This document shows positions 1-64,000 of a DNA stretch of 64,000 bases, piece by piece. Each line of letters starts with the position of its first letter. Positions within the stretch are counted from its first letter, which is position 1. A program made the translations under genes and the position numbers. The notes under the pieces were generated by a model that saw only the letters and a program-made list of their open reading frames with translations, was not told where the DNA came from and did no database searches. Source of the stretch: Klebsiella phage phiKp_32; the sequence record LC768500.1. One strand, written 5' to 3'.

Positions 1-2400
1 ATCAGTAATGTGGACTTTTTCTCCAACATCAGCCACATCAGAATGGCCGTTTGTGGAGAGAGCATCTATCTGTTTAAGGTTACAGACACGCAGGCCGATG
101 GACGCAAATATGTGACGATGAGGAAGATCGATGTAAGTTCTGTTGATGTCAACACAGAGAGTGTCGCTCTGACCACACCTTCGCTTATTTACACCGATTC
201 ATCTAATGCCAGTAAAACATCTACGACCGGGGTTTTCGATCCTTTCGTTGTTACCAAAGATGGGTCTAATAAAGTAACCAAAGTGTTGGGTAGTTTTAAC
301 CCAGTACTGGACTATATTGAGATGGAAAGGGACATTCATATTGAAATGATTCCTGATCCGACTAACCCCACTGTGAGTTATATGCGTTGGTGGACCCCTT
401 GCATGCATCATCTCGGGACCAAAGCAGTAACGACGACCTACTCCCCGTCTTGGAAATTACAGGAGAGTGGTGGGTTTACAACGATGACGTGGACGAAAGG
501 ACTAGGGTCTGCTACGATGAACATCACCGCGTGGGATTTGAATTACGCGCCGTGGATGGCTAAACAGAACACAGCGAATACTGCCTTCTTCCAACAAACC
601 TCATCGTGGTTCCACTCCGCAGCAATGGGTAATGGATTTACTGGCTCATCTTCAATACTCTCTAATGATGCAAGATTCTCATGCGCGTCAACCCACTGGA
701 ATTTTTTCCCGTTACTGACCGCAACGAGCATGCCGGATTTCTTTACGTCTAACGACCCTTCCACATTTACGACCGCTGATCCAGCAATAACAAATATGGA
801 TGTTAATGAGGCCGGTGGATATAACCTTAGAACTTTGGCATGTGGGATAACCAACACCACGGTCTATGGATCAGCACCAGCATCAAGTTGTCAGTCCACC
901 TTGCCATTTACTGAGGCGAATAACTCGATAACGCATTATGAACTTATTAAGTCTGAAGTCAATGATGATACCTTTGTTCATACCGCCAAATTGAGAACGG
1001 GCGATAGAACAACGGCTTCGGTATACGACGCCAACACTTATTACCATATGAGTTACACCAACGACATTTATAAGACCAATATCCCTCCAAGGGGGGTACG
1101 AGTCTCTTACGTTGATGAAATGAATGCGGCTAATAAGGGAGAGACGTTCTTCTCGGTGACCGGCGGGACGGTTTATAGTCTGGGTACCGGGCTTCAGGAT
1201 AATCTGTTAACTCACTCTTTCACTACGACCAGAGATTCTTCCACCAGGACGTTGTCGTTTAACCCATCTCTGTATGTTCAAATTACTAATGCTTTGGTTT
1301 TGTCTTTAGTAACGGCGAACTTCCCAAATGCGGCGGCTTACTATCAAAAAGCTTGGACTTTGTTATGGGTGCCAGGGAAAGAGAGTATTATCGCCCCTAT
1401 GCTGATCGTAGAGTGGATGGGGACGGGTTCTGATACTAACGCCTATATCGGCGTGATGACGTTGAACGTAGTTAAAAACCCAACGTTGACCACTAACCAA
1501 ACCGCGACTGTGAATGGTGTAAAAACCTGCGTAATGAATGTAGGTGATTTGACAGTAGCCAACAAATATACTGTGACGAACGGAACCTATTCTGGCGATC
1601 GTTCTTGGTTTGATGCGATTGGCAACCACTACATCAACTCAGGGTATTTCACTGTTTATCGCAATGCGTCTGGCGAAGTATCTTTCTATTGGGGTTCTAC
1701 CAACTCTAAGAACTACGGAAGCCCAACCAGTTATGGTGTGGCTAAAACAGCGTACCTGTCTGGTAAAATGTCGGGACCGAAAGTTATTTCTGCTATTAAT
1801 AACTACCCTGGCGGAAGAGATATGCTGGGATCCGTCGTCTACGCGTTAAAAGGTGTCGGTCTATTGCTGATTTCCGATACGATGTCTACTGATATCTTTG
1901 TGGGCGGTGGTATTACTCCGGCTAAGCTGGCGGGGACTACCTACCAGTCGGTTCTGGATGGATATGCCAACACAGCTTTGTTAGGATCGTTCTACATCAT
2001 CGCTGACATCATTCCGGTCAATCAATGGACGTTGTTCTTCTCAGCGAGCAAGATCGTTTTGAAAGGAACCTATTTCGAACTGCCCGTGGGTACTCTGACA
2101 TTAACAGATTACTTCACCGATGTTCAAAATAAAACGTTCTATTTGTTTTTAAAACTCACTGAAGGTAGCCCGGTATATGAGTTGTCATCAACTATGTTGT
2201 CGGAAACCTCGACGTGTATGTTGATAGCGACGGTTACTACCGATAACTTCAGCATTGTTTCTGTAGATACACAAAAGGTCTTTTCAATGACCGGCTATCG
2301 CGTGTCGTCTCAAGCTATCGGTTCGATCATACCTGGGTCGACCGGGGGGATCAACGAATTGGGCGAGACACCGTGGCTGTCGTCTACCTTGGTTGATTAA
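1..2400 (+). CDS. Large virion structural protein, 5'-truncated at the window edge; putative baseplate or tail-fibre component
   Basis: The reading frame is open from nt 1, so the real start lies upstream of the window. 796+ aa, Thr/Ser/Asn/Gly-rich and beta-rich. Sits in a run of giant ORFs upstream of a spike-like gene. Confidence 0.6.
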   Translation: MSNVDFFSNISHIRMAVCGESIYLFKVTDTQADGRKYVTMRKIDVSSVDVNTESVALTTPSLIYTDSSNASKTSTTGVFDPFVVTKDGSNKVTKVLGSFNPVLDYIEMERDIHIEMIPDPTNPTVSYMRWWTPCMHHLGTKAVTTTYSPSWKLQESGGFTTMTWTKGLGSATMNITAWDLNYAPWMAKQNTANTAFFQQTSSWFHSAAMGNGFTGSSSILSNDARFSCASTHWNFFPLLTATSMPDFFTSNDPSTFTTADPAITNMDVNEAGGYNLRTLACGITNTTVYGSAPASSCQSTLPFTEANNSITHYELIKSEVNDDTFVHTAKLRTGDRTTASVYDANTYYHMSYTNDIYKTNIPPRGVRVSYVDEMNAANKGETFFSVTGGTVYSLGTGLQDNLLTHSFTTTRDSSTRTLSFNPSLYVQITNALVLSLVTANFPNAAAYYQKAWTLLWVPGKESIIAPMLIVEWMGTGSDTNAYIGVMTLNVVKNPTLTTNQTATVNGVKTCVMNVGDLTVANKYTVTNGTYSGDRSWFDAIGNHYINSGYFTVYRNASGEVSFYWGSTNSKNYGSPTSYGVAKTAYLSGKMSGPKVISAINNYPGGRDMLGSVVYALKGVGLLLISDTMSTDIFVGGGITPAKLAGTTYQSVLDGYANTALLGSFYIIADIIPVNQWTLFFSASKIVLKGTYFELPVGTLTLTDYFTDVQNKTFYLFLKLTEGSPVYELSSTMLSETSTCMLIATVTTDNFSIVSVDTQKVFSMTGYRVSSQAIGSIIPGSTGGINELGETPWLSSTLVD

Positions 2401-2406
2401 CCCTTT

Positions 2407-2440
2407 AAAAGGAGGGGACCCCTCCTTTTATTTTTATAGG
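2407..2440 (+). terminator. Rho-independent terminator
   Basis: aaaaggagggg-ac-cccctcctttt stem-loop followed by a T-rich tract, directly after the stop at 2400. Confidence 0.6.
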
Positions 2441-2446
2441 TGTAAT

Positions 2447-5400
2447 ATGTCTGACTTTAAAATCCTATCTTTCGATCCCAGAGGGGATAACACAGATAAT
2501 CTGTTAACCGAGCAGGTGGTATTGGATGACACCACCCTCGATTACATTAAACCGGATTATACTCCATTTTATTCTAGCACTGTGGTTATCACTGATAAAG
2601 ACGGTCAAGTGAGGAATGAAGGGACGGATTATGTTCTGGAAGGGTTGGTGATCCCACTGGTAAAAACTTCCGGTAAGGATGTAAAGGCTTACATCAGAAT
2701 CGTCAATACAGAACTCTATGCTAAGTCTCCACTAAGCATTCAGTATCACTCTTGCGGGATTAACCACTTTCCGAGAGATATGGTTAAGAACACCCCAACT
2801 GGGTCAGAAGGCAACAGCCTCCCTATCGATTGGAATACACAAGTTTTAGGCAAACCTGATTCTTACCCTTTTAAACCTCATATTCATAACGTCGAAACTG
2901 AAATAGCGGCGTGGACTGATCTGGCCGATGAAATAGAAGAAATTTATCAGTACAGAAAAAATCACATCCTCAGCAAATACCAAGAGTTAAAAGGTCTGAG
3001 CGATGCAGTTTGGACTGCGACCGATCTTACTGCCAAGCAGCTCCGCGATAATGTGATGAATCACGATCGTGATCTTGATAACCCTCATGACGTTGATGCG
3101 GCTGACGTTTTACTTGGTAACGTAGATAACTTTGCTACAGCAACCGCCAATGACGAACTCCTGGGTTCGGCTGATAAGTTCTCTACTCCCCTGGGTGCAC
3201 AGTCTATACTTAATAATTCATTACAAAGTACGGACAGTTATCATCACATTGGTCGTCTTCCCCTTTCTTATTACGGAACTGATTTTTACATCCCTCCTCC
3301 GATAGAGGGAGACTTTAAAGGGATGTGGACGAACTGTGAAACGGCCGGATTCTGTTTGGAAGATAACGGAACGTTAATGATGCTCGCCAATGCGTCTGAC
3401 GGAAAGCACAACGGTCTGTTTTACACCACCATTGAAAATTGGGACAGCCCTAATCCAAAAGTCAGGTATACCGGTTATCCTTACCAATGGGGGAGTTTGG
3501 ATTACCGTAAGCTCAACGCCATTGTTGAAGGCTCCGGTAAAGACGTGATGATCGTAGGGAACCGGGCATCTCAGGATTGGTATATTACCCTGACCAAAGG
3601 TACTTTCGATCCAGCGAAACACAATCTTCACAAGATCACTTTCGATACCACCCCTCCTGGGATGTGGGATAACTACGTCGTTAACGAAAGATTCCCTTGG
3701 TTCGATATCAGTAAAGTTTTTGTAGCCGGGGGGTACGTCTGGCTGATGTATCTTAATCATCAGAATTTTAGCAATGAGCTGAGAATAGCAAAAGATCTTT
3801 ACTTCTACCGCATTCCGTTGTCGGCCTTTGATGCTGACGGACCTCTGGTATTCCAAGCTATTACCTTGACGAGCGCGCAGAACGTTTTCGGTACGACGTT
3901 TACTAATGTTAAGCCGCTTCGTATCAGCGATCCCGTCAAGAAAAGCTCAGGGTGGTATAACAACAGTTGGTGTCGAACTTCCCTGGATCTCGTCGCGTCT
4001 TATCAGTGGATAAAATCGGTAATTATTCCTACTGATTACGATTCGACGTCTAATAAGAAACTGATCTATTTAGAAACCAGGATGCATAACTACTATTATA
4101 ATGGTTCGGTGTATAATTTCTATGATCCGGCTCTTCAATTCATTTATATCTTTGATCCGGATAACAATACCTTCTTACTACACCCAGATAGCGGAAGGAA
4201 CTACCTCATTGACGTGGTAACTACCTCCAATAACCCACAGAGGGTAGGAGGAAGGATGGCTAATGGTGATAATTGGGTTAACATCGGTAGGAACCAAAGG
4301 CCGTCTATAACCCACCTCAATGGTTATATCCTAAAATCGGAAATAAATCAGGTCTACACCACCTTTAAATTAAAAACTGATTCACTCAGTTGGTTTAAAG
4401 ACCCCTATTCGGGAGCAACGGGCGGAACCAACGCACTAACAGCCATTAAAAAGTCTTATCCAATGGTAGAACCTCCTGGGGCGGTTCAATCAAGCTATTT
4501 CGATGGAGCCGAAATATATGGGGTTTATGGACCCCACCCATCCAGCGCCTTCAACGTCGCGACCAAAATGGGGCTGTATCTCAGAACCGGATTGGGTGAC
4601 TACGCCGACCATCCTGAGATGAGATGGGACAATACTAATCTCATGATACGTCTTCCCAGCAACCAGGATTTCAAAATTGCGGGTGGTGGGAACTACGCGA
4701 GATGTAGCGTAACCGGTGACGCGGCTGCTTTAACTGCTGCCGGCACCACAATAGGGTGGACCGGATTTAGTGTTTATGAAGACAGGGGTGTTTTCGATAA
4801 ATTCACCAACTGGCCCGCTCAGCCCAGTAATCAGGTTGCTTTACCCGGGAATATCACCTGGAATACCAGCGTTCCTGGGGTCGCGACAGCCCAGGTGAAT
4901 TCTACAGTGAATTACCCAACCACCATTATCAACCAGATTAAGGCGGTGTTGACTAATGGTATCGGAGCGACGAAATATTCGTCATTCACACTCTACGACT
5001 TTACCTATTCCCCATTTGCGGACGTCTATTCGGTAGCTACACTTTTCTATACGAAGCCCGGATCCGCTGGATTGTGGACAAGGTTTATTTTGTTTAAACC
5101 TACGGTAACAACGTCCGGTACCGTAAAAACTGTGACGGCTTATTCTGTTCTGTACAACTCCGGGGAAGTGGTTAACGATGGTCCGAGGTTCTTCGCGAAC
5201 ATTGACATGAGTTATTTTAGGGGAAGTAATACTTATCCCATAGTAGAAGTCTATGTCAATCGAACCACCGGGATCCATTATTACAACATTTATCCGGGTG
5301 TTTGCTTCTATCCGTCAGGAAACACGACAGCGTACGCGGTCGCTTATATCGTGCAGCCCCGTATACAGTTGCAGAGAGCGACCTCTAACAATGTTATTAC

Positions 5401-5959
5401 TGTTACCGAAAACACAACAAGACCTACTTGGTATAACGATGAATATTACGTCACCGTTGTTCCTAAAGTGGGGAGGGTTACCGTTTACGGCATTGACGTG
5501 TTAACTGAGATGGCGAATACCGGATCGATTACAACAGTAAACGGGACGCGATATGTGACCGCTCACACTTATCCGGCGGATAACTGGTATGTGTACTTCA
5601 CCAACGCGATTAACGTAACGATAGAAGGCGGCAGTTATCTCATGCCGACGGGCAGTATATCGCTTTACGACATTGTGAGTAATCCCGTTGATAAGACGTT
5701 CTACGTTTATATCAGGTTGAACGGAACCAAAGCGGAATATTTCGTTACTACCAAAAAGCTTTACGTTTCTAGCAAAATGTTGTTTGTTGCAACGATAACG
5801 ACTAACGATAAAGGGATCAGCAACATCGATCTTCTCCAACCGATGATGGTGGGAGATTTGGTTCTCTCTAACGTACGTCGTGGTCAAGCAATTCCTGTTG
5901 TGGACGGGTCGCTGGGTCAAGAAGCAACTGTGGTATGGAAACGCAGCCAAGATAATTAA
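2447..5959 (+). CDS. Very large virion structural protein (about 1170 aa), function unknown; putative baseplate or fibre-network protein
   Basis: Long ORF. ATG at 2447 (MSDFKIL) is preferred over the tracked 2393 start, which lies inside the terminator hairpin. No catalytic motif recognised. Confidence 0.6.
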   Translation: MSDFKILSFDPRGDNTDNLLTEQVVLDDTTLDYIKPDYTPFYSSTVVITDKDGQVRNEGTDYVLEGLVIPLVKTSGKDVKAYIRIVNTELYAKSPLSIQYHSCGINHFPRDMVKNTPTGSEGNSLPIDWNTQVLGKPDSYPFKPHIHNVETEIAAWTDLADEIEEIYQYRKNHILSKYQELKGLSDAVWTATDLTAKQLRDNVMNHDRDLDNPHDVDAADVLLGNVDNFATATANDELLGSADKFSTPLGAQSILNNSLQSTDSYHHIGRLPLSYYGTDFYIPPPIEGDFKGMWTNCETAGFCLEDNGTLMMLANASDGKHNGLFYTTIENWDSPNPKVRYTGYPYQWGSLDYRKLNAIVEGSGKDVMIVGNRASQDWYITLTKGTFDPAKHNLHKITFDTTPPGMWDNYVVNERFPWFDISKVFVAGGYVWLMYLNHQNFSNELRIAKDLYFYRIPLSAFDADGPLVFQAITLTSAQNVFGTTFTNVKPLRISDPVKKSSGWYNNSWCRTSLDLVASYQWIKSVIIPTDYDSTSNKKLIYLETRMHNYYYNGSVYNFYDPALQFIYIFDPDNNTFLLHPDSGRNYLIDVVTTSNNPQRVGGRMANGDNWVNIGRNQRPSITHLNGYILKSEINQVYTTFKLKTDSLSWFKDPYSGATGGTNALTAIKKSYPMVEPPGAVQSSYFDGAEIYGVYGPHPSSAFNVATKMGLYLRTGLGDYADHPEMRWDNTNLMIRLPSNQDFKIAGGGNYARCSVTGDAAALTAAGTTIGWTGFSVYEDRGVFDKFTNWPAQPSNQVALPGNITWNTSVPGVATAQVNSTVNYPTTIINQIKAVLTNGIGATKYSSFTLYDFTYSPFADVYSVATLFYTKPGSAGLWTRFILFKPTVTTSGTVKTVTAYSVLYNSGEVVNDGPRFFANIDMSYFRGSNTYPIVEVYVNRTTGIHYYNIYPGVCFYPSGNTTAYAVAYIVQPRIQLQRATSNNVITVTENTTRPTWYNDEYYVTVVPKVGRVTVYGIDVLTEMANTGSITTVNGTRYVTAHTYPADNWYVYFTNAINVTIEGGSYLMPTGSISLYDIVSNPVDKTFYVYIRLNGTKAEYFVTTKKLYVSSKMLFVATITTNDKGISNIDLLQPMMVGDLVLSNVRRGQAIPVVDGSLGQEATVVWKRSQDN

Positions 5960-5971
5960 TCGTTTTCACAC

Positions 5972-5990
5972 GGGGGAGTAACCCTCCCCC
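5972..5990 (+). terminator. Short GC hairpin between genes; weak terminator or RNA structure
   Basis: gggggag-taacc-ctccccc. No T-run follows; RBS agaggt and ATG 6005 come next. Confidence 0.35.
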
Positions 5991-6004
5991 TAAGAGGTCA
6001 GATA

Positions 6005-9000
6005 ATGATCATTTTAGATGAAACCATTCCTCCTAATGGTCAAGAGGATGAGCGCTTCGGTCTTTTACTTTACGCGTTAACTGACTACGGGATTAAAAGG
6101 GAGTTACAGCACGTCGCCAGTGTGGCGGTGTTGACCGATAAAGTTGCCGAAGCGAATGCTAAGATGACATCGGTCAGCTCAGCGGTAAACGATGCTCTTG
6201 ACGCCCACATTGCGACAAAAGGACCTATCCATGGAGAGACCAAGGAAACGATAGGTCTGGGTCTTGTTGACAATTTACGGACGGCTACGTTAGAAGAACA
6301 TGTTGACGGTAGCGACGACCTGTTCTGTACTCCTGCTGGAGTAAAATACGCGGCTCAGTTTTTGGTTGAACCTGATTACACCGGATTCATCCCGCAGACC
6401 GTACTCCCTATTGCTTATTTCAAAAGACTGACTGGGGATCTGAGTATTAACTCAACCTCGTTTAGTCCATGGACTCAGAGTAACAAGAAAGGTAACCTGT
6501 ACATCACAGACGGTGCTTATTACGTCAGCCTGTTAAGTAAGAATGGCGGTGGAGTCAACTACCTGAGTGATCTTTTAACATCAAGGGATTTGATGTACTT
6601 CACACCTAGTGGTGGGACGACAGTACCTAAACTGGCATACGGCTGGAACGCTAAGACGGGATACCAAATCCTGAGTGATGGTTCTAAACAGCTTACCTTC
6701 TTCGATTACACTCACAATGGTACTGGTGGGGAGTTCGCTCTTAATTTTTCGGGGTCTGTAACAGGTGACTATCTGTCGACCTTATTCGATCCTTTACTCG
6801 ACACGTCTTCTTTAATAGGCGGGCTGCGCTTAACTCAGGCTGGATTAAATGTCACTCTGACGACTATTACCCAGCCAGATGAGTCGGTCGCAACGCTACT
6901 GGTGGACAACACTACCGGTTTCAGTTTTAATGCCACAGGACCGAAGGGAACGGTTAGAACAGGGACGATTAATAACCTCATTCCTTTAGCCGACTTCATC
7001 ACGGTAACGGACGCTACGGCGGTTACAATTGACCCGACCTACACAGCCATTGACCAAACCCATGGTTATGGGAATATGGAATGGGAGGTTAAGGGGAAAT
7101 CTGCGATCCTTTACACCGATGCTATCCTGAGGACAACATTCCAGGGAGTCGTTAAGAAGATCGTCGCCAGAATAGCGTTAAGGTTGACGATAAGTGGGTC
7201 CACTTACACGATCACTCCCTTGTCTCAAGTGAGTATGGCGACGATAACTGCTGGCGCTATTGCTGTATCTGGGAACATCCTTTTTGAAGAAGAAATTGAT
7301 AACGCTTTACACCCCGTTTACGGAAAAGGTCCGTTCTTAAGCGAGGGTGGGCACGCCACATCAATGGCTTCCAACCAAAGCTTCTTCTTAAGGGCGTTTA
7401 CCCACAATCTAACTAACCTCGTTGACCTGGCTAAAAACTATCACGAAACCCTTTCTCTTTCTGGGGAGTATACAAAGGAATATCCGGGTAGTTTTGCGGC
7501 TCCGATAGGGGTGAACATTAAACGCTTCATACCGTTTAATAGTACTGCTTCGGGGTTAAAGGTTTTAACCTATCCGATGGCCAATACCTCAGAAGACTAC
7601 TACGGGGTATTAAGTTGGGATAGCCCTCAGATTCTCCAGTCGTCTAAGAACAAGCCGCTGTATTATCGGTTCAAGCAGGCGGGCTCTTTAACCAACTTTA
7701 CATTAAGCTCTACCATACCGACCAGGCTGATTGTTAACTCCGGTGCTGATGGCAGTGTTACTGTGAGGGGGCTGAGTTTCTTACGCAGCGATTATACTGC
7801 CGGTACGGGTAAACTGGTCATTACGGAGAATGAGGTTAAAGCGTCGGAAACTTGGGCGTTGGACGCCGACTCCATTACCACAATGGAATCTATCTTGTCG
7901 ACGTTCTCCACCAGAAGTCACACAGCGTACACTTCTGCCGGCGTGGCGTACGACGCAACTAAACAGTCAATGAGCTGGTCTGTTGGGATTTTGACGACCT
8001 CTGACGACATTACCGCAGTAACAAGATGTGTTGTGTTATTATCAGATGGTTGCGGTTATGTGGGGTGTCAAATCGTTCCTACGACGCCTAATAGCGGAAC
8101 AAGAACGTTTACCATCAACAGAGCGTCATTGGGTACACTGACATCCATGACCTTTGGGATGGCTGCTGTTCCTGATTTTAGTGCGGCCGAATATCTGACC
8201 CCGCCAGCGTACAACGACATAATGGTATTAACTCGTTCCGATAATTCGTTAGAGATCGCATTTAATAACGCGTTTAAAACGAAGTACGGGATGGCGTCAT
8301 TCTTATATTCCGGAACAACACTGACGCTGGATAAAATAGAAAATCCAAGAGTCAGTGTAGGGAATTTCCCCATCGTCGGGAAACGCGGCTGTTGCCCTAT
8401 CAGCGTTCCTTACTACGGTATTTTCAGGATGACGGATAACGAGGAGGAGTTTTTCAACGCCAACCTCAATCGTTATCTTAACCAGTATGGTGATTTAACG
8501 GACGACGTAGTCACTATGGGGGGTTCGGATTATCACCTAATCAGAATCCCTGCCGGGACCAAAGTGTTCTTGGATGGTCGAGAATTCCAAATGATCTCCG
8601 GTTTAGTCGTCTACGCTCAGGTAGGAGTGACGTCGTATATTTATCTCACAGCGGCGGCCGATAACGTAATGGCTGAGGCCAGAACCGTAAAATCAGAACC
8701 TGCTGTTGATGAAATCATTTACGCAGTAATGGATGAAGCGGGGAATCTCGTTATCAATGACACGTACACGGTCATCGACGGATTCGCAGTGTCCTACACT
8801 CGTCAGGGTAGTTCTATCCCGTATACCACGGGTTACCCTATGGATCTTGGCGAAACGCTCTTCTTTAAAACAACCTTCGGGGATCCAGATCTCGATGTAA
8901 TCATGAACTCTACCATGCCAGAGTTTGGCGGGATGGAGTACATGCCTGATCTTGATGAGGAGATCAACGACATCATTCCTTCTTGGGATAATCTCGAAGA

Positions 9001-9220
9001 TCAAGCCATGGACCTCATGATGAACCAGATTCTCCCAGAGGATATTGGAACATTGGAGGAAAATATCGATGAGCGCATCAACGAAATTCAACCTGAGTAC
9101 GTCGAAGACTACAGAGATTCCAACGACATCATTGTTAACCAATTGATGCCGGAAATAGGTATGTCTCGATTTGTATTGACGGATTATATCGTTAACCAGA
9201 TCTTACCTGATTCGGAATAA
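6005..9220 (+). CDS. Large virion structural protein (1071 aa) with a highly acidic, repeat-containing C-terminus
   Basis: Long ORF with RBS. C-terminal about 110 aa is D/E-rich with three N-Q-[IL]-[LM]-P-[ED] repeats. Confidence 0.6.
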   Translation: MIILDETIPPNGQEDERFGLLLYALTDYGIKRELQHVASVAVLTDKVAEANAKMTSVSSAVNDALDAHIATKGPIHGETKETIGLGLVDNLRTATLEEHVDGSDDLFCTPAGVKYAAQFLVEPDYTGFIPQTVLPIAYFKRLTGDLSINSTSFSPWTQSNKKGNLYITDGAYYVSLLSKNGGGVNYLSDLLTSRDLMYFTPSGGTTVPKLAYGWNAKTGYQILSDGSKQLTFFDYTHNGTGGEFALNFSGSVTGDYLSTLFDPLLDTSSLIGGLRLTQAGLNVTLTTITQPDESVATLLVDNTTGFSFNATGPKGTVRTGTINNLIPLADFITVTDATAVTIDPTYTAIDQTHGYGNMEWEVKGKSAILYTDAILRTTFQGVVKKIVARIALRLTISGSTYTITPLSQVSMATITAGAIAVSGNILFEEEIDNALHPVYGKGPFLSEGGHATSMASNQSFFLRAFTHNLTNLVDLAKNYHETLSLSGEYTKEYPGSFAAPIGVNIKRFIPFNSTASGLKVLTYPMANTSEDYYGVLSWDSPQILQSSKNKPLYYRFKQAGSLTNFTLSSTIPTRLIVNSGADGSVTVRGLSFLRSDYTAGTGKLVITENEVKASETWALDADSITTMESILSTFSTRSHTAYTSAGVAYDATKQSMSWSVGILTTSDDITAVTRCVVLLSDGCGYVGCQIVPTTPNSGTRTFTINRASLGTLTSMTFGMAAVPDFSAAEYLTPPAYNDIMVLTRSDNSLEIAFNNAFKTKYGMASFLYSGTTLTLDKIENPRVSVGNFPIVGKRGCCPISVPYYGIFRMTDNEEEFFNANLNRYLNQYGDLTDDVVTMGGSDYHLIRIPAGTKVFLDGREFQMISGLVVYAQVGVTSYIYLTAAADNVMAEARTVKSEPAVDEIIYAVMDEAGNLVINDTYTVIDGFAVSYTRQGSSIPYTTGYPMDLGETLFFKTTFGDPDLDVIMNSTMPEFGGMEYMPDLDEEINDIIPSWDNLEDQAMDLMMNQILPEDIGTLEENIDERINEIQPEYVEDYRDSNDIIVNQLMPEIGMSRFVLTDYIVNQILPDSE

Positions 9221-9224
9221 CGTT

Positions 9225-9260
9225 TATAGCGGAGAGGGGCGTGAGCCCCTCTCCGCTATA
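9225..9260. terminator. Bidirectional terminator between convergent genes
   Basis: Perfect 16-bp stem tatagcggagaggggc / gcccctctccgctata with a gtga loop. Flanked by A/T runs on both sides. Confidence 0.75.
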
Positions 9261-9267
9261 TTTATTG

Positions 9268-10254
9268 TTAACCGCCGCCAACCGGCATACCACCTGTACC
9301 GCTGCCACCTGAATTGCTATGACGATGTTTCAATAGGGATACCGCACCACCCCCTGCTGTAACATCACCTTTGGCATTTATAGATTCTTCTGCGTTAATG
9401 GTTCCTGAACACTGCATGGTTCCATCACCGCCTTCACCCGCAATTGTGGTAATGTTACCCGCCACACCCAGGTTACCAATAACTGATGTGTTAGCCTTTA
9501 TATTCACTCCTTCTGGAGCAACGACGTTGACGTCTTGCGCACTAACCAGCATTTGTTTGCAGATTATGCTTAATAGTTTATCGGCACTAATTCCAAATGT
9601 GTCCGCGCACTTAATTAAGATGTTCATCTTAGCCAGTGTAATTTCTGACCCATCCTGATTTCGTACGCTCGTGGTGTGCGACATCGAATCGGTAGCGATG
9701 ATGTTGCCTTCACCATCCCCAAGGAGAACGGTCCCTGCTTGGGCGTCTACTTGGAATTGATATTTGGTCTTCTCTCCGTTAGCTTGGGATGTCATAAACC
9801 CAACTTTACCCGTGTGGGTGGAGATCTCAAACGTGTAATAGTTATCCAGAGAGAATTCAGCATTCTCGTCTAAATTAGGATTGGCGGAAAATCCCCAAAC
9901 CACTGTCTCCAGTCGTTTAGTCTTCGTATCGACCCCATGGAGTGTCCAGAGTAATTGATCTGAATCCCCATACCGATATATGGCAACTGGTGTCCCTTCT
10001 CTGACATCCGGAGCCGTCATTCGGTTACCGCCGTCACCCATCCACTTAGCCGTCACTGAGTTAGATCCCAAAACCTGAGAAGTTTTGTTAGTTCCGTCGG
10101 CTGTTTGCGATGTTTGAACAGAGGTTTGGGCTGTGGCGACTTCCCTACCATCAGCCATCATGTTATACGATGGAAGGGAAACGGTAATTTCTTTTGAGTC
10201 AGTTTGTTTAGTCGATGTTACCGTTCCGACACCTAAACAATTCAGTAAATTCAT
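9268..10254 (-). CDS. Putative baseplate central spike or needle protein (gp5-like C-terminal beta-helix, Gly-rich tip)
   Basis: 328 aa. C-terminal VxGN-type repeats (VNVVAPEGVNIKANTSVIGNLGVAGNITTIAGEGG) and a GGSGTGG tail. This is the only - strand gene in the structural block. Confidence 0.4.
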   Translation of the reverse strand: MNLLNCLGVGTVTSTKQTDSKEITVSLPSYNMMADGREVATAQTSVQTSQTADGTNKTSQVLGSNSVTAKWMGDGGNRMTAPDVREGTPVAIYRYGDSDQLLWTLHGVDTKTKRLETVVWGFSANPNLDENAEFSLDNYYTFEISTHTGKVGFMTSQANGEKTKYQFQVDAQAGTVLLGDGEGNIIATDSMSHTTSVRNQDGSEITLAKMNILIKCADTFGISADKLLSIICKQMLVSAQDVNVVAPEGVNIKANTSVIGNLGVAGNITTIAGEGGDGTMQCSGTINAEESINAKGDVTAGGGAVSLLKHRHSNSGGSGTGGMPVGGG

Positions 10255-10304
10255 ACCCTGTCCCTTTATTTATAAGACTTTGTCATTTAAAAAATGGTTA
10301 CTAT

Positions 10305-12779
10305 ATGATCGTTAAGCTGATATTAAAAGGTTACATTCCTTTGAACACCAAAGGAGTAGAATATTTTGAGACGGATCAATTGGGCTTAATGAATATCCTG
10401 ATTGGACGCAATGGGCATGGGAAGAGTTCCATACTCAACGAGGCGTCGCCGATGCCTCCTGAAAACGCCGACTATGTAGAAGACGGCTATAAATACGTCG
10501 AAATAATTAATAAGGGAAAACGGTATTATTTGGAATCTTTCACGGGATCAAAAAGCAAACACTCGTTTAAAGATTCAGAAGGTAACGAACTCAACTCAGG
10601 CGGTACCCAAGCGGTACAAAAAGAACTGGTCAAACAGTATTTTGACCTCACTCCGTTGTACTTTAAAGTTCTTACCGCAATCAATGAAAACTATCGTTTC
10701 ACAGCACTAGGCGTGGCGGAAAGAAAGTTCCTCTTAATGGACCTCTACCCTAACGATACCAAATACGCGCTGATTGTCTATAACAAAATCAAATCAGCGT
10801 ATAGCGATACCGTAGGGGCGTTAAAGAACCAAAGTCAGAGATTGATTGAGGAACAGCAACGCGTAAGTGCTTTAGGAGGAAAAACCAAAGAAGAACTCCT
10901 CCACGATATCTCTCAGCTCGATAAACGTATTAACGAAATCGTTTACCTGCAAGGCGAACTCAACGGAACAGCTAACGTTAGTGGCGATCTTCGTTTAGAA
11001 ATTGAGGATTTCAATAGTAAAGTAAAATCCTTGCTCGTGATGGGGATGACCACAGGGACGCTGTCACGTCAACAGTTAATAGCGAGCATTGAGAGTTTAA
11101 AAGCTTCGTTGGTTTATCACGAAACCCAGCAGAAGATGTATCAGACGCAACTGAATGATATTTCCTCTGCGATGAGCGGACTGGAGTTGAAAGACCACGA
11201 CCCTAAACAATTTGAAACACAACTGTTGGATCTCGAGTATCGTCATGCCGTACTCGAAACAGTATTGAACGACTCGGAAGAACTCATCAAACGAGAACCG
11301 TTTATATCTGAACACCGGGAACGGCTAATTAACCTCGCTCCTGGTTTTAGAACCTTGATAGATCGGATAAACTTAATCCCCCTTTGTTCTAATCCAGAGT
11401 TAACCACGAGCCAGTACCAAAACTGGTTAGACAAGTCCGAACAGATTTTTAACGAAGGTAAACAATCCAGGGTTGAGTTGGAACACGTCCAACATCAACT
11501 CAAACATTATCGTGATGCTTCAGAAGTCCAGTGTCCTGAATGCTCTTCTCAGTTTAAACCTGGGTTCGATAAGACCTACGAATCTAAATTGATTAAACAG
11601 GAAGATGGATTAAAATCGACCATCGCTCACCTAACGAGTAAGTATAAGCAATACAAACAAACCCTCGCTTTGGATCAAGAATGGTTCAGTCAAATGAGGG
11701 CTTTGGAACAGTACGTAGAAAGCAGTCATGAAGCGAAATTCTTGCTTCATCTGTTAAGCGAGTATAAGGTAGGTTATGAACCAGCCGATAGGCTCATAAA
11801 CATCATTAAAACGCTCGCTACGACGCTGGATTATAAGAAACAACAGGATGCCTTGACCGAAGAAATAAACGTCTTAAAAACCCGTATAAACGTGTTTAAA
11901 ACGAATAATATGGAAGAGGCTCTGGCCGCGTACTCACTCAGCGAAGAAAGGCTGGGTGATAGTAATCGTGCAATTCGTCGTTGTATGGCATTGTTGAGGG
12001 AACACCAGAAGACCTTAAAGGATTATGACGCTTACGAAATAACGATTGACGCGATCAGAGAAGGGCAAGCAAGAATCCTCGACTTATTACGGGATGAGGG
12101 TAAGGTAAGTTTGCATAGGAGACTCAACGAAGTAATGTCAAGTCTTCTCCCTCAGAAAGATGAAGTCATGTCTCTGATGATCAGACAGGAGTCGTTAAAG
12201 ACTCTGGTCGAGTCTATCGAAGATAACATCGCGAACCTTAAGAAAAGACAATCTGATCTTAAGATCTTGATGGACGGACTCTGCCCTAAGAAAGGATACA
12301 TCGGGGAATTGATGAAGGACTTTATTACCGCAATTTGTGCGAATATGAATGCGGTAATACGGGACATATGGAGCACGCCTCTCTTTGTTAAACCGTGTGT
12401 TAATAAGAAAGGTGAAATGGATTATAACTTCCCAGTTATTAATGGCGACTCTAGCAGAACAGCTTCTGACGTGGCTAAATGTAGCGGGGGAGAAAAGGAG
12501 ATTATTAACTTCGCATTTCGGTTAGTTGTCTCTCGGTACGTGAAATACGACAGCCCTCTTTTCTTGGACGAGGTTGGCGTTAACATGGACGAATACCACC
12601 GTGGTCGCTTCTTTGATTATGTCAAACGACTGATGGCGACGGGTAAGATCGATCAATGTTTTATGATCAGTCATTACTCTTCACAATACGGACTTATGGA
12701 CAACGCTAACATTATTGCTTTAAATACAGAAGGTTTAACGGTTCCCCCTAACGTCAATCTCAGTACAACGATAAGGTAA
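10305..12779 (+). CDS. sbcC: Rad50/SbcC-family recombination ATPase (T4 gp46-like)
   Basis: N-terminal Walker A GRNGHGKSS; long coiled coils; central CPEC zinc-hook motif; C-terminal ABC signature CSGGEKE; Walker B LFLDE; H-loop ISHYS. Start moved to ATG 10305 (MIVKL). Confidence 0.8.
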   Translation: MIVKLILKGYIPLNTKGVEYFETDQLGLMNILIGRNGHGKSSILNEASPMPPENADYVEDGYKYVEIINKGKRYYLESFTGSKSKHSFKDSEGNELNSGGTQAVQKELVKQYFDLTPLYFKVLTAINENYRFTALGVAERKFLLMDLYPNDTKYALIVYNKIKSAYSDTVGALKNQSQRLIEEQQRVSALGGKTKEELLHDISQLDKRINEIVYLQGELNGTANVSGDLRLEIEDFNSKVKSLLVMGMTTGTLSRQQLIASIESLKASLVYHETQQKMYQTQLNDISSAMSGLELKDHDPKQFETQLLDLEYRHAVLETVLNDSEELIKREPFISEHRERLINLAPGFRTLIDRINLIPLCSNPELTTSQYQNWLDKSEQIFNEGKQSRVELEHVQHQLKHYRDASEVQCPECSSQFKPGFDKTYESKLIKQEDGLKSTIAHLTSKYKQYKQTLALDQEWFSQMRALEQYVESSHEAKFLLHLLSEYKVGYEPADRLINIIKTLATTLDYKKQQDALTEEINVLKTRINVFKTNNMEEALAAYSLSEERLGDSNRAIRRCMALLREHQKTLKDYDAYEITIDAIREGQARILDLLRDEGKVSLHRRLNEVMSSLLPQKDEVMSLMIRQESLKTLVESIEDNIANLKKRQSDLKILMDGLCPKKGYIGELMKDFITAICANMNAVIRDIWSTPLFVKPCVNKKGEMDYNFPVINGDSSRTASDVAKCSGGEKEIINFAFRLVVSRYVKYDSPLFLDEVGVNMDEYHRGRFFDYVKRLMATGKIDQCFMISHYSSQYGLMDNANIIALNTEGLTVPPNVNLSTTIR

Positions 12780-12783
12780 TACC

Positions 12784-13068
12784 ATGTTGACCTTTACTAC
12801 CACGGTGCGTAATAAAGCCGACAAGCTCGCAGCGGAACTCGATAAGGTTATCAGTAACTCATCGATAAACACCCGTAAAGCGACTTGGTTATTGCGTTAC
12901 GCCAATGTCATTAACTACGCAAACGTCAATGGATTAAAATTAGTTGAATTCAATACCAGAGCCGAAACTATTCGCAAATGGATAGCCACAGGACATGTTT
13001 TCTTTGAGGGTAACAAAGCCATCTCTCTTGAAGAAATCGGTATGGATTTCAACTCCGGCCGCCGGTAA
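12784..13068 (+). CDS. Hypothetical protein (94 aa)
   Basis: ORF with RBS aagg, tightly packed after the Rad50-like gene. Confidence 0.5.
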   Translation: MLTFTTTVRNKADKLAAELDKVISNSSINTRKATWLLRYANVINYANVNGLKLVEFNTRAETIRKWIATGHVFFEGNKAISLEEIGMDFNSGRR

Positions 13069-13101
13069 AATAAGACAGATCTATATCATATTTAGAGAAC
13101 C

Positions 13102-13142
13102 GTGAAGGGTGTCTCATTTTCTCTTACACCCTTCACTTTTTT
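13102..13142 (+). terminator. Rho-independent terminator
   Basis: gtgaagggtg / cacccttcac stem followed by tttttt. Confidence 0.6.
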
Positions 13143-13161
13143 ACTACGAGGAAATGAAAAA

Positions 13162-13830
13162 ATGAAGACCGTTTTTGGTTTAATGTTCGTTCTTATCATG
13201 GGGATAAGCAATGCACTCGCATCCGTGAGTTCGTCTCAATCAGACTATCACTACTTTAATAAACAGAAAGGTTATATTTTTGAAGCGTCTAAACTAACAG
13301 GGGTTTCTCCTGAATTAGTCACAGCCATAGGGTCCATCGAAAGTGGATTAGGTCGTAATAAGGTCAACAAATATTCTAAAGTCAAAGGTGTGATGCAAAC
13401 CACCAAGCGGACTTATAACTCTAACCTCAAGAAACACCACGAAAGACTTGGGTTATCTCCTAACGCTTCTATCAAAAACGATAGAGCAAATATCTTAGTT
13501 GCTACCGCAGCATTAGCAGATAACAAACGTTACTTAGAGAAAGTCACGAATAAAAAAATCACAGATGGGGATGTGTTCATTTCCCATCTGGTAGGTTTAG
13601 GTGGTGCAGCTAAAATAATTAAAGGTAAACCTAACGCCCCTATAAGCCGTTATATCACGCTTCATAAAGGGAACATGCGACTCTATACTGACAAAGGACG
13701 GGTATTGACCGTGGCGCAGTTTAGGAGGAGTATGGATCGGTTGGTAAAGAAAGAAAGCGCGAAGTATGCCGTGGTTATCAATCAGAACAAGTTGGATCGT
13801 TTGATAACAGCTGTCGCGTATAATCAATAA
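13162..13830 (+). CDS. Secreted lytic transglycosylase (SLT domain)
   Basis: N-terminal signal peptide MKTVFGLMFVLIMGISNALA. Catalytic E-S...G[LV]MQ motif (SIESGL...KGVMQTT). Start refined to ATG 13162. Confidence 0.7.
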   Translation: MKTVFGLMFVLIMGISNALASVSSSQSDYHYFNKQKGYIFEASKLTGVSPELVTAIGSIESGLGRNKVNKYSKVKGVMQTTKRTYNSNLKKHHERLGLSPNASIKNDRANILVATAALADNKRYLEKVTNKKITDGDVFISHLVGLGGAAKIIKGKPNAPISRYITLHKGNMRLYTDKGRVLTVAQFRRSMDRLVKKESAKYAVVINQNKLDRLITAVAYNQ

Positions 13831-13872
13831 ATTTCCACCGATCGAATCCTTTATATAGGAGGATGTTTACTG

Positions 13873-13906
13873 TGGGTTGAGCGTGGTAACTTAACCCACT
13901 CTTTTT
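13873..13906 (+). terminator. Possible terminator
   Basis: gtgggtt ... aacccac stem with a long loop, followed by tcttttt. Confidence 0.4.
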
Positions 13907-13920
13907 AAAGAGGCAGTATT

Positions 13921-14178
13921 GTGAACAAGACAATGCAATTTTCCCTTAACGACAAAGGGGTTTTAGTGCAAGACGACAACGGTAACATTCCCGTTCAAAT
14001 TATTGAAAATCAGACTGAGGACGGGCGTAAAACAGCCGCTATCGTATTCGGTGGAGAAACCCAAGGTTTCGCTTGTTTCGATTCTAATCAGAATAAACCG
14101 ATAAGCGTAATCCCCTCCAAACCGTTTCAAGATCCAAATCTCGATGAATCGCTGTACAATATTTGTAAAGCCATCTGA
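13921..14178 (+). CDS. Hypothetical protein (85 aa)
   Basis: ORF with GTG start and an upstream agagg. Confidence 0.45.
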   Translation: MNKTMQFSLNDKGVLVQDDNGNIPVQIIENQTEDGRKTAAIVFGGETQGFACFDSNQNKPISVIPSKPFQDPNLDESLYNICKAI

Positions 14179-14183
14179 TTTAA

Positions 14184-14206
14184 TAGGGGAGGTTCTTCCT
14201 CCCCTA
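14184..14206 (+). terminator. Stem-loop terminator
   Basis: taggggagg-ttctt-cctccccta. Confidence 0.5.
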
Positions 14207-14237
14207 TCCCTTATACCGCATTTTCGGAATTCTAAGA

Positions 14238-14648
14238 ATGAATAAAAATGAAATTATTGACCTCCGTTTTGGTCGCAGCGAATTCAAAGTCAATGGGTAT
14301 TTCGTAGCCTTTACCGCCGGGATGACTAAGCAATTCGGTAGGGTTGTTAAAATCGAATTTAAAATTAAAAACTCTGCCTCTCGTTTTAGGCTGATCGCTC
14401 ACGCATTGACGGTTATTGAAGAAACCGATCTCATTCTTTTGCATGGCGGAGATTCAAATATTATGGAATTTGTGCTCGACGCCTGTGAGCAAAGCAAGAG
14501 TATTGTTGAATACGGCGGTGAGCAGTTCGAAGCCTTTAATGTTTTGGAACGTGCCATCAAAGAAGACCCCGTTAATTGGGAACGGATGTTAAGTAAAGTG
14601 CAGTCGTCCTTGTTAACTAATAGTCCTTTGAGACAACATTATCACTGA
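14238..14648 (+). CDS. Hypothetical protein (136 aa)
   Basis: ORF. Confidence 0.45.
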   Translation: MNKNEIIDLRFGRSEFKVNGYFVAFTAGMTKQFGRVVKIEFKIKNSASRFRLIAHALTVIEETDLILLHGGDSNIMEFVLDACEQSKSIVEYGGEQFEAFNVLERAIKEDPVNWERMLSKVQSSLLTNSPLRQHYH

Positions 14649-14667
14649 CTTTAGATGGGAGTGTGCT

Positions 14668-15138
14668 ATGGATACGACGGTTGCTTCAGAGATACCATTA
14701 GATCAGACCCCTCAGTACGCAGACGATGTAGAGTGCACGGATGCGTATATTTTTGAAACCGACGAAGACGGAATAGGGTTAGAGCTAGCGTTGTTCTCAC
14801 CCTTACCTGATAGCTTTACTCCCGTATTAAGAATGGCTCTGGTCAAGTTGGATACCGCTATGCCTATTGACGGTATAGAGGGTTTATACCGGGATCTTGA
14901 CCAGACATTTGTAAACAATTACATGACAGGGTATCTGGAAGATGATTTCGAACGCTTCTTTATCCATTTAGCAGAGCATCTGGAAAGACATGGTGGGGAT
15001 ACCCACCCGGCGATGATTGCGACAATTGAACAGATAGCCTGCATGACTGAGATCTACGAGCTAAAGGATTTCAGAGAGTTCATTTACGGCGTGACCGTTA
15101 TGGTCAAACTCTTTAATCCAGAACCCACCATCCACTAA
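14668..15138 (+). CDS. Hypothetical acidic protein (156 aa)
   Basis: ORF with RBS gggag. Confidence 0.5.
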   Translation: MDTTVASEIPLDQTPQYADDVECTDAYIFETDEDGIGLELALFSPLPDSFTPVLRMALVKLDTAMPIDGIEGLYRDLDQTFVNNYMTGYLEDDFERFFIHLAEHLERHGGDTHPAMIATIEQIACMTEIYELKDFREFIYGVTVMVKLFNPEPTIH

Positions 15139-15146
15139 AGGTTTTT

Positions 15147-15773
15147 ATGGACACCAAATCCCCGGATTTTTATTTTGATCTAGACGACACCCTGACCGGC
15201 ACCAACCCTTATTTATATCGCCGCGCTAAAACGTTTACTAAGCTGAATGGAGAACATGACGTTCACGACGTTCTCGTTCAATCAGAAAAGAATGGATTAA
15301 CGACCCTACAACTACCTAAACCAATAGGTGATTACATTTTTACCCACTTCCTGGAAGACGGTAACTTTATGTTATCGGTTAACCGGTCTCCGTTATTAGA
15401 AGGGAATCTGGACGCTTTTATTTGCTTGCTTAAAACGATAAGAGCCAAAGGTGGGAAGGTAGGTGTTTGTACTCATCGCGGGTTTCATCCCAAAGCCAAG
15501 TCCTACTCCGAATATTGGCTGGACGTCAATATTGGAATGAAACATTTTGACGAAGTCCATGTCCTCGACCCCAAGGTTCATCCTGATAAGTTGAAGTACC
15601 TCGAGACACAGTCAGAATCCTTTAAGTTGGTTGACGATAATCCGTTCCATGATTTGAACAAAGTTCATGCCAGAGATAATCGAATCTTGCATTATAACGG
15701 GATTTCCGATTACTCGGGTTACCGCTTTCAACGCAAAGTCAAATCCGTTTCTGATATCATGCAATTGCTTTAA
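15147..15773 (+). CDS. HAD-superfamily phosphatase or nucleotidase
   Basis: N-terminal HAD motif I FYFDLDDTLTG (DxDxT). Confidence 0.6.
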   Translation: MDTKSPDFYFDLDDTLTGTNPYLYRRAKTFTKLNGEHDVHDVLVQSEKNGLTTLQLPKPIGDYIFTHFLEDGNFMLSVNRSPLLEGNLDAFICLLKTIRAKGGKVGVCTHRGFHPKAKSYSEYWLDVNIGMKHFDEVHVLDPKVHPDKLKYLETQSESFKLVDDNPFHDLNKVHARDNRILHYNGISDYSGYRFQRKVKSVSDIMQLL

Positions 15774-15850
15774 ATTTAAACGACACCTACTATCTCTTGG
15801 GAAACCAAGAGATAGTAAAACCACTTTTTTGCATTTAGGAAATTTTTACC

Positions 15851-17755
15851 ATGAGAGAGCAACTAGCTGAACAAATCAAGTATCATAATAAACGTTATTT
15901 TTTAGATAACGATCCGGAAATATCCGACGATCAATACGACGAATTAAAACGGCAATACGACGCGTTGGGTGGTAATAAAAGTTCTTCCCCCGTCTTGTTA
16001 GACATGGAGGGGAGTGCTCTGCACAAGGTAGGGTTAGACATCCCCATGTTATCTTTATCTAAGAAATTGAACTTATCGGAATACGAAGCCTGGGAATCCG
16101 ATTACGAAGATAAGGATAAGTATCATTCTTACAAACTGGACGGTCTGGCGATTGAAGCCTGTTACGAGTTTGGTTTGTTAACTAAGCTCCGTACACGAGG
16201 AGATGGGCTAACTGGCGAAGATATCTTAGATAATGCCGGGGTTTTCTCACCAGATCAGCTCCCTTTAGAAAATCCGGCTTTAAAGGATTTTCACCGGGTT
16301 TGGTTACGAGGGGAAGGGTACGTCAGACTGGACGATCTGGTTGTTATCAATGAGATCAACGCCAAGACTTATCCCAATTGTCGTAGTGCGGCATCGGGCC
16401 TTATTCGTAGAAATCCAAAAGACAACGAAGATCTGGCAGGTAAGATTTCTTATAACGTTTATTGGTGCAGTGAACGTTTCGGTTTAGAGACTTACTCCGC
16501 CGTTATGGATAAACTCCGTGACTTCGGTTTCAGTACTGCCCCGGAATGTCAGTATGAAGACATTGTCAATAATAACCGTCCCCCACTTCTTCCTACTGAC
16601 GGAATCGTTTCCGTTATCGATAGTTTTTCTGATCAAGATGAATTGGGTTCGACTAACGAATATCCTCGCTGGGGAGTGGCATATAAGTTCCCTCCGGAGC
16701 AAGCGGAAACCATCGCTGAAAACGTTTCATGGGAAACGGGTAGAACGGGACGAGTCACCCCAGTTCTCACTTATAAGGCGGTTACGTTAGGCGGTAATAC
16801 AAACACGGAATGTTCTTTGTTCAACTATCGTCATTTTATCAAAACCGGGGTACGTAAAGGGAGTCGGATCATCATCGCCCGTAACGGTGACGTCATTCCT
16901 TATTTCGTTAGGGTTGTAGAAGCCGGATTAGGCGATGAGTTTAAAACCCCTAAAGTCTGTCCGTCGTGTTCGTCCATTCTGATGTATGAAGGGAAAGACG
17001 AGAAGAACATCTTCTTAACCTGTAAAAATACCGCGGATTGTCCAGCGCAGCATATCCAGCGATTCATTAATTTTGTCAGTCGTAAGGGATTGGATATCAA
17101 AGGTTACGGCGATAAGATGATGGAGAAGCACGTCGGGGAAGGGAAAGTCAGTACGCTTTCTGACATTCTTAACTTAGGAGAAATCCTTTCAGGGGAGGGT
17201 TTGGATAGGAATACTGAGAAGGTTATTGAGAAACTCAATAACTTAGGAAGTTACCCGGCATATAAGGTACTGGGTGCTTTGGGTATTCCTGGTGTCGCCG
17301 AAGGAACAGCTAAACTCATTACCGCTCAAGTCGGCAGTGTGGAAGATCTAATCGCTCTGCTTAAAGACGTTAAACGTTTGCTGGAGATTGAAGGTGTTGG
17401 AGTGAGTACCGTAAATGAGATCCAATCGTTTTTAAGTAACCCGGCTCTTTTTACGGATGTCGAAAACGTACTGAATAAACTCACATTAACATTTGAAAAA
17501 GGACAAGAACACGATATCAAAGTTTGTGTTACCGGGGGGTTATCCATTCCGAGAAAAGCAGCAGAAGAGAAGTTCAATCTTTCTGGGATTGAGTTACTGG
17601 ACGGTGTAACTAAAAAGATGGATGTTCTCGTCTTCGCACCTGGAGGGAGTCAGGGTAAGAAGGATAAAGCTATCGCCATGAATAAAGTGGTTATAGAAGC
17701 AACCGACGTTCACACTGTAGAACAAATTATCGATCAAATATTAACAGCCATTTAG
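15851..17755 (+). CDS. ligA: NAD+-dependent DNA ligase
   Basis: Adenylation motif KxDG (SYKLDGLAIE); Zn-finger cysteines CPSCSS...CKNTADCPAQ; C-terminal BRCT-like region. 634 aa. Confidence 0.85.
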   Translation: MREQLAEQIKYHNKRYFLDNDPEISDDQYDELKRQYDALGGNKSSSPVLLDMEGSALHKVGLDIPMLSLSKKLNLSEYEAWESDYEDKDKYHSYKLDGLAIEACYEFGLLTKLRTRGDGLTGEDILDNAGVFSPDQLPLENPALKDFHRVWLRGEGYVRLDDLVVINEINAKTYPNCRSAASGLIRRNPKDNEDLAGKISYNVYWCSERFGLETYSAVMDKLRDFGFSTAPECQYEDIVNNNRPPLLPTDGIVSVIDSFSDQDELGSTNEYPRWGVAYKFPPEQAETIAENVSWETGRTGRVTPVLTYKAVTLGGNTNTECSLFNYRHFIKTGVRKGSRIIIARNGDVIPYFVRVVEAGLGDEFKTPKVCPSCSSILMYEGKDEKNIFLTCKNTADCPAQHIQRFINFVSRKGLDIKGYGDKMMEKHVGEGKVSTLSDILNLGEILSGEGLDRNTEKVIEKLNNLGSYPAYKVLGALGIPGVAEGTAKLITAQVGSVEDLIALLKDVKRLLEIEGVGVSTVNEIQSFLSNPALFTDVENVLNKLTLTFEKGQEHDIKVCVTGGLSIPRKAAEEKFNLSGIELLDGVTKKMDVLVFAPGGSQGKKDKAIAMNKVVIEATDVHTVEQIIDQILTAI

Positions 17756-17765
17756 GAGAAAAGCA

Positions 17766-18092
17766 ATGCGAATTATTAAAATCGTAACTGTTTTTGTAGA
17801 TGCGACTATGGAGGAGATCAAAGCGATCGTGAAACAACACGTCGATCGTAATTTATACGAAGATCATATCCTCGAATACAAAGAAGGTTCGGCCGTTTTC
17901 TTGGTTGCCGAAAACCAAGCTGGATTGGTTGCGACCTCTTTGCAAGGCGCTTTCGATAATTCGGAATACATGCCTCGCTCTACGTTAACGGATACTGACA
18001 AGGGATTGATCGTATTGCGTTACACCAAACTCACTGGGGACCTGCGCGCTTCTAACGGTACTCGTAATCAAGCCAAAGCCATGTTTAACTAA
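17766..18092 (+). CDS. Hypothetical protein (108 aa)
   Basis: ORF with RBS aggag. Confidence 0.5.
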   Translation: MRIIKIVTVFVDATMEEIKAIVKQHVDRNLYEDHILEYKEGSAVFLVAENQAGLVATSLQGAFDNSEYMPRSTLTDTDKGLIVLRYTKLTGDLRASNGTRNQAKAMFN

Positions 18093-18107
18093 TTGGATAT
18101 CGACAAA

Positions 18108-19355
18108 ATGACCAAAGAAACTAAAGTAGAGAAAAAAGAAGCAGGCGTTTTTAAACTTAAAGAGAAACAGATACAGGTTGCTAATCCTAAACGTGATTAT
18201 CATCTGATGATCGACGGAGAAGATAAAACTTCCGAATTAGTTGACGTGGATAAAGCGGGCATGGACGATTTCCAATTTCGGTTCGGATTCTTTATGTACA
18301 TCCGCGATAAAAACAAGAAGCTAAAAAGACTCTTTGAATACGGTTCTGCTGAGGGTTTGAAAGAGTTTACGTTTAAGCAATCTGATAAAGAATATCGGAT
18401 CGTTTTAGGTAAAGGGTCCTCTGTGACGCTTGAGACTAAATCTGGCGGTAGGATGTTCGACGAGGACTTCATGCCCATGGGAGAGGACGTCTCAGTGAAC
18501 GATTACCGATTACGTGATGCGTTCCACCCCTCTTTTAACCTTAAACCTGAGACAGGAAACAAAACTACTCTGGTAGTTCTTAACTCCACTGTTTCACTCA
18601 AATATGTTTACGGGATTAATCTCGTTATCAATCAGGATATCACAGAAGGAACGCTGATATCCTCCTATGTTTACAATTCTCGGTATTCGGATTACCATAA
18701 GCTGGTTAACCCGACCATTGTGCGGTCAGAGATTGATGAAGGGTCGTTATCCGAATCACCTTATATTGTAAAAAGTGTTATTCGTGACTCCGGACTGAGA
18801 GGAAAGAGGGTTTCCGTCGTCAACTCTGTGTTTCTTAAAACCAGAATTAATGCCGAAGGTGGGATCACAGCAAGTAAAGTTAGTTTAGAAAACTCCAACA
18901 TCAGCTCCAGAAGTTCTAACGTAGATTTCGACGGGAGCTCTTTCAACGTTTACTCAGGCGTACAGCTTAATACGGTCGCCGGCGTTCTAATCAAACGTAA
19001 AGTAGATTTTTTAGAGTACTCCATCGGTGATGTCACTCTGATAGCGGTACGTAAAGGCGGGCTTTATCCTCGCACCTATGAATCCGACAAGGGTGTTGAA
19101 ATGATTATCTCGACACCTTATCGTTACGTCGATGTTAGGGACGAAATTGTTGTTAGAGAGAAAGATTCCCGCAGTGAAATCACGGCTAAAGTAGCTAAGC
19201 TCATTTTCAATAGGGATACTGAACAGACTATTTATCAGGGTCCGTTCCAGAGTAACACTGTGGAGTCGACTATCGTTGAATCTTTCTCCGACGCCATTAT
19301 GTCCAGACTTCGTCTGTTGGGGATGATTGATACAGCTTTAAGTGTGGGGATTTAA
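18108..19355 (+). CDS. Hypothetical protein (about 415 aa)
   Basis: Long ORF. ATG at 18108 preferred over the TTG at 18093. Confidence 0.55.
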   Translation: MTKETKVEKKEAGVFKLKEKQIQVANPKRDYHLMIDGEDKTSELVDVDKAGMDDFQFRFGFFMYIRDKNKKLKRLFEYGSAEGLKEFTFKQSDKEYRIVLGKGSSVTLETKSGGRMFDEDFMPMGEDVSVNDYRLRDAFHPSFNLKPETGNKTTLVVLNSTVSLKYVYGINLVINQDITEGTLISSYVYNSRYSDYHKLVNPTIVRSEIDEGSLSESPYIVKSVIRDSGLRGKRVSVVNSVFLKTRINAEGGITASKVSLENSNISSRSSNVDFDGSSFNVYSGVQLNTVAGVLIKRKVDFLEYSIGDVTLIAVRKGGLYPRTYESDKGVEMIISTPYRYVDVRDEIVVREKDSRSEITAKVAKLIFNRDTEQTIYQGPFQSNTVESTIVESFSDAIMSRLRLLGMIDTALSVGI

Positions 19356-19358
19356 ATC

Positions 19359-19964
19359 ATGTTAAAAATTCGTTTCGAAGAATTAAAGACGTTTAACAAA
19401 CTCATTGTTAACGACTTTACCATTAAGGTCGATAAAGGTCACGAGAACCTCCCTGCTGAGCTTTACGAAGGTAAGACGCTCATTGCTACAATACCGACAA
19501 CAAAATCGTCCTCAGGCGTTCCTATTAAGCCTATGGGGTTGTTCCCGTTTGTTACTTTAATGGCCATGGGTGGGGCTATTATCAGTCAACAGAAAGAAGG
19601 GGTCTTTGATAAACTCCAGGGTTTATCCGAAGAGATCTTTTCTCAAGTAATCCATCGACAAACGATGGGAGAGCAGTTCTGCGACGATCCTAAGAATCAC
19701 AAGTACCTTCGTGTGTGCTTGGATAATGGGGCGTGGTCAACTGAGAAGGAAATCCAACCCGGTATTTTTGTGAATAACGAGTTTTACGTGTCGTCCAACG
19801 TTAATTCGAAAAATCAACGTTTTATGAAGGTTATTTCTATAACCGACGTCGCCTCCCCTAATCGTAAAAATATCGTTAGGCAGGAACTCCGTCAGGTTTA
19901 CGTCTTCACTGTACCGTTTGGGGAATTCGGATTTAAACACGAATTGGTCCAGTCGATTAAGTAA
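19359..19964 (+). CDS. Hypothetical protein (201 aa)
   Basis: ORF packed 3 nt after the upstream stop. Confidence 0.55.
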   Translation: MLKIRFEELKTFNKLIVNDFTIKVDKGHENLPAELYEGKTLIATIPTTKSSSGVPIKPMGLFPFVTLMAMGGAIISQQKEGVFDKLQGLSEEIFSQVIHRQTMGEQFCDDPKNHKYLRVCLDNGAWSTEKEIQPGIFVNNEFYVSSNVNSKNQRFMKVISITDVASPNRKNIVRQELRQVYVFTVPFGEFGFKHELVQSIK

Positions 19965-19971
19965 CGTTGAG

Positions 19972-19993
19972 AGGGGAGATTAAGTTCTCCCCT
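19972..19993 (+). terminator. Stem-loop terminator
   Basis: aggggaga-ttaagt-tctcccct. Confidence 0.5.
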
Positions 19994-20016
19994 ATTTAAC
20001 CAACGAGGATAAGATT

Positions 20017-20538
20017 TTGGATCAAATTACTATTTACACCGATGGTAGCTGTCTTGAGAATAGCGCGGCCGGAGGACCGGGAGGATGGGCGTACATTATC
20101 GTAGGCAAGGATGAAAAATATTCGATAGAGCAAAACAAAGGTTATTTTAAAACCACAAATAACCGAATGGAAATGATGGCGTGTTTAGAAGCGTTATTGG
20201 AGTTCGATTACCCGAAAAGAATTATCATTCATACCGATAGCCAATATCTCATCGACGGGATGACTAAATGGATTTACGGTTGGAGAAAAAGGAATTGGGT
20301 GACGGGTTACGGAGAAGCAGTTAAAAACAAAGACCTTTGGCAGGCGTTGATTGACGCCAGTAAGTTTCACAAAGTCACCTACGTGAAAGTTAGAGCGCAT
20401 AATGGTGATAAGTACAATGAGCGATGCGATGTTCTCGCTAAAGAAGCGGCGAGAAACCCAGAGCTTGATGACGTAGGATTTGTTCCCGTACACAACCCAC
20501 CCAAAATTAAATATCCTTATTACTTTAGGAAAAGATAA
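20017..20538 (+). CDS. rnhA: Ribonuclease HI
   Basis: TDGSC..N..GG.G.W, TNNRME, HTDSQY and ERCD motifs are collinear with E. coli RnhA. TTG start with RBS gagga. Confidence 0.85.
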   Translation: MDQITIYTDGSCLENSAAGGPGGWAYIIVGKDEKYSIEQNKGYFKTTNNRMEMMACLEALLEFDYPKRIIIHTDSQYLIDGMTKWIYGWRKRNWVTGYGEAVKNKDLWQALIDASKFHKVTYVKVRAHNGDKYNERCDVLAKEAARNPELDDVGFVPVHNPPKIKYPYYFRKR

Positions 20539-20540
20539 TC

Positions 20541-21881
20541 ATGGTTTCAATTGATGATGTGCAGAAAAAACTCACTACTTATTTTGATGACCGTTTAATC
20601 GGGCAACCGGAATTAGTAGAAGGTATCATTACCAATATTAAGTTGCGAGAGATCTACCACAATAATTTAGCGTTTGCTAAAGAAGCCGGTATTTATATCC
20701 CCCCTTTAAATATGCTGGTTAGGGGGAAATCTGGCAACGGTAAAAGTCATTCGATTAACTTTATTTGTCGATCTTTGGGATTACCTTTCGTCAGCGTCAA
20801 CGCCACGGATTTTACTTCTTCCGGTTACGTTGGCGCTTCGTTGTCAGATATTCCTAAAATGCTGATCGATGAAGCGGAAAGGATTCTTAAAGAGAAAGAT
20901 CAAATTAAGGGTGGGTTCGACGTTCCCCCTCCCACACAGGACGATAAAGATGTTGAGGAAGCCGACAATCGTTTTAAAGCAATAGAAAAAGAATTAATCG
21001 ACTTGGGTGTTCGTATGGATAAAATGGGTCCTAAGCGACCTGCCTTCGCCCACTCTATACGTTTGTATGAAAAGGGGATACCGTACAGAATCAAACTTTG
21101 TTTCAGTAACAAAACACCTAAGAAACTTTATGCCGAATTAACCGAAGGGAAGGAATTTACCGATAAAGAGAGGACTAAGATTAATAGTCTGTTAAACAAG
21201 CTGTCCACCCCATATAAACCCTACTCGTTTAAATTCGATACAAGTTTCATTGACAAGTTCAGGTTAGGTGGAATAAAAGATTCTAATCCTGGAGTCAAAG
21301 AGTATGCCCAAAATAAGGGTATCGTCATGATCGATGAGATTGATAAAATCCTCATGGGTAAGAACGGACAATACAACGTTGGGACTCACGGAATCATCAG
21401 GGAGATTCTAGCCTATCTGTCCGGATCAAACATCATGAGCGGAGGTGATATGTTTGATACGTCAAACATCATCTTTATCTGTGCTGGCGCTTTTGACATG
21501 GTCGACTTTAAAGATATCCCCACCGAACTCTTAGGTCGCCTCCCTACACGTTTAACTGTTAAGGACCCTACTGAAGATAGTCTTTACCGGATGCTGACTT
21601 CCCAGGTAGTGGACCCGTGGGGTATGGTCAAACTCATTCTTCGTAACAAAGGATGTGAAAATTTCATCATTAGTGATGAAATTTCTAGACATATCGCCAA
21701 ACGTGTTATCGAGGACGAAAAGATCAAACCCATTGGGGTCAGACGTTTAATGGCTGTGATTAGCGAAATAGCTAAAATCTATTATCTCATGGACGAGATA
21801 GATAAAGAGATAACTTTATCAGAGTTCGTAGCGGATAAAGCACTTAAAACGATTAGAGACGGTTTATTAGAATCGGTTTAA
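20541..21881 (+). CDS. hslU: HslU-type AAA+ ATPase/unfoldase homologue with an I-domain insertion
   Basis: IGQ, Walker A GKSGNGKS, PFVSVNATDFTSSGYVG (matches the HslU ATKFTEVGYVG), Walker B GIVMIDEIDKI, NIIFICAGAF, LLGRLP and a sensor-2 GVRRL. An insertion of about 150 aa sits at the I-domain position. Confidence 0.8.
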   Translation: MVSIDDVQKKLTTYFDDRLIGQPELVEGIITNIKLREIYHNNLAFAKEAGIYIPPLNMLVRGKSGNGKSHSINFICRSLGLPFVSVNATDFTSSGYVGASLSDIPKMLIDEAERILKEKDQIKGGFDVPPPTQDDKDVEEADNRFKAIEKELIDLGVRMDKMGPKRPAFAHSIRLYEKGIPYRIKLCFSNKTPKKLYAELTEGKEFTDKERTKINSLLNKLSTPYKPYSFKFDTSFIDKFRLGGIKDSNPGVKEYAQNKGIVMIDEIDKILMGKNGQYNVGTHGIIREILAYLSGSNIMSGGDMFDTSNIIFICAGAFDMVDFKDIPTELLGRLPTRLTVKDPTEDSLYRMLTSQVVDPWGMVKLILRNKGCENFIISDEISRHIAKRVIEDEKIKPIGVRRLMAVISEIAKIYYLMDEIDKEITLSEFVADKALKTIRDGLLESV

Positions 21882-21884
21882 ACT

Positions 21885-21914
21885 TATATCCTGGGCGGAT
21901 CCGCCCAGGATATA
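21885..21914 (+). terminator. Stem-loop terminator
   Basis: tatatcctgggcgg-at-ccgcccaggatata. Confidence 0.6.
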
Positions 21915-21944
21915 ATCTGTTAATTTAACTTTTGGAAACTCATC

Positions 21945-22439
21945 ATGCTTTTAGACGAATGGGTCGGTGTTTTTAACTCGTTATCCTCGGATTTGAAAGG
22001 AAGGGATGTAGAGGGTTACATTTACTTGTTTGGGGATATCATTAATGGTTTGTTGTGGGCTGGATTAGTAGGGTGGTCGATATCGTTAGTGAAGCGACGT
22101 AAGAAAAACAAACGAAGAGAAGAGAATGATTATAAGTTAGCGGAATTAATTGAGTCGTTCCTTGTCTTTGAAGGTATTACGCCGGATAAGTATTCCATCC
22201 CCAAGTTCCTAATAAAGAATGAGAAAGAACTCCTTATCGCACTAGACTACTTTTTAAGGAAGGACGCGATACTGCGTAAGAAACTGAGATTCAAACAATT
22301 AGATGTTAAATTATCGGAGGATAGGATCAAGATAAGATTTAAGTCTATCTTTAGAACCGGTGCATACGCCGTATCAACTGATTCCTCAAAGTTATTAATC
22401 TTCTTAGGTCTATTACTGGAGAAAAATAAAAATGGTTGA
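21945..22439 (+). CDS. Hypothetical membrane-associated protein (164 aa)
   Basis: ORF with the ..ggaaactcatcATG start context and a hydrophobic N-terminal segment. Confidence 0.5.
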   Translation: MLLDEWVGVFNSLSSDLKGRDVEGYIYLFGDIINGLLWAGLVGWSISLVKRRKKNKRREENDYKLAELIESFLVFEGITPDKYSIPKFLIKNEKELLIALDYFLRKDAILRKKLRFKQLDVKLSEDRIKIRFKSIFRTGAYAVSTDSSKLLIFLGLLLEKNKNG

Positions 22440-22818
22440 ATTATCGTTAGTCTCTATCATTTTTGGAATTGGGTTAGGTGTACTGCTGACTCTTTTTTGG
22501 ATTAAATTCTTAAAGGGAGTGTTGGAGAAGAAAGAAGCCGAAAGAAAACTTAAAGAGGAAGTATATGAAAAATCCAAGGAGTTAGACTCCTTGGTGTCGA
22601 AATTAAGAAGAGAGGTTCATAGTCTCGATGAGTTACTTAACCGCCCGGACTTCGCCGAACTGTACGATTTTCTTAAATGCGAAATAATAGTAAGGACCGA
22701 TTGCCTTTTCATTATTTCCCCGTTTTGGATCACCCCCAAAGAAGGCATCAAACACATCGCGATTCATTTAAATGCGGTTGACCGCATTTCCTCGCGTATT
22801 TTAGGTGAACTCTGTTAA
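22432..22818 (+). CDS. Hypothetical membrane protein (128 aa)
   Basis: ORF overlapping the upstream stop. N-terminal TM helix. Confidence 0.5.
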   Translation: MVELSLVSIIFGIGLGVLLTLFWIKFLKGVLEKKEAERKLKEEVYEKSKELDSLVSKLRREVHSLDELLNRPDFAELYDFLKCEIIVRTDCLFIISPFWITPKEGIKHIAIHLNAVDRISSRILGELC

Positions 22819-22854
22819 GTCCTATTTTTAAACTATACACTCATTAGGTAAATC

Positions 22855-23094
22855 ATGAAACTCAAAGATTATCAACATCACGTTTCTATCGTCCAACACG
22901 AAGATGGAAAAGAACTCCCCTATTTAAAACAAAAGACTTACTGTGGGGGTGAACCTGAACCTTGGATGTTCCAAGGCGCTGGGCACGCTATACTGGCGAT
23001 TTCTAATCAAAGCTACACACAACCCTGCCCTGAATGTGTTAAAGCCATACAGACGATTACAGAAGGGTATTTAAAGGAAAATTCCAATGGCTAA
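22855..23094 (+). CDS. Hypothetical Cys-containing protein (79 aa)
   Basis: ORF with the taggtaaatcATG start context. Confidence 0.5.
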   Translation: MKLKDYQHHVSIVQHEDGKELPYLKQKTYCGGEPEPWMFQGAGHAILAISNQSYTQPCPECVKAIQTITEGYLKENSNG

Positions 23095-23190
23095 ATCCAA
23101 AATGTCCGACTTTATTGATATTGCCGTGCTATTCCTGGTAATATCTCTCGTCTTAACCTTTTTCTTTTACGCTATTATTAAATATGGATA
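23087..23190 (+). CDS. Putative small membrane peptide (34 aa)
   Basis: Short ORF (MAKSKMSDFIDIAVLFLVISLVLTFFFYAIIKYG) overlapping its neighbours. Not in the ORF track because it is under 60 aa. Confidence 0.3.
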
Positions 23191-23534
23191 AAACTACTAT
23201 GTTTGACCTTATTAAACTTCTCGAGATTTTCCTGGGGTTCTTTATTTGCATTTTACTGATCGTTCTGCTCGTCATAACGACACGTAAGAATAAACGACCC
23301 CAGCTCCCTCCTACGCATGAAACCCTTCGGTACATCATCTCTGGCGCCCTACAGACGGGAGTTTATAATACTCCCGATCTTTATGTCGAACTCGCCTTAA
23401 AACTCTCTAAGGACTACGGAGAGCTCTTAAACGTTAAAATAGAGTACGATCATTTATCGTCGTCTAGCCATAAAACGTTTTATATAAAGGATTATACACT
23501 TAAACGAGTTTACCCGCTAACCTTTAACGCATAA
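23184..23534 (+). CDS. Hypothetical membrane protein (116 aa)
   Basis: ORF with an N-terminal TM segment. Confidence 0.5.
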   Translation: MDKTTMFDLIKLLEIFLGFFICILLIVLLVITTRKNKRPQLPPTHETLRYIISGALQTGVYNTPDLYVELALKLSKDYGELLNVKIEYDHLSSSSHKTFYIKDYTLKRVYPLTFNA

Positions 23535-23544
23535 AACGTTGATC

Positions 23545-23576
23545 TACTCCTACTCCCGTAATAGGGAGTAGGAGTA
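23545..23576 (+). terminator. Terminator, member of the conserved CTCCTACTCCC hairpin family
   Basis: tactcctactccc-gtaata-gggagtaggagta; 13-bp perfect stem. Confidence 0.7.
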
Positions 23577-23631
23577 CTCTTATGAATTTATTTTTAGTTA
23601 ATTAATTAATGTTAAACCTAGGATAGTATAG

Positions 23632-23639
23632 TATAAATA
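23632..23639 (+). promoter_or_regulatory. T4-late-promoter-like TATAAATA box
   Basis: Exact TATAAATA in the AT-rich gap upstream of the TnpB element. Confidence 0.3.
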
Positions 23640-23839
23640 GCTCTAGCGCAATATATTAGGCCTTCGGCCTAAAGGGCTAGGGTAAGTCTATTCGTTCGTT
23701 TCAGCATCAATCAAGGTATTCGCTACGCTCATACTTTCTTATGCTGATCGATGGGTAGAAAATCTTTCTATTTTAGTTAAATACCAGTTAAAACGGGTTT
23801 GGGCGACGTCTTTTTGAAAATTTAACTAGTGGCTATCAT

Positions 23840-25123
23840 CTTGGTACTTAACTTATTTAATTTAAACTCTATATCATAAAGTCGGAGGAACTTATTATGT
23901 TTATTTCTAAACGAGGTAAACTCCGGCTCTATAAAGAGGACGTGGAGTTAGTTAATCGCACCTTTGGTTGTCGGAGATTTGTATGGAATCAATTATTGGG
24001 TTTACACAAAGAGCGATATGAAAAATGGAAGGAAAATAATAACTTAGAAAAACCCACAGTTTCTATTTCTGCATTGAGAGAAGATTTTAAACGTATTAGA
24101 TCGGAGCATTCTTGGTTAAATGAAGTAAGTTCTGTTGCTTTATATGAGACCATTACTGATCTTTATAATGCCTTTCAACGCTTCTTCAATAATCAATCCG
24201 GTTACCCTAAGTTTAAATCTAAGAGAGGCGCGCAGACTTTTCGTATCACCTCTAGGGTCAACCTGCGGGTCGAGGGTAATATGGTTAGGTTACCCAAATC
24301 CAATTGTTATTCGATATTCTCTAAAAATACTGTCTTAAATGATCCTTCTTCTTATACCGTTACTAGGGATAGCGTAGGCGATTATTTCATCTCTTTCGTA
24401 GACCAAATTGATGAGATAGAGCCAGAACCCGAAAGTAAGGGCAAACATGTAGGGATCGATTTAGGAATTAAATCCTTAGCGATTGTTAAACCTAGTAAGG
24501 GAGAACCTTGGGAATTAATCAACCCTAGAACGTATACGAAATATCAAAAACGCAGAACGACGCTACAACGCCGTTTAATGAAAAAGAAGAAAGGGAGTAA
24601 AAACAGAAACAAAGCTAGAATTAAATTAGCGAAGTTAGAACGTAAAGTTGCTAATATTCGTAAAGATCTTTTACACAAATTTACGACTACACTGATTAAA
24701 GAAAACCAAATGATCAGTATCGAAGATTTAAATGTAAAAGGGATGTTAAAAAACCATAGCTTGGCTAAACATATTCAGGATTGTTCTTTTGGTACAATTA
24801 GAACGATGCTGGAATATAAAGCTAAACGTTATACTCGAAATAAAACGATCACCATCGTTAATCGGTTCTTTGCAAGCACTCAACTTTGTTCTCAGTGCGG
24901 TGTTCTCCCTAAAGAGCGTATCGGACTTAAAATCAGGAACTGGGTATGTTGGAACTGCGGCACTAAACACGATAGAGATATTAACGCTGCTACGAATATC
25001 CTTAACCAAGGATTACGTTTAACAACCTCCTAGGTTAAGGGTATTTATTACCCTTGGTCTGAGGGGAAGTTAAGCCTGTGGAGACAAGTTGCAGTAAGGA
25101 CTTTCTATGAAGCAGGAAGTTGA
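23840..25123 (+). mobile_element. IS605-family TnpB-only (IS1341-like) element, copy 1
   Basis: Ends are approximate. Inferred from where sequence similarity to copy 2 begins (about 55 nt upstream of tnpB) and ends (conserved gaagcaggaagttga 90 nt past the tnpB stop). Confidence 0.5.
23897..25033 (+). CDS. tnpB: TnpB (OrfB) RNA-guided endonuclease-family protein
   Basis: RuvC-I GIDLGIKS, RuvC-II ISIEDLNVKGM, zinc finger CSQCG...CWNCG, RuvC-III HDRDINAATNI. 378 aa. Confidence 0.85.
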   Translation: MFISKRGKLRLYKEDVELVNRTFGCRRFVWNQLLGLHKERYEKWKENNNLEKPTVSISALREDFKRIRSEHSWLNEVSSVALYETITDLYNAFQRFFNNQSGYPKFKSKRGAQTFRITSRVNLRVEGNMVRLPKSNCYSIFSKNTVLNDPSSYTVTRDSVGDYFISFVDQIDEIEPEPESKGKHVGIDLGIKSLAIVKPSKGEPWELINPRTYTKYQKRRTTLQRRLMKKKKGSKNRNKARIKLAKLERKVANIRKDLLHKFTTTLIKENQMISIEDLNVKGMLKNHSLAKHIQDCSFGTIRTMLEYKAKRYTRNKTITIVNRFFASTQLCSQCGVLPKERIGLKIRNWVCWNCGTKHDRDINAATNILNQGLRLTTS

Positions 25124-25145
25124 AATATACAAGACATCTTACACT
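25010..25145 (+). ncRNA. Putative omegaRNA (TnpB guide RNA) derived from the element's right end
   Basis: A segment overlapping the 3' end of tnpB and extending 90 nt past it is conserved with copy 2 (ggttaagggtattta..ttggtctgagggga.gttaagcctg.ggag...gaagcaggaagttga). It is followed by a copy-specific sequence, aatatacaagacatcttac..., that would serve as the guide. Confidence 0.45.
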
Positions 25146-25308
25146 CACCCATGCAACCTGGAGAGAAACCCCGACTGAACAAAGTTGTTTATTCCTTCTC
25201 AGGGGAATAAACAGTTCGTCGGCTAAAGACATAGGATGTTTTATGATCAGTAAAGAAATACGATAATCTAAACTTATTAGTTCAAACACTGTAATCTAGG
25301 AGATAACC

Positions 25309-25425
25309 ATGAATATCGTAATGCCACTAAAGCTACTCGGAGGGTTACTTATCCTGGGAGTGGGTTTTGGATTACTGGTTTATCTCATCGTTAAACTCTC
25401 TGTTAAAATGGCGTATAAGAAATGA
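25309..25425 (+). CDS. Putative small single-TM peptide (38 aa)
   Basis: RBS aggag then ATG. MNIVMPLKLLGGLLILGVGFGLLVYLIVKLSVKMAYKK. Its stop overlaps the next start (ATGA). Confidence 0.4.
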   Translation: MNIVMPLKLLGGLLILGVGFGLLVYLIVKLSVKMAYKK

Positions 25426-25889
25426 GTGAAGAAGAGTTATCATTAGGTTATATTTCAGTTAAAGTCATTCCCACTCAGGAAGACATTCTTAAAGATAAGG
25501 TGTTGGATGCGGGATGTCTTCCGTTAGATGAAGGGGCATATCACGCTACTCTTATTTTTGATATTCATCAAGATGGCGTGATCCCTAACGTACCTATGAT
25601 CCCTGAAAAGATCTTCGAGGGAAAGGTTATTGGAATCAAGGAACTCGGAGAGCGTAAAGGAGATATTATCTCAGCCGTTGTACTCGAACTGGATTCTCCT
25701 GAATTGACAGAAGAGCATGATCGGTTAATACAATGTGGGTATGGTCATTCCTATCCGGATTACATCCCCCATATTTCGCTCGCTTACAAGGTCACAGAAG
25801 AGCAAATGGAAGATCTCAAACGACAGTGTGAGTCGCTTATTGGTAAAACGTTCTACTTATCCGGAGAGAGCATCGACTGGATAGATTAA
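25422..25889 (+). CDS. 2H phosphoesterase-superfamily protein (LigT/Acb1-like); candidate cyclic-oligonucleotide phosphodiesterase
   Basis: Two H-x-[TS]-x motifs, HATL at H41 and HISL at H117, in a 155-aa protein. This spacing is the 2H-fold hallmark. Confidence 0.55.
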   Translation: MSEEELSLGYISVKVIPTQEDILKDKVLDAGCLPLDEGAYHATLIFDIHQDGVIPNVPMIPEKIFEGKVIGIKELGERKGDIISAVVLELDSPELTEEHDRLIQCGYGHSYPDYIPHISLAYKVTEEQMEDLKRQCESLIGKTFYLSGESIDWID

Positions 25890-25902
25890 GAGGTAAAGGG
25901 GT

Positions 25903-26331
25903 ATGTCTGATAAACTTACTGTATCACTTTTTAAGCTTATAAAAAACCATACTGGGTTAACGTTAAAGGAAGGCGAATTCTCTTTAACGGGAGAAAGACC
26001 CTTTTGGTTCAGAATACCTCCTTTCTCCCTTAACCCCAGTTCAAGAGATAGATTGAGAGATCTCTTTCAAGATAACTTTGATGTGACTGTAGTTGATTAT
26101 GTCGACGATTACCAGATCATATTCAGCCAAATTGAACCAACAACTTCTCGTCGTATAAAACGAGTCAGGAACATCCTAGATGTGTTAGAAAGAGAGTACG
26201 GTAGAAACTGTCTCAGACCAGAAACTGGTAGAATCTTGAGCGGATATTACTCTACTCATAAAGACAGAATAGAACAGGAAGAACTTGCTTATAATAAAAA
26301 GATTTTAAATGAAGCTTTACGACGACGTTAA
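25903..26331 (+). CDS. Hypothetical protein (142 aa)
   Basis: ORF with RBS aagggg. Confidence 0.5.
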   Translation: MSDKLTVSLFKLIKNHTGLTLKEGEFSLTGERPFWFRIPPFSLNPSSRDRLRDLFQDNFDVTVVDYVDDYQIIFSQIEPTTSRRIKRVRNILDVLEREYGRNCLRPETGRILSGYYSTHKDRIEQEELAYNKKILNEALRRR

Positions 26332-26372
26332 TCTTATGCAATATTTTTAATCTTAAAACGTGGGGTGGGTAA

Positions 26373-26696
26373 ATGACGTACGATGAAGTCGAGAAATATC
26401 TGGAAATGGGAGAGGCTATCTCTAAGGGTAGTTGGAAAGCTAACGAAGCGGTTTATTTAGAGCCGACGACGTTACTTAATCCAGCGCACTATCCTGAGTG
26501 TTTAAAGGCCGCGGGTATTAACTCCCTTTTGAGAGTCGATCGACATTTAGTGCGTGTTACCGCGAGTAACACTGTTGAGCGTTTTATTCCCAACATTGTA
26601 GAAAGAAAAGAAAACGATTGGTACGTTAAGAGTTATACCTTCGAACAAAATAAAGCATTGCCAGAACATAATCAAACCCAAGAAGAAGCTGCATAA
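26373..26696 (+). CDS. Hypothetical protein (107 aa)
   Basis: ORF. Confidence 0.5.
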   Translation: MTYDEVEKYLEMGEAISKGSWKANEAVYLEPTTLLNPAHYPECLKAAGINSLLRVDRHLVRVTASNTVERFIPNIVERKENDWYVKSYTFEQNKALPEHNQTQEEAA

Positions 26697-26701
26697 TAAC
26701 A

Positions 26702-26711
26702 CCCCCCCCCC
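26702..26711. repeat. C10 homopolymer tract
   Basis: Ten consecutive C residues immediately after the stop at 26696. Confidence 0.9.
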
Positions 26712-26725
26712 TACACTTAGATTTT

Positions 26726-26755
26726 AACCAGGAGAGGCTTACGCCTCTCCTGGTT
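26726..26755 (+). terminator. Rho-independent terminator
   Basis: aaccaggagaggc-ttac-gcctctcctggtt followed by ttatttt. Confidence 0.7.
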
Positions 26756-26792
26756 TATTTTACTTGTATTCTTTTTTGGATCGATATTATTT
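26756..26792 (+). promoter_or_regulatory. Sigma70-like promoter candidate (TTTTACTTGTAT cassette, copy 1)
   Basis: TTTTACTTGTAT immediately after the terminator, with gatattat about 17 nt downstream. The same cassette recurs at 56138 and 56674. Confidence 0.4.
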
Positions 26793-26829
26793 ATGTGTAA
26801 ACCTCAATAACTTTTTAGGAATCAACATC

Positions 26830-27045
26830 ATGAATGGTCTTTTTGGAACAGGTTGCTTGTTGTTAGGTGCTGCGGTGTATTTCTTCCTGAAGTACCTGGA
26901 ACTGCGTAAAGATTTTAAAGAGAATAAGATTAAAGACAAGGGTCGGGCGTCTGGGTATAAAAATGCCTATTTCTCTTTAACCATTTGCGTTTTGGGTCTG
27001 GGCGTCTTTTTAATGGTTAATGGGACTCTGTTGGAGATCAGATAA
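26830..27045 (+). CDS. Small membrane protein (71 aa)
   Basis: Start refined to ATG 26830 (tttttaggaatcaacatcATG). Two TM helices. Confidence 0.5.
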   Translation: MNGLFGTGCLLLGAAVYFFLKYLELRKDFKENKIKDKGRASGYKNAYFSLTICVLGLGVFLMVNGTLLEIR

Positions 27046-27512
27046 TGGATATCGTTATGCTGACCGACGCAGAAACAGTTTTGGATGTCGTCGATGCAGA
27101 GGAATACTATCTTCCTACGGGAATTATGCGGCATTGGATACAGATGGCTATCCGAAGAGGGCCTGGGCATTGTAGGGCATTTTGGTTTGAAGGTGGGATC
27201 TTTGTTTTGACCAAAATACCCTTAACAGGTAGTAATACATGGAACGCTTCGATTTGGATTTCTGAAGATTACAGGCGAAAAGGACTGGCCAAGCGAATAA
27301 CAGTTTTGGCTTTGGATATGTTCAGACTGGCTAACGCGACTCTACGTTTCCATCCTTGGGATCAGCGTAGCGTTGCATTCTTTTCTAATTTGGTTAACGA
27401 GGGATTGTTGACCGGGAAGAATTTTGGGGATATTGGGTCCAGACGTCTTTTATCGTCTGAACTCCTTAAAGATCCGGAAACCTTTACATCCCAGCGCGTT
27501 GAGCTGGTTTAA
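27045..27512 (+). CDS. GNAT-family acetyltransferase-like protein
   Basis: ISEDYRRKGLAKRI (GNAT motif A-like R-x-x-G-x-A). Paralogue of 45985..46452, sharing [DE]YR+KGLAKR. Confidence 0.5.
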   Translation: MDIVMLTDAETVLDVVDAEEYYLPTGIMRHWIQMAIRRGPGHCRAFWFEGGIFVLTKIPLTGSNTWNASIWISEDYRRKGLAKRITVLALDMFRLANATLRFHPWDQRSVAFFSNLVNEGLLTGKNFGDIGSRRLLSSELLKDPETFTSQRVELV

Positions 27513-27536
27513 TCTTTCATAGTAAGAGGTAATAAA

Positions 27537-27917
27537 ATGGACCGTAACGAATTAGCGATTATTCTCATCGATCAACTTAACAAATTCCTTTACCCTAAAC
27601 TTGAGAAAACCAATATGACGAAATTTTGTCTATTGGGAACGCTGAGCCTTGAGGTCGTCACCGGTCAGTTTTATGATCATAAAACATGCGTGGGGTCGGA
27701 GGATATCCTTGCATTGCTCAAAGAGCACGGGATTAACGACGATGGATTCTTAAGCGTAGAAAAACGACTATCGGCCTTTGGCGATATTCTGACTTCCTAT
27801 TCTTATAGAGTTCTAGGGGATCGTTATGGTGATGCTTTTGTTACCGTGAATTTCAATTTGAATTTAACCAATCTTAACATGCTTGAGTTCGCTAATGAAC
27901 TCGCGCGCTACGAATAA
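27537..27917 (+). CDS. Hypothetical protein (126 aa)
   Basis: ORF with RBS agaggt. Confidence 0.5.
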   Translation: MDRNELAIILIDQLNKFLYPKLEKTNMTKFCLLGTLSLEVVTGQFYDHKTCVGSEDILALLKEHGINDDGFLSVEKRLSAFGDILTSYSYRVLGDRYGDAFVTVNFNLNLTNLNMLEFANELARYE

Positions 27918-27962
27918 ATCATAATCCCGTCAATTTATTTTATACTTTTAGGAAACGCCATC

Positions 27963-28853
27963 ATGAACATCAATCAACTGCCAGAGAATCATCACGTCAT
28001 TTCTTCTATGGTCAATCCGTTTGACCCTAACGAAGAATTGTTCTTCGTTACCCATCCTCGTGTAAATACTTACTTGGATCTCGACGTCTGGTTCTGTGAT
28101 ATGGGTACCGGGGATATGAGAGTTGTCGAACCCTACGGCAAAGTGTCCGACGTTCGGTTATTTCCCCATATGGAAAAACACGTGTCCGACAATTCGGTTG
28201 AGTTTCTTTACCCCACAGTGATCACCCCTCTTAGTCTCCGAGAAACAGTTCTAAAAGTAGAGGATATCCTCGCTGGTGATAAACTTAATCCATTTCCATT
28301 ATCTGGAAGCGGGGCTGATCCGATGAGTGGATGGCGCTCAGACCCCCACGGAGTGAAAAGGAATATTCAAAAATTACCAGACGCTCTTGATTTATTAACC
28401 GATGAACAGCAAGAAAATTCTTTCCCTCTCGAAAGTCTTAACACCAGTAAAGCTCTTCATCACCCTTCCCCAGAAGAAATATCTGATGGGGCTAATAAGG
28501 AGTACGAGGCGAGGAAAGCAGCTTTGAAAGAACTGCTGGAAAGCGGAGGTGAGATTAAACCAATTCCGAAAACGGTTTACTACACTAAAGAGTTTTCTGA
28601 TGCTTTAGAGGACGTCCGCGCTGAACAGAGAGAGGCGACCGACCAACAAAGTTCCAAAATCCCCACTGAGTCTAGCGTAACCGTGACTGACCTTGGTGAC
28701 GGATTTTCAAGGATAGAAAAAACAATCGGGGGAAGAACCTTGGTAAGTTACGATGAAAAGGCTCACATTCCTTTTCCAAGAAAGCGCAAGCCCAAGAAAC
28801 CCAACCATAATCTTAACGCGATCATGGGTTTGTTAGCGAGGGCCAAGAAGTGA
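27963..28853 (+). CDS. Hypothetical protein (296 aa) with a basic C-terminal tail
   Basis: ORF with the ttttaggaaacgccatcATG start context. Confidence 0.55.
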   Translation: MNINQLPENHHVISSMVNPFDPNEELFFVTHPRVNTYLDLDVWFCDMGTGDMRVVEPYGKVSDVRLFPHMEKHVSDNSVEFLYPTVITPLSLRETVLKVEDILAGDKLNPFPLSGSGADPMSGWRSDPHGVKRNIQKLPDALDLLTDEQQENSFPLESLNTSKALHHPSPEEISDGANKEYEARKAALKELLESGGEIKPIPKTVYYTKEFSDALEDVRAEQREATDQQSSKIPTESSVTVTDLGDGFSRIEKTIGGRTLVSYDEKAHIPFPRKRKPKKPNHNLNAIMGLLARAKK

Positions 28854-29224
28854 CAGAAATGTATCAGAGTTGGGTCACTGAGTTTAAAAAATCGGTCAGC
28901 GAGCTCAAAGAAGTCGAATCGGCCGGCTACGGCAAATATCGTTTAGGCGTGCAGGATCCGCCAGGAAAGCCCTACGTCCTGGTAGAAGTAAAAACCTCCG
29001 ATTGTGCATACACGCCCAACTATTCGTTGGACCTTGTGAAAACGATTAAGATTCCAAAACCTAAAGGGTTGAGGTTATCGGTAGAACGTCGTATTCGGTT
29101 AGTGGGATATCTTTTAGAAATCGGCGTGTTTAATTTACTCACTCAGGCCGAATGGGGGATGATCTTTAATGTCTCTCGTGGATCCATTTGGCATTATAAG
29201 AAACAGAACGAGGAATTACTATGA
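28850..29224 (+). CDS. Hypothetical protein (124 aa)
   Basis: ORF overlapping the upstream stop. Confidence 0.5.
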   Translation: MTEMYQSWVTEFKKSVSELKEVESAGYGKYRLGVQDPPGKPYVLVEVKTSDCAYTPNYSLDLVKTIKIPKPKGLRLSVERRIRLVGYLLEIGVFNLLTQAEWGMIFNVSRGSIWHYKKQNEELL

Positions 29225-29535
29225 AGATTTATGCTGTAGTTAGTAAGGAAACTGATAATGTGATCGCTCAGTTTCTCGATCACGGGACGGAGAAAGTCAA
29301 GTTCAACGGGATCAAATTGGGGATCTTGGATCAACAGGTTCATCCAGATGAAAGAGAACTGCTGAAAGTCGTAGAGGTTTATCTTTCATCTTCAAAGGGA
29401 AAGATGGATCAGACGAAACAACTCGATTCCGACACGTTTATTGTTGAGAGCCTCAGTTATTATGAGGAGGTTGATTTTGTCTATCTATCTCGTAACCCTG
29501 AGCGTGACATCGCTCTGTGCACACCAAAGGAATAA
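29221..29535 (+). CDS. Hypothetical protein (104 aa)
   Basis: ORF with an ATGA overlap. Confidence 0.5.
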   Translation: MKIYAVVSKETDNVIAQFLDHGTEKVKFNGIKLGILDQQVHPDERELLKVVEVYLSSSKGKMDQTKQLDSDTFIVESLSYYEEVDFVYLSRNPERDIALCTPKE

Positions 29536-29537
29536 CG

Positions 29538-29903
29538 ATGCCCGAGATTGTAACCGCTTTTAGTGCTTGGGAATCGAAGTTCGTTTCCAGTTTAAATGAA
29601 ATGGAAAATTTTCTGAAGACTCCGCCCGAACACACCAAAATCGAATCGACGATCAAAGGGACCAAACACGGTGTTTGGATTACGTTACTTTATTTCAAAG
29701 ACCGGGACGTTGTTCTAGGTAGAAGTTTCTCTATCACCAAGTGTCCCATCTACGTTGCGAATAACGTTGTGAGAACCAAACTGATTCGTCATATCGCGGA
29801 CCGTGGATTAGAGTCAATTGTTTCGATGACTCGGTGGGGCAATATCTTAGGAATGAGTTCCGCTACCACCATCCGTTCTTTTAAAGAAGTTAAAACTCAA
29901 TAA
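29538..29903 (+). CDS. Hypothetical protein (about 121 aa)
   Basis: Start refined to ATG 29538 (aaggaataacgATG). Confidence 0.5.
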   Translation: MPEIVTAFSAWESKFVSSLNEMENFLKTPPEHTKIESTIKGTKHGVWITLLYFKDRDVVLGRSFSITKCPIYVANNVVRTKLIRHIADRGLESIVSMTRWGNILGMSSATTIRSFKEVKTQ

Positions 29904-29934
29904 CCTTTCAATACCTTTATTTAGGAAAAATATC

Positions 29935-30462
29935 ATGGGCAAACATTTTGCAGAAGATTTTAAATTAATGCTAGATCTTCACCAGCGCGTACCAGTTGAA
30001 GTGCTCAGGACCTCAGACCAGGTTAAAGCCGCAGTTAAGGTTATCGTAGACACTGTGTCTAAAATCAACGAAGCTCACCCTAGCAAACTCTTACAATCAG
30101 GGTTTGTTATCACGGGATCTCATATTGCAAAAAATACTGATTTTGTTATTGAGCAAACCGAGCTTAAGTTAGTATTATCAGAAATAGTGAGTTCTTCTTG
30201 TTACCGTGTAAAGATTGATCTGGTGAACACGAAAAATGACCGTCCTTCCGCGGCGGACCACCACATCCTATCCGAAGCTATTTTACTAGCTTCAGATATT
30301 TATGCGGTCTCCCCCTCTGGGGTTAGAGTGAATGATAAACATACCCCCAACCTATGTTTAGCAAATCATTTACAAGAAAGTTTTAAAATGTATTCTTGCG
30401 AAGCTTTCGTTAATATCAACCCCTACGCGATAGACATCCTCTTCCCTATCGTTTCATTATAA
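29935..30462 (+). CDS. Hypothetical protein (175 aa)
   Basis: ORF with the tttaggaaaaatatcATG start context. Confidence 0.55.
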   Translation: MGKHFAEDFKLMLDLHQRVPVEVLRTSDQVKAAVKVIVDTVSKINEAHPSKLLQSGFVITGSHIAKNTDFVIEQTELKLVLSEIVSSSCYRVKIDLVNTKNDRPSAADHHILSEAILLASDIYAVSPSGVRVNDKHTPNLCLANHLQESFKMYSCEAFVNINPYAIDILFPIVSL

Positions 30463-30502
30463 TCAAAAATCTCCGTACCCTACCTAAATAAGGATGAATA
30501 AA

Positions 30503-30847
30503 ATGAGCACATTTCTGTTAGTTGTATCTGGCTGGTTCGCTCTGTCTGTTATCTGTGTCGCTGGCTACTCCTTCGTAAGAGAGGGGTGGAAAAAAGAAGA
30601 TCTCTCTTGGTCGGAGTTTATTAAACAAAGCACGATCTCCGCTAACGTCATTAAAGATAAAGCGGCTCATAAACCTCACGATGTGACGTTGGCTGATTTC
30701 TTAAGCTCCGAAGAAGTTAAACCTTGGTTAAAAGGTTTTGACTACGACGTTGAAGAGAAAACCGGTTCTTACGTTATTACGTTGAGAACCCCGTCTCACG
30801 CAAGAGATTTCCTGCTACCACGACAGCTCTTTCCTAATGCCGCATAA
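30503..30847 (+). CDS. Hypothetical membrane-anchored protein (about 114 aa)
   Basis: N-terminal TM segment. ATG 30503 preferred for RBS spacing. Confidence 0.5.
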   Translation: MSTFLLVVSGWFALSVICVAGYSFVREGWKKEDLSWSEFIKQSTISANVIKDKAAHKPHDVTLADFLSSEEVKPWLKGFDYDVEEKTGSYVITLRTPSHARDFLLPRQLFPNAA

Positions 30848-30850
30848 AAC

Positions 30851-30905
30851 AGTATAGTCCATCCCCTAGGGGATGGACTATACTCAACATTTCATTTTTT
30901 TTTTT
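30851..30905 (+). terminator. Strong rho-independent terminator
   Basis: Perfect 16-bp palindrome agtatagtccatcccc/ggggatggactatact, followed by a T11 run. Confidence 0.8.
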
Positions 30906-30997
30906 CACTAACGAATTTTATGCTTTGAAGACCGAGTATGTGGGACGCCGCATAAACGTAATCATACATGTATGCTTATTGGTGAAAAGAGGACATT

Positions 30998-33136
30998 ATG
31001 ACCACACCTACCCAATTACCGATTCCCAGCAATAACTTGCTGGATTCGAGATTTAACTTTGAAAAGCTCGATCAGATTGTTAATAGCGACGCGAACTATT
31101 ACCTTGATCGATTTGGTAAACAACGACTCACCTCGGCCGGATTGGAAGATTTAGCCAGACGATTATCTGAAGATTATGAATCCACCCTATCTAATCAGGA
31201 TGGGTATAAGAAAATGGGGATGGTGTCTGATTTTACTACTCTCAGAACTATCGCCCCAACAATGGAAGGTCAGCGCATTCTACTCAGGTCGGTCGACGCT
31301 GGTTCGAATAATGGATCGGGAGAGTTTATAGGACATTTAGGGAACGGTGGGGTTGACGACGGGGTTAATGTCGCGGTGGGATCCAACTTCTATTGGGAGA
31401 GACTTTCGACTGATTTTGTTAAATCTTCTTCTATAGGTGATTACGCCCGGATTAACTCCTTTATTTCAGCCGGAAATAAGAAGATCACTGTCGATGCCGA
31501 TCTCAGCGGGTGGCTTAACGTCAAAAGTAACACCACGATAACTTTTAACCCATTGTGTCGGCTGATACCTGATACCGATGACAAAGTAGGTATAAGTATT
31601 AGAGGAGCCGCCCCAACCTCCTATGTTAATCTAGCTACTGATGCATTAGGGATAGATGGCTCAATTACCACCACTAATGACGTTTTTAACATTGGCGATT
31701 GGTTGGAAATTAGATCCAACAAAATTCTTCCCGGCGCGAATTTTTATCAGGTTAAGCAATCTGTTTTACGCAAAGTGCTTCGTAAAACACAAAATGGAAA
31801 TGGAACTTGGACATACCGTCTCCACAGTAGTTTAGGTTATAACTTTAACGTCAGCGACGGTGCTTCCGCTGGGGTTGCGACAGTATTGGAAAATATTGTT
31901 ATCGATGGGGCTAACTTAAATAAAGACAATTTCACCAATATCTTCACCATAGGGATAAACTGTTATTACGTTTATAACCTCACTATAAAAAATATCAACC
32001 TATTCGGAACAAAAGTAAAGGATTCTGCCTCAGACACTCCAGGAAGATCCGGAATAAAACTGTATAATTGCGTTAACGTTAGAATCGATAATGTGAACGC
32101 CTCTTATATAGGGTGGTATGGTGTAGAGGTTATGGGATGCAGTGAAAACGTAGATGTAAATCGTTTATACGGCGTGGATTGTCGACATACCGTTTCCATG
32201 AACTGGATCGAATCTGGTGACCTTTATGGCGGACCTATGTGGGTTTCGGTAAGGAACTCAGCAAGTCACGCTGCAAGATTAAGTGGGTTTGACACTCATG
32301 ATCTAGGAAAGGGGATCGCATTTATTAATTGTCAGAGCTTCGATTCCGGCGACGATGGATTCCAAGTAAGGGCGATGGACACCGTTCTAATCGATTGTCA
32401 TGCTGAAGGATCGACACTTGATGGGTTCGGCGGAGCTACTGGCGCAAAGAACAGCAAATTAGTAAACTGTTCTTTCAACTACAACGTCAGATACGGAATT
32501 AACTTAGGTTATGAAGGTGGTATTGTTATCGACTGTGACGTCGATAATAACGGTTACATGGGGATTTGTACCATCGGCGGACTTATCCAAGGAGGCTCGG
32601 TCACCAATAATTATCCGGCTGCTATCGATATAGGTGCCGGATTTAATGCCGCCCAAACCGATCTCAAAATCGATGGTGTTAGAATGCCCTCTTCGACCGC
32701 CCAGACAAAAATTTTGAGTTTTGCTGGTGACGCGGTAGCCGCTAACAACAAACCTGAGCTGGTCAGAATGGAAAATTGTTACGTTCCTGGTTACGGAAGA
32801 GATTGGGCCCGACTGGTATCGTTCACCGTCCAACCTTTACCTCCGGTGCTTAATAATAATCTACTTACTTCCAGCTTAACCTCCCCTGGAAAAATAAGCG
32901 GGCAAGTCCAATTATCTGCAGGGACGGCCACGGTAACAACCACAGAGGTTTTCTCACAACTTGGTAGCGGCGCAAATGTTTTAAAATACTCATCGCAGAT
33001 TAAGTTGAAACCTATCGCTCGTTCTGCCAATATAGGCGCTCATTATGTTTCAGCAATCAACAACGGGACGTCCTTTGTAATCAATTCAACCAATTCCTCG
33101 GATGGCTCGACCATTTATTGGGAAATAACACTTTAA
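30998..33136 (+). CDS. Tailspike/tail-fibre paralogue 1 (beta-helix, putative depolymerase)
   Basis: Shared N-terminal motif MTTPTQLPIPS...FNFEKLDQIVNSD..YLDRFGKQRLT. Body has repeated xxNC/xxDC beta-helix rungs (VIDCDVDNNG, FINCQSFDSG). Confidence 0.75.
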   Translation: MTTPTQLPIPSNNLLDSRFNFEKLDQIVNSDANYYLDRFGKQRLTSAGLEDLARRLSEDYESTLSNQDGYKKMGMVSDFTTLRTIAPTMEGQRILLRSVDAGSNNGSGEFIGHLGNGGVDDGVNVAVGSNFYWERLSTDFVKSSSIGDYARINSFISAGNKKITVDADLSGWLNVKSNTTITFNPLCRLIPDTDDKVGISIRGAAPTSYVNLATDALGIDGSITTTNDVFNIGDWLEIRSNKILPGANFYQVKQSVLRKVLRKTQNGNGTWTYRLHSSLGYNFNVSDGASAGVATVLENIVIDGANLNKDNFTNIFTIGINCYYVYNLTIKNINLFGTKVKDSASDTPGRSGIKLYNCVNVRIDNVNASYIGWYGVEVMGCSENVDVNRLYGVDCRHTVSMNWIESGDLYGGPMWVSVRNSASHAARLSGFDTHDLGKGIAFINCQSFDSGDDGFQVRAMDTVLIDCHAEGSTLDGFGGATGAKNSKLVNCSFNYNVRYGINLGYEGGIVIDCDVDNNGYMGICTIGGLIQGGSVTNNYPAAIDIGAGFNAAQTDLKIDGVRMPSSTAQTKILSFAGDAVAANNKPELVRMENCYVPGYGRDWARLVSFTVQPLPPVLNNNLLTSSLTSPGKISGQVQLSAGTATVTTTEVFSQLGSGANVLKYSSQIKLKPIARSANIGAHYVSAINNGTSFVINSTNSSDGSTIYWEITL

Positions 33137-33194
33137 CCTTTGCTGGATGGTGATTGGTCGACGCCGGTCTAAAACTAATTTGTTAGGATCATTT

Positions 33195-33228
33195 AAAATC
33201 CAACCGGTCTTAAGACCGGTTGGATTTT
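33195..33228 (+). terminator. Stem-loop terminator between tailspike genes
   Basis: aaaatccaaccggtc-ttaa-gaccggttggatttt. Confidence 0.6.
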
Positions 33229-33270
33229 ATGCTTACCGATATTTCAACCTTCCTGACCCGAGGAATAGCA

Positions 33271-35502
33271 ATGACTTTACCAACGCAAAAACCTATTCCG
33301 AGTTCATCCATAACTGATCAATTATTTAATGCCGAAAAGATAGATCAGGTTGTTAACTCGGATGAACTAGAATATTCCGATCGTTTCGGAAAGAAACGAT
33401 TCACCTTTTCAGGATTATACAACGTTGTGCAGAATTGGATCAGCAGTTTGGGTTCCAGTTCAGGGGCGTCAGCCGTAGGTCTTAGCCAGGGCGGGACGGT
33501 TCAGGCCGGCCTCTATAACGTTGTTAATGTCGAACAATTTGCTTATCTCAATATTTCAGATGATGATTGGGGTCCGGCTTTTAGAGGGGCCAGGGATAAA
33601 GCAATTGAGATATCGGCTCCGGCGGTTACTTTTAAAGGTCACTACAAAATAAAAGTAAGCTCCGGCCCGACCACTCACACCCTGCCTTTCGACGACGGAA
33701 CTTACGATACAAGAAGAACTGGCGAAGTTCTACTTTCTCCAGAAACCTTGAACACAATGCCTGTGGGATTGGAATGGCCTTCCGGACTCTCCCTGAAATC
33801 AGAAGGGATCGGAAACAACTCAATTACTTTTGATTGGGATAATACCACTGTTGGGTTGTCTCAGGGGATTGGGATCTGTATCAGGGTCAGAAACTGGGAC
33901 GGAACTTATCTTGCTAAGGCCGGCTCAGTTAATCGCATGAATAGCGATATAGCCAATGTGGAGTTTGATGGGTTTAGCGTAAATAACGCCTTTATCGGAA
34001 TACTGGCTGATGGTATCGTGGGATCGGTCAGTTGGGGCAGCCTCCAGTTTAAGAAATGTTTCTTACCTATGACTTGGCAGGGCGCCGACAGATGCACGAT
34101 TAAGAAACTGAGATTTACAGATTGTCCGACTGGATTCTCGGTAGGTGGATGGTGGTTGACCCGTAACGACATCTCAGGATCCAATACCGGGCTGGGGGTT
34201 CCGCCTTATGTTGCTGGAACCGACGTGTACTGCATCGGCTGGATGGACTTCGTTAAAATTGAATCTCTGGAGTATTCTAATAGTACTTCGTTTGACAATT
34301 CCCCGTTGTTTGCCGCGGTAGATACTTTCTTCGACACCTATTTCTACAAAAGCGCGAACAGCGCTAGAACTGCTAGTGGTGGTCGATGCACTAATACAGG
34401 TCCTAACCTAACTAGCGCGAGTACGTTAGCGGCAGATTCTCCGTTCTTAGGTATCGCCGGGCGTGCTCACTCACAAATGGGGCGTTACCACCGAAATCAC
34501 ATCTTGAATGAAATTATTTCTCTCAAGACCTGGGGATGTTTCAGGGCATCGGTCCTTACCACGGCTAATGGAAACTCGGAGCTCAATGTCCCGGGGTGCA
34601 TAGTGGGTACCGCGTACATCGAACAGGCCTGTAAGGTCACGGTTGGCGGTGACGCCACGGTGGGGGGAAGTAATGACTTCGTTACATCAGGTAAAGATGT
34701 TTGGAAAGGGACAAAAACTTATTCTAAGTATTATGCTGGTGAAGGATCCGTAATCGTTAAAGATGGATGGTCTGTTAATAGTTTGGGTTTGTTCCCGTCG
34801 GCGCGGACTGTTGCAAGAAACGATAACGGGTATAATAACAGACTAAGAAGGACAATTGTCGACGATGGTACAGGGAAACCGGTCATACTCGAACAGCTTT
34901 CTGAAACGGTCTATGCGACCCCTCCTCAGAAATTTATTCCCAACGCCGTCGGTTCAGTGGACGATAAGTATTACTGGGTTCAGTTTGAGAAGAACGTTTC
35001 TTCAAAGGCCGCTCTTTATTCTGGTGTTCCGACAACGGCTGCGCAAACACCTATAACAGCTCCGGCGATTAAAGTAATAATGGAACGCCTAGGTAACCGA
35101 GTTAAATTAAAAATTAATTTGGATGCGTCAAATTATGCAGCTGGCGGCAGTAATCCGGTGGTAATCGGATTTACTGGGATTTATAAGCCCATTATTGCTA
35201 CGAGTTCCGATTATGCCCTCGGCGCATACGGCCCGGTGAGACCCATAATGGTCAGCACCAAAACATTTACGGTTACTGATTCTACTTCAGTGAGCCGGAC
35301 GTTTAGGATCGAGCCGGTAGCGCATCAAGCTGGGGTGTTCACTGATGGCGCCGGGGTTAATAACTACTACTTTGTTTTGCTCACCCAGCATCATACTTCT
35401 GACACTAATAGACTGTTGTGGTCGGATTTCACCGGTTCGTTATGTCAGATAGAAATAGAATATGATACGAATGACACTATCACTTCATCCAGCGTATTTT
35501 AA
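33271..35502 (+). CDS. Tailspike paralogue 2
   Basis: Start refined to ATG 33271 (MTLPTQKPIPS...FNAEKIDQVVNSD..YSDRFGKKRFT). The tracked TTG extension lies inside the terminator. Confidence 0.75.
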   Translation: MTLPTQKPIPSSSITDQLFNAEKIDQVVNSDELEYSDRFGKKRFTFSGLYNVVQNWISSLGSSSGASAVGLSQGGTVQAGLYNVVNVEQFAYLNISDDDWGPAFRGARDKAIEISAPAVTFKGHYKIKVSSGPTTHTLPFDDGTYDTRRTGEVLLSPETLNTMPVGLEWPSGLSLKSEGIGNNSITFDWDNTTVGLSQGIGICIRVRNWDGTYLAKAGSVNRMNSDIANVEFDGFSVNNAFIGILADGIVGSVSWGSLQFKKCFLPMTWQGADRCTIKKLRFTDCPTGFSVGGWWLTRNDISGSNTGLGVPPYVAGTDVYCIGWMDFVKIESLEYSNSTSFDNSPLFAAVDTFFDTYFYKSANSARTASGGRCTNTGPNLTSASTLAADSPFLGIAGRAHSQMGRYHRNHILNEIISLKTWGCFRASVLTTANGNSELNVPGCIVGTAYIEQACKVTVGGDATVGGSNDFVTSGKDVWKGTKTYSKYYAGEGSVIVKDGWSVNSLGLFPSARTVARNDNGYNNRLRRTIVDDGTGKPVILEQLSETVYATPPQKFIPNAVGSVDDKYYWVQFEKNVSSKAALYSGVPTTAAQTPITAPAIKVIMERLGNRVKLKINLDASNYAAGGSNPVVIGFTGIYKPIIATSSDYALGAYGPVRPIMVSTKTFTVTDSTSVSRTFRIEPVAHQAGVFTDGAGVNNYYFVLLTQHHTSDTNRLLWSDFTGSLCQIEIEYDTNDTITSSSVF

Positions 35503-35517
35503 CATTTAAGGTGTGAT

Positions 35518-37704
35518 ATGACACTCCCAACACAAAACGCCGTTCCTAGTTCAGCTAAGAACGACCAGCTCTTTAATGCTGAGAAGATAGACCAGGTCGT
35601 TAATAGCGACGACCTCCAATATACTGACCGTTTCGGTAAGAAGCGATTTACTTTTACCGGGCTTTACAATATCATCCAGAATTGGATGGGTGGCATTAGT
35701 GGGCTCACCGGAGCAAACAACGTAGGGACGTTATCTGGTCTGTCCGTTCAGTCCGAATTGATTGGAGTACAGTCGGTAGAAGCTTTGCGATCACTTGAAC
35801 CGACTTATACGGATCAGAGAGTAAAGGTTTTGAGATCATCCCCCACCGGGGTTATTTTGAATCACGACGTTTACTATGATTCATCCGATAAAACTTCATC
35901 GGATAACGGATACTCGGTCTTTGTTACTCCCAATGGGAATAGGTGGAAGACCGATATTACCAACGGGTATAACCCATTATTTTTAATAGGGCAGGAAGGG
36001 TACACTGACATATCGTCTGCGATTAACAAAATCGCCTATGATCTGGCGGTACGGTGGGGTAATAATAAAGGCGTAATAGACTTCTGCACCACTATAAGGA
36101 TTCCGGGTAAGTTATTTGGTCAAACACGATATAACGTGACCGGACCTATCCATATCCCGTCGTTCGTTTCCCTAAGCATGGACGTTGACACATACTTTGA
36201 TTACTATACCGTGACTAACACAGACGGGATTATTATCGATAATAGTTATTTCCCGATGCTGTTAGACTCGGCGTACGATCCGTCTACTGCAGCCAGACCA
36301 AGATCAGTCCTATTATGGGAAGCGTCCAGAGAAGTCTTTATTGGCGGGAGACTCATCTTAACCCACCCTATAGGGTCGTCAAGAACATCTAATACCGGAA
36401 TAACGATAGGGAATACCGCTAGCGGATTCATAGATGTCAGAGGGTGTAATTTAAACAATTTTGAATGTTTTGGATTTTATTTCGGGATAAAAATAAATCC
36501 AATTGATGTTTATATCAACTCATTCTCCCGATTCCATTTAGGCCGCAACTATAACGCTGTTGCGGTTTTAGGAGATACAAAGACTAACGCCGGGGAAAAA
36601 TTTAATTTCAGTAACGCCACGATCTCCGATTCAGATTCCGACTTAATTTACATTGAGAATAACGGATTTGAATTGTTCTTTTCTGACGTGTCCTTAGACT
36701 ATCCAACAGGTGATCTAGTAAAAATCACCAAACTCGGTAATGCTTACGTCTCTTTCAATCAGTGCCATATTGAAGGCGTCCAGGGCATGTTAGTGAATGT
36801 AACAGGTTCTACTCTTTTTCCAAAATACGGAAAGAGAATCGTATTTTCGAATTGCATGATTGATATTTCTTCAGGGCAAAGTACCTGGAACAGAACTTGG
36901 TTCTTCTCCTCAACCATCAATACTTTCGTAATGGTGGATAAAACAACCAGGTTCTGGCCATCGACCGCTACGCTCAATTCGAGTAAAACCGCGTATCATT
37001 CTCTTATTAATAACGGTTCTCCAGCAAATAACGCCATTACTTTAGATTACCAATTATCAGACGAAGACCTTATTGACGCATCTACCTTTGTCCTGGGTCA
37101 GTTTAAGCCGGTAGGTGTCAACAAGAGGGTTATAAGTACCAATTCTTATTCCGGTACCGTCGGGAACGCCTACACTGGAGGGAGTTCTTCCACTGATTCT
37201 TGGGGTTGGTATATAGTCAACGGATCGTGGACTTATGCTTCAGCCGATGCATCCGATGGCGATGGTTTGCAGGCGATTTCTTTAACCTCGGACGATGCGA
37301 CTAAAAGCTTTTTCGTAATGTGTTCGCTACCGTGGAACACATTACCTCAAGAGAAATTTAGAGCGCTGGGCGCCATTAAGGTGTATAGCGGGTATACCGG
37401 CTCGGTAAACGTTTCTTGTCTAGTCGAGGCTCATAGTTTGCTGACAATGAACAGTACAGCAGTGGCCGATAATGTGATAGCGACTACTTACAGTCCGGCG
37501 GTAGATGTAGCGGCATTGGCCGCTGCGAATTCCAGGGTCGGTATGTTCCAAGGTTTCTGCACGCAAGCGGCCCAGGTTAACTCATATAGTAATTCTACTC
37601 ACCCGTTACAATTTGTTAGAGTAGGGTTTAAAATAACTGGATTCACTGGAACGATTGAATTGAAGTTACCGACGGTAACCAGTCATAGACTGCTGACAGC
37701 TTAA
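35518..37704 (+). CDS. Tailspike paralogue 3
   Basis: MTLPTQNAVPS...FNAEKIDQVVNSD..YTDRFGKKRFT. Beta-helix-like body. Confidence 0.75.
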   Translation: MTLPTQNAVPSSAKNDQLFNAEKIDQVVNSDDLQYTDRFGKKRFTFTGLYNIIQNWMGGISGLTGANNVGTLSGLSVQSELIGVQSVEALRSLEPTYTDQRVKVLRSSPTGVILNHDVYYDSSDKTSSDNGYSVFVTPNGNRWKTDITNGYNPLFLIGQEGYTDISSAINKIAYDLAVRWGNNKGVIDFCTTIRIPGKLFGQTRYNVTGPIHIPSFVSLSMDVDTYFDYYTVTNTDGIIIDNSYFPMLLDSAYDPSTAARPRSVLLWEASREVFIGGRLILTHPIGSSRTSNTGITIGNTASGFIDVRGCNLNNFECFGFYFGIKINPIDVYINSFSRFHLGRNYNAVAVLGDTKTNAGEKFNFSNATISDSDSDLIYIENNGFELFFSDVSLDYPTGDLVKITKLGNAYVSFNQCHIEGVQGMLVNVTGSTLFPKYGKRIVFSNCMIDISSGQSTWNRTWFFSSTINTFVMVDKTTRFWPSTATLNSSKTAYHSLINNGSPANNAITLDYQLSDEDLIDASTFVLGQFKPVGVNKRVISTNSYSGTVGNAYTGGSSSTDSWGWYIVNGSWTYASADASDGDGLQAISLTSDDATKSFFVMCSLPWNTLPQEKFRALGAIKVYSGYTGSVNVSCLVEAHSLLTMNSTAVADNVIATTYSPAVDVAALAAANSRVGMFQGFCTQAAQVNSYSNSTHPLQFVRVGFKITGFTGTIELKLPTVTSHRLLTA

Positions 37705-37765
37705 TCGGCCGCTGGTAGATCGTTTCTTATTCTGGTTAGCCGGCGTCTTCTTCCGTTTACTAGGT

Positions 37766-37789
37766 TATCGGGCTTTTAAAGGCCCGATA
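37766..37789 (+). terminator. Possible terminator hairpin
   Basis: ttatcgggc-ttttaaag-gcccgataa-like stem. Confidence 0.4.
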
Positions 37790-37856
37790 GTTATAATTGA
37801 TGGACGGGTGTAGCGACCGAATCTCTTTAGTCATTTTGGTATTTCAATCATTAATC

Positions 37857-37885
37857 TAACACCCCGTGTTCAACACGGGGTGTTA
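37857..37885 (+). promoter_or_regulatory. 12-bp hairpin immediately upstream of the RBS of the next tailspike gene
   Basis: taacaccccgtg-ttcaa-cacggggtgtta, then aggag and ATG 37897. Confidence 0.45.
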
Positions 37886-37896
37886 GGAGTCTTTCA

Positions 37897-40169
37897 ATGA
37901 CACAGCCAACTAAGAATCCTATTCCCAGTGGGAATATATTAGATCAAATTTTTAACGGGGAAAAGATCGACGAGGTGGTGAACAGCGATAATGAGCAATA
38001 CTCAGACCGTTTCGGTATTAAACGTTTCACAGTAACGGGACTTGCGAAGTTAGTTAAAGATCTTATTGCATCTATCTCCGGTGTGGGTGGCGCGGCTAAC
38101 GTAGGATTGGCTCAGGGAGGAAATATCCAACAGGCGATATCTTATATCACGCCTGAAATGTCAGGAATCGTCACCGGTGTCGGAAATGCGGATGACGACA
38201 CGTCAGCAATACAATGGGCTTTTAATCAAAACCTCCCCATCGTCTTTAACCCTAAAAAGGTTTACCACATAAATCCTGGGGTTATCACTCACGTCGGTGC
38301 TGTAGATGTCAAGGCCTCCACCGCTACCTTTGTTTCTGACGGTCCTGCTTTTGAGATCATAGATTGCGACGGTAGTCAATGGGACGGGGGTATTTTTGTT
38401 TCGCAAACTATTCCGTGGACCGTTGTGTACGATGCCGGGTTCAATGTGATAGAGTCCGGAAGATTGGGGTATGGTAGGATGCCTTATCAGGACAGCGGGG
38501 TCGATCCGAATTTTCTATATCAAAAAATAGCCTGCTCTTTAATTTTTAGATCGTCTGATCAGTCTGTGAAAGACGGACTTCTGGTTAAAAATATTAAAGG
38601 GAGTTACGCTAATATAGTCTGCGCTGGCTTTAAAAATACGGTTTTTGACAATTTAGAGATTAGAGGGGGGCTTTAGGGGCAGCTCTTCTTATCCTTAATG
38701 ATTGCGAACAACCGGTTCTTTCTGGTTTTGGGTGGAATGCGGGGGCGGATACAAGTAAAGGTAATAGTTTTAAATGGGGTAGAGGAACTAATCACATTAT
38801 TAAGAATTCGAAGTTTTTCGAATCCAGACAAATGGGTCTGGCCATTATGGGGTCGGATAATATAATATTATCCGATATTTGGACTTATGACAACGCCGAA
38901 TCCGGAATACAGACCGGTCAATATTCGGCAGCCTACCCCCAAGAATCAATAATTTCCAAACACATAACCCAAAAAGGATGTCTGTCGTGGGGCAACTATT
39001 ACGACGGGTTTGACCACGCCACCGTCACGTCTGGTGCCAACGGTCCTTATTTTGAAAAACACCTGAACATGATTGGTAACCAGGCGTTCAATAATAGAGC
39101 TACTGGGATGGTGGTCCAAGGAAACTTTTTACAAATTAATAATAATGAGTTCTCTGTTAACGGAACACACGGGGTTTCTATAAGAGATTCATCGGTTATA
39201 GATGTTTCCGACAATATCATGTACAAGAACGGAGCGATTTCCGGTGGGTATGGGTTGGTAGTTGTCGGGACCGATAGTTTGATTAAAGACAATACCATTA
39301 TTAACGACGAAACACTTGCAAACTCACATATTGTTAATATTTCCGTGGGTAATCAAGCAAGAAAAATTTTCGATGTTAAATTTATTACCTCCCTAATTTC
39401 AGTTCGTTCTTCCCCTACAATGGTTATTGGAAATGGTGTCGATATATCGTACACCAAAACAACTTCTAATGGAGCGGTTACATCCAGCGGTACAAAATCA
39501 AGTTTGGTTAAAGGGGATTTTGTCGCAGGAAAAACTAACAGTGAGTTTTACGATGATGAGTTTGGCGCTGTTCAGGCTTGGAAGCACCCTTATACCGGGT
39601 CGTATTTAAGATTAGGTCCCCTGGATACAGGCAGAACGACTAACGGGCCTTTTACAATAAGTTACAATAGGGGTAAAAACACAACTGCTCCTACTGGATA
39701 TTCTGATAACACAGGGATAGGGTCCACCGAATTAATATTTAATCCCACGTCGTTTATGCTGAATATCTATGCAGCCAATAGCCCGATAACCCCAGTCGTG
39801 GGTTACTCATTTAATACGACTAGTGTAAGACCAACGATTACCAATTTTGCTACTTTAGGAGAAAACAATTACCGGTTCAAAACTCTATATTTAAACTCCT
39901 TCGTTATTTCAGACTCAGGAATAATCCCTGAACAAACAAATATCGTTGATTTGGGTTCGGGCACAAAACGGATAAGAACAGGTTATTTTAACGCCCTCGA
40001 TCTTAGCACTTCGCCTAAAATAGGGAGTGGTGAAGCGGCGGTTATTGTTCAGCCTCCCGCGACTTCAACTTCGAATGGGACGAAGGGGCAGATTGCTTAT
40101 GATACCTCCTATATTTATTTGTGTGTTTCGGCCAATACCTGGATGAGATCACCATTATCATCTTGGTAA
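37897..40169 (+). pseudogene. Tailspike paralogue 4, split into two ORFs (37897..38676 and 38832..40169) by a frameshift at a G6 tract
   Basis: The N-terminal ORF carries the shared anchor motif (MTQPTKNPIPS...FNGEKIDEVVNSD..YSDRFGIKRFT); the second ORF is a beta-helix body with no anchor. A +1 nt slip in GGGGGG (38665-38670) joins the two frames with no stop across 38671-38831. Confidence 0.55.
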
Positions 40170-40179
40170 TAACATAATT

Positions 40180-40212
40180 CGATATCTCGACGGATAATCC
40201 GTCGAGATATCG
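40180..40212 (+). terminator. Stem-loop terminator
   Basis: cgatatctcgacgg-ataat-ccgtcgagatatcg; 14-bp stem. Confidence 0.65.
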
Positions 40213-40287
40213 ATAATTTTATGCTGATCTAAATTCAGTAGACTTGCGCAAGTCTTTTATACTACATTCTTTTAAAGGAGTAACCTC

Positions 40288-42846
40288 GTGGCTACAACTC
40301 CAACTACGGGTGACATCCCCAGCAATGCTGCGGTGGACCTCAAGTTTAACTCGGAACAATTCGACCGAGTAATGAATTCTGACGATCTGACTTATACGGA
40401 TCGTTTTGGTAAAAAACGCATTACAATGAAAGGGGTTCAGGAACTCGCTAATGGCTTCCAGGATACTTTCACCAATCTGTTGGGTTCTCCCGACGGGTTT
40501 AAACTGATCGGCGGAGTAAAGTCTTTTGACACCCTGAGATCAACCCCAGTGAAAACCGAAGGTCAGCGTATTTTCCTCAAGTCTTACTATCAAGATGGAG
40601 TCGACGGCGGTGGGCTCTTCATAGGACACATCGGAACCAAGTTAGATGACTCCGGAACCGTTGCCCAGGGAGTTAACTACTACTGGGAGCGAGTTCTAGG
40701 CGGAATTACACCCACGGTAGAGATGTTCGGTTGCCCTAACAGCACGACTGTTGACGCCGGCCCTTATATCACTTTAGCGCTAGGAGTTGTTGGCGAAGTA
40801 CGTTTACAGGATAGAACGTATTACGTGGACTCGGCGGATATTCCATCGGGCAGCAGGATTGTTTCTTTGGGTGGGGCTGTGATAAGGCCGTTAACCTCCA
40901 ATGCTTCTGCTAAATTTAACCTAGGTTCTGGAAGAGAAAAAATAAGATTTGAGAATATTAAATTCTCTGATCCGGCCGGCCTCGTTACCAGTGAAGACGC
41001 CCTTTTAATAAATGCCGAAAGCATCACCGGATTGACTATTACCAATTGCACCTTTGAAGGTTTAAAGCAGCGTTGTGTTAGAGTTAGAAATGGTTCCGGG
41101 ATAAAAATTACCGATAACAAATTCAGAGGAAGTCTCCCGCATTCTCAATTAAGCGATGAAAGATCCGCTGAGATTTATCTGGTTGACACCCTAGCACACG
41201 TGATCGTCTCTAATAATCAGTTCTATGGGACCGACAGTGGGTTATGGGGGTCTAGAGAAATTGGGGTGTTTGTTCACGCGGTTACGTCAGGGGCGTATTG
41301 GAATGACGTGCATATCGTGTCCAACTACTTCGAAAACTATCGTCGGTTTGGTATAGGCGTGGGAACTCAGGATATAGGAACCCTAGACCAGTTATCAAAA
41401 AATGTATGGATTACCGAAAATACAATTATTAACTCCGGCCAAGAAGGGATCAAAATGAAAGCCGGGTCGATAGTCCATGTTGATAACAACACTGTCGACG
41501 GATTTGAAGGAATAATGGCTGAGGTGCCGGATTCCTTGAACGGCGGAATTTTCATGCAAATTAACGCCGAGTCTACTTGTAACGGCAACCGTATTTATGG
41601 GAAAAATAAGAAGTTATGGTCCGGTGCCGTAACTTCGGCCACTGGTACAACAGTTTCTCTTCCCACAAGTAACTGGACGACATATACGATATCAGCAACC
41701 CAAGGTAGCGGAGTCAGTACCATTGCCGGCAAGTATGTTTATATAAGTTCAGGAACTGGAGTGGGTCAGTGGCGCCGGATTTCTAGCTGGAACAGCACGA
41801 CCAATATGGCTACCGTCAACACCGCATGGACGACCGTTCCGGATACGACCAGCGTGATAGAAGTTTATAGCAACCCCTCCATGGGCATAAAGTATCGCGG
41901 GAATAACACGGGTGGGTCCACCTGGGCCGATAGTAGAACCGCAAGATGCTTCCAAAGCATGAACAACTATGTGGAAGGCTGCGAGGTGGGATTTGGGTTA
42001 TCCGAACCCCTTTTCAATTGCCAATTCGGCTCACTTCATGCCCAGAACTGTAGAGCGATACTAAAAACTTATTCTGGAACGCTGAAAACAACCCGCGGGA
42101 TTCAGTTCTTTGGACTGACGGGCCAGTATCTTGACTACCCGTCCACTGACAACTCATCCGCCATAACCTTTACAGACTGTAGCCAAATCGAAATACATGG
42201 CTTAAAAATTTCTGGAAGTTATTACGATGGGTTGAGGTTATCAAATGTCGACAACTTTAAAATTTTCGGCGGTGTTGTGGAAGGATGCGGGATGGGGGTC
42301 AGCGGTCGTTACGGCCTGGCTATTGCTGGTGGTGTGACTAACTTCGAATCACACGGTGTGACCTACGGCGGGGCCAATGCGGGAGCTGGACAAAGCTACG
42401 CCGCATTTTTCCAGAATACTAATAGCGGAATATCCTTCTTCGGCGGCAGTATGCTGGGTAACGTTGCGGGAGTGTTTAACCCAGGGTCGTCTGGAGCTCT
42501 GTATCCTCCAAGAGATACTGTCTTTAGCGGGGTAGCTGGGGCGGGTCAGATTAAGGGCGTGACTCTCGTAGATAATGCGTCCAAAGTAATTGTCCCCGGT
42601 ACTGATAAAGACACTGTTTTATTTAATACCGCGCTGACCGCGATTAGAACAGTAACTTTCTCCACAGCCTTTGTTGAAGATGGTTGCGTGTACACCATCT
42701 GTAGATCGGCCGCCGCCACGGGGAGTTTTGCTCTCAACGTAGTGACCGCGGTAGGAACACAAGCCCTCGCAGCAGGCTCCTACCTAAGAGTTATTTACTC
42801 GAGTACGCTAGGTTGGATTCCTGTTTCCTACGGTTTATTGAGTTAA
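40288..42846 (+). CDS. Tailspike paralogue 5 (pectate-lyase-like beta-helix)
   Basis: GTG start with RBS aaggag. MATTPTTGDIPS...FNSEQFDRVMNSD..YTDRFGKKRIT. Rungs NCTFEG, ITDNKFRG, ITENTIINSG, VDNNTVDG. Confidence 0.75.
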   Translation: MATTPTTGDIPSNAAVDLKFNSEQFDRVMNSDDLTYTDRFGKKRITMKGVQELANGFQDTFTNLLGSPDGFKLIGGVKSFDTLRSTPVKTEGQRIFLKSYYQDGVDGGGLFIGHIGTKLDDSGTVAQGVNYYWERVLGGITPTVEMFGCPNSTTVDAGPYITLALGVVGEVRLQDRTYYVDSADIPSGSRIVSLGGAVIRPLTSNASAKFNLGSGREKIRFENIKFSDPAGLVTSEDALLINAESITGLTITNCTFEGLKQRCVRVRNGSGIKITDNKFRGSLPHSQLSDERSAEIYLVDTLAHVIVSNNQFYGTDSGLWGSREIGVFVHAVTSGAYWNDVHIVSNYFENYRRFGIGVGTQDIGTLDQLSKNVWITENTIINSGQEGIKMKAGSIVHVDNNTVDGFEGIMAEVPDSLNGGIFMQINAESTCNGNRIYGKNKKLWSGAVTSATGTTVSLPTSNWTTYTISATQGSGVSTIAGKYVYISSGTGVGQWRRISSWNSTTNMATVNTAWTTVPDTTSVIEVYSNPSMGIKYRGNNTGGSTWADSRTARCFQSMNNYVEGCEVGFGLSEPLFNCQFGSLHAQNCRAILKTYSGTLKTTRGIQFFGLTGQYLDYPSTDNSSAITFTDCSQIEIHGLKISGSYYDGLRLSNVDNFKIFGGVVEGCGMGVSGRYGLAIAGGVTNFESHGVTYGGANAGAGQSYAAFFQNTNSGISFFGGSMLGNVAGVFNPGSSGALYPPRDTVFSGVAGAGQIKGVTLVDNASKVIVPGTDKDTVLFNTALTAIRTVTFSTAFVEDGCVYTICRSAAATGSFALNVVTAVGTQALAAGSYLRVIYSSTLGWIPVSYGLLS

Positions 42847-42854
42847 TTAATCCA

Positions 42855-42878
42855 AGAGGGAGATTTAGATCTCCCTCT
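42855..42878 (+). terminator. Stem-loop terminator
   Basis: agagggagat-ttag-atctccctct. Confidence 0.55.
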
Positions 42879-42894
42879 ACCTAAAAGGTGAGTT

Positions 42895-44412
42895 ATGACT
42901 ACCCCAACTAATAACAATATACCGAGTAACTCGGTTCAAGACCGATTATTCAACGCAGAAAAATTTGACGAGTTTATCAACTCTAACAACACGTCTTTTA
43001 CAGACCGTCTTGGGATCAGCAGAACGACGTTAAACGGGATTAGACAAAACGTTTCTAATTGGATGACGTCGTTTTCCACTGAAAACGGGGCGGAGAATGT
43101 CGGATATAGAACCTCTAATGTGGGAGATGTTCTTTCCCGTATGAGGACAATGAGTGACTCGGGTCTTCCGCGTCCTTATCTGGGGTATTCTTCGACTAAC
43201 GACCTTGCTATTTTTACAGAGCAGGGCGCTCTTCGCGATACCGATCTTCTTTTGAATGGTTCGATCACCATAGGTAGGAAATTCCGTAGTATTCGCAGGC
43301 ACGCGACCGCATTGAGTTTACGAGGTGGCCGAGCTTCATCAGGAGATACTGGAGTCTTCAATGCTCAGGTTACGGGTGCGCAGAACGCCAGGGGCGTAGC
43401 TGCATATGGGTTGAATGATGGCGTAACATTATTTGCCGACGCCTTAGCTCCAGCACTGGAAGACTGGGAAACAGTTGATACTGCGTCATATACCGCCACG
43501 ACTGTTACGGTCAGCCCATCGGTGTATTCTTCTTTCCTGACCAACGCCCTAGTTGGTGACGTCATTCAGACACTCCACCCCACTAAATGTTGGGGGTTGA
43601 TTACCAGTATAAACAAAACCACTGGTGTGGTGACAGTTGATGAATGGGCGACAGCTGATGGGGCCACTCTAACACCGACTTCGGGCGTGGGGTTCAACGT
43701 CAACCTGATTAATAAAGTTTGGGCTATCAACGCCAACACTATCATTAACAGCAACTCTGCCGCCGATAATGCCGTAATATGCGAATTTGGGGCGGTGATC
43801 AATAAGTCTGGAGCTTCGCTAAACGGTATCGATATTCCGCTGCTCCAACAAAGCCTCTATGATGGTGTGGCTGGCGTACTGGTTCGCCCTGCGAGCACTT
43901 CAGCTAAAACATGGTTGTACGGTGTCCGTTCAACTAATAACAGAATGAACTTCTATGCGTCCGGCGCCACGTATAATAACTACGTATCGACCGGGTCTGC
44001 GCCAGTCGGAATAAGATTTTCTGGAATGCCCACTTATTCGATGGTGTTCAGCAAATCTTCCGATATGACAGATATGTCGTATGTTAACTCGACGATGATT
44101 TACGATGGATACGGTAGACGTCTGCGCAATATGACTAAGTACAGTGTGCTTACGACGAATACAACGCTGAATGCGCTCATTCCTTGTTATCTGATAAATG
44201 CAGCCGGGATAACTCTGACAATGCCGGCTATAAGTAATATGTCTTCAGGTCATTTTTACGAATTGAAGATACTTAGGGCTGGAACATACTATATCACCGC
44301 CAACGCCCAGGAAGTCAACGTAAGTGGTTACGCTACGTACCCTTTAACTGTCACCACCCCAACTAAAGTAGAGGTTTGGTACGATGGATCGACCTGGATA
44401 ATTGTTCCTTAA
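42895..44412 (+). CDS. Tailspike/tail-fibre paralogue 6
   Basis: MTTPTNNNIPS...FNAEKFDEFINSN..FTDRLGISRTT; the anchor is divergent but recognisable. Confidence 0.7.
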   Translation: MTTPTNNNIPSNSVQDRLFNAEKFDEFINSNNTSFTDRLGISRTTLNGIRQNVSNWMTSFSTENGAENVGYRTSNVGDVLSRMRTMSDSGLPRPYLGYSSTNDLAIFTEQGALRDTDLLLNGSITIGRKFRSIRRHATALSLRGGRASSGDTGVFNAQVTGAQNARGVAAYGLNDGVTLFADALAPALEDWETVDTASYTATTVTVSPSVYSSFLTNALVGDVIQTLHPTKCWGLITSINKTTGVVTVDEWATADGATLTPTSGVGFNVNLINKVWAINANTIINSNSAADNAVICEFGAVINKSGASLNGIDIPLLQQSLYDGVAGVLVRPASTSAKTWLYGVRSTNNRMNFYASGATYNNYVSTGSAPVGIRFSGMPTYSMVFSKSSDMTDMSYVNSTMIYDGYGRRLRNMTKYSVLTTNTTLNALIPCYLINAAGITLTMPAISNMSSGHFYELKILRAGTYYITANAQEVNVSGYATYPLTVTTPTKVEVWYDGSTWIIVP

Positions 44413-44457
44413 CGATTTAACCAATATATGGACCATAAACCCATCTAGGGAAATATC

Positions 44458-44739
44458 ATGTCAGCCGAAAAACAAATTCTTCAACTTCAAGCTCAAATTT
44501 GCCACCTGCGTTTAGAAGGCGCCGAAGCCAAACGATACATCGCCGAGCTCGAATCGATTATCGCTAATAACGAATTGCAGCGTGTATCTATCGAGTTGGG
44601 TCGTATCGAGAAAGCCGAAGGTATGGAGAAAGATACCGCTCGGCAAGAAGAAGACGAGGCGGTGAACAAAGACATCGAAGATATCAAACGCGCAGAACGG
44701 GCTTCAGAAGAAACTCAGGCAGAAGAAGAACAGCAGTAA
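44458..44739 (+). CDS. Acidic coiled-coil protein (93 aa)
   Basis: ORF with the tagggaaatatcATG start context. Heptad-like and E/Q-rich. Confidence 0.5.
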   Translation: MSAEKQILQLQAQICHLRLEGAEAKRYIAELESIIANNELQRVSIELGRIEKAEGMEKDTARQEEDEAVNKDIEDIKRAERASEETQAEEEQQ

Positions 44740-45120
44740 ATCCTTATAGTCAGTAGAATTGGGGGTATTTTTTAACTAACGTACCGTAGAGTTTGCCTCC
44801 AGAGCGTACGCTAAATTGGTTAATGTGAAGGTCCGATCTTTTGATTACACTGCCGATATGGGGTTCATTACTCAAGGCTGTAATTTTACAACCGTTACTA
44901 AGTGGGGTTTCCCTCAATTCGGGTCATTTGGTTTGGGTGAGAGGACTCAGCGAATGGATGCGATGGGCGCCGGCGCGGTAGCGGAATACATCAACACAGT
45001 TAATCAGGGTGTGTCGTTCAAAGCTTTAACAACTTACTCCGGGACATAATTCTAGTTATTTTCTACCCAGCCCTAATGCTATGAAGGTAAGGAGTTAACC
45101 CACACACAGCAGGTACTTAT

Positions 45121-45894
45121 ATGCATAATCGTAGTGTTAAGCGTGCTAACCGCGACGCTCGTCGCGAAGCAAGACGTCAAGATAAGTCCCAAAGTAGCCA
45201 ACTGAAACTGGTGGACAACAATTTCAGTGAAATAAATCTACCTCTTGCAAAAGCTGATCGGAGTAAGATTGAGCCGAAAACCCCAATGCAACAAAAATAT
45301 TGGAATGGGTTACACGCCCACGATGTCGTCATCGGTATTGGTGAAGCGGGTAGCGGTAAAACGTTCCTCCCGACTTGTTACGCTGCAGAACGTCTGCTGG
45401 CTAAAGACGTGGAAAAGATTATCGTTACACGACCAGTCCTACAGGCCGATGAAGATCTGGGTTTTCTCCCCGGGGATGTTAATGAGAAATTCGCACCTTA
45501 CTTCCGACCGGTCTACGATATCTTACTGAAACGCCTGGGTGGTGGAATGCTCAACTATTGCATGAAGCCTGGCGTGGAGAAAGTTGAAGTCGCCCCCTTT
45601 GCTTTTATGAGAGGTCGTACTTTTTCTGACTCAGTGGTGATTCTTGACGAAGCGCAAAACGTTACAGTTATGCAGATGAAAATGTTCATCACTCGTATGG
45701 GTGAGAACACTACGGTAATCATCAACGGCGACCTTACCCAGTGCGATCTTCCTAAAGGAGTTAAATCCGGTCTGGAAGATCTACTGGAGCGCATTGAACG
45801 AGATCCTGAAAATGGATTCCCGATTTATCGTTTCAATGCGGCTGATAGTGTGCGGTCAGATATTTGCTCCAAAGCCCTGAAACTTTATAAGTAA
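45121..45894 (+). CDS. phoH: PhoH-like ATPase
   Basis: Walker A GIGEAGSGKTFL, Walker B VILDEAQN, and PhoH-type spacing. 257 aa. Confidence 0.8.
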   Translation: MHNRSVKRANRDARREARRQDKSQSSQLKLVDNNFSEINLPLAKADRSKIEPKTPMQQKYWNGLHAHDVVIGIGEAGSGKTFLPTCYAAERLLAKDVEKIIVTRPVLQADEDLGFLPGDVNEKFAPYFRPVYDILLKRLGGGMLNYCMKPGVEKVEVAPFAFMRGRTFSDSVVILDEAQNVTVMQMKMFITRMGENTTVIINGDLTQCDLPKGVKSGLEDLLERIERDPENGFPIYRFNAADSVRSDICSKALKLYK

Positions 45895-45900
45895 ATTCTA

Positions 45901-45935
45901 ATAACTCCTACTCCCTTATCGGGAGTAGGAGTTAT
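45901..45935 (+). terminator. Terminator, member of the conserved CTCCTACTCCC family
   Basis: ataactcctactccc-ttatc-gggagtaggagttat (15-bp stem), then tttaa. Confidence 0.75.
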
Positions 45936-45984
45936 TTTAAACGCACCACGGTTATTTATGAACTTTTCATAAGAGACCGTAATC

Positions 45985-46452
45985 ATGAACCTCATGTACG
46001 ATAATTACTACGGAAAAGAAATACTTGGATTGGGTTTAGAGGGTGAAGTCATCACAATGCTAAATTTGGCGATGGCTGATATTAATCACTTCGCTAAGAA
46101 AAGCATTTCTAAAGATATCAACCCCTATCCGTTCAATCTGGAAGATTTTAAGCACAACCGTTTAAACGAACACTACTTCCTCGTTTTTGATGGGAAGAAA
46201 ATAGTGTCGATTCTATCCGTCGTTTACGCTTTAGAGCATCATCTCAAAATAGCTAAAATCTTTAACGTTTATACGTTACCGGAGTATCGCCATAAAGGAC
46301 TTGCTAAACGCAACCTAATCGCCGCTATCGTGTCGGCAAGATCAAATGGGTACATTGTGCAGTTAAACGTTTACAGGTCTAATAAAGCCGCTCAGAAGCT
46401 TTACAAGAGTCTCAAATTTAAACCTGTAGAATACACCATGCAGCTCGGTTAA
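45985..46452 (+). CDS. GNAT-family acetyltransferase
   Basis: LPEYRHKGLAKRNLIAAIV (motif A) and a downstream KLYKSLKF. Paralogue of 27045..27512. Confidence 0.6.
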   Translation: MNLMYDNYYGKEILGLGLEGEVITMLNLAMADINHFAKKSISKDINPYPFNLEDFKHNRLNEHYFLVFDGKKIVSILSVVYALEHHLKIAKIFNVYTLPEYRHKGLAKRNLIAAIVSARSNGYIVQLNVYRSNKAAQKLYKSLKFKPVEYTMQLG

Positions 46453-46560
46453 TTTTAACTACGTTATCGCCTTATTAGTAATGAAGAGAGAATACATTGT
46501 TTTAAACATCGGTTTGAAATAATACGTTCTCATTTTTAACACTAAGCGAAGGTAAATAAA

Positions 46561-47349
46561 ATGAAAGTAACTAAAGAACAATTGATTGAAGCTTTTAACC
46601 AAACAGTGGAAAAAGAAGAAATTGGTTTCAGTGATGGCAAAGAGAGGCTTAAACTGGTCTTAGACGACCCTAAGATGACCCCTCAGGAATTCGAGAATGT
46701 CGTGGGTTGGCTAACCGAGATCTTTTTCTCAGGAACCAATCTGCTGCATATTAATAACCAAACCTCATTAACAGGTGTTCTTTTCTTAAATAACGTTACA
46801 AGTCATTCCAAAGAACTCATTCTAACTAACTCTAACTTGCATAATACTAGTATTTCGGATAAAGGTCGGTGTGAGATTATTCATTCTAAGTTACAAGAAA
46901 GCTCGATTGCCTCTTATGAGGGAATTGGATCAAAGGTGATTGTTAAGTATAGCGACGTTATTGCCTGCCATTTAAACGGTGTTTTTATCGATCACGCTAT
47001 TGTCGTTTGTAGGGAAATTCGCGAAAGTATCACCCTGGAGAATTGCCATATTGCGCACTCAAGACTCTACTTTGGTCCATGTGAGATAAAAAATAAAAAG
47101 TTCTCGTCAGTTATCATCGACGCGGTTAATTTTACCGGTGATTATTTCTGTATTGGGTTAAATGGAGAAAACGCAGTAGGATATGTCAATGGAACTGAAA
47201 AACTAATTGTGGTGGGCGAAAAGAGATACAATCCCGGCAGTTGGGAAGAACAATTCGTTAATAAAGAACAAAATTTATTCATTAAAATGATGAATCAAAA
47301 GAAATTAGAAATGATGAATATGTTCTTCGATAGTTTGGCGTTTAAATAA
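46561..47349 (+). CDS. Hypothetical beta-repeat protein (262 aa)
   Basis: ORF with RBS gaagg. Has a periodic hydrophobic/Cys pattern. Confidence 0.5.
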   Translation: MKVTKEQLIEAFNQTVEKEEIGFSDGKERLKLVLDDPKMTPQEFENVVGWLTEIFFSGTNLLHINNQTSLTGVLFLNNVTSHSKELILTNSNLHNTSISDKGRCEIIHSKLQESSIASYEGIGSKVIVKYSDVIACHLNGVFIDHAIVVCREIRESITLENCHIAHSRLYFGPCEIKNKKFSSVIIDAVNFTGDYFCIGLNGENAVGYVNGTEKLIVVGEKRYNPGSWEEQFVNKEQNLFIKMMNQKKLEMMNMFFDSLAFK

Positions 47350-47355
47350 TAAAGT

Positions 47356-47389
47356 TTTACTCTACCTCGGTTTCCCGAGGTAGAGTAAA
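47356..47389. terminator. Bidirectional terminator between convergent genes
   Basis: tttactctacctcgg-tttc-ccgaggtagagtaaa; 15-bp stem. Confidence 0.7.
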
Positions 47390-47486
47390 GAGAGCCATCT
47401 GGATTATTAATGTCTAAGGAATATAACCGAGGAACCCAGCAAAAGAAACACCCAAAAATCAGCTAGTGAGTGTTCTATCGTTCTTT

Positions 47487-49295
47487 TTACGCTAATACCC
47501 AGCAAGCTCTAGATGAGTTCCAAATGAATTCATAGGTTCCCGCAGAAGTTAAAGCGACGCTAGTTAACGACCCACCTCCAGGGCCGTAAATTGTATCGGT
47601 CCCGTTAGGGGTTACCGTGTACGTCCCACCTGATAGGATTTTCTTAAATCTTATCATAAACCCTGAACTCAACCCAGTCCCAGACGGAAGGTTGAAAGAT
47701 GAGGCGGCGGAACTCAAACAGTAATAAACGTTACTCAATCCGGTCGTAGGGAAAGTATAACCGGTATTAATTTCAGTATAAGTAACGGATACTTGAGATA
47801 ATCCAGCTAATGAGACTTTACCTGCCGCGAACGTGATTAACTGGGTAGGCGCCGCAGTTCCTGAACCACCCCAGATTCCAGAAGGAGAGAAACTCAATCT
47901 TGGGTAAGCCTCACCCGTCACTTTTAACGAATACATTGCTGTAGCCGTGGACGTAGCTCCCTGTTGAATAGGCTGAACGGCATCCATGACTTTTATGTTA
48001 GCGAATTCGTAGTTTCCTCTGTCAGGGGAATTGGTAATCGCCACCGCGGCGGCGTCAGATGGGGACCCGGTAGCGACGTTATTGGTGAAGTAATCATTAA
48101 CGCCATTCCACATTGTCGAAGAACCTGACGCGAAAGCCATGCAATAAGCTACTCGTGTGCTAGACGTGCCAGTGTTGTAATTGAAATGGGAGTTGGAGGT
48201 AATAATCTTTCTCACGTTACCTGTGAACTTCAGGTTGGCGTAACCATTAGTGGCGATCTCCGCAGCTGCAGACCCCCATCCGTTGGCAAAGAACGTGTTG
48301 GCGATTTGTTCGTGGATTTCAGTACCGCCAGGAGTGTTAAATAAAATCCCTGACTTAGCGTTAGAGTTAACGTGGTTCCTCACCATGCTCGTTACGGTAG
48401 CATTAGGTCCGAATACCACGCCGTTTCCGTTAGACTCGTAAGATTCACTGAGTACCATACGGAAACTTGCACAGTTAGCGTAAATATTATCCGATCCACT
48501 ACGCCCGATAGAAGAAGATAACAATTGCCAATCCGCGCCATTGGCGATATACAAGCAGGTGTTGTAACAGTATAGTATCGAAGAGTATTGCAGATACCCC
48601 ATGTTACGGTTTTTCCCAGCGTAAACGCCGTACCCAGAGAAATTACCAATACCTGAGTTTATCAACTGTACACCGATTGAATAAACACTGGCATCGGCTA
48701 GATATATCGCCGTGAGAGGTCCGCTCGTCGGCGCGTTTAGAGCATAAACCGACCCTGGGTTAGACCAATCCCCCTCAATCCTAATATTTTCAAAAGTAGG
48801 GGAAGCCGACCGGGAACAGTAGAACATGTTACCGGTCGTCCCTGGTTTGGCGGTAATACGAGCTGAACTACGTTTACCAACACCTTCAAAATAAACGTTA
48901 CTGGAAATATTTAAATTCCCAATTATGTAGTTCTTACCCGCGCTAAGTTTTATTCTAGCTGTAGAGGAAGCGTTAATAGCGGCCTGCATGGCTGCTGTAT
49001 CATCAGTTACACCATCGCCCTTTGCCCCATAAGCTTCTGGAACAACGTAGGTCAAGTAATCCTGAACGTGTCCCCCTTGGCTAACGCCGATGTTACCAGC
49101 GCCAGTATTCCCAGTTAGGTTAGAGAAGAAGGTTTGGATAGAGGTTACGATCCCCTTCATTGTGAAACGCTTGGCTCCAAAACGATCGTCGTATGTCTCG
49201 TTATCACTATTAACGATCTCGTCGAGTTTCTCGGTGTTAAACCTCACGTCTATTGCAGTACTACTGGGTATATTATTTTGTGTTGGAGTTGTCAT
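47487..49295 (-). CDS. Tailspike paralogue 7 (minus strand)
   Basis: MTTPTQNNIPS...FNTEKLDEIVNSD..YDDRFGAKRFT anchor. Body rungs NHVNSNAKSG, FTGNVRKI. RBS ggaggga. Confidence 0.75.
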   Translation of the reverse strand: MTTPTQNNIPSSTAIDVRFNTEKLDEIVNSDNETYDDRFGAKRFTMKGIVTSIQTFFSNLTGNTGAGNIGVSQGGHVQDYLTYVVPEAYGAKGDGVTDDTAAMQAAINASSTARIKLSAGKNYIIGNLNISSNVYFEGVGKRSSARITAKPGTTGNMFYCSRSASPTFENIRIEGDWSNPGSVYALNAPTSGPLTAIYLADASVYSIGVQLINSGIGNFSGYGVYAGKNRNMGYLQYSSILYCYNTCLYIANGADWQLLSSSIGRSGSDNIYANCASFRMVLSESYESNGNGVVFGPNATVTSMVRNHVNSNAKSGILFNTPGGTEIHEQIANTFFANGWGSAAAEIATNGYANLKFTGNVRKIITSNSHFNYNTGTSSTRVAYCMAFASGSSTMWNGVNDYFTNNVATGSPSDAAAVAITNSPDRGNYEFANIKVMDAVQPIQQGATSTATAMYSLKVTGEAYPRLSFSPSGIWGGSGTAAPTQLITFAAGKVSLAGLSQVSVTYTEINTGYTFPTTGLSNVYYCLSSAASSFNLPSGTGLSSGFMIRFKKILSGGTYTVTPNGTDTIYGPGGGSLTSVALTSAGTYEFIWNSSRACWVLA

Positions 49296-49408
49296 CTCTC
49301 CCTCCGACTATAAAAATTAACGGTCACGCATATTACTATGTATGACGCCTAATGAACCTGGGTCATAAAATTCAACATGATGTTAATCCACGCTATTGAG
49401 GTTTTATT

Positions 49409-49684
49409 ATGAAATTTACTTCTGCTGTTGCAAAACTCAAACCTGGTTTCGGTATTCAGTGCACCGATTGGAATGGCGCAAATCAGTTTGTTTTCGATGC
49501 CTCTTTGACCATGTCTCTCGTTGAAGCACGCAAGCAGGGCTTCCCCGGCCCGGTTAAACTGAAACCGGTTTACGTGTTGCATAACGCCAAGGGTGAGCTG
49601 CAACCTGGTTGGGTGCCGTCTCAGGGTGATCTGCGCAACGAGAACTGGGTCGTTGTCAAAATCAAAGACGCGCTGGCGAAATGA
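49409..49684 (+). CDS. DUF2829-like small phage protein
   Basis: 91 aa with a W-N-G-A-N-Q-style motif (CTDWNGANQFVF). Chosen over the overlapping antisense ORF 49349..49603. Confidence 0.45.
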   Translation: MKFTSAVAKLKPGFGIQCTDWNGANQFVFDASLTMSLVEARKQGFPGPVKLKPVYVLHNAKGELQPGWVPSQGDLRNENWVVVKIKDALAK

Positions 49685-50007
49685 ACTACCATCTCTTCTT
49701 CGTCGTAGGATTGACAGTTTGTTTGATCGTTTTTAGTGTCTTTGACGATTACTACACGAAAAGAGCGATTGGACTTAAAGGTTACGTTCCTTTCTGGGCT
49801 GTCGCAGTAATTCCAGGAAAATCCAAACTTAGTCTTAAACTGATTAAGTTTAAGATGGCGTGTTATGTTTTGGTTTGGATTTCGTGGCTGGTCATTCTAT
49901 CATCTCCGTTACCTTTTCTTGTTGCGTTGATGATGACGATCTTGGGATTGCTCAGTTGTATCATGTTAGGATCGTTGCTTCACAACATCGCTCAATCTAA
50001 AAAATAA
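49681..50007 (+). CDS. Multi-pass membrane protein (108 aa)
   Basis: Three hydrophobic helices; ATGA overlap. Confidence 0.5.
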   Translation: MNYHLFFVVGLTVCLIVFSVFDDYYTKRAIGLKGYVPFWAVAVIPGKSKLSLKLIKFKMACYVLVWISWLVILSSPLPFLVALMMTILGLLSCIMLGSLLHNIAQSKK

Positions 50008-50010
50008 ATC

Positions 50011-50041
50011 TAAGTAGGAGAGGTTTCCCCGCTCCTACTTA
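50011..50041 (+). terminator. Hairpin terminator (CTCCTAC-related)
   Basis: aagtaggag-aggtttccccg-ctcctactt. Confidence 0.5.
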
Positions 50042-50058
50042 ATAAAGGATAATCTTTT

Positions 50059-50982
50059 ATGCCTATCATTATCGTTCCAGTTAGCGGTGGGGTAGAATCT
50101 ACCGCTTTACTCCACAAAGCCTTACAAGGTGACAACGAAGTTCATCCCGTATACGTTGCTGTCAACGGCGACCCTAGATCATCGGTATTTGATTTAACCG
50201 CAGCCGAACATATAGTGAATTGGTTTGAAGAACATAAAGGCGGTTACGTTGGGAGATTAAGACCCTTAACGTATATGATCAATCCGGTTTTCTTTCATCT
50301 CCATAACAATAACGAAATAGAAAACACCCCGGCCAATTATGGAGTGACCCAACAATTTCAATTGGTTTACAACATTAGTCTTCTTCGATCTAAATTTTGG
50401 GATTGTAATCCAGGTGTCTGGATTGGTTGGTTAAAGGAGGATGGCAATGAGTTTTCTTTTAACGAATACGATTTCTCGGCAGAGGAGTATAAGGAACTAT
50501 TAAAATTACCCGTGACACTAGGGGCGTTATCTAATATAGATAGAACGTGTAAGCCTTTTAGAACCCCCTTCTGGGAAATGACTAAATCCGATGTTTATCT
50601 AAGCCTGCCTGAAGAGCTTAAAACTTTAGTCGTTCCTAACGGTTCCGAGTATTATAACGGAGACGGTGACTTGGTCAGAACACCTTGGAAAGCTAAAAGG
50701 AAAGAATGGATCAATGCGAACATACCTATTAAAGACAGTTATGTATTTTCAGCAGCTCAGATTTCCCGCATAGGGCGATACGCCGGAAAGAAACTCTTGG
50801 GGAAAGATTTCAATCTCTCTCCTAATTACGACGCTTTAATCGAATTAGTTTATCGAGACTCTCGATGGCACCCTCTCCCCTTTACCAATAAAGACTTCTA
50901 CACCATTTGTAGTGCGAATAACTTAAAAGCCATCGTCAGGGAAGCCCAACACAACATCCCTGCTATCAAACCAATCGGTTAG
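50059..50982 (+). CDS. QueC-like PP-loop ATPase lacking the C-terminal Zn-binding cysteines
   Basis: N-terminal VSGGVESTALLHKALQGDNEVHPV matches the QueC SGGxDST...EVH pattern. TPFWEMTKSDV matches the QueC TPLMWIDKAETW. The QueC CxxC...C cluster is replaced by YYNGDGDLV. Confidence 0.6.
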   Translation: MPIIIVPVSGGVESTALLHKALQGDNEVHPVYVAVNGDPRSSVFDLTAAEHIVNWFEEHKGGYVGRLRPLTYMINPVFFHLHNNNEIENTPANYGVTQQFQLVYNISLLRSKFWDCNPGVWIGWLKEDGNEFSFNEYDFSAEEYKELLKLPVTLGALSNIDRTCKPFRTPFWEMTKSDVYLSLPEELKTLVVPNGSEYYNGDGDLVRTPWKAKRKEWINANIPIKDSYVFSAAQISRIGRYAGKKLLGKDFNLSPNYDALIELVYRDSRWHPLPFTNKDFYTICSANNLKAIVREAQHNIPAIKPIG

Positions 50983-50984
50983 TT

Positions 50985-52262
50985 GGATAGTTCATCTATT
51001 TTTAGTTCTACATTATCTGGTCGGAGGAACTAAAAATGTTTATTAGTAAACGGGGTAAACTCCGGCCACATAAATCCAATATTGAAATTATCGAACGGAC
51101 TTTCGGTTGTCGGAGATTTGTCTGGAATCAGTTATTAGGATTACATAAAGAGCAATATGAAAAATGGAAGGGGGATAATACTTTAGAAAAACCCAAATTA
51201 AGTTTAACACTGCTTAATAAAGAGCTCAATGAGCTCAAAATAACTCATTCTTGGTTAAATGAAGTAAGTGCCGTAGTTTTACAACAAAGCGTCAATGATC
51301 TTTATAGTGCTTTTCAAGGTTTCTTTAAGAGAGGCAAAGGTTACCCTAAATTTAAATCCAAAAGAGGAATTCAATCTTTTCGGTTTTCAGGTAGTCGGGA
51401 TATTCATGTCGACCACTCTAAAATCAGATTACCCAAATGCAATCATAAATCGGTAATTTCTAAAAACGTTATACTCAACGATCCTTCTTCCTATACCGTT
51501 ATTCGTGATCGGGTTGGCGATTATTTTATTTCCTTTGTTGACCAAATCGAAGAGATTGAACAAGAACCTGAAAGTAAGGGTAAGTTCGTCGGGGTTGATT
51601 TAGGGATCAAATCCTTGGCGGTTATTAAACACGTAAACGGTAAAGTAGAGGAAATAGAAAATCCTCAATTTTATCGTAAAGCTGAAAAACGTTTAAAGAC
51701 GTTATCCCGTCGTTTAAGTAAGAAACAGAAAGGGAGTAAGAATCGGAACAAAGCCAGAATTAAATTAGCTAAACACTGTCGAAAGATTGCTAATCAACGC
51801 AATGACTTTTTACATAAATTATCCACTCGATTAATTACCGAAAACCAAGGGATTAATATCGAAGATTTAAATGTAAAGGGGATGGTTAAGAATCATAACT
51901 TAGCGAAGTCGATTCAAGATGCGTCTTTCAGTATCTTAAAACAACAATTGATTTACAAAGCTAGCCGGTATATTAAACCTAAAGTGATTTGTCTTGTCGA
52001 TCGTTTTTATCCCAGTACTCAAATCTGCTCTCATTGTGGCGTTAAAAGTGAAGTGAAAATCAAACTTCACGTAAGAGAATGGACCTGTGGTCACTGCGGA
52101 ACGCATCACGATCGTGACATTAATGCGGCTACGAATATCCTTAACGAAGGATGTCGTTTAACTACTTCCTAGGTTAAGGGTATTTAGTTACCCCTACCCT
52201 TGGTCTGAGGGGACGTTAAGCCTGCGGAGTGCTGCAGTTGGTACGAGGAAGCAGGAAGTTGA
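50985..52262 (+). mobile_element. IS605-family TnpB-only element, copy 2
   Basis: Ends approximate. Upstream homology to copy 1 (tcta.at.at...gtcggaggaac); downstream conserved scaffold ends at gaagcaggaagttga (52248-52262). Confidence 0.5.
51036..52172 (+). CDS. tnpB: TnpB RNA-guided endonuclease-family protein, copy 2
   Basis: GVDLGIKS, INIEDLNVKGM, CSHCG...CGHCG, HDRDINAATNI. Roughly 65% identical to copy 1 by eye. Confidence 0.85.
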   Translation: MFISKRGKLRPHKSNIEIIERTFGCRRFVWNQLLGLHKEQYEKWKGDNTLEKPKLSLTLLNKELNELKITHSWLNEVSAVVLQQSVNDLYSAFQGFFKRGKGYPKFKSKRGIQSFRFSGSRDIHVDHSKIRLPKCNHKSVISKNVILNDPSSYTVIRDRVGDYFISFVDQIEEIEQEPESKGKFVGVDLGIKSLAVIKHVNGKVEEIENPQFYRKAEKRLKTLSRRLSKKQKGSKNRNKARIKLAKHCRKIANQRNDFLHKLSTRLITENQGINIEDLNVKGMVKNHNLAKSIQDASFSILKQQLIYKASRYIKPKVICLVDRFYPSTQICSHCGVKSEVKIKLHVREWTCGHCGTHHDRDINAATNILNEGCRLTTS

Positions 52263-52285
52263 TTTATCAGCAAGACACATTATCT
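52150..52285 (+). ncRNA. Putative omegaRNA of TnpB copy 2
   Basis: Same conserved scaffold as copy 1, followed by a different 3' sequence tttatcagcaagacacattatc. Confidence 0.45.
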
Positions 52286-52299
52286 TTTCGGAGTAATCA

Positions 52300-52488
52300 A
52301 TGAAATGCAATCACGATTTTGAAAAACCCACCTATGAATTCTTAAAGAAGGAGTCGGGCTTCTTTCATTGTTTTAAACGAACGTGTAAACAATGCGGGCA
52401 TGTTCACCAACAAGAAGTGAAACGTAAATCAGATGTGCCTCTCTGGGCTAAAGAAGCAGAAGAGGTATTTCACTATCACAAATTTTAG
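52300..52488 (+). CDS. Small zinc-ribbon-like protein (62 aa)
   Basis: C3, H5...H23, C24...C29-x2-C32, H34. RBS ggag. Confidence 0.5.
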   Translation: MKCNHDFEKPTYEFLKKESGFFHCFKRTCKQCGHVHQQEVKRKSDVPLWAKEAEEVFHYHKF

Positions 52489-52500
52489 GAGTCAATATCA

Positions 52501-52896
52501 ATGGGTATGATCGATTATGTTTACGTTGAGGGAGATAATAAGGTCGGAATCCCTAAACTAATCGGCGGTGAGCACTATCAAACCACGGAAATGGATTGTC
52601 TTTCGGTTAAATACAAAATTAATGAAAATGGTGTATTTTCTGTCGTGGGAAAGGGTAATTGGGAAGGGGATTACGAACAAGATGTTTTGGGTGGGTGTTT
52701 AACCGAAACAATTGCGCTCGTAGGAGAAACGGAAGAAGGTAATAAAGAGCTTTTTCTTTATATCGAGAATAACGTTGTTAAATTCGTTTTCGAATACGGT
52801 AACATTCGGTATAGAGCCGAAGATATTAACCTTGACAGCATGTATCGAAAATTCACCGATGAATTCTTGGGCGAATTCGAATTCTTATTAGAGTGA
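52501..52896 (+). CDS. Hypothetical protein (131 aa)
   Basis: ORF with the taggagtcaatatcaATG start context. Confidence 0.5.
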   Translation: MGMIDYVYVEGDNKVGIPKLIGGEHYQTTEMDCLSVKYKINENGVFSVVGKGNWEGDYEQDVLGGCLTETIALVGETEEGNKELFLYIENNVVKFVFEYGNIRYRAEDINLDSMYRKFTDEFLGEFEFLLE

Positions 52897-52903
52897 GGAT
52901 AAA

Positions 52904-53071
52904 ATGGCTTTCTCTATTTCTGGAAATGGTCTAAAGACAAAGGGTTTAAGGACACCTAATTGCTCTTGGGTTAAAAATGCAAATGATCGATTCTATTCAA
53001 TCGATAATGGTTGGGAGCGGTATATGAAAGCCTCTACAGAAGAGATCATTAGTGGGGGTAAAACGCATTAA
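52904..53071 (+). CDS. Possible small protein (55 aa)
   Basis: RBS gaggat then ATG. Overlaps the next ORF. Confidence 0.3.
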   Translation: MAFSISGNGLKTKGLRTPNCSWVKNANDRFYSIDNGWERYMKASTEEIISGGKTH

Positions 53072-53471
53072 CCTCAGTTCACCTGATTTTGGCATTAACG
53101 ATATTTTGATTAGTTTAATCGTTAGATTCAATACCGATATTCGTTTGAGCAAAATCTTCAGGAAGGTTAACAATAATGATGTTCCTTCTTTGTTTAACAA
53201 CAGCGACTTCGTAAAGCATTACACTCAGCGACCTCATATAGAAAACGGGTTATTGAAATATAACGGTTGGACAGTGGGGGTGGGTCGTCCGCTAAAAATC
53301 CAGTCTTTTGATTGGAGAGTGTATGGGTCTGAGGGATTTAACGTCATAACCATTCCCAACCCAAAACCTAAACTAAAGATCCGGTTTACAAGAAGCGATA
53401 AACCAGGCTACGTTAATTTTGTTGTTAAAGAACAACCAGGGCTTAACGAATGGGAGAAAGTTTATGAGTAA
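53052..53471 (+). CDS. Hypothetical protein (139 aa; GTG start uncertain)
   Basis: ORF with no internal Met; start codon ambiguous. Confidence 0.4.
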   Translation: MGVKRINLSSPDFGINDILISLIVRFNTDIRLSKIFRKVNNNDVPSLFNNSDFVKHYTQRPHIENGLLKYNGWTVGVGRPLKIQSFDWRVYGSEGFNVITIPNPKPKLKIRFTRSDKPGYVNFVVKEQPGLNEWEKVYE

Positions 53472-53967
53472 TCGGGGATTATCATCGAGTCCTTATAAGA
53501 GCAGACTCGAGAAGAAAAAGAAAGATAAAAAGAGAGCACGTATTCTTGGAGGCCCTAAACTGAGAGGACGTAAAAGCGCTCAACAGAGAGTACAAATAGA
53601 TTCATTCCTGGAAAGAGTTACTGCCGATGCCGAATCATGGGCGGAGCGACAAAAGACAGAAGAGTGGTTAAAGAATCCGCTTTATCCCTATTGGCGTAAG
53701 GATCCCTTCGAGATAAGACTCTCCGGGGTTATTTCTCCTCCTGCGTTTTCCGGTAAAGACTATCGAATGCTTTCTGAAGCGCTTAAAAATGTTGTGTTGA
53801 CTAAAACTATCCCCAGTGCCTCTGTGGAAGCACTGAATGGTTCCGCTAACCGACAAGAGAGCATTTACAAATCATTCTCTTTTTATAACCATAAAGAGAT
53901 CGATCTCCGGGACTATGTTAAAGTCCACGGTCGCCCACTAACTACTAACGGATTCCACCATGGCTAA
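53464..53967 (+). CDS. Hypothetical basic protein (about 167 aa)
   Basis: Start refined to ATG 53464, overlapping the upstream stop. K/R-rich N-terminus. Confidence 0.5.
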   Translation: MSNRGLSSSPYKSRLEKKKKDKKRARILGGPKLRGRKSAQQRVQIDSFLERVTADAESWAERQKTEEWLKNPLYPYWRKDPFEIRLSGVISPPAFSGKDYRMLSEALKNVVLTKTIPSASVEALNGSANRQESIYKSFSFYNHKEIDLRDYVKVHGRPLTTNGFHHG

Positions 53968-54424
53968 ATCTATTTGGAAACCGGGTGTTAAAATCACTCG
54001 TAAAGAAAAGAAAGCACTTCGTCGTTTAATGCCTCATCCTAATAAGGGTCGGAGACACTACCAGTGGCGGGTAGAGAATACCCGTATTAGTCGTATTATG
54101 AAAGACGTAATAAACGACGACGGAACTCTGAATATCGTCAACGTCGCTAAACGTACCACGCGGGTTTCGGATAAACTCACGATGAAGCGGGAATTTATTT
54201 ATACCCTACCGAACTCTTCGGACGAGAGAAATATTCAGGCTTTTCGTCCTCGTCTCATGGAAGGATTTTCCGAGTCAGATAAAGAACGATTCAATGAAAT
54301 CTGCCGTGAGGTACTCGAACAACAACTTATCGATGGGTTAAAGAACAGATTAACTGCTCGAGAGATAGAAGGAGAACATCTTCGTGGTCAAGCCAGTGAC
54401 GTATCGTCAGTTCCTAAAGAATAA
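53960..54424 (+). CDS. Hypothetical basic protein (154 aa)
   Basis: ORF, overlapping start. Confidence 0.5.
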   Translation: MAKSIWKPGVKITRKEKKALRRLMPHPNKGRRHYQWRVENTRISRIMKDVINDDGTLNIVNVAKRTTRVSDKLTMKREFIYTLPNSSDERNIQAFRPRLMEGFSESDKERFNEICREVLEQQLIDGLKNRLTAREIEGEHLRGQASDVSSVPKE

Positions 54425-54638
54425 CGACATCCCCAAGGATAAGAAAGAACCTCTTATTCCTACCACAGCGGTATTACTACCGAAACCCGAGGTTCCTAAA
54501 GGGCTTAATTCTAGCCTGCGCAGTACCGACGGAACGGGGATAGATACCTTCGGTAATTTAGATGGGCGGTCTGGAAAGATCGAAATACTCAACGCTAAGT
54601 ATGCTCATGGAGAATGGTTTACTTGGCCCAACAAATAG
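54384..54638 (+). CDS. Hypothetical protein (84 aa; GTG start)
   Basis: ORF overlapping the previous gene by 41 nt. Confidence 0.35.
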   Translation: MVKPVTYRQFLKNNDIPKDKKEPLIPTTAVLLPKPEVPKGLNSSLRSTDGTGIDTFGNLDGRSGKIEILNAKYAHGEWFTWPNK

Positions 54639-54641
54639 GTA

Positions 54642-54797
54642 ATGGTCATGGAAAAGTTAACGGTAATGAAAAATGTTTTTGAGTTAGCAACGGACATTAC
54701 TCCTAAGAGAAAAATACCCGATACTAAAAAGATACTAGAAGCGGGTAAAGATTCTGTCGTTGAATTCATTAACGAATATTTGGAGATGAAGAAATGA
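54642..54797 (+). CDS. Possible small protein (about 51 aa)
   Basis: ATG...TGA overlapping the DHFR start (ATGA). Confidence 0.3.
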   Translation: MVMEKLTVMKNVFELATDITPKRKIPDTKKILEAGKDSVVEFINEYLEMKK

Positions 54798-55315
54798 TCA
54801 TATCACTCATTATTGCTTTAGATGAAAATAACGTTATCGGGCAGGACGATCGTATTCCCTGGAATGAACCAGAAGACATGATGTGGTTTGTTACTAAGAC
54901 TCGTCATAAGGCCATCGTAATGGGTCGTAAGACGTTCGACGGTCTTCATAACCCGTTACCTAACCGGTTGAATATCGTCCTTACCAAAGACGGTAAGGAG
55001 CGCCCTGGAGCTATTACTGCTAAGACCCCGTGGGATGTTCAGAAAGCGGCTATCGACGCGGGTTATAACGAATTGGTTATTTGTGGCGGTCCTGGTTTAT
55101 ACGACTACGCGTTAAATAACAACATCGTGGATAAGATCTACCTGACTCGTGTTTTGAAAGAACACGAAGGTAACGTTAAATACGTACACCCTCTTTTGGA
55201 AGAACTCCTAGGTAGCGATAAAGTCGGTAATTTGTATGCGGGCAAATGGGTTCTGGACCAGTTCGTCTCAGTGCCGGGTTTAGTATTTCGGACCTTAACC
55301 AAAGTAAGAAAATAA
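54794..55315 (+). CDS. folA: Dihydrofolate reductase
   Basis: IISLIIALDENNVIGQDDRIPW and GRKTFD follow the DHFR N-terminal pattern. 173 aa. Confidence 0.85.
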   Translation: MIISLIIALDENNVIGQDDRIPWNEPEDMMWFVTKTRHKAIVMGRKTFDGLHNPLPNRLNIVLTKDGKERPGAITAKTPWDVQKAAIDAGYNELVICGGPGLYDYALNNNIVDKIYLTRVLKEHEGNVKYVHPLLEELLGSDKVGNLYAGKWVLDQFVSVPGLVFRTLTKVRK

Positions 55316-55338
55316 ACACAGACCAATAGGAAATAAAA

Positions 55339-55902
55339 ATGAAACAGAAATTTCATCAAGGTGATTTGGTTTTTATAAAAGAAGACCTCGGTCCTTTTAT
55401 GGGTCATTTCCAAAGTGGATGCAGGGCCATTGTTGAGTACAGTTACAATGATCGTTACGGGGATCGAGATAAATCAAAAGAGTTTAAAAATGAGTCCGAT
55501 ATCAGTTACTCTCTTTGGTTAGAAGGGAGAGGAAGTGTAGCCTGGTATCATCAGGACCAACTCATTCTCATTGAAGAGGGGAGAAGGGATCTCTTAGAAC
55601 AGTGGGAGAAAGAGGAGGAAGAGAAAAAGATTAGGGAATCTGATCTGGATTATATCTTTTCCATCAAAGATCCTAATAAACTAGGTTATTACAGTCTGCA
55701 AGCCTTGGCTGACGTAATGGAACTGGGGTCGCTTTGGGGCCCAAGAGGAGAGGGCATTGATTTGGTTCGAAATCAGCACATCATGTGTCTTATCGCTGGC
55801 CGTTTCATGGCGTGTGAAAACCCCAAGGAAGAATTCCTAAAATCCGCGAGTGAGTTTAAAGAGAAAGTTTCCTCTGGTGAAATCAACACGCAGATAAAAT
55901 AA
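55339..55902 (+). CDS. Hypothetical protein (187 aa)
   Basis: ORF with the ataggaaataaaaATG start context. Confidence 0.55.
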   Translation: MKQKFHQGDLVFIKEDLGPFMGHFQSGCRAIVEYSYNDRYGDRDKSKEFKNESDISYSLWLEGRGSVAWYHQDQLILIEEGRRDLLEQWEKEEEEKKIRESDLDYIFSIKDPNKLGYYSLQALADVMELGSLWGPRGEGIDLVRNQHIMCLIAGRFMACENPKEEFLKSASEFKEKVSSGEINTQIK

Positions 55903-55953
55903 AACCTTTAGTATCCCTTTGTAAATCCAACGGTTATTTTTAGGGAAAACATC

Positions 55954-56043
55954 ATGTTAAAGAAAACACTTATTTTTATTGTCGCTGTTATTGTTCTTCT
56001 CGGTGCCGCGGCGGAACGTCAACAAAAGAAGAACGCGATCTAA
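55954..56043 (+). CDS. Putative small membrane peptide (29 aa)
   Basis: tttttagggaaaacatcATG start context. MLKKTLIFIVAVIVLLGAAAERQQKKNAI. Confidence 0.35.
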   Translation: MLKKTLIFIVAVIVLLGAAAERQQKKNAI

Positions 56044-56085
56044 TCGCTAATACTTTAGAACTAGCTTTAAATATTTGATCTATCG

Positions 56086-56118
56086 TAACTCCTACTCCCT
56101 TATGGGAAGTAGGAGTTA
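56086..56118 (+). terminator. Terminator, conserved CTCCTACTCCC family (one bulge)
   Basis: taactcctactccc-ttat-gggaagtaggagtta followed by a T9 run. Confidence 0.7.
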
Positions 56119-56137
56119 TACCATGACTTATTTTTTT

Positions 56138-56168
56138 TTACTTGTATTTCATCATAAACCTATATAAC
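56138..56168 (+). promoter_or_regulatory. Sigma70-like promoter candidate (TTTTACTTGTAT cassette, copy 2)
   Basis: -35 TTACTT, 17-nt spacer, -10 TATATA. About 55 nt upstream of ATG 56224. Confidence 0.45.
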
Positions 56169-56223
56169 TTAAGTACATAAACATAAAACTTTATTAATTA
56201 AACCGTCTACGAGGATTTTTAAC

Positions 56224-56625
56224 ATGACCACTAAAGATAATAATCTGCTGGATAAACTGACCCAAGCGCTCAAAATCGACGTCTGTTCGCCAGAATATCA
56301 GCATGCGATCGGATTGCTTGATACACCACGGTATCGTGACAATGAACCCGATTACCTGATGTGTGCGCTGTGCGCTGCGTTCTCTAAAGATAATGGATTT
56401 AACCCTGTTGAGATTCCTGAAATTCTAGCGGTCTCTACAGCCATTATGTTACGTGAGTTCGTAGAGACCCGTAAGGAACCCACTAAATCGCAAATGACGA
56501 ATATTGCTAACGACCTCAATATTCGTTTTAATCGCGATGATTGTTTTACCATTCTTTTCGAAAACAAACAAAAGGTAGAAGATATTATCGTCGGTATTGA
56601 TTGGATCTCGTTGCTCAAGAAATAG
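56224..56625 (+). CDS. Hypothetical protein (133 aa)
   Basis: ORF with RBS gagga. Confidence 0.55.
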   Translation: MTTKDNNLLDKLTQALKIDVCSPEYQHAIGLLDTPRYRDNEPDYLMCALCAAFSKDNGFNPVEIPEILAVSTAIMLREFVETRKEPTKSQMTNIANDLNIRFNRDDCFTILFENKQKVEDIIVGIDWISLLKK

Positions 56626-56658
56626 TTTATACCCGCTCCTATCTGGAGCGGGTATAAA
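56626..56658 (+). terminator. Rho-independent terminator
   Basis: tttatacccgctcc-tatctg-gagcgggtataaa. Confidence 0.7.
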
Positions 56659-56673
56659 TGGAATATTTATTTT

Positions 56674-56704
56674 TTACTTGTATATTTTTATGAATCTTTA
56701 ATAT
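56674..56704 (+). promoter_or_regulatory. Sigma70-like promoter candidate (TTTTACTTGTAT cassette, copy 3)
   Basis: TTACTT, 17 nt, TTTAAT or TAATAT. Confidence 0.4.
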
Positions 56705-56816
56705 CTAAGTGTAAAATGAAACAGTCATTAGTCTTATATGGTTGTTTTTTCCTAACCGAGAAAATGGATGTTCTCGGTCTTTTTTAATATGGAATATAAT
56801 TTTAGGAAATCTGATC

Positions 56817-57233
56817 ATGAAAAATATTTTTATCGCTCTCTCTCTGTTCGTTTTCTCTTTCTCTGTACTGGCTGAAGATTTTGTCTGTAAGACAGAAGCC
56901 TATGTCGCTGATCCGAAAGGAACTGATCCGGCCGTAATAACCCATGGCGTTTACAGCTTTGATTATAATCGCGCTACCGACGTTTTAACCAAAATCGATG
57001 GTAAGAAAGATGACTTCGCAGTCCCTACCTTTGCGGTAGGTAAAGACGACAAAGGCATCACCGTCCGAGTGGGGTATAAAGGCAAAATGGTATATTGGTT
57101 TGGGTTTAACGGCCGGGCTATCGATTCCGTCATTCTGGCGGAACATAAAACCATGATAACCCGAGATTCTTTTAAAGGGGACGCTATGGCGAAAACAGTT
57201 TATTTGAAAATGTACAGCGACTGTTCTTATTAA
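56817..57233 (+). CDS. Secreted or periplasmic protein with signal peptide (about 138 aa)
   Basis: Start refined to ATG 56817 (tttaggaaatctgatcATG). Signal peptide MKNIFIALSLFVFSFSVLA. Confidence 0.55.
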   Translation: MKNIFIALSLFVFSFSVLAEDFVCKTEAYVADPKGTDPAVITHGVYSFDYNRATDVLTKIDGKKDDFAVPTFAVGKDDKGITVRVGYKGKMVYWFGFNGRAIDSVILAEHKTMITRDSFKGDAMAKTVYLKMYSDCSY

Positions 57234-57242
57234 GGGACGACG

Positions 57243-57938
57243 ATGAAAAGAAATGTGTTTGTCGAAATGCTCGACAACGGAGTGAGGATAAGAGCGCTTT
57301 CAGAAGATGCTAAAACCACACTGATCGACCACACGTTCACCACTCAATCGTTGTTGACTTCCGAACAGTTTCGACGCCTAGTGGACATCGCAGAAGAGAA
57401 TTGGGAGATCGAAAGTCAGTTTAGAAGATCTGTCCAGCTGTGTGTCCACTGGGGTGTGGTTACCAAGGAAATCGTCGACGGGTTAACTGAATACATCGGC
57501 GATCGTAAAGTTGCTGAACTGGGTTGCGGGCACGGTTATCTTCTTTCTTGTTTAAAAGAAAAAGGAGTCGATATCCGAGGATACGACCTGGGGATCGAAT
57601 CAGGAGAGGCCGAAGAATGGTTGGGTTCCAAAATCGTAACCGATAAGAAACATCATTTGTTTGCTTCTTATACTTCGGGTAATTATAACGAACTCTCGTT
57701 CGATTATTACGATATCATTCTCATGGTCTGGCCTCGTAATGCCGATCAAGCATTACTCAAAATGAAGCCTGGGCAGACGCTCATTCTTATCGGGGAATTG
57801 GACGGCTGCACCGGAGGTCCTCTTCAAGAGAGGATTTTGAATGAGCGTTTTGAAGTCATAGAAGAAAATTTCTTAGGGAAGCATTATATCCGCTGGGATG
57901 GACTGCACGACAAGATTAACATTTATCGTAAAAACTGA
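57243..57938 (+). CDS. Class I SAM-dependent methyltransferase, substrate unknown
   Basis: Motif I VAELGCGHGYLL, with an acidic residue downstream (GYDLG). Confidence 0.55.
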   Translation: MKRNVFVEMLDNGVRIRALSEDAKTTLIDHTFTTQSLLTSEQFRRLVDIAEENWEIESQFRRSVQLCVHWGVVTKEIVDGLTEYIGDRKVAELGCGHGYLLSCLKEKGVDIRGYDLGIESGEAEEWLGSKIVTDKKHHLFASYTSGNYNELSFDYYDIILMVWPRNADQALLKMKPGQTLILIGELDGCTGGPLQERILNERFEVIEENFLGKHYIRWDGLHDKINIYRKN

Positions 57939-57965
57939 CATCAACTTTATTTAGGGAAACGTATC

Positions 57966-58421
57966 ATGTCATTACTGAAAAACATCGTTATTAAATCTTC
58001 TTCTATTTCCGCCATCTGTGGGATTCCGACTTATAAGGATAAACCTTGCGCTTACACCAACGTGGGGTTCAATCGCAAACTTTACGGTACTGGTGTGGAC
58101 TACGTCCTCGATAATTCGGATGGGATCCTCAAACAAACTAATCTGGATGAAGCCAGTTCTGATCAGCCGACTAAACTTAACGGTGTTTTCGTTATTAAAC
58201 ACATGACTGGGTTGGTTGACGGCAATTCCTGCGTAATCGGGGTTAAGGACGACGTCATCCTTTGCGTGGCGGACAACAAAGGACTTATCTGGACCCACCC
58301 CACTCACTCCACGATGACCATTCAGGATGAGTGCCTCAAAGAGGTGATGACCCCCGACGGATTCGAGCAGTATAAGTTGGGTCGTAAACGTCGCTTCTCT
58401 GACGATCTGGCTTTCTTTTAA
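57966..58421 (+). CDS. Hypothetical protein (151 aa)
   Basis: ORF with the tttagggaaacgtatcATG start context. Confidence 0.55.
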   Translation: MSLLKNIVIKSSSISAICGIPTYKDKPCAYTNVGFNRKLYGTGVDYVLDNSDGILKQTNLDEASSDQPTKLNGVFVIKHMTGLVDGNSCVIGVKDDVILCVADNKGLIWTHPTHSTMTIQDECLKEVMTPDGFEQYKLGRKRRFSDDLAFF

Positions 58422-58451
58422 AGGGAGTCGTTCCAGAAACGAAATAACTTG

Positions 58452-58471
58452 ATCGGGAGGAAACTCCCGAT
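58452..58471 (+). terminator. Short stem-loop terminator
   Basis: atcgggag-gaaa-ctcccgat. Confidence 0.45.
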
Positions 58472-58493
58472 TGATAAATTAGGAAACCGCGCC

Positions 58494-58958
58494 ATGTCCA
58501 ATATTTTTGAAGCTAAGACTTATATCGAAATCGTTTCTTGTTCTGATGACGAGGTGATTCTTAAAGATACTCGCCATGACGGGATCTTGAAAATTAAATG
58601 TCTCGGTGATTTAAAAGGAACGACTATCCGTTCTGAAATTCAGAACGCCTTTATTTACGGTAATCTGTTGCTGAGAATCAAAGGAGAAAATACTTTCTTC
58701 TGCAAAGAAGGGTTTGACCTATCAGGTAACGTTCAAATCCATAACGTTGTTCTTCTCGACCCTATTTTAGAAGACACTTCTCTGATCGACGTTGAACTCC
58801 CTAATACAGAGTTAAGCGTCCGTTTTGCTTCTCTTGAAAATGTCCCTCCTTATAAAGGACCCAAGAAAATTACCTTGGCGTACGGACTGTATGCAGGAAG
58901 CGATCTTTGTGGCTCTTTAGACATTAACCGTATTAACGGATCGAATGTAAGAGCCTAA
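58494..58958 (+). CDS. Hypothetical protein (about 154 aa)
   Basis: Start refined to ATG 58494 (ttaggaaaccgcgccATG). The tracked TTG start lies in the hairpin. Confidence 0.5.
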   Translation: MSNIFEAKTYIEIVSCSDDEVILKDTRHDGILKIKCLGDLKGTTIRSEIQNAFIYGNLLLRIKGENTFFCKEGFDLSGNVQIHNVVLLDPILEDTSLIDVELPNTELSVRFASLENVPPYKGPKKITLAYGLYAGSDLCGSLDINRINGSNVRA

Positions 58959-58986
58959 AAAAATATTTGTATTACAGGAGATCGAA

Positions 58987-59379
58987 ATGATCACAGTTGA
59001 TTTAACAATGGGTCGTGTGACTCGTCTGGGTCTAATCATCAACAGGATTCAAAATTATCCTCGTCGTAAGGACCTCAAAGATTTAGCCCCGCTATTTATC
59101 TTTGATGAAACCAATTGGTTTTACCCGCGTTGCGAAATAAAGTGGAATAACCCGGAAACCTTAATCACCTGGCTGGGGTTGGTGGCTGACGAATTTCCCG
59201 AAGTCGGTGAAGAAGTCGAATTGATCGTTCGTGCGATCGAGGGTAAAACGTCCGGTCGGGTCAGTGCTTTTGATTTACTCAATACCCCCACTCACCAACA
59301 CCTTCTCCTGGTTTGGGATATCCATGAGAAAAAGACAACGGTTAAACATCCCGGCGGAGACCACCCCTTCTTTAAATAA
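58987..59379 (+). CDS. Hypothetical protein (130 aa)
   Basis: ORF with RBS aggag. Confidence 0.55.
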   Translation: MITVDLTMGRVTRLGLIINRIQNYPRRKDLKDLAPLFIFDETNWFYPRCEIKWNNPETLITWLGLVADEFPEVGEEVELIVRAIEGKTSGRVSAFDLLNTPTHQHLLLVWDIHEKKTTVKHPGGDHPFFK

Positions 59380-59405
59380 TCCGTTTTTCTTTAGGAATAA
59401 ACATC

Positions 59406-60050
59406 ATGGCAACTCCACGTAAAAAGAAACCCGCAACAAAAAACCGCATGACTTTCGAACAAAAACGTCTGTCTGAAATCATTAAGAAAGTCTATCACGA
59501 GCTCTATTTTGTCGGTGCATCTTTCTATAAACCTACGGCGGTTAACGCCAATAAACTCTTCTTGGGGGCGCAGGGCAAGGAAGTGCATACCGCCAGGAGA
59601 ATTCTATTAGATCATTTGATCAGCCTTAAGACGAACTGGCCTTTATGGGTTGGGTGTTTCTTCAATACCCCTAATGGAATCTCTGTAGCTACCGCAGACT
59701 CTTTATGGGAAAATGAGACGATGTTATCCTTCGGGGGTCAGTTTCATAAAAGGATCGATAGTATCGTGGATGGAATTATCGAAGCAGAGGCTGATGCTGA
59801 TTGCACTCGGGAAACGTTGATAGGATACGGGTACTTCTTTAGTCACTGCGATGTCTACAACATGTCCGGGACGGACGAACGTTTAGTAAAACTGATGCTC
59901 CCCTATATGGATGGGTATTTGGCTAAAGAAGTTAAACCAGAAGACGTCGTCGTTAGCACAGACCTTTTGATCGAATCAATAGTCAAACGCGGTGGGGTGG
60001 CTAAAGATGGCAAAATCGAAGAATACATCGAGGTGTCGGAGGAGTGGTGA
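59406..60050 (+). CDS. Hypothetical protein (214 aa)
   Basis: ORF with the tttaggaataaacatcATG start context. Confidence 0.55.
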   Translation: MATPRKKKPATKNRMTFEQKRLSEIIKKVYHELYFVGASFYKPTAVNANKLFLGAQGKEVHTARRILLDHLISLKTNWPLWVGCFFNTPNGISVATADSLWENETMLSFGGQFHKRIDSIVDGIIEAEADADCTRETLIGYGYFFSHCDVYNMSGTDERLVKLMLPYMDGYLAKEVKPEDVVVSTDLLIESIVKRGGVAKDGKIEEYIEVSEEW

Positions 60051-60598
60051 AACGATTATACCTGTTACTCATTTTGCTCGGATTAAGTTTTAGTAGTTTG
60101 GCCAGAGTCGACATCGTCCTGGTCTGTAACAAAGTTGGAGAGACCAAAGGAACTGGGGTTGTTAAACCGACTCTTTACAACACCGATATTAATTATTTTA
60201 TAATTTCCAAAAATAAAATCTCGTTACTCAATGGGCGTTATGGCGGTGTTCTTATGGGACTCCCTTTTTTCCTTTTTCGTGATAAAGGAAAAATAGAGGG
60301 CGGTGGTTCTGCCGGGTACGATAAGATCGATCTCGGTTTTACTAATGGTGACCTCGTCATAAACCTCACTAGGTTCACGAAATTCATAGCGACCCCGGAT
60401 AACAAAGAGAACAAAGTAGATAAAACGATTGAGTTCTCAGAATGTTATATTTTGGATCGGATTATCACGCCTGATGTAAAAGAAGCCGTACCTTTCTCTG
60501 AAACCGATAATAGTGATGTTAAAGGCAGAAGAGGCCCTAGACCAGGTCCGGCTAATCCAGGCGGTCACCCCAACGGTCCTCCAGGACCACCCCGTTAA
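60044..60598 (+). CDS. Secreted protein with a Pro/Gly-rich C-terminal tail
   Basis: Signal-peptide-like N-terminus LLLILLGLSFSSLA. C-terminus RRGPRPGPANPGGHPNGPPGPPR. GTG start uncertain. Confidence 0.45.
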   Translation: MVKRLYLLLILLGLSFSSLARVDIVLVCNKVGETKGTGVVKPTLYNTDINYFIISKNKISLLNGRYGGVLMGLPFFLFRDKGKIEGGGSAGYDKIDLGFTNGDLVINLTRFTKFIATPDNKENKVDKTIEFSECYILDRIITPDVKEAVPFSETDNSDVKGRRGPRPGPANPGGHPNGPPGPPR

Positions 60599-60616
60599 TT
60601 ACTCAAAGGAAATATC

Positions 60617-61234
60617 GTGGAAAAAACTATTTTTGACAAGATCGTCGACTGGTCTACTGAACGTAATATCATCACCGCGGGCAAGCCTTCCGGCCAAGTC
60701 CTTAAAGTCATGGAAGAAATGGGGGAAATCGCGGGCGGCGTTGCTCGCAATAAACTCGATTTGATCAAAGATGCCGTAGGTGATGTTTTGGTCATCATGA
60801 CCAACGTCGCTAAGATGTACGGGGTTGAACCGTCTTCTGTTATTACCTTTGACGAAGATGAACGAGGAGGGCATTTTGTATGGGCGGCGGGCACGATTAG
60901 CTTGATCGCGGATATGTACGCCTTTTGGGGAGAAGCCTTTAGCCTCGTAGAAGAGTACGACGTCGAGCGCAATTTTACCGACCTAGACGCCGTCTATTAT
61001 CCGGTGCTCAACATCCTTTATGAAATCTCCCGCCGTTATAACTTTACGTTGCAGGAAGCCATCGAAGCGTCTTACGACGAGATTAAAGATCGTAAGGGAG
61101 TTTTCTATAACGACGTCTTTGTTAAAGAAGCTGACTTCACTCCAGCTTGGGCGGTTGAGACGTTAGCGGATAAAGGTCTGTCGATGTCGGCTCGCGGATA
61201 TCTCTCCCATTGGTTGGCGAGACAAGCCGGTTAG
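60617..61234 (+). CDS. mazG: MazG-like nucleoside-triphosphate pyrophosphohydrolase
   Basis: All-alpha NTP-PPase pattern: KVMEEMGEIAGGVARNK...DAVGDVLV (E-E-x-x-E and a downstream D). Confidence 0.6.
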   Translation: MEKTIFDKIVDWSTERNIITAGKPSGQVLKVMEEMGEIAGGVARNKLDLIKDAVGDVLVIMTNVAKMYGVEPSSVITFDEDERGGHFVWAAGTISLIADMYAFWGEAFSLVEEYDVERNFTDLDAVYYPVLNILYEISRRYNFTLQEAIEASYDEIKDRKGVFYNDVFVKEADFTPAWAVETLADKGLSMSARGYLSHWLARQAG

Positions 61235-61244
61235 TAATCTTTGT

Positions 61245-61262
61245 GGGTGGGGCTTCCCACCC
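61245..61262 (+). terminator. Short GC hairpin
   Basis: gggtggg-gctt-cccaccc. Confidence 0.4.
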
Positions 61263-61280
61263 CCTATTTAGGAGAAAATT

Positions 61281-61556
61281 ATGGCTCAGGCGCCATCCAT
61301 AGTTTATTATGCTGCACGCACCACACCGACGGGAATTCTTTTGGTTGGTCAGGATCCTGACACCAAAGAGGTTCGTAAGTTCGATGTACCTAAAGATAAG
61401 CTGAACGCCAAATTAGGCGAGAAGTTTCGTTTGAGTTTCGGGGAGTTTCTCAGGGAAGATGAGCCTGACCCGATTATCTTCAGGGTTCATGATCTGAGTA
61501 AACCCAAAAAGAAACTCAATCCAAATAAGAAACATGCTAAAAGGAAAAGAAAATGA
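61281..61556 (+). CDS. Hypothetical protein with a lysine-rich C-terminal tail (91 aa)
   Basis: ORF with the tttaggagaaaattATG start context. C-terminus KKKLNPNKKHAKRKRK. Confidence 0.55.
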   Translation: MAQAPSIVYYAARTTPTGILLVGQDPDTKEVRKFDVPKDKLNAKLGEKFRLSFGEFLREDEPDPIIFRVHDLSKPKKKLNPNKKHAKRKRK

Positions 61557-61693
61557 TCACGGAGATAGTAACTATCGTACTATGTTACTTCGCCGGAGGG
61601 TGGTTTTTACATTTACTCTGGTGGCGTAATCAGAGAGCCCCAAAAGAAGGCTACGTCAAAACGTTATTCAAAGCCTGGCTTAGTCCTATATGA
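61553..61693 (+). CDS. Possible small membrane peptide (46 aa)
   Basis: ATGA overlap. MITEIVTIVLCYFAGGWFLHLLWW... is hydrophobic. Confidence 0.3.
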   Translation: MITEIVTIVLCYFAGGWFLHLLWWRNQRAPKEGYVKTLFKAWLSPI

Positions 61694-61764
61694 CATCTGT
61701 TTATTCTTATCGGCCATGCGTTTAAACGGGTAACTGAATTCTTTTTGGAAATCTTTAAGTAGTC

Positions 61765-61989
61765 ATGTTAGAGTTTAAAATTAAATGTGTCAGAGGAAGA
61801 CGGATGTATAAACTGTTTTCCTTTTTAAGGGAAGTTCTTTACGGGAGAGGGGTGATTTCTTCTACAGCGATTGACTGGGAGTTGGGAGAAATCACTTTGA
61901 GTATCTTTGCGCCGGGAGAAGAAGAAACACTGACAGAAGAAATAAAACAGTATTGCGAACAACACAGCTCATTGACTTTTCTATCCTAG
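61765..61989 (+). CDS. Hypothetical protein (74 aa)
   Basis: ORF with the ttggaaatc..gtcATG start context. Confidence 0.45.
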   Translation: MLEFKIKCVRGRRMYKLFSFLREVLYGRGVISSTAIDWELGEITLSIFAPGEEETLTEEIKQYCEQHSSLTFLS

Positions 61990-62013
61990 TCTATCTTTTT
62001 AGGAATTAACATC

Positions 62014-62262
62014 ATGATGAATAGGTTGAAGTTAAGACTAAAGAAAAACCTTTCTAAGACCTATCGACAATCCATTAGGTTTGAATCAGATTACCGTTAT
62101 AGGGTTATCGACCTCGGCAATCATTTTCGTATTGAGAAAAGGATCTCTGGATATTGGATATTTGCGCACTGGATGCGTTTACCGGTTATTTTTAATACCT
62201 ACGACAGGGCTAAGAATAAGATCATTATTCTCGGCATTCATCACACGTTTAAACTCAACTAA
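62014..62262 (+). CDS. Hypothetical basic protein (82 aa)
   Basis: ORF with the tttttaggaattaacatcATG start context. Confidence 0.5.
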   Translation: MMNRLKLRLKKNLSKTYRQSIRFESDYRYRVIDLGNHFRIEKRISGYWIFAHWMRLPVIFNTYDRAKNKIIILGIHHTFKLN

Positions 62263-62292
62263 TCGATTCACTACTAATTAAGGAAACAAAAA

Positions 62293-62715
62293 ATGTACTT
62301 ATGGTTATTTCGTATTTTAATGGTGATTGCTGTCGCGCTCAATCTTTATGGGACGTCTATTGGTAGCGAACAAATCGTTTCGTTCGCCGACTGGTTATTT
62401 TTACTCTTCACATCATTCACGATAGGTTGTGTTATCGCTTTGTGTTTAGTTTACGCCACCCTATTCGCAGCGGGCCAAAAGGTCAAAGATATGGCTAAGA
62501 ATATCTTAGCTAAAAATGAAGAACGCAAGAAAAAATCATGGTACGGTCTCAGGGTATGTGTCGGTCGTATCTGGGTATTTGGTTTCATGGCGTTTATGGC
62601 TTACTCAGGTTCACCTATTTTGGCTACGCTCAGCATCGTCTTCGTATTGATGTCATATGGGCTGAGTTCTTTGATCATGACAAAGGTAAAAGACGTTGTC
62701 GCTAAGGAGATTTAA
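62293..62715 (+). CDS. Multi-pass membrane protein (140 aa)
   Basis: Four hydrophobic helices. RBS taagga. Confidence 0.55.
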   Translation: MYLWLFRILMVIAVALNLYGTSIGSEQIVSFADWLFLLFTSFTIGCVIALCLVYATLFAAGQKVKDMAKNILAKNEERKKKSWYGLRVCVGRIWVFGFMAFMAYSGSPILATLSIVFVLMSYGLSSLIMTKVKDVVAKEI

Positions 62716-62963
62716 TGGAGAATATCTCTTTCGGTGATTACCGAAGATCATTGGGGCTAACCAGGACCAATCCTAAGACCGATAAAGAATTCTCCGTTCC
62801 TGATCACGCAGAACGCGTTTACGAGATTCCCACGGAGATTGATGTTATCGAGGGCGGCGTAAAGCTTGAGTACATCAATGGAAAGGGCCACGTGTATGCG
62901 ACATATCGCTGGATCGGCGACATGGGTTGGTGGCGCTGGGAAAGCAGAAATAAACCAAATTAA
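62715..62963 (+). CDS. Hypothetical protein (82 aa)
   Basis: ORF with RBS aaggag. Confidence 0.5.
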   Translation: MENISFGDYRRSLGLTRTNPKTDKEFSVPDHAERVYEIPTEIDVIEGGVKLEYINGKGHVYATYRWIGDMGWWRWESRNKPN

Positions 62964-62977
62964 CTTTAGGGAATATC

Positions 62978-63430
62978 ATGGCTAACGAATTCAACATTAA
63001 CGGTAAAAGTATCAATGTGCCTTCAGGCGCGTCCATCAGTTTCTCCAATGGCGAACTGTTAATTAACGGCAAACCTCCTTCAGAGATTGAGCCTGGTCAG
63101 AACATCACAGTTAATATCATTGTGCAGGGCTCTGCTACGAAAATCGATATCGGATCAGGGACTGTCACTGTCAATGGATCGGCCGGGGAAATAAAAACAG
63201 CATCCGGCAACGTCAATGTCCAAGGTAATTGCGAGGGTCAGATAACCACCGCATCGGGTGATGTGGATGTTGGCCAGGAAGCAAGAAACGGAATAAAAAC
63301 TGCTTCTGGTAACGTGACCGCAAAGACTATAAAGGGAAACGTTGAAACTTCTTCCGGAGATATTCAAGCTGATCAGATCGCCGGTAATGTTAAAACGACT
63401 TTCGGTACGATAAAACCCCCTCATGGATAA
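62978..63430 (+). CDS. Bactofilin-like beta-helical repeat protein
   Basis: Tandem 16 to 17-aa repeats: TASGNVNVQGNCEGQI / TASGDVDVGQEARNGI / TASGNVTAKTIKGNVE / TSSGDIQADQIAGNVK. The GxVxVxGxI periodicity is typical of bactofilin DUF583 domains. Confidence 0.5.
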   Translation: MANEFNINGKSINVPSGASISFSNGELLINGKPPSEIEPGQNITVNIIVQGSATKIDIGSGTVTVNGSAGEIKTASGNVNVQGNCEGQITTASGDVDVGQEARNGIKTASGNVTAKTIKGNVETSSGDIQADQIAGNVKTTFGTIKPPHG

Positions 63431-63436
63431 ACCATT

Positions 63437-63470
63437 TATACTCCTACGGCTTAATCGCCGTAGGAGTATA
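63437..63470 (+). terminator. Terminator (CTCCTAC-related family variant)
   Basis: tatactcctacggc-ttaatc-gccgtaggagtata; 14-bp stem. Confidence 0.7.
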
Positions 63471-63523
63471 TTTAAACGGTTATTTTTAGTTATTGAACTT
63501 CTCTTCCCTTTTAAGGATTATCT

Positions 63524-64000
63524 ATGAATTTTCAATCTTTGAAGAAACTCGTCGGCCCGATTGAGTTATCTTGCATATCCTTCTGTTTGCTATTTATGAT
63601 ATTTAATCTACCGGCGGCTCAGGAGTCGTGGTTAATCTCCGCGGTATGTTATTTGGCTTTATTGTTCTCTGCCAGTTGGTTATTCGAAGCGACAGGCTGT
63701 GTTCTGTGTTATAAAACGGAAGGCGGGTATGATGACAAACACGATCTAGAACATGTAGAGAACGTATTGCGCGCCGACCTTAGTTCTAAAGAGTGGTCTG
63801 CATTAACAGCGTGGCGAGTTCTAGTCGGGGTGGTTGTTCTGTTAGGGCTGGGAATATGGTACGGGGTGGGTTATTTCACCATGTTCTTTGCATCGCAGGG
63901 ATTAGGTTTGCTTGTCAAAACCTATTACGATGATTGGAAGAAAAACAACCAACCGTTATTAGAGAACGCCCGTAAAGAATTCCTTTTAGCTATTCAAGAT
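63524..64000 (+). CDS. Multi-pass membrane protein, 3'-truncated at the window edge
   Basis: ttttaaggattatctATG start context. Open through nt 64000. Several TM helices. Confidence 0.5.
   Translation, partial: MNFQSLKKLVGPIELSCISFCLLFMIFNLPAAQESWLISAVCYLALLFSASWLFEATGCVLCYKTEGGYDDKHDLEHVENVLRADLSSKEWSALTAWRVLVGVVVLLGLGIWYGVGYFTMFFASQGLGLLVKTYYDDWKKNNQPLLENARKEFLLAIQD

Follow-up and report, generated by a model that had tools for sequence, protein, structure and literature searches.

The second tnpB locus of the Klebsiella jumbo phage phiKp_32, a relative of phage Miami, is, judging from the alleles of related phages, a real second copy of a TnpB and guide-RNA element and a recent arrival in this genome. 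The element is probably a TnpB-only member of the IS200/IS605 type that homes into the empty alleles of co-infecting relatives. TnpB is the ancestor of Cas12, and its gene is among the most abundant in prokaryotes. The copies are mostly “solo”, which raises the question of how they last and spread when TnpA is missing. Positions below refer to the window, i.e. the whole 64,000-nucleotide stretch of record LC768500.1 that was analyzed, and all the features described lie on its + strand.

The window contains two intact tnpB genes encoding proteins of 378 aa, copy 1 (23897-25033) and copy 2 (51036-52172). Both are already named TnpB in the GenBank record. The two proteins align without gaps, with 240 of 378 residues identical (63%), and the ORFs share 68% nucleotide identity; the second, diverged TnpB element announced by the original prediction is thus borne out, as is its identity to copy 1, estimated by eye at about 65%. 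Copy 2 matches the Pfam families OrfB_IS605 (1.8e-29), Cas12f1-like_TNB (7.5e-19) and HTH_OrfB_IS605, and scores 322 bits with NCBIfam guided_TnpB (cut-off 100) and 349 bits with IS200_TnpB, under the cut-off of 425. It aligns over its full length with the structures of ISDra2 TnpB (8EXA/8H1J, E=1.8e-60), its GVDLG, IEDL and HDRD motifs facing the three RuvC motifs; the split RuvC (D, E, D) and the zinc-finger/TNB domain with its cysteines are present. The tnpB genes compared are under purifying selection and their catalytic residues are intact: dN/dS is 0.11-0.27 across all 21 copy pairs, at dS of 0.65-1.8, and the eight copies from sequenced isolates are all full length with D/E/D.

Comparison with Miami, KPN8 and YC1, in which the site is empty, gives the borders of copy 2. 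It measures 1267 bp, with two equivalent sets of coordinates, 51019-52285 or 51010-52276, because a 9-bp direct repeat, ACATTATCT, flanks it on both sides (left copy 51010-51018, right copy 52277-52285); the empty allele holds a single copy of this repeat. The element first placed at 50985-52285 is real, its extent being corrected by these empty sites. It starts 28-36 nt past the stop codon of the upstream phage gene (50059-50982, 307 aa), a homologue of Miami gp102, which is labelled “Rossmann fold-containing protein”. This gene had been called QueC-like; it shows only an N-terminal PP-loop motif, its QueC match reaches 15 bits (E=0.011) against a cut-off of 150, and it has no match in Pfam or among solved structures, so that the family assignment is unsupported. 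The candidate TAM of copy 2, TCTAC (51007-51011), makes up the left flank's final 5 nt if the right end finishes in GACAC. It is followed by a short left end and 5' UTR, ATTATCTGGTCGGAGGAACTAAAA (51012-51035), which carries a ribosome-binding site, GGAGG (51023-51027), and for which fold prediction gave no significant hairpin. On the other side of the gene, the predicted omega-RNA scaffold (52094-52278, the 5' limit being approximate) would comprise the last ~80 nt of the ORF and the 106-nt right end (52173-52278). The tail of this right end, TTTATCAGCAAGACAC (52263-52278), lies inside the insert and is semi-conserved in the family. The predicted guide, ATTATCTTTTCGGAGTAATC (52279-52298), starts after GACAN and shares nucleotides with the ribosome-binding site of the gene that follows (ATG at 52300).

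The insert of copy 1, delimited by the empty alleles of Miami, BUCTxx100 and VB_ZK_P1, is 1394 bp (23744-25137, equally 23746-25139) and is preceded by the candidate TAM TTATG (23739-23743). The gene is followed by the right end (25034-25137) and by the predicted guide, CTTACACTCACCCATGCAAC (25138-25157), which Miami and BUCTxx100 carry without change in their empty alleles. Upstream of the gene lies the relic of an older left junction, TCTAT followed by ATCATAAAGTCGGAGG (23868-23896); the extra left part of this copy (153 nt) has no match among 50,697 phage records. The similarity between the two copies begins ~30 nt ahead of the ATG, weakly at first, and stops at CAAGACA(Y). A larger segmental duplication, which the original prediction had itself named as the explanation to be eliminated, was checked by alignment and is rejected: the similarity is limited to the element, each copy is bracketed by empty alleles, and the flanks are unrelated.

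The conservation of the right end is confirmed, the 3' regions of the two copies having 86 identical positions across 104 and 106 nt. The ~105-nt right end terminates at CAAGACAN, and the window contains exactly two occurrences of the motif GAAGCAGGAAGTTGA (0.13 expected). The right end is conserved over nine copies up to a sharp boundary, and its tail is common to all 10 family copies with a readable right end, as CAAGACA in most and otherwise as GAGACA, GCGACA, GGGACA or CAAGACG. In the predicted consensus fold, stems are nested and CTGC pairs with GCAG over a long range, with two copies showing a compensatory change; of the 43 pairs in the RNAalifold consensus, only 4 are changed on both sides. 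The Rfam scan of the whole window gave no family above threshold, therefore no curated guide-RNA model applies. Exact-pattern scans for the core of the right end found only phage EL in IMG/VR, one Miami-like contig in the JGI metagenomes and, among GTDB genomes, only MAGs of Bacilli, where the family is a more distant one and the motif sits downstream of a TnpB gene. With nhmmer, no solo right-end remnants (footprints) were found in the window and VB_ZK_P1 besides the full copies.

Each site has its own predicted guide, identical to the local flank. Copies 1 and 2 had been said to have different guides, and this is correct, each predicted guide being flank-derived; the guide sequences then proposed are nevertheless wrong, because they begin with 14-16 nt of inserted DNA: for copy 2, the first 14 nt of tttatcagcaagacacattatc (16 if the right end finishes in GACAC) are missing from the empty allele. 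The guides predicted from the insert boundaries start after GACAN, at 52279 and 25138. The caagaca core is indeed shared by the two copies, but it belongs to the tail of the right end and not to the guides. At up to three mismatches, neither the sequences first proposed nor the guides predicted here have any other match in the window.

Miami, KPN8 and YC1 have the predicted guide of copy 2 unchanged in their empty alleles, where it adjoins CTAC and where TCTAC stands directly ahead of the guide-matching sequence. The filled allele of copy 2 still keeps the TAM and, behind it, a 15/20 match to its own guide, of which only 7 nt next to the TAM are contiguous; this counts against the homing reading, in which the filled allele would have to be spared. 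The arrangement of the empty allele recurs at the sites mapped in the family: AYG or KAY directly precedes the guide match in the empty allele at 12 of 12 sites, with the right end taken to finish in GACAN. Of the two registers considered for the right end, GACA and GACAN, the latter fits all sites without mismatch; a single TAM for all copies did not emerge. The motifs are TATG (three sites), TACG (two), CATG and AATG for one class, and CTAT (three), CTAC and CGAT for the other. The chance expectation is 0.104 per site, the motif classes and the 1-nt register having been set after seeing the data, and for one of the 12 sites (L080) a diverged homologous site was read by eye. Part of the match between guide and empty allele follows from how the guide is defined, which leaves the conserved motif as the only independent evidence. 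The rule is kept even at sites with deletions at the left junction, and the motif class tracks the protein subtype imperfectly (L073). The flanking target, first described as TTAC/TTAT-like, is close to these motifs, the candidate TAMs being TTATG for copy 1 and TCTAC for copy 2. Read in this way, the motif rule agrees with a homing into empty alleles that is guided by RNA.

At the sites of copies 1 and 2, none of the five sequenced relatives has an insertion; the flanks there are ~90-97% (copy 2) and 88-97% (copy 1) identical to those of phiKp_32. Elsewhere in their genomes these relatives carry one family copy (Miami and BUCTxx100), three (VB_ZK_P1) or none (KPN8 and YC1), and each family copy has empty alleles in other relatives. 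The filled state is derived, because at two sites the filled alleles have lost 18 bp and 214 bp that are still present in the empty ones. phiKp_32 itself holds sites that are occupied in metagenomic relatives. The 8-mer GAGGAAAT, preceded by CTAC (13148-13155), is empty here and flanks the family copy of L069 on both sides; CAATATT, preceded by TTATG (26339-26345), is empty here and filled in L073. In L078, a segment of a 214-aa gene (59906-60028) is found on both sides of the family copy, the right end of which joins at about 59906-59907, directly after CTAT; a co-conversion of the flank is possible at this site. Only two sites are filled in more than one phage (L071/L072/L062 and ZKP1_b/L082), too few to demonstrate spread by homing. 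TnpB homologues are present in 424 phage records, and the close family (at least 61% identity) is small, with about 16 clusters; the contexts examined are all Miami-like phage DNA, one 1.8-kb contig labelled Spirochaetia MAG being left out. The copies are old relative to each other, as the dS values indicate, and this divergence is best read as that of a diverse pool of elements, not as long residence.

Right-end junctions are precise, left-end junctions ragged. Left ends span from 4 nt (L069) to about 150 nt ahead of the ATG, with 17-24 nt for copy 2, and five inserts (copy 1, BUCTxx100, ZKP1_b, L073 and L078) include a piece of an older left flank. The flanking target repeats measure 2, 2, 5-7, 7, 7-9, 8, 9 and 12 bp, plus one of 123 bp. 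Target duplications (5-12 bp, or 123 bp) are found at 7 of 12 sites, in the widest reading 9 bp at copy 2 and 7, 12, 8, 7, 9 and 123 bp at the others; at two sites the target has deletions, of 18 bp and 214 bp. The repeat of BUCTxx100 bears, in its left copy, the mismatch expected from a single crossover. The target of copy 2 equals the left end of P0002, an 85%-identical relative, at 15 of 15 nt (ATTATCTTTTCGGAG), and C-K-A-Y followed by AT(T/C)ATC is common to four independent sites. TAYATTAT was considered as a general phage promoter motif, which would have accounted for finding it repeatedly at left junctions, and this was rejected, since it occurs only four times in the 64 kb and is not positioned before genes. 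A canonical TnpA insertion leaves neither target duplications nor target deletions; from their sequences, the junctions described here do not look like canonical IS200/IS605 “peel and paste” by TnpA.

We therefore describe the homing of this element as follows. The guide-RNA scaffold would be encoded by the 3' end of tnpB plus the ~105-nt right end, and read-through past the right end would extend it by a guide that copies the adjoining phage DNA, as in the ISDra2 paradigm. The empty allele of a co-infecting relative is predicted to be cut by the TnpB-RNA complex of the carrier phage because the guide sequence sits there directly behind a TAM-like motif; recombination of the cut allele with the carrier would then copy the element in. 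That the guide RNA is expressed and processed, that the complex cleaves and that the element homes are all inferred. As for the colonization of new sites, it might proceed without a transposase, with the right end and the guide as anchor and with homing then spreading the insertions, but we hold this part to be rather doubtful. Its candidate routes are short-homology recombination of a circular copy, template switching, and target-primed copying at the R-loop. The marks expected of it are a precise junction between right end and guide, a TAM-proximal duplication of 5-12 nt, and a ragged left end that may include older flank. A target-primed, RNA-templated model fits the junction geometry, but TnpB cuts 15-21 nt from the TAM in ISDra2 work, which does not match repeats of 5-12 nt; this model is retained as a low-probability part only.

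Other explanations attribute the movement to a different agent. The element could be a non-autonomous IS200/IS605 (IS1341-type) element moved as single strand through “peel and paste” by a Y1 TnpA that the host or another element provides in trans, TnpB serving only to restore excised copies. The short conserved motif at the end of the left flank or before the guide at 12 of 12 sites agrees with this, as do its resemblance to TTGAT, the TAM of the homologous ISDra2, the apparent landing of L062 after a CTAT(G) motif within the right end of another copy, and the presence of a Y1 TnpA beside the TnpB of more distant phage-borne relatives (L028, L031, L040). But with a phage-borne TnpA as tblastn query no Y1 (HUH) TnpA was found in the window (best E=1.2), nor in the complete genome of VB_ZK_P1, which has three TnpB copies (best E=1.4), and no Miami-like phage appears among the 60 matches listed of 125 phage records. 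Moreover the left ends are of very variable length, those of copies 1 and 2 form single-strand hairpins no better than shuffled sequences (z -0.25 to -0.69), so that the subterminal hairpins expected at both ends are missing from the left one, and the duplications and deletions of the target are foreign to TnpA. We consider a TnpA in trans unlikely. Less likely still is a colonization entirely free of transposase, in which the right end would be the anchor for template switching or for recombination over short homology (a circle joining right and left ends might, for instance, recombine with a target resembling the start of the left end), with TnpB homing as amplifier of the successful events. 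The variable length of the flanking repeats, the BUCTxx100 mismatch, the match of the copy 2 target to the P0002 left end, the sequence common to four sites and the five inserts with older left flank all speak for it. Its basis is however purely comparative, homologies of 2-9 bp are short for known recombinases, and the AYG found at seven sites is unexplained by homology to the right end, which calls for selection or a nuclease step as well.

Two explanations remain. The original prediction favored long residence or domestication rather than a recent hop; spelled out, this would mean TnpB genes with fixed guides that may now serve the phage, for instance in regulation or defence. Both ORFs are indeed intact and under purifying selection, and both copies are oriented like their neighbouring genes, which are intact. 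Yet five close relatives have neither copy at these exact sites, the catalytic residues are kept, unlike those of the nuclease-dead TldR-type relatives, and the guides are local flank, different at every site, none having a second target in the window. The empty alleles leave the proposal unsupported and largely refute domestication, to which we give very little credit. An inert relic, i.e. a dead insertion that persists only for want of deletion so far, would explain why no transposase is found and why one family member, L062, is a frameshifted pseudogene. This is just as improbable, given a dN/dS that stays low although dS reaches 1.8, the full-length D/E/D copies in 8/8 cases, a right end conserved up to a sharp boundary, and many distinct recent insertion sites.

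For the homing of a TnpB-only element, the reading that we prefer, this phage clade is a natural experiment, with at least 12 mapped insertion sites for which filled and empty alleles exist, and with guide, TAM and target readable straight from the sequence. Since these alleles are found in cultivable, near-identical lytic phages (phiKp_32, Miami, KPN8, YC1, BUCTxx100, VB_ZK_P1), RNA-guided homing between co-infecting phages becomes testable by mixed infection. The anatomy of the junctions raises the possibility of a transposase-free route of mobility; if true, transposase-independent colonization would be a previously undescribed movement of the most abundant prokaryotic nuclease family. Corrected guide and TAM predictions are now available for two compact 378-aa nucleases, and the domesticated reading is corrected.

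The closest known system is the TnpB-omegaRNA of ISDra2 from Deinococcus radiodurans (8EXA, 8H1J, 8BF8). The phage proteins resemble it over their full length, in the RuvC D/E/D and in the zinc finger; the make-up of the scaffold (3' end of the gene with the right end) and the origin of the guide in the flank are predicted to be alike, and the candidate phage TAMs CGAT, CTAT and CTAC resemble TTGAT. Unlike ISDra2, the phage element has no tnpA, nor is there any in a complete relative genome; its left end is very short or variable and hairpin-free, most sites show target duplications, a second motif class (AYG) exists, and the elements reside in genomes of lytic jumbo phages. As a solo tnpB without tnpA it is like the IS1341-group elements and the phage TnpB genes already known. 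What goes beyond these is the mapping of ends, guides, TAM-like motifs and empty alleles at 12 sites in one phage clade, which shows, by comparison of alleles, ongoing movement with non-canonical junctions; in the literature searched, we found no paper describing such mapped TnpB sites and junctions in a phage clade. TldRs, the nuclease-dead TnpB-like RNA-guided repressors of temperate phages, are likewise phage-borne with a guide RNA. They differ from the present copies by the loss of RuvC residues and by a conserved guide against a host promoter; here catalytic residues are intact, guides equal the local flank with no conserved host target, and gene position is not conserved. “Transposon non-restorative homing” is discussed in PMC13565253 and was shown for plasmids in PMC11870625; the former, a review, holds TnpB homing between phages to be only theoretically possible. 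The free-standing homing endonuclease genes of phages (T4 Seg/Mob type) offer the nearest parallel in behaviour, with intergenic inserts present or absent among close relatives, cleavage specific to the empty allele (predicted here) and co-conversion of the flank (possible in L078). Unlike these endonucleases, which recognize their target by protein, TnpB would recognize it by an RNA guide and a TAM.

The gene of copy 2, the TnpB element under study (51036-52172, 378 aa), is in itself ordinary. Its protein is 100% identical to the entry "IS200/IS605 family element RNA-guided endonuclease TnpB" of the phiKp_32 record (251,460-bp genome, the source of the window), so the TnpB annotation already exists. 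It matches the Pfam families OrfB_IS605, Cas12f1-like_TNB and HTH_OrfB_IS605, lies above the NCBIfam guided_TnpB cut-off and scores higher with the NCBIfam IS200 model (349 bits) than with the IS607 model (200 bits). Its alignment to the solved ISDra2 TnpB covers the full length (E=1.8e-60), with GVDLG, IEDL and HDRD as the counterparts of the three RuvC motifs. Copy 1, the other TnpB in the window (23897-25033) and from the same phage, shares with it 240 of 378 residues in a gap-free alignment (68% nucleotide identity between the ORFs), and the 3' regions (104 and 106 nt) agree at 86 positions. The sequence GAAGCAGGAAGTTGA is found at two places only in the window, i.e. the two TnpB copies. 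The original prediction of a second, diverged TnpB with the scaffold of copy 1 is thus confirmed; copy 2 is a real TnpB element with a predicted omegaRNA.

The insertion site of copy 2 is uninterrupted, between homologues of both flanking genes, in the phages KPN8, YC1 and Miami (genus Miamivirus, 253 kb), the last a close relative with 96.6% identity around this locus. This empty allele reads ...TTAGTTCTACATTATCT/TTTCGGAGTAATCAATG (slashes mark junctions), and the filled allele ...TTCTACATTATCT/GGTCGGAGGAACTAAAAATG on the left and ...GTTGATTTATCAGCAAGAC/ACATTATCTTTTCGGAG on the right, giving an insert of 1267 bp. The 9-mer ACATTATCT occurs once in the empty allele and flanks copy 2 at 51010-51018 and 52277-52285. 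For copy 1 the empty allele of Miami, BUCTxx100 and VB_ZK_P1 (...CTTTCTTATGCT/TACACTCACCC) defines an insert of 1394 bp (23744-25137, or a shift of at most 2 nt). About 150 nt of extra DNA on its left had no match in a phage database search; within copy 1, TCTAT/ATCATAAAGTCGGAGG (23868-23896) is the remnant of an earlier left junction.

The guides originally proposed, tttatcagcaagaca... and aatatacaagaca..., are part of the insert. They form the tail of the right end (RE), the conserved stretch of about 105 nt located 3' of tnpB, and are semi-conserved within the family. This tail consists of 6–8 variable nucleotides, CAAGACA and one variable base, the core becoming GAGACA in Miami, GCGACA in ZKP1_c (one of three copies, ZKP1_a to ZKP1_c, in VB_ZK_P1), GGGACA in L071 and CAAGACG in L078, both records of relatives. 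By the logic of the element family the guide would be the flank 3' of the RE, i.e. a predicted ATTATCTTTTCGGAGTAATC for copy 2 (52279-52298, which overlaps the next gene's ribosome-binding site) and CTTACACTCACCCATGCAAC for copy 1 (25138-25157). Neither these nor the guides first proposed match elsewhere in the window when up to 3 mismatches are allowed.

With the RE end set at GACAN, the sequence that follows the RE stands, in the empty allele, directly behind an AYG or a KAY motif at 12 of 12 sites. The AYG class has seven sites: TATG for copy 1, ZKP1_c and L073, CATG for ZKP1_b and its metagenomic counterpart L082, AATG for Miami, and TACG for L069 and for the site shared by L071 and L062. 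The KAY class has five: CTAC for copy 2, CGAT for BUCTxx100, and CTAT for ZKP1_a, L078 and L080, the last assigned by visual reading of a homologous but diverged region. Most AYG sites have a copy-1-like protein and most KAY sites a copy-2-like one, with L073 as an exception. A random position in the window fits either class with probability 0.104; the nominal 1e-12 is too optimistic because the class definitions and the 1-nt register were fixed post hoc, but the signal is still strong. The rule is kept at both sites where deletions shifted the left junction. Judged from sequence, this arrangement would be the one required for an RNA-guided nuclease to target empty alleles but not filled ones. 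Homing of TnpB between phages is only theoretically possible according to a review (PMC13565253); in plasmids it has reported experimental support (PMC11870625).

Nine RE sequences align well. In their consensus fold, a predicted guide-RNA scaffold, the last codons pair with GTTAAGC in a long stem, an inner hairpin (AAGGGTA/TACCCTT) carries a variable loop, and there is a CTGYGG/YYGCAG hairpin. A long-range CTGC/GCAG pairing is predicted between the zinc-finger coding region and GAAGCAGG; it is altered on both sides in Miami and ZKP1_c. Covariation lends little support (4 pairs), the sequences being close to one another. The core GTTAAGCCTGYGGAG...GAARCAGGAA is also found in phage EL and downstream of a TnpB gene in Bacilli MAGs (L059). 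Other uncultured Bacilli MAG records (L058, L060, L061) hold several RE cores with no adjacent TnpB, e.g. behind a heavy-metal ATPase gene; such cores resemble solo guide RNAs or miniature elements derived from a distant TnpB family.

Both insertions of phiKp_32 are missing from all five sequenced relatives and are thus recent arrivals at these sites, which argues against the long residence originally proposed for the two copies. Family copies lie elsewhere in Miami (1), BUCTxx100 (1) and VB_ZK_P1 (3), with none in KPN8 and YC1, and each has an empty allele in other phages. Metagenomic relatives add insertion sites, three of which are empty in the window (13148, 26339 and 59906). Two empty alleles keep 18 bp and 214 bp absent from the filled ones; thus the filled state is derived. 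The family copies are old relative to each other: between them dS is 0.65–1.8 and dN/dS 0.11–0.27, while the phage backbones at the insertion sites diverge by only about 3–12%. The copies are also mosaic: BUCTxx100 and L073 have copy-2-like proteins (78–80%) yet copy-1-like right ends, and the closest partner of an ORF changes from block to block, which indicates recombination between element subtypes. The close family (at least 61% identity) comprises about 16 protein clusters, and its next relatives, at 51% identity, belong to EL-like phages. All contexts read are Miami-like phage DNA; one further contig, of 1.8 kb and outside the contexts read, is labelled Spirochaetia MAG. The picture is one of varied, putatively functional elements that move about within a single phage clade, rather than of the domestication also proposed.

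Individual loci add detail. ZKP1_b (L065 17150-18480) sits inside a 534-bp gene that has lost 214 bp; its junctions are identical in L082, a second, metagenomic phage. Among the sites seen, only one other is occupied in two or more genomes. ZKP1_c (L065 46700-48050) lies 5 nt inside the ORF of a Miami gp211 homologue; with its RE tail (...AGGAAATTGAAAAATATGCGACAT) it brings a new in-frame ATG together with an AGGA that resembles a Shine-Dalgarno sequence, and the start of the downstream gene is accordingly annotated within the element. The L062 copy (metagenome contig SKEH01000004.1, 4890-6210, minus strand), at a third site that lies upstream of a Cpn60-like gene, is chimeric and a pseudogene through a frameshift; in L071 and L072 an intact 384-aa copy occupies this site. 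Behind the RE of the L062 copy (...CAAGACAG) stand 28 nt left over from a Miami-type RE tail, AAACAGGAAATTGAAAAATATGGGACAG, which suggests that one element landed after CTAT(G) inside the right end of another before the two genes recombined. Window positions 23745-26345 form an insertion hot spot with copy 1, the L073 site (26339) and the L081 copy (P0010), the last about 90 nt downstream of the copy-1 site and replacing about 186 bp. A short L081 segment, TCTTTAGCCGACG, appears inverted (reverse complement of window positions ~25219-25231). Anti-defence genes stand beside both TnpB copies: the ORF two genes upstream of copy 2 (49409-49684) has a Tad2-like match (PF11195, Thoeris anti-defence 2, E=8.8e-14), and the 155-aa ORF just downstream of copy 1 (25422-25889) has a counterpart in L073 (96.7% nucleotide identity) with a precomputed Pfam Acb1 match (PF23474, anti-CBASS).

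Neither the window nor the complete VB_ZK_P1 genome yielded a detectable Y1 TnpA, and no Miami-like phage is among the TnpA matches listed. The left ends are ragged: the insert starts 4 nt before the ATG in L069, about 16–24 nt in copy 2, ZKP1_a, Miami and L071, 46–64 nt in ZKP1_b, L073, BUCTxx100 and ZKP1_c, and 151 nt in copy 1. Fold predictions for copies 1 and 2 gave no left-end hairpin better than shuffled sequence. Five inserts contain a piece of older left flank, as relic junctions in copy 1, BUCTxx100, ZKP1_b and L073, and in L078 as a divergent duplicate of the upstream gene's 3' end. Direct repeats of the target flank the copies at seven sites: ACATTATCT (copy 2), ATATTAT (ZKP1_a), TAAGTAGTT[A/C]CT (BUCTxx100), GAGGAAAT (L069), CAATATT (L073), GTTAAAGAA (L071) and 123 bp (L078). 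Two other sites have a 2-bp repeat only and two have target deletions. In L069 (3985-4005; empty site at window 13148-13155) the 8-mer that is duplicated serves the downstream gene as ribosome-binding site; TnpB and this gene thereby keep one copy each. The copy-2 target equals the left end of an 85%-identical relative (P0002) over 15 nt, ATTATCTTTTCGGAG, and C-K-A-Y followed by AT(T/C)ATC is common to four independent sites, even though TAYATTAT has just four occurrences in 64 kb and is no promoter-like motif. Both junction motif types (TCGAT+ATTAT and TTATG) stand together in the intergenic GATCGATATTATTTATG (26779-26795), which could be an unused target or a footprint.

The ragged left ends, the repeats and deletions, the P0002 match and the shared C-K-A-Y motif point to an insertion process that would be precise on the right, imprecise on the left and sensitive to short homology. 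Candidates are the one-ended action of a transposase supplied in trans, a circular copy recombining via short homology, and template switching. A paper on chimallin-encoding, nucleus-forming phages cites Miami as a distant relative of phage RAY; if Miami-like phages do form a nucleus, the access of a host transposase would be further limited. Under each of the three processes, selection would then favour the junctions that give a working guide beside a TAM, the short motif before the guide target.

What this analysis adds is the comparative anatomy of an apparently transposase-less TnpB family that is active within a clade of lytic jumbo phages. Its junctions depart from two canonical rules yet retain the guide/TAM geometry that homing would require. 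The motif of ISDra2, TTGAT, resembles the KAY class of the phage family. Canonical IS200/IS605 elements insert without target duplication, whereas the sites of the phage family mostly carry one.
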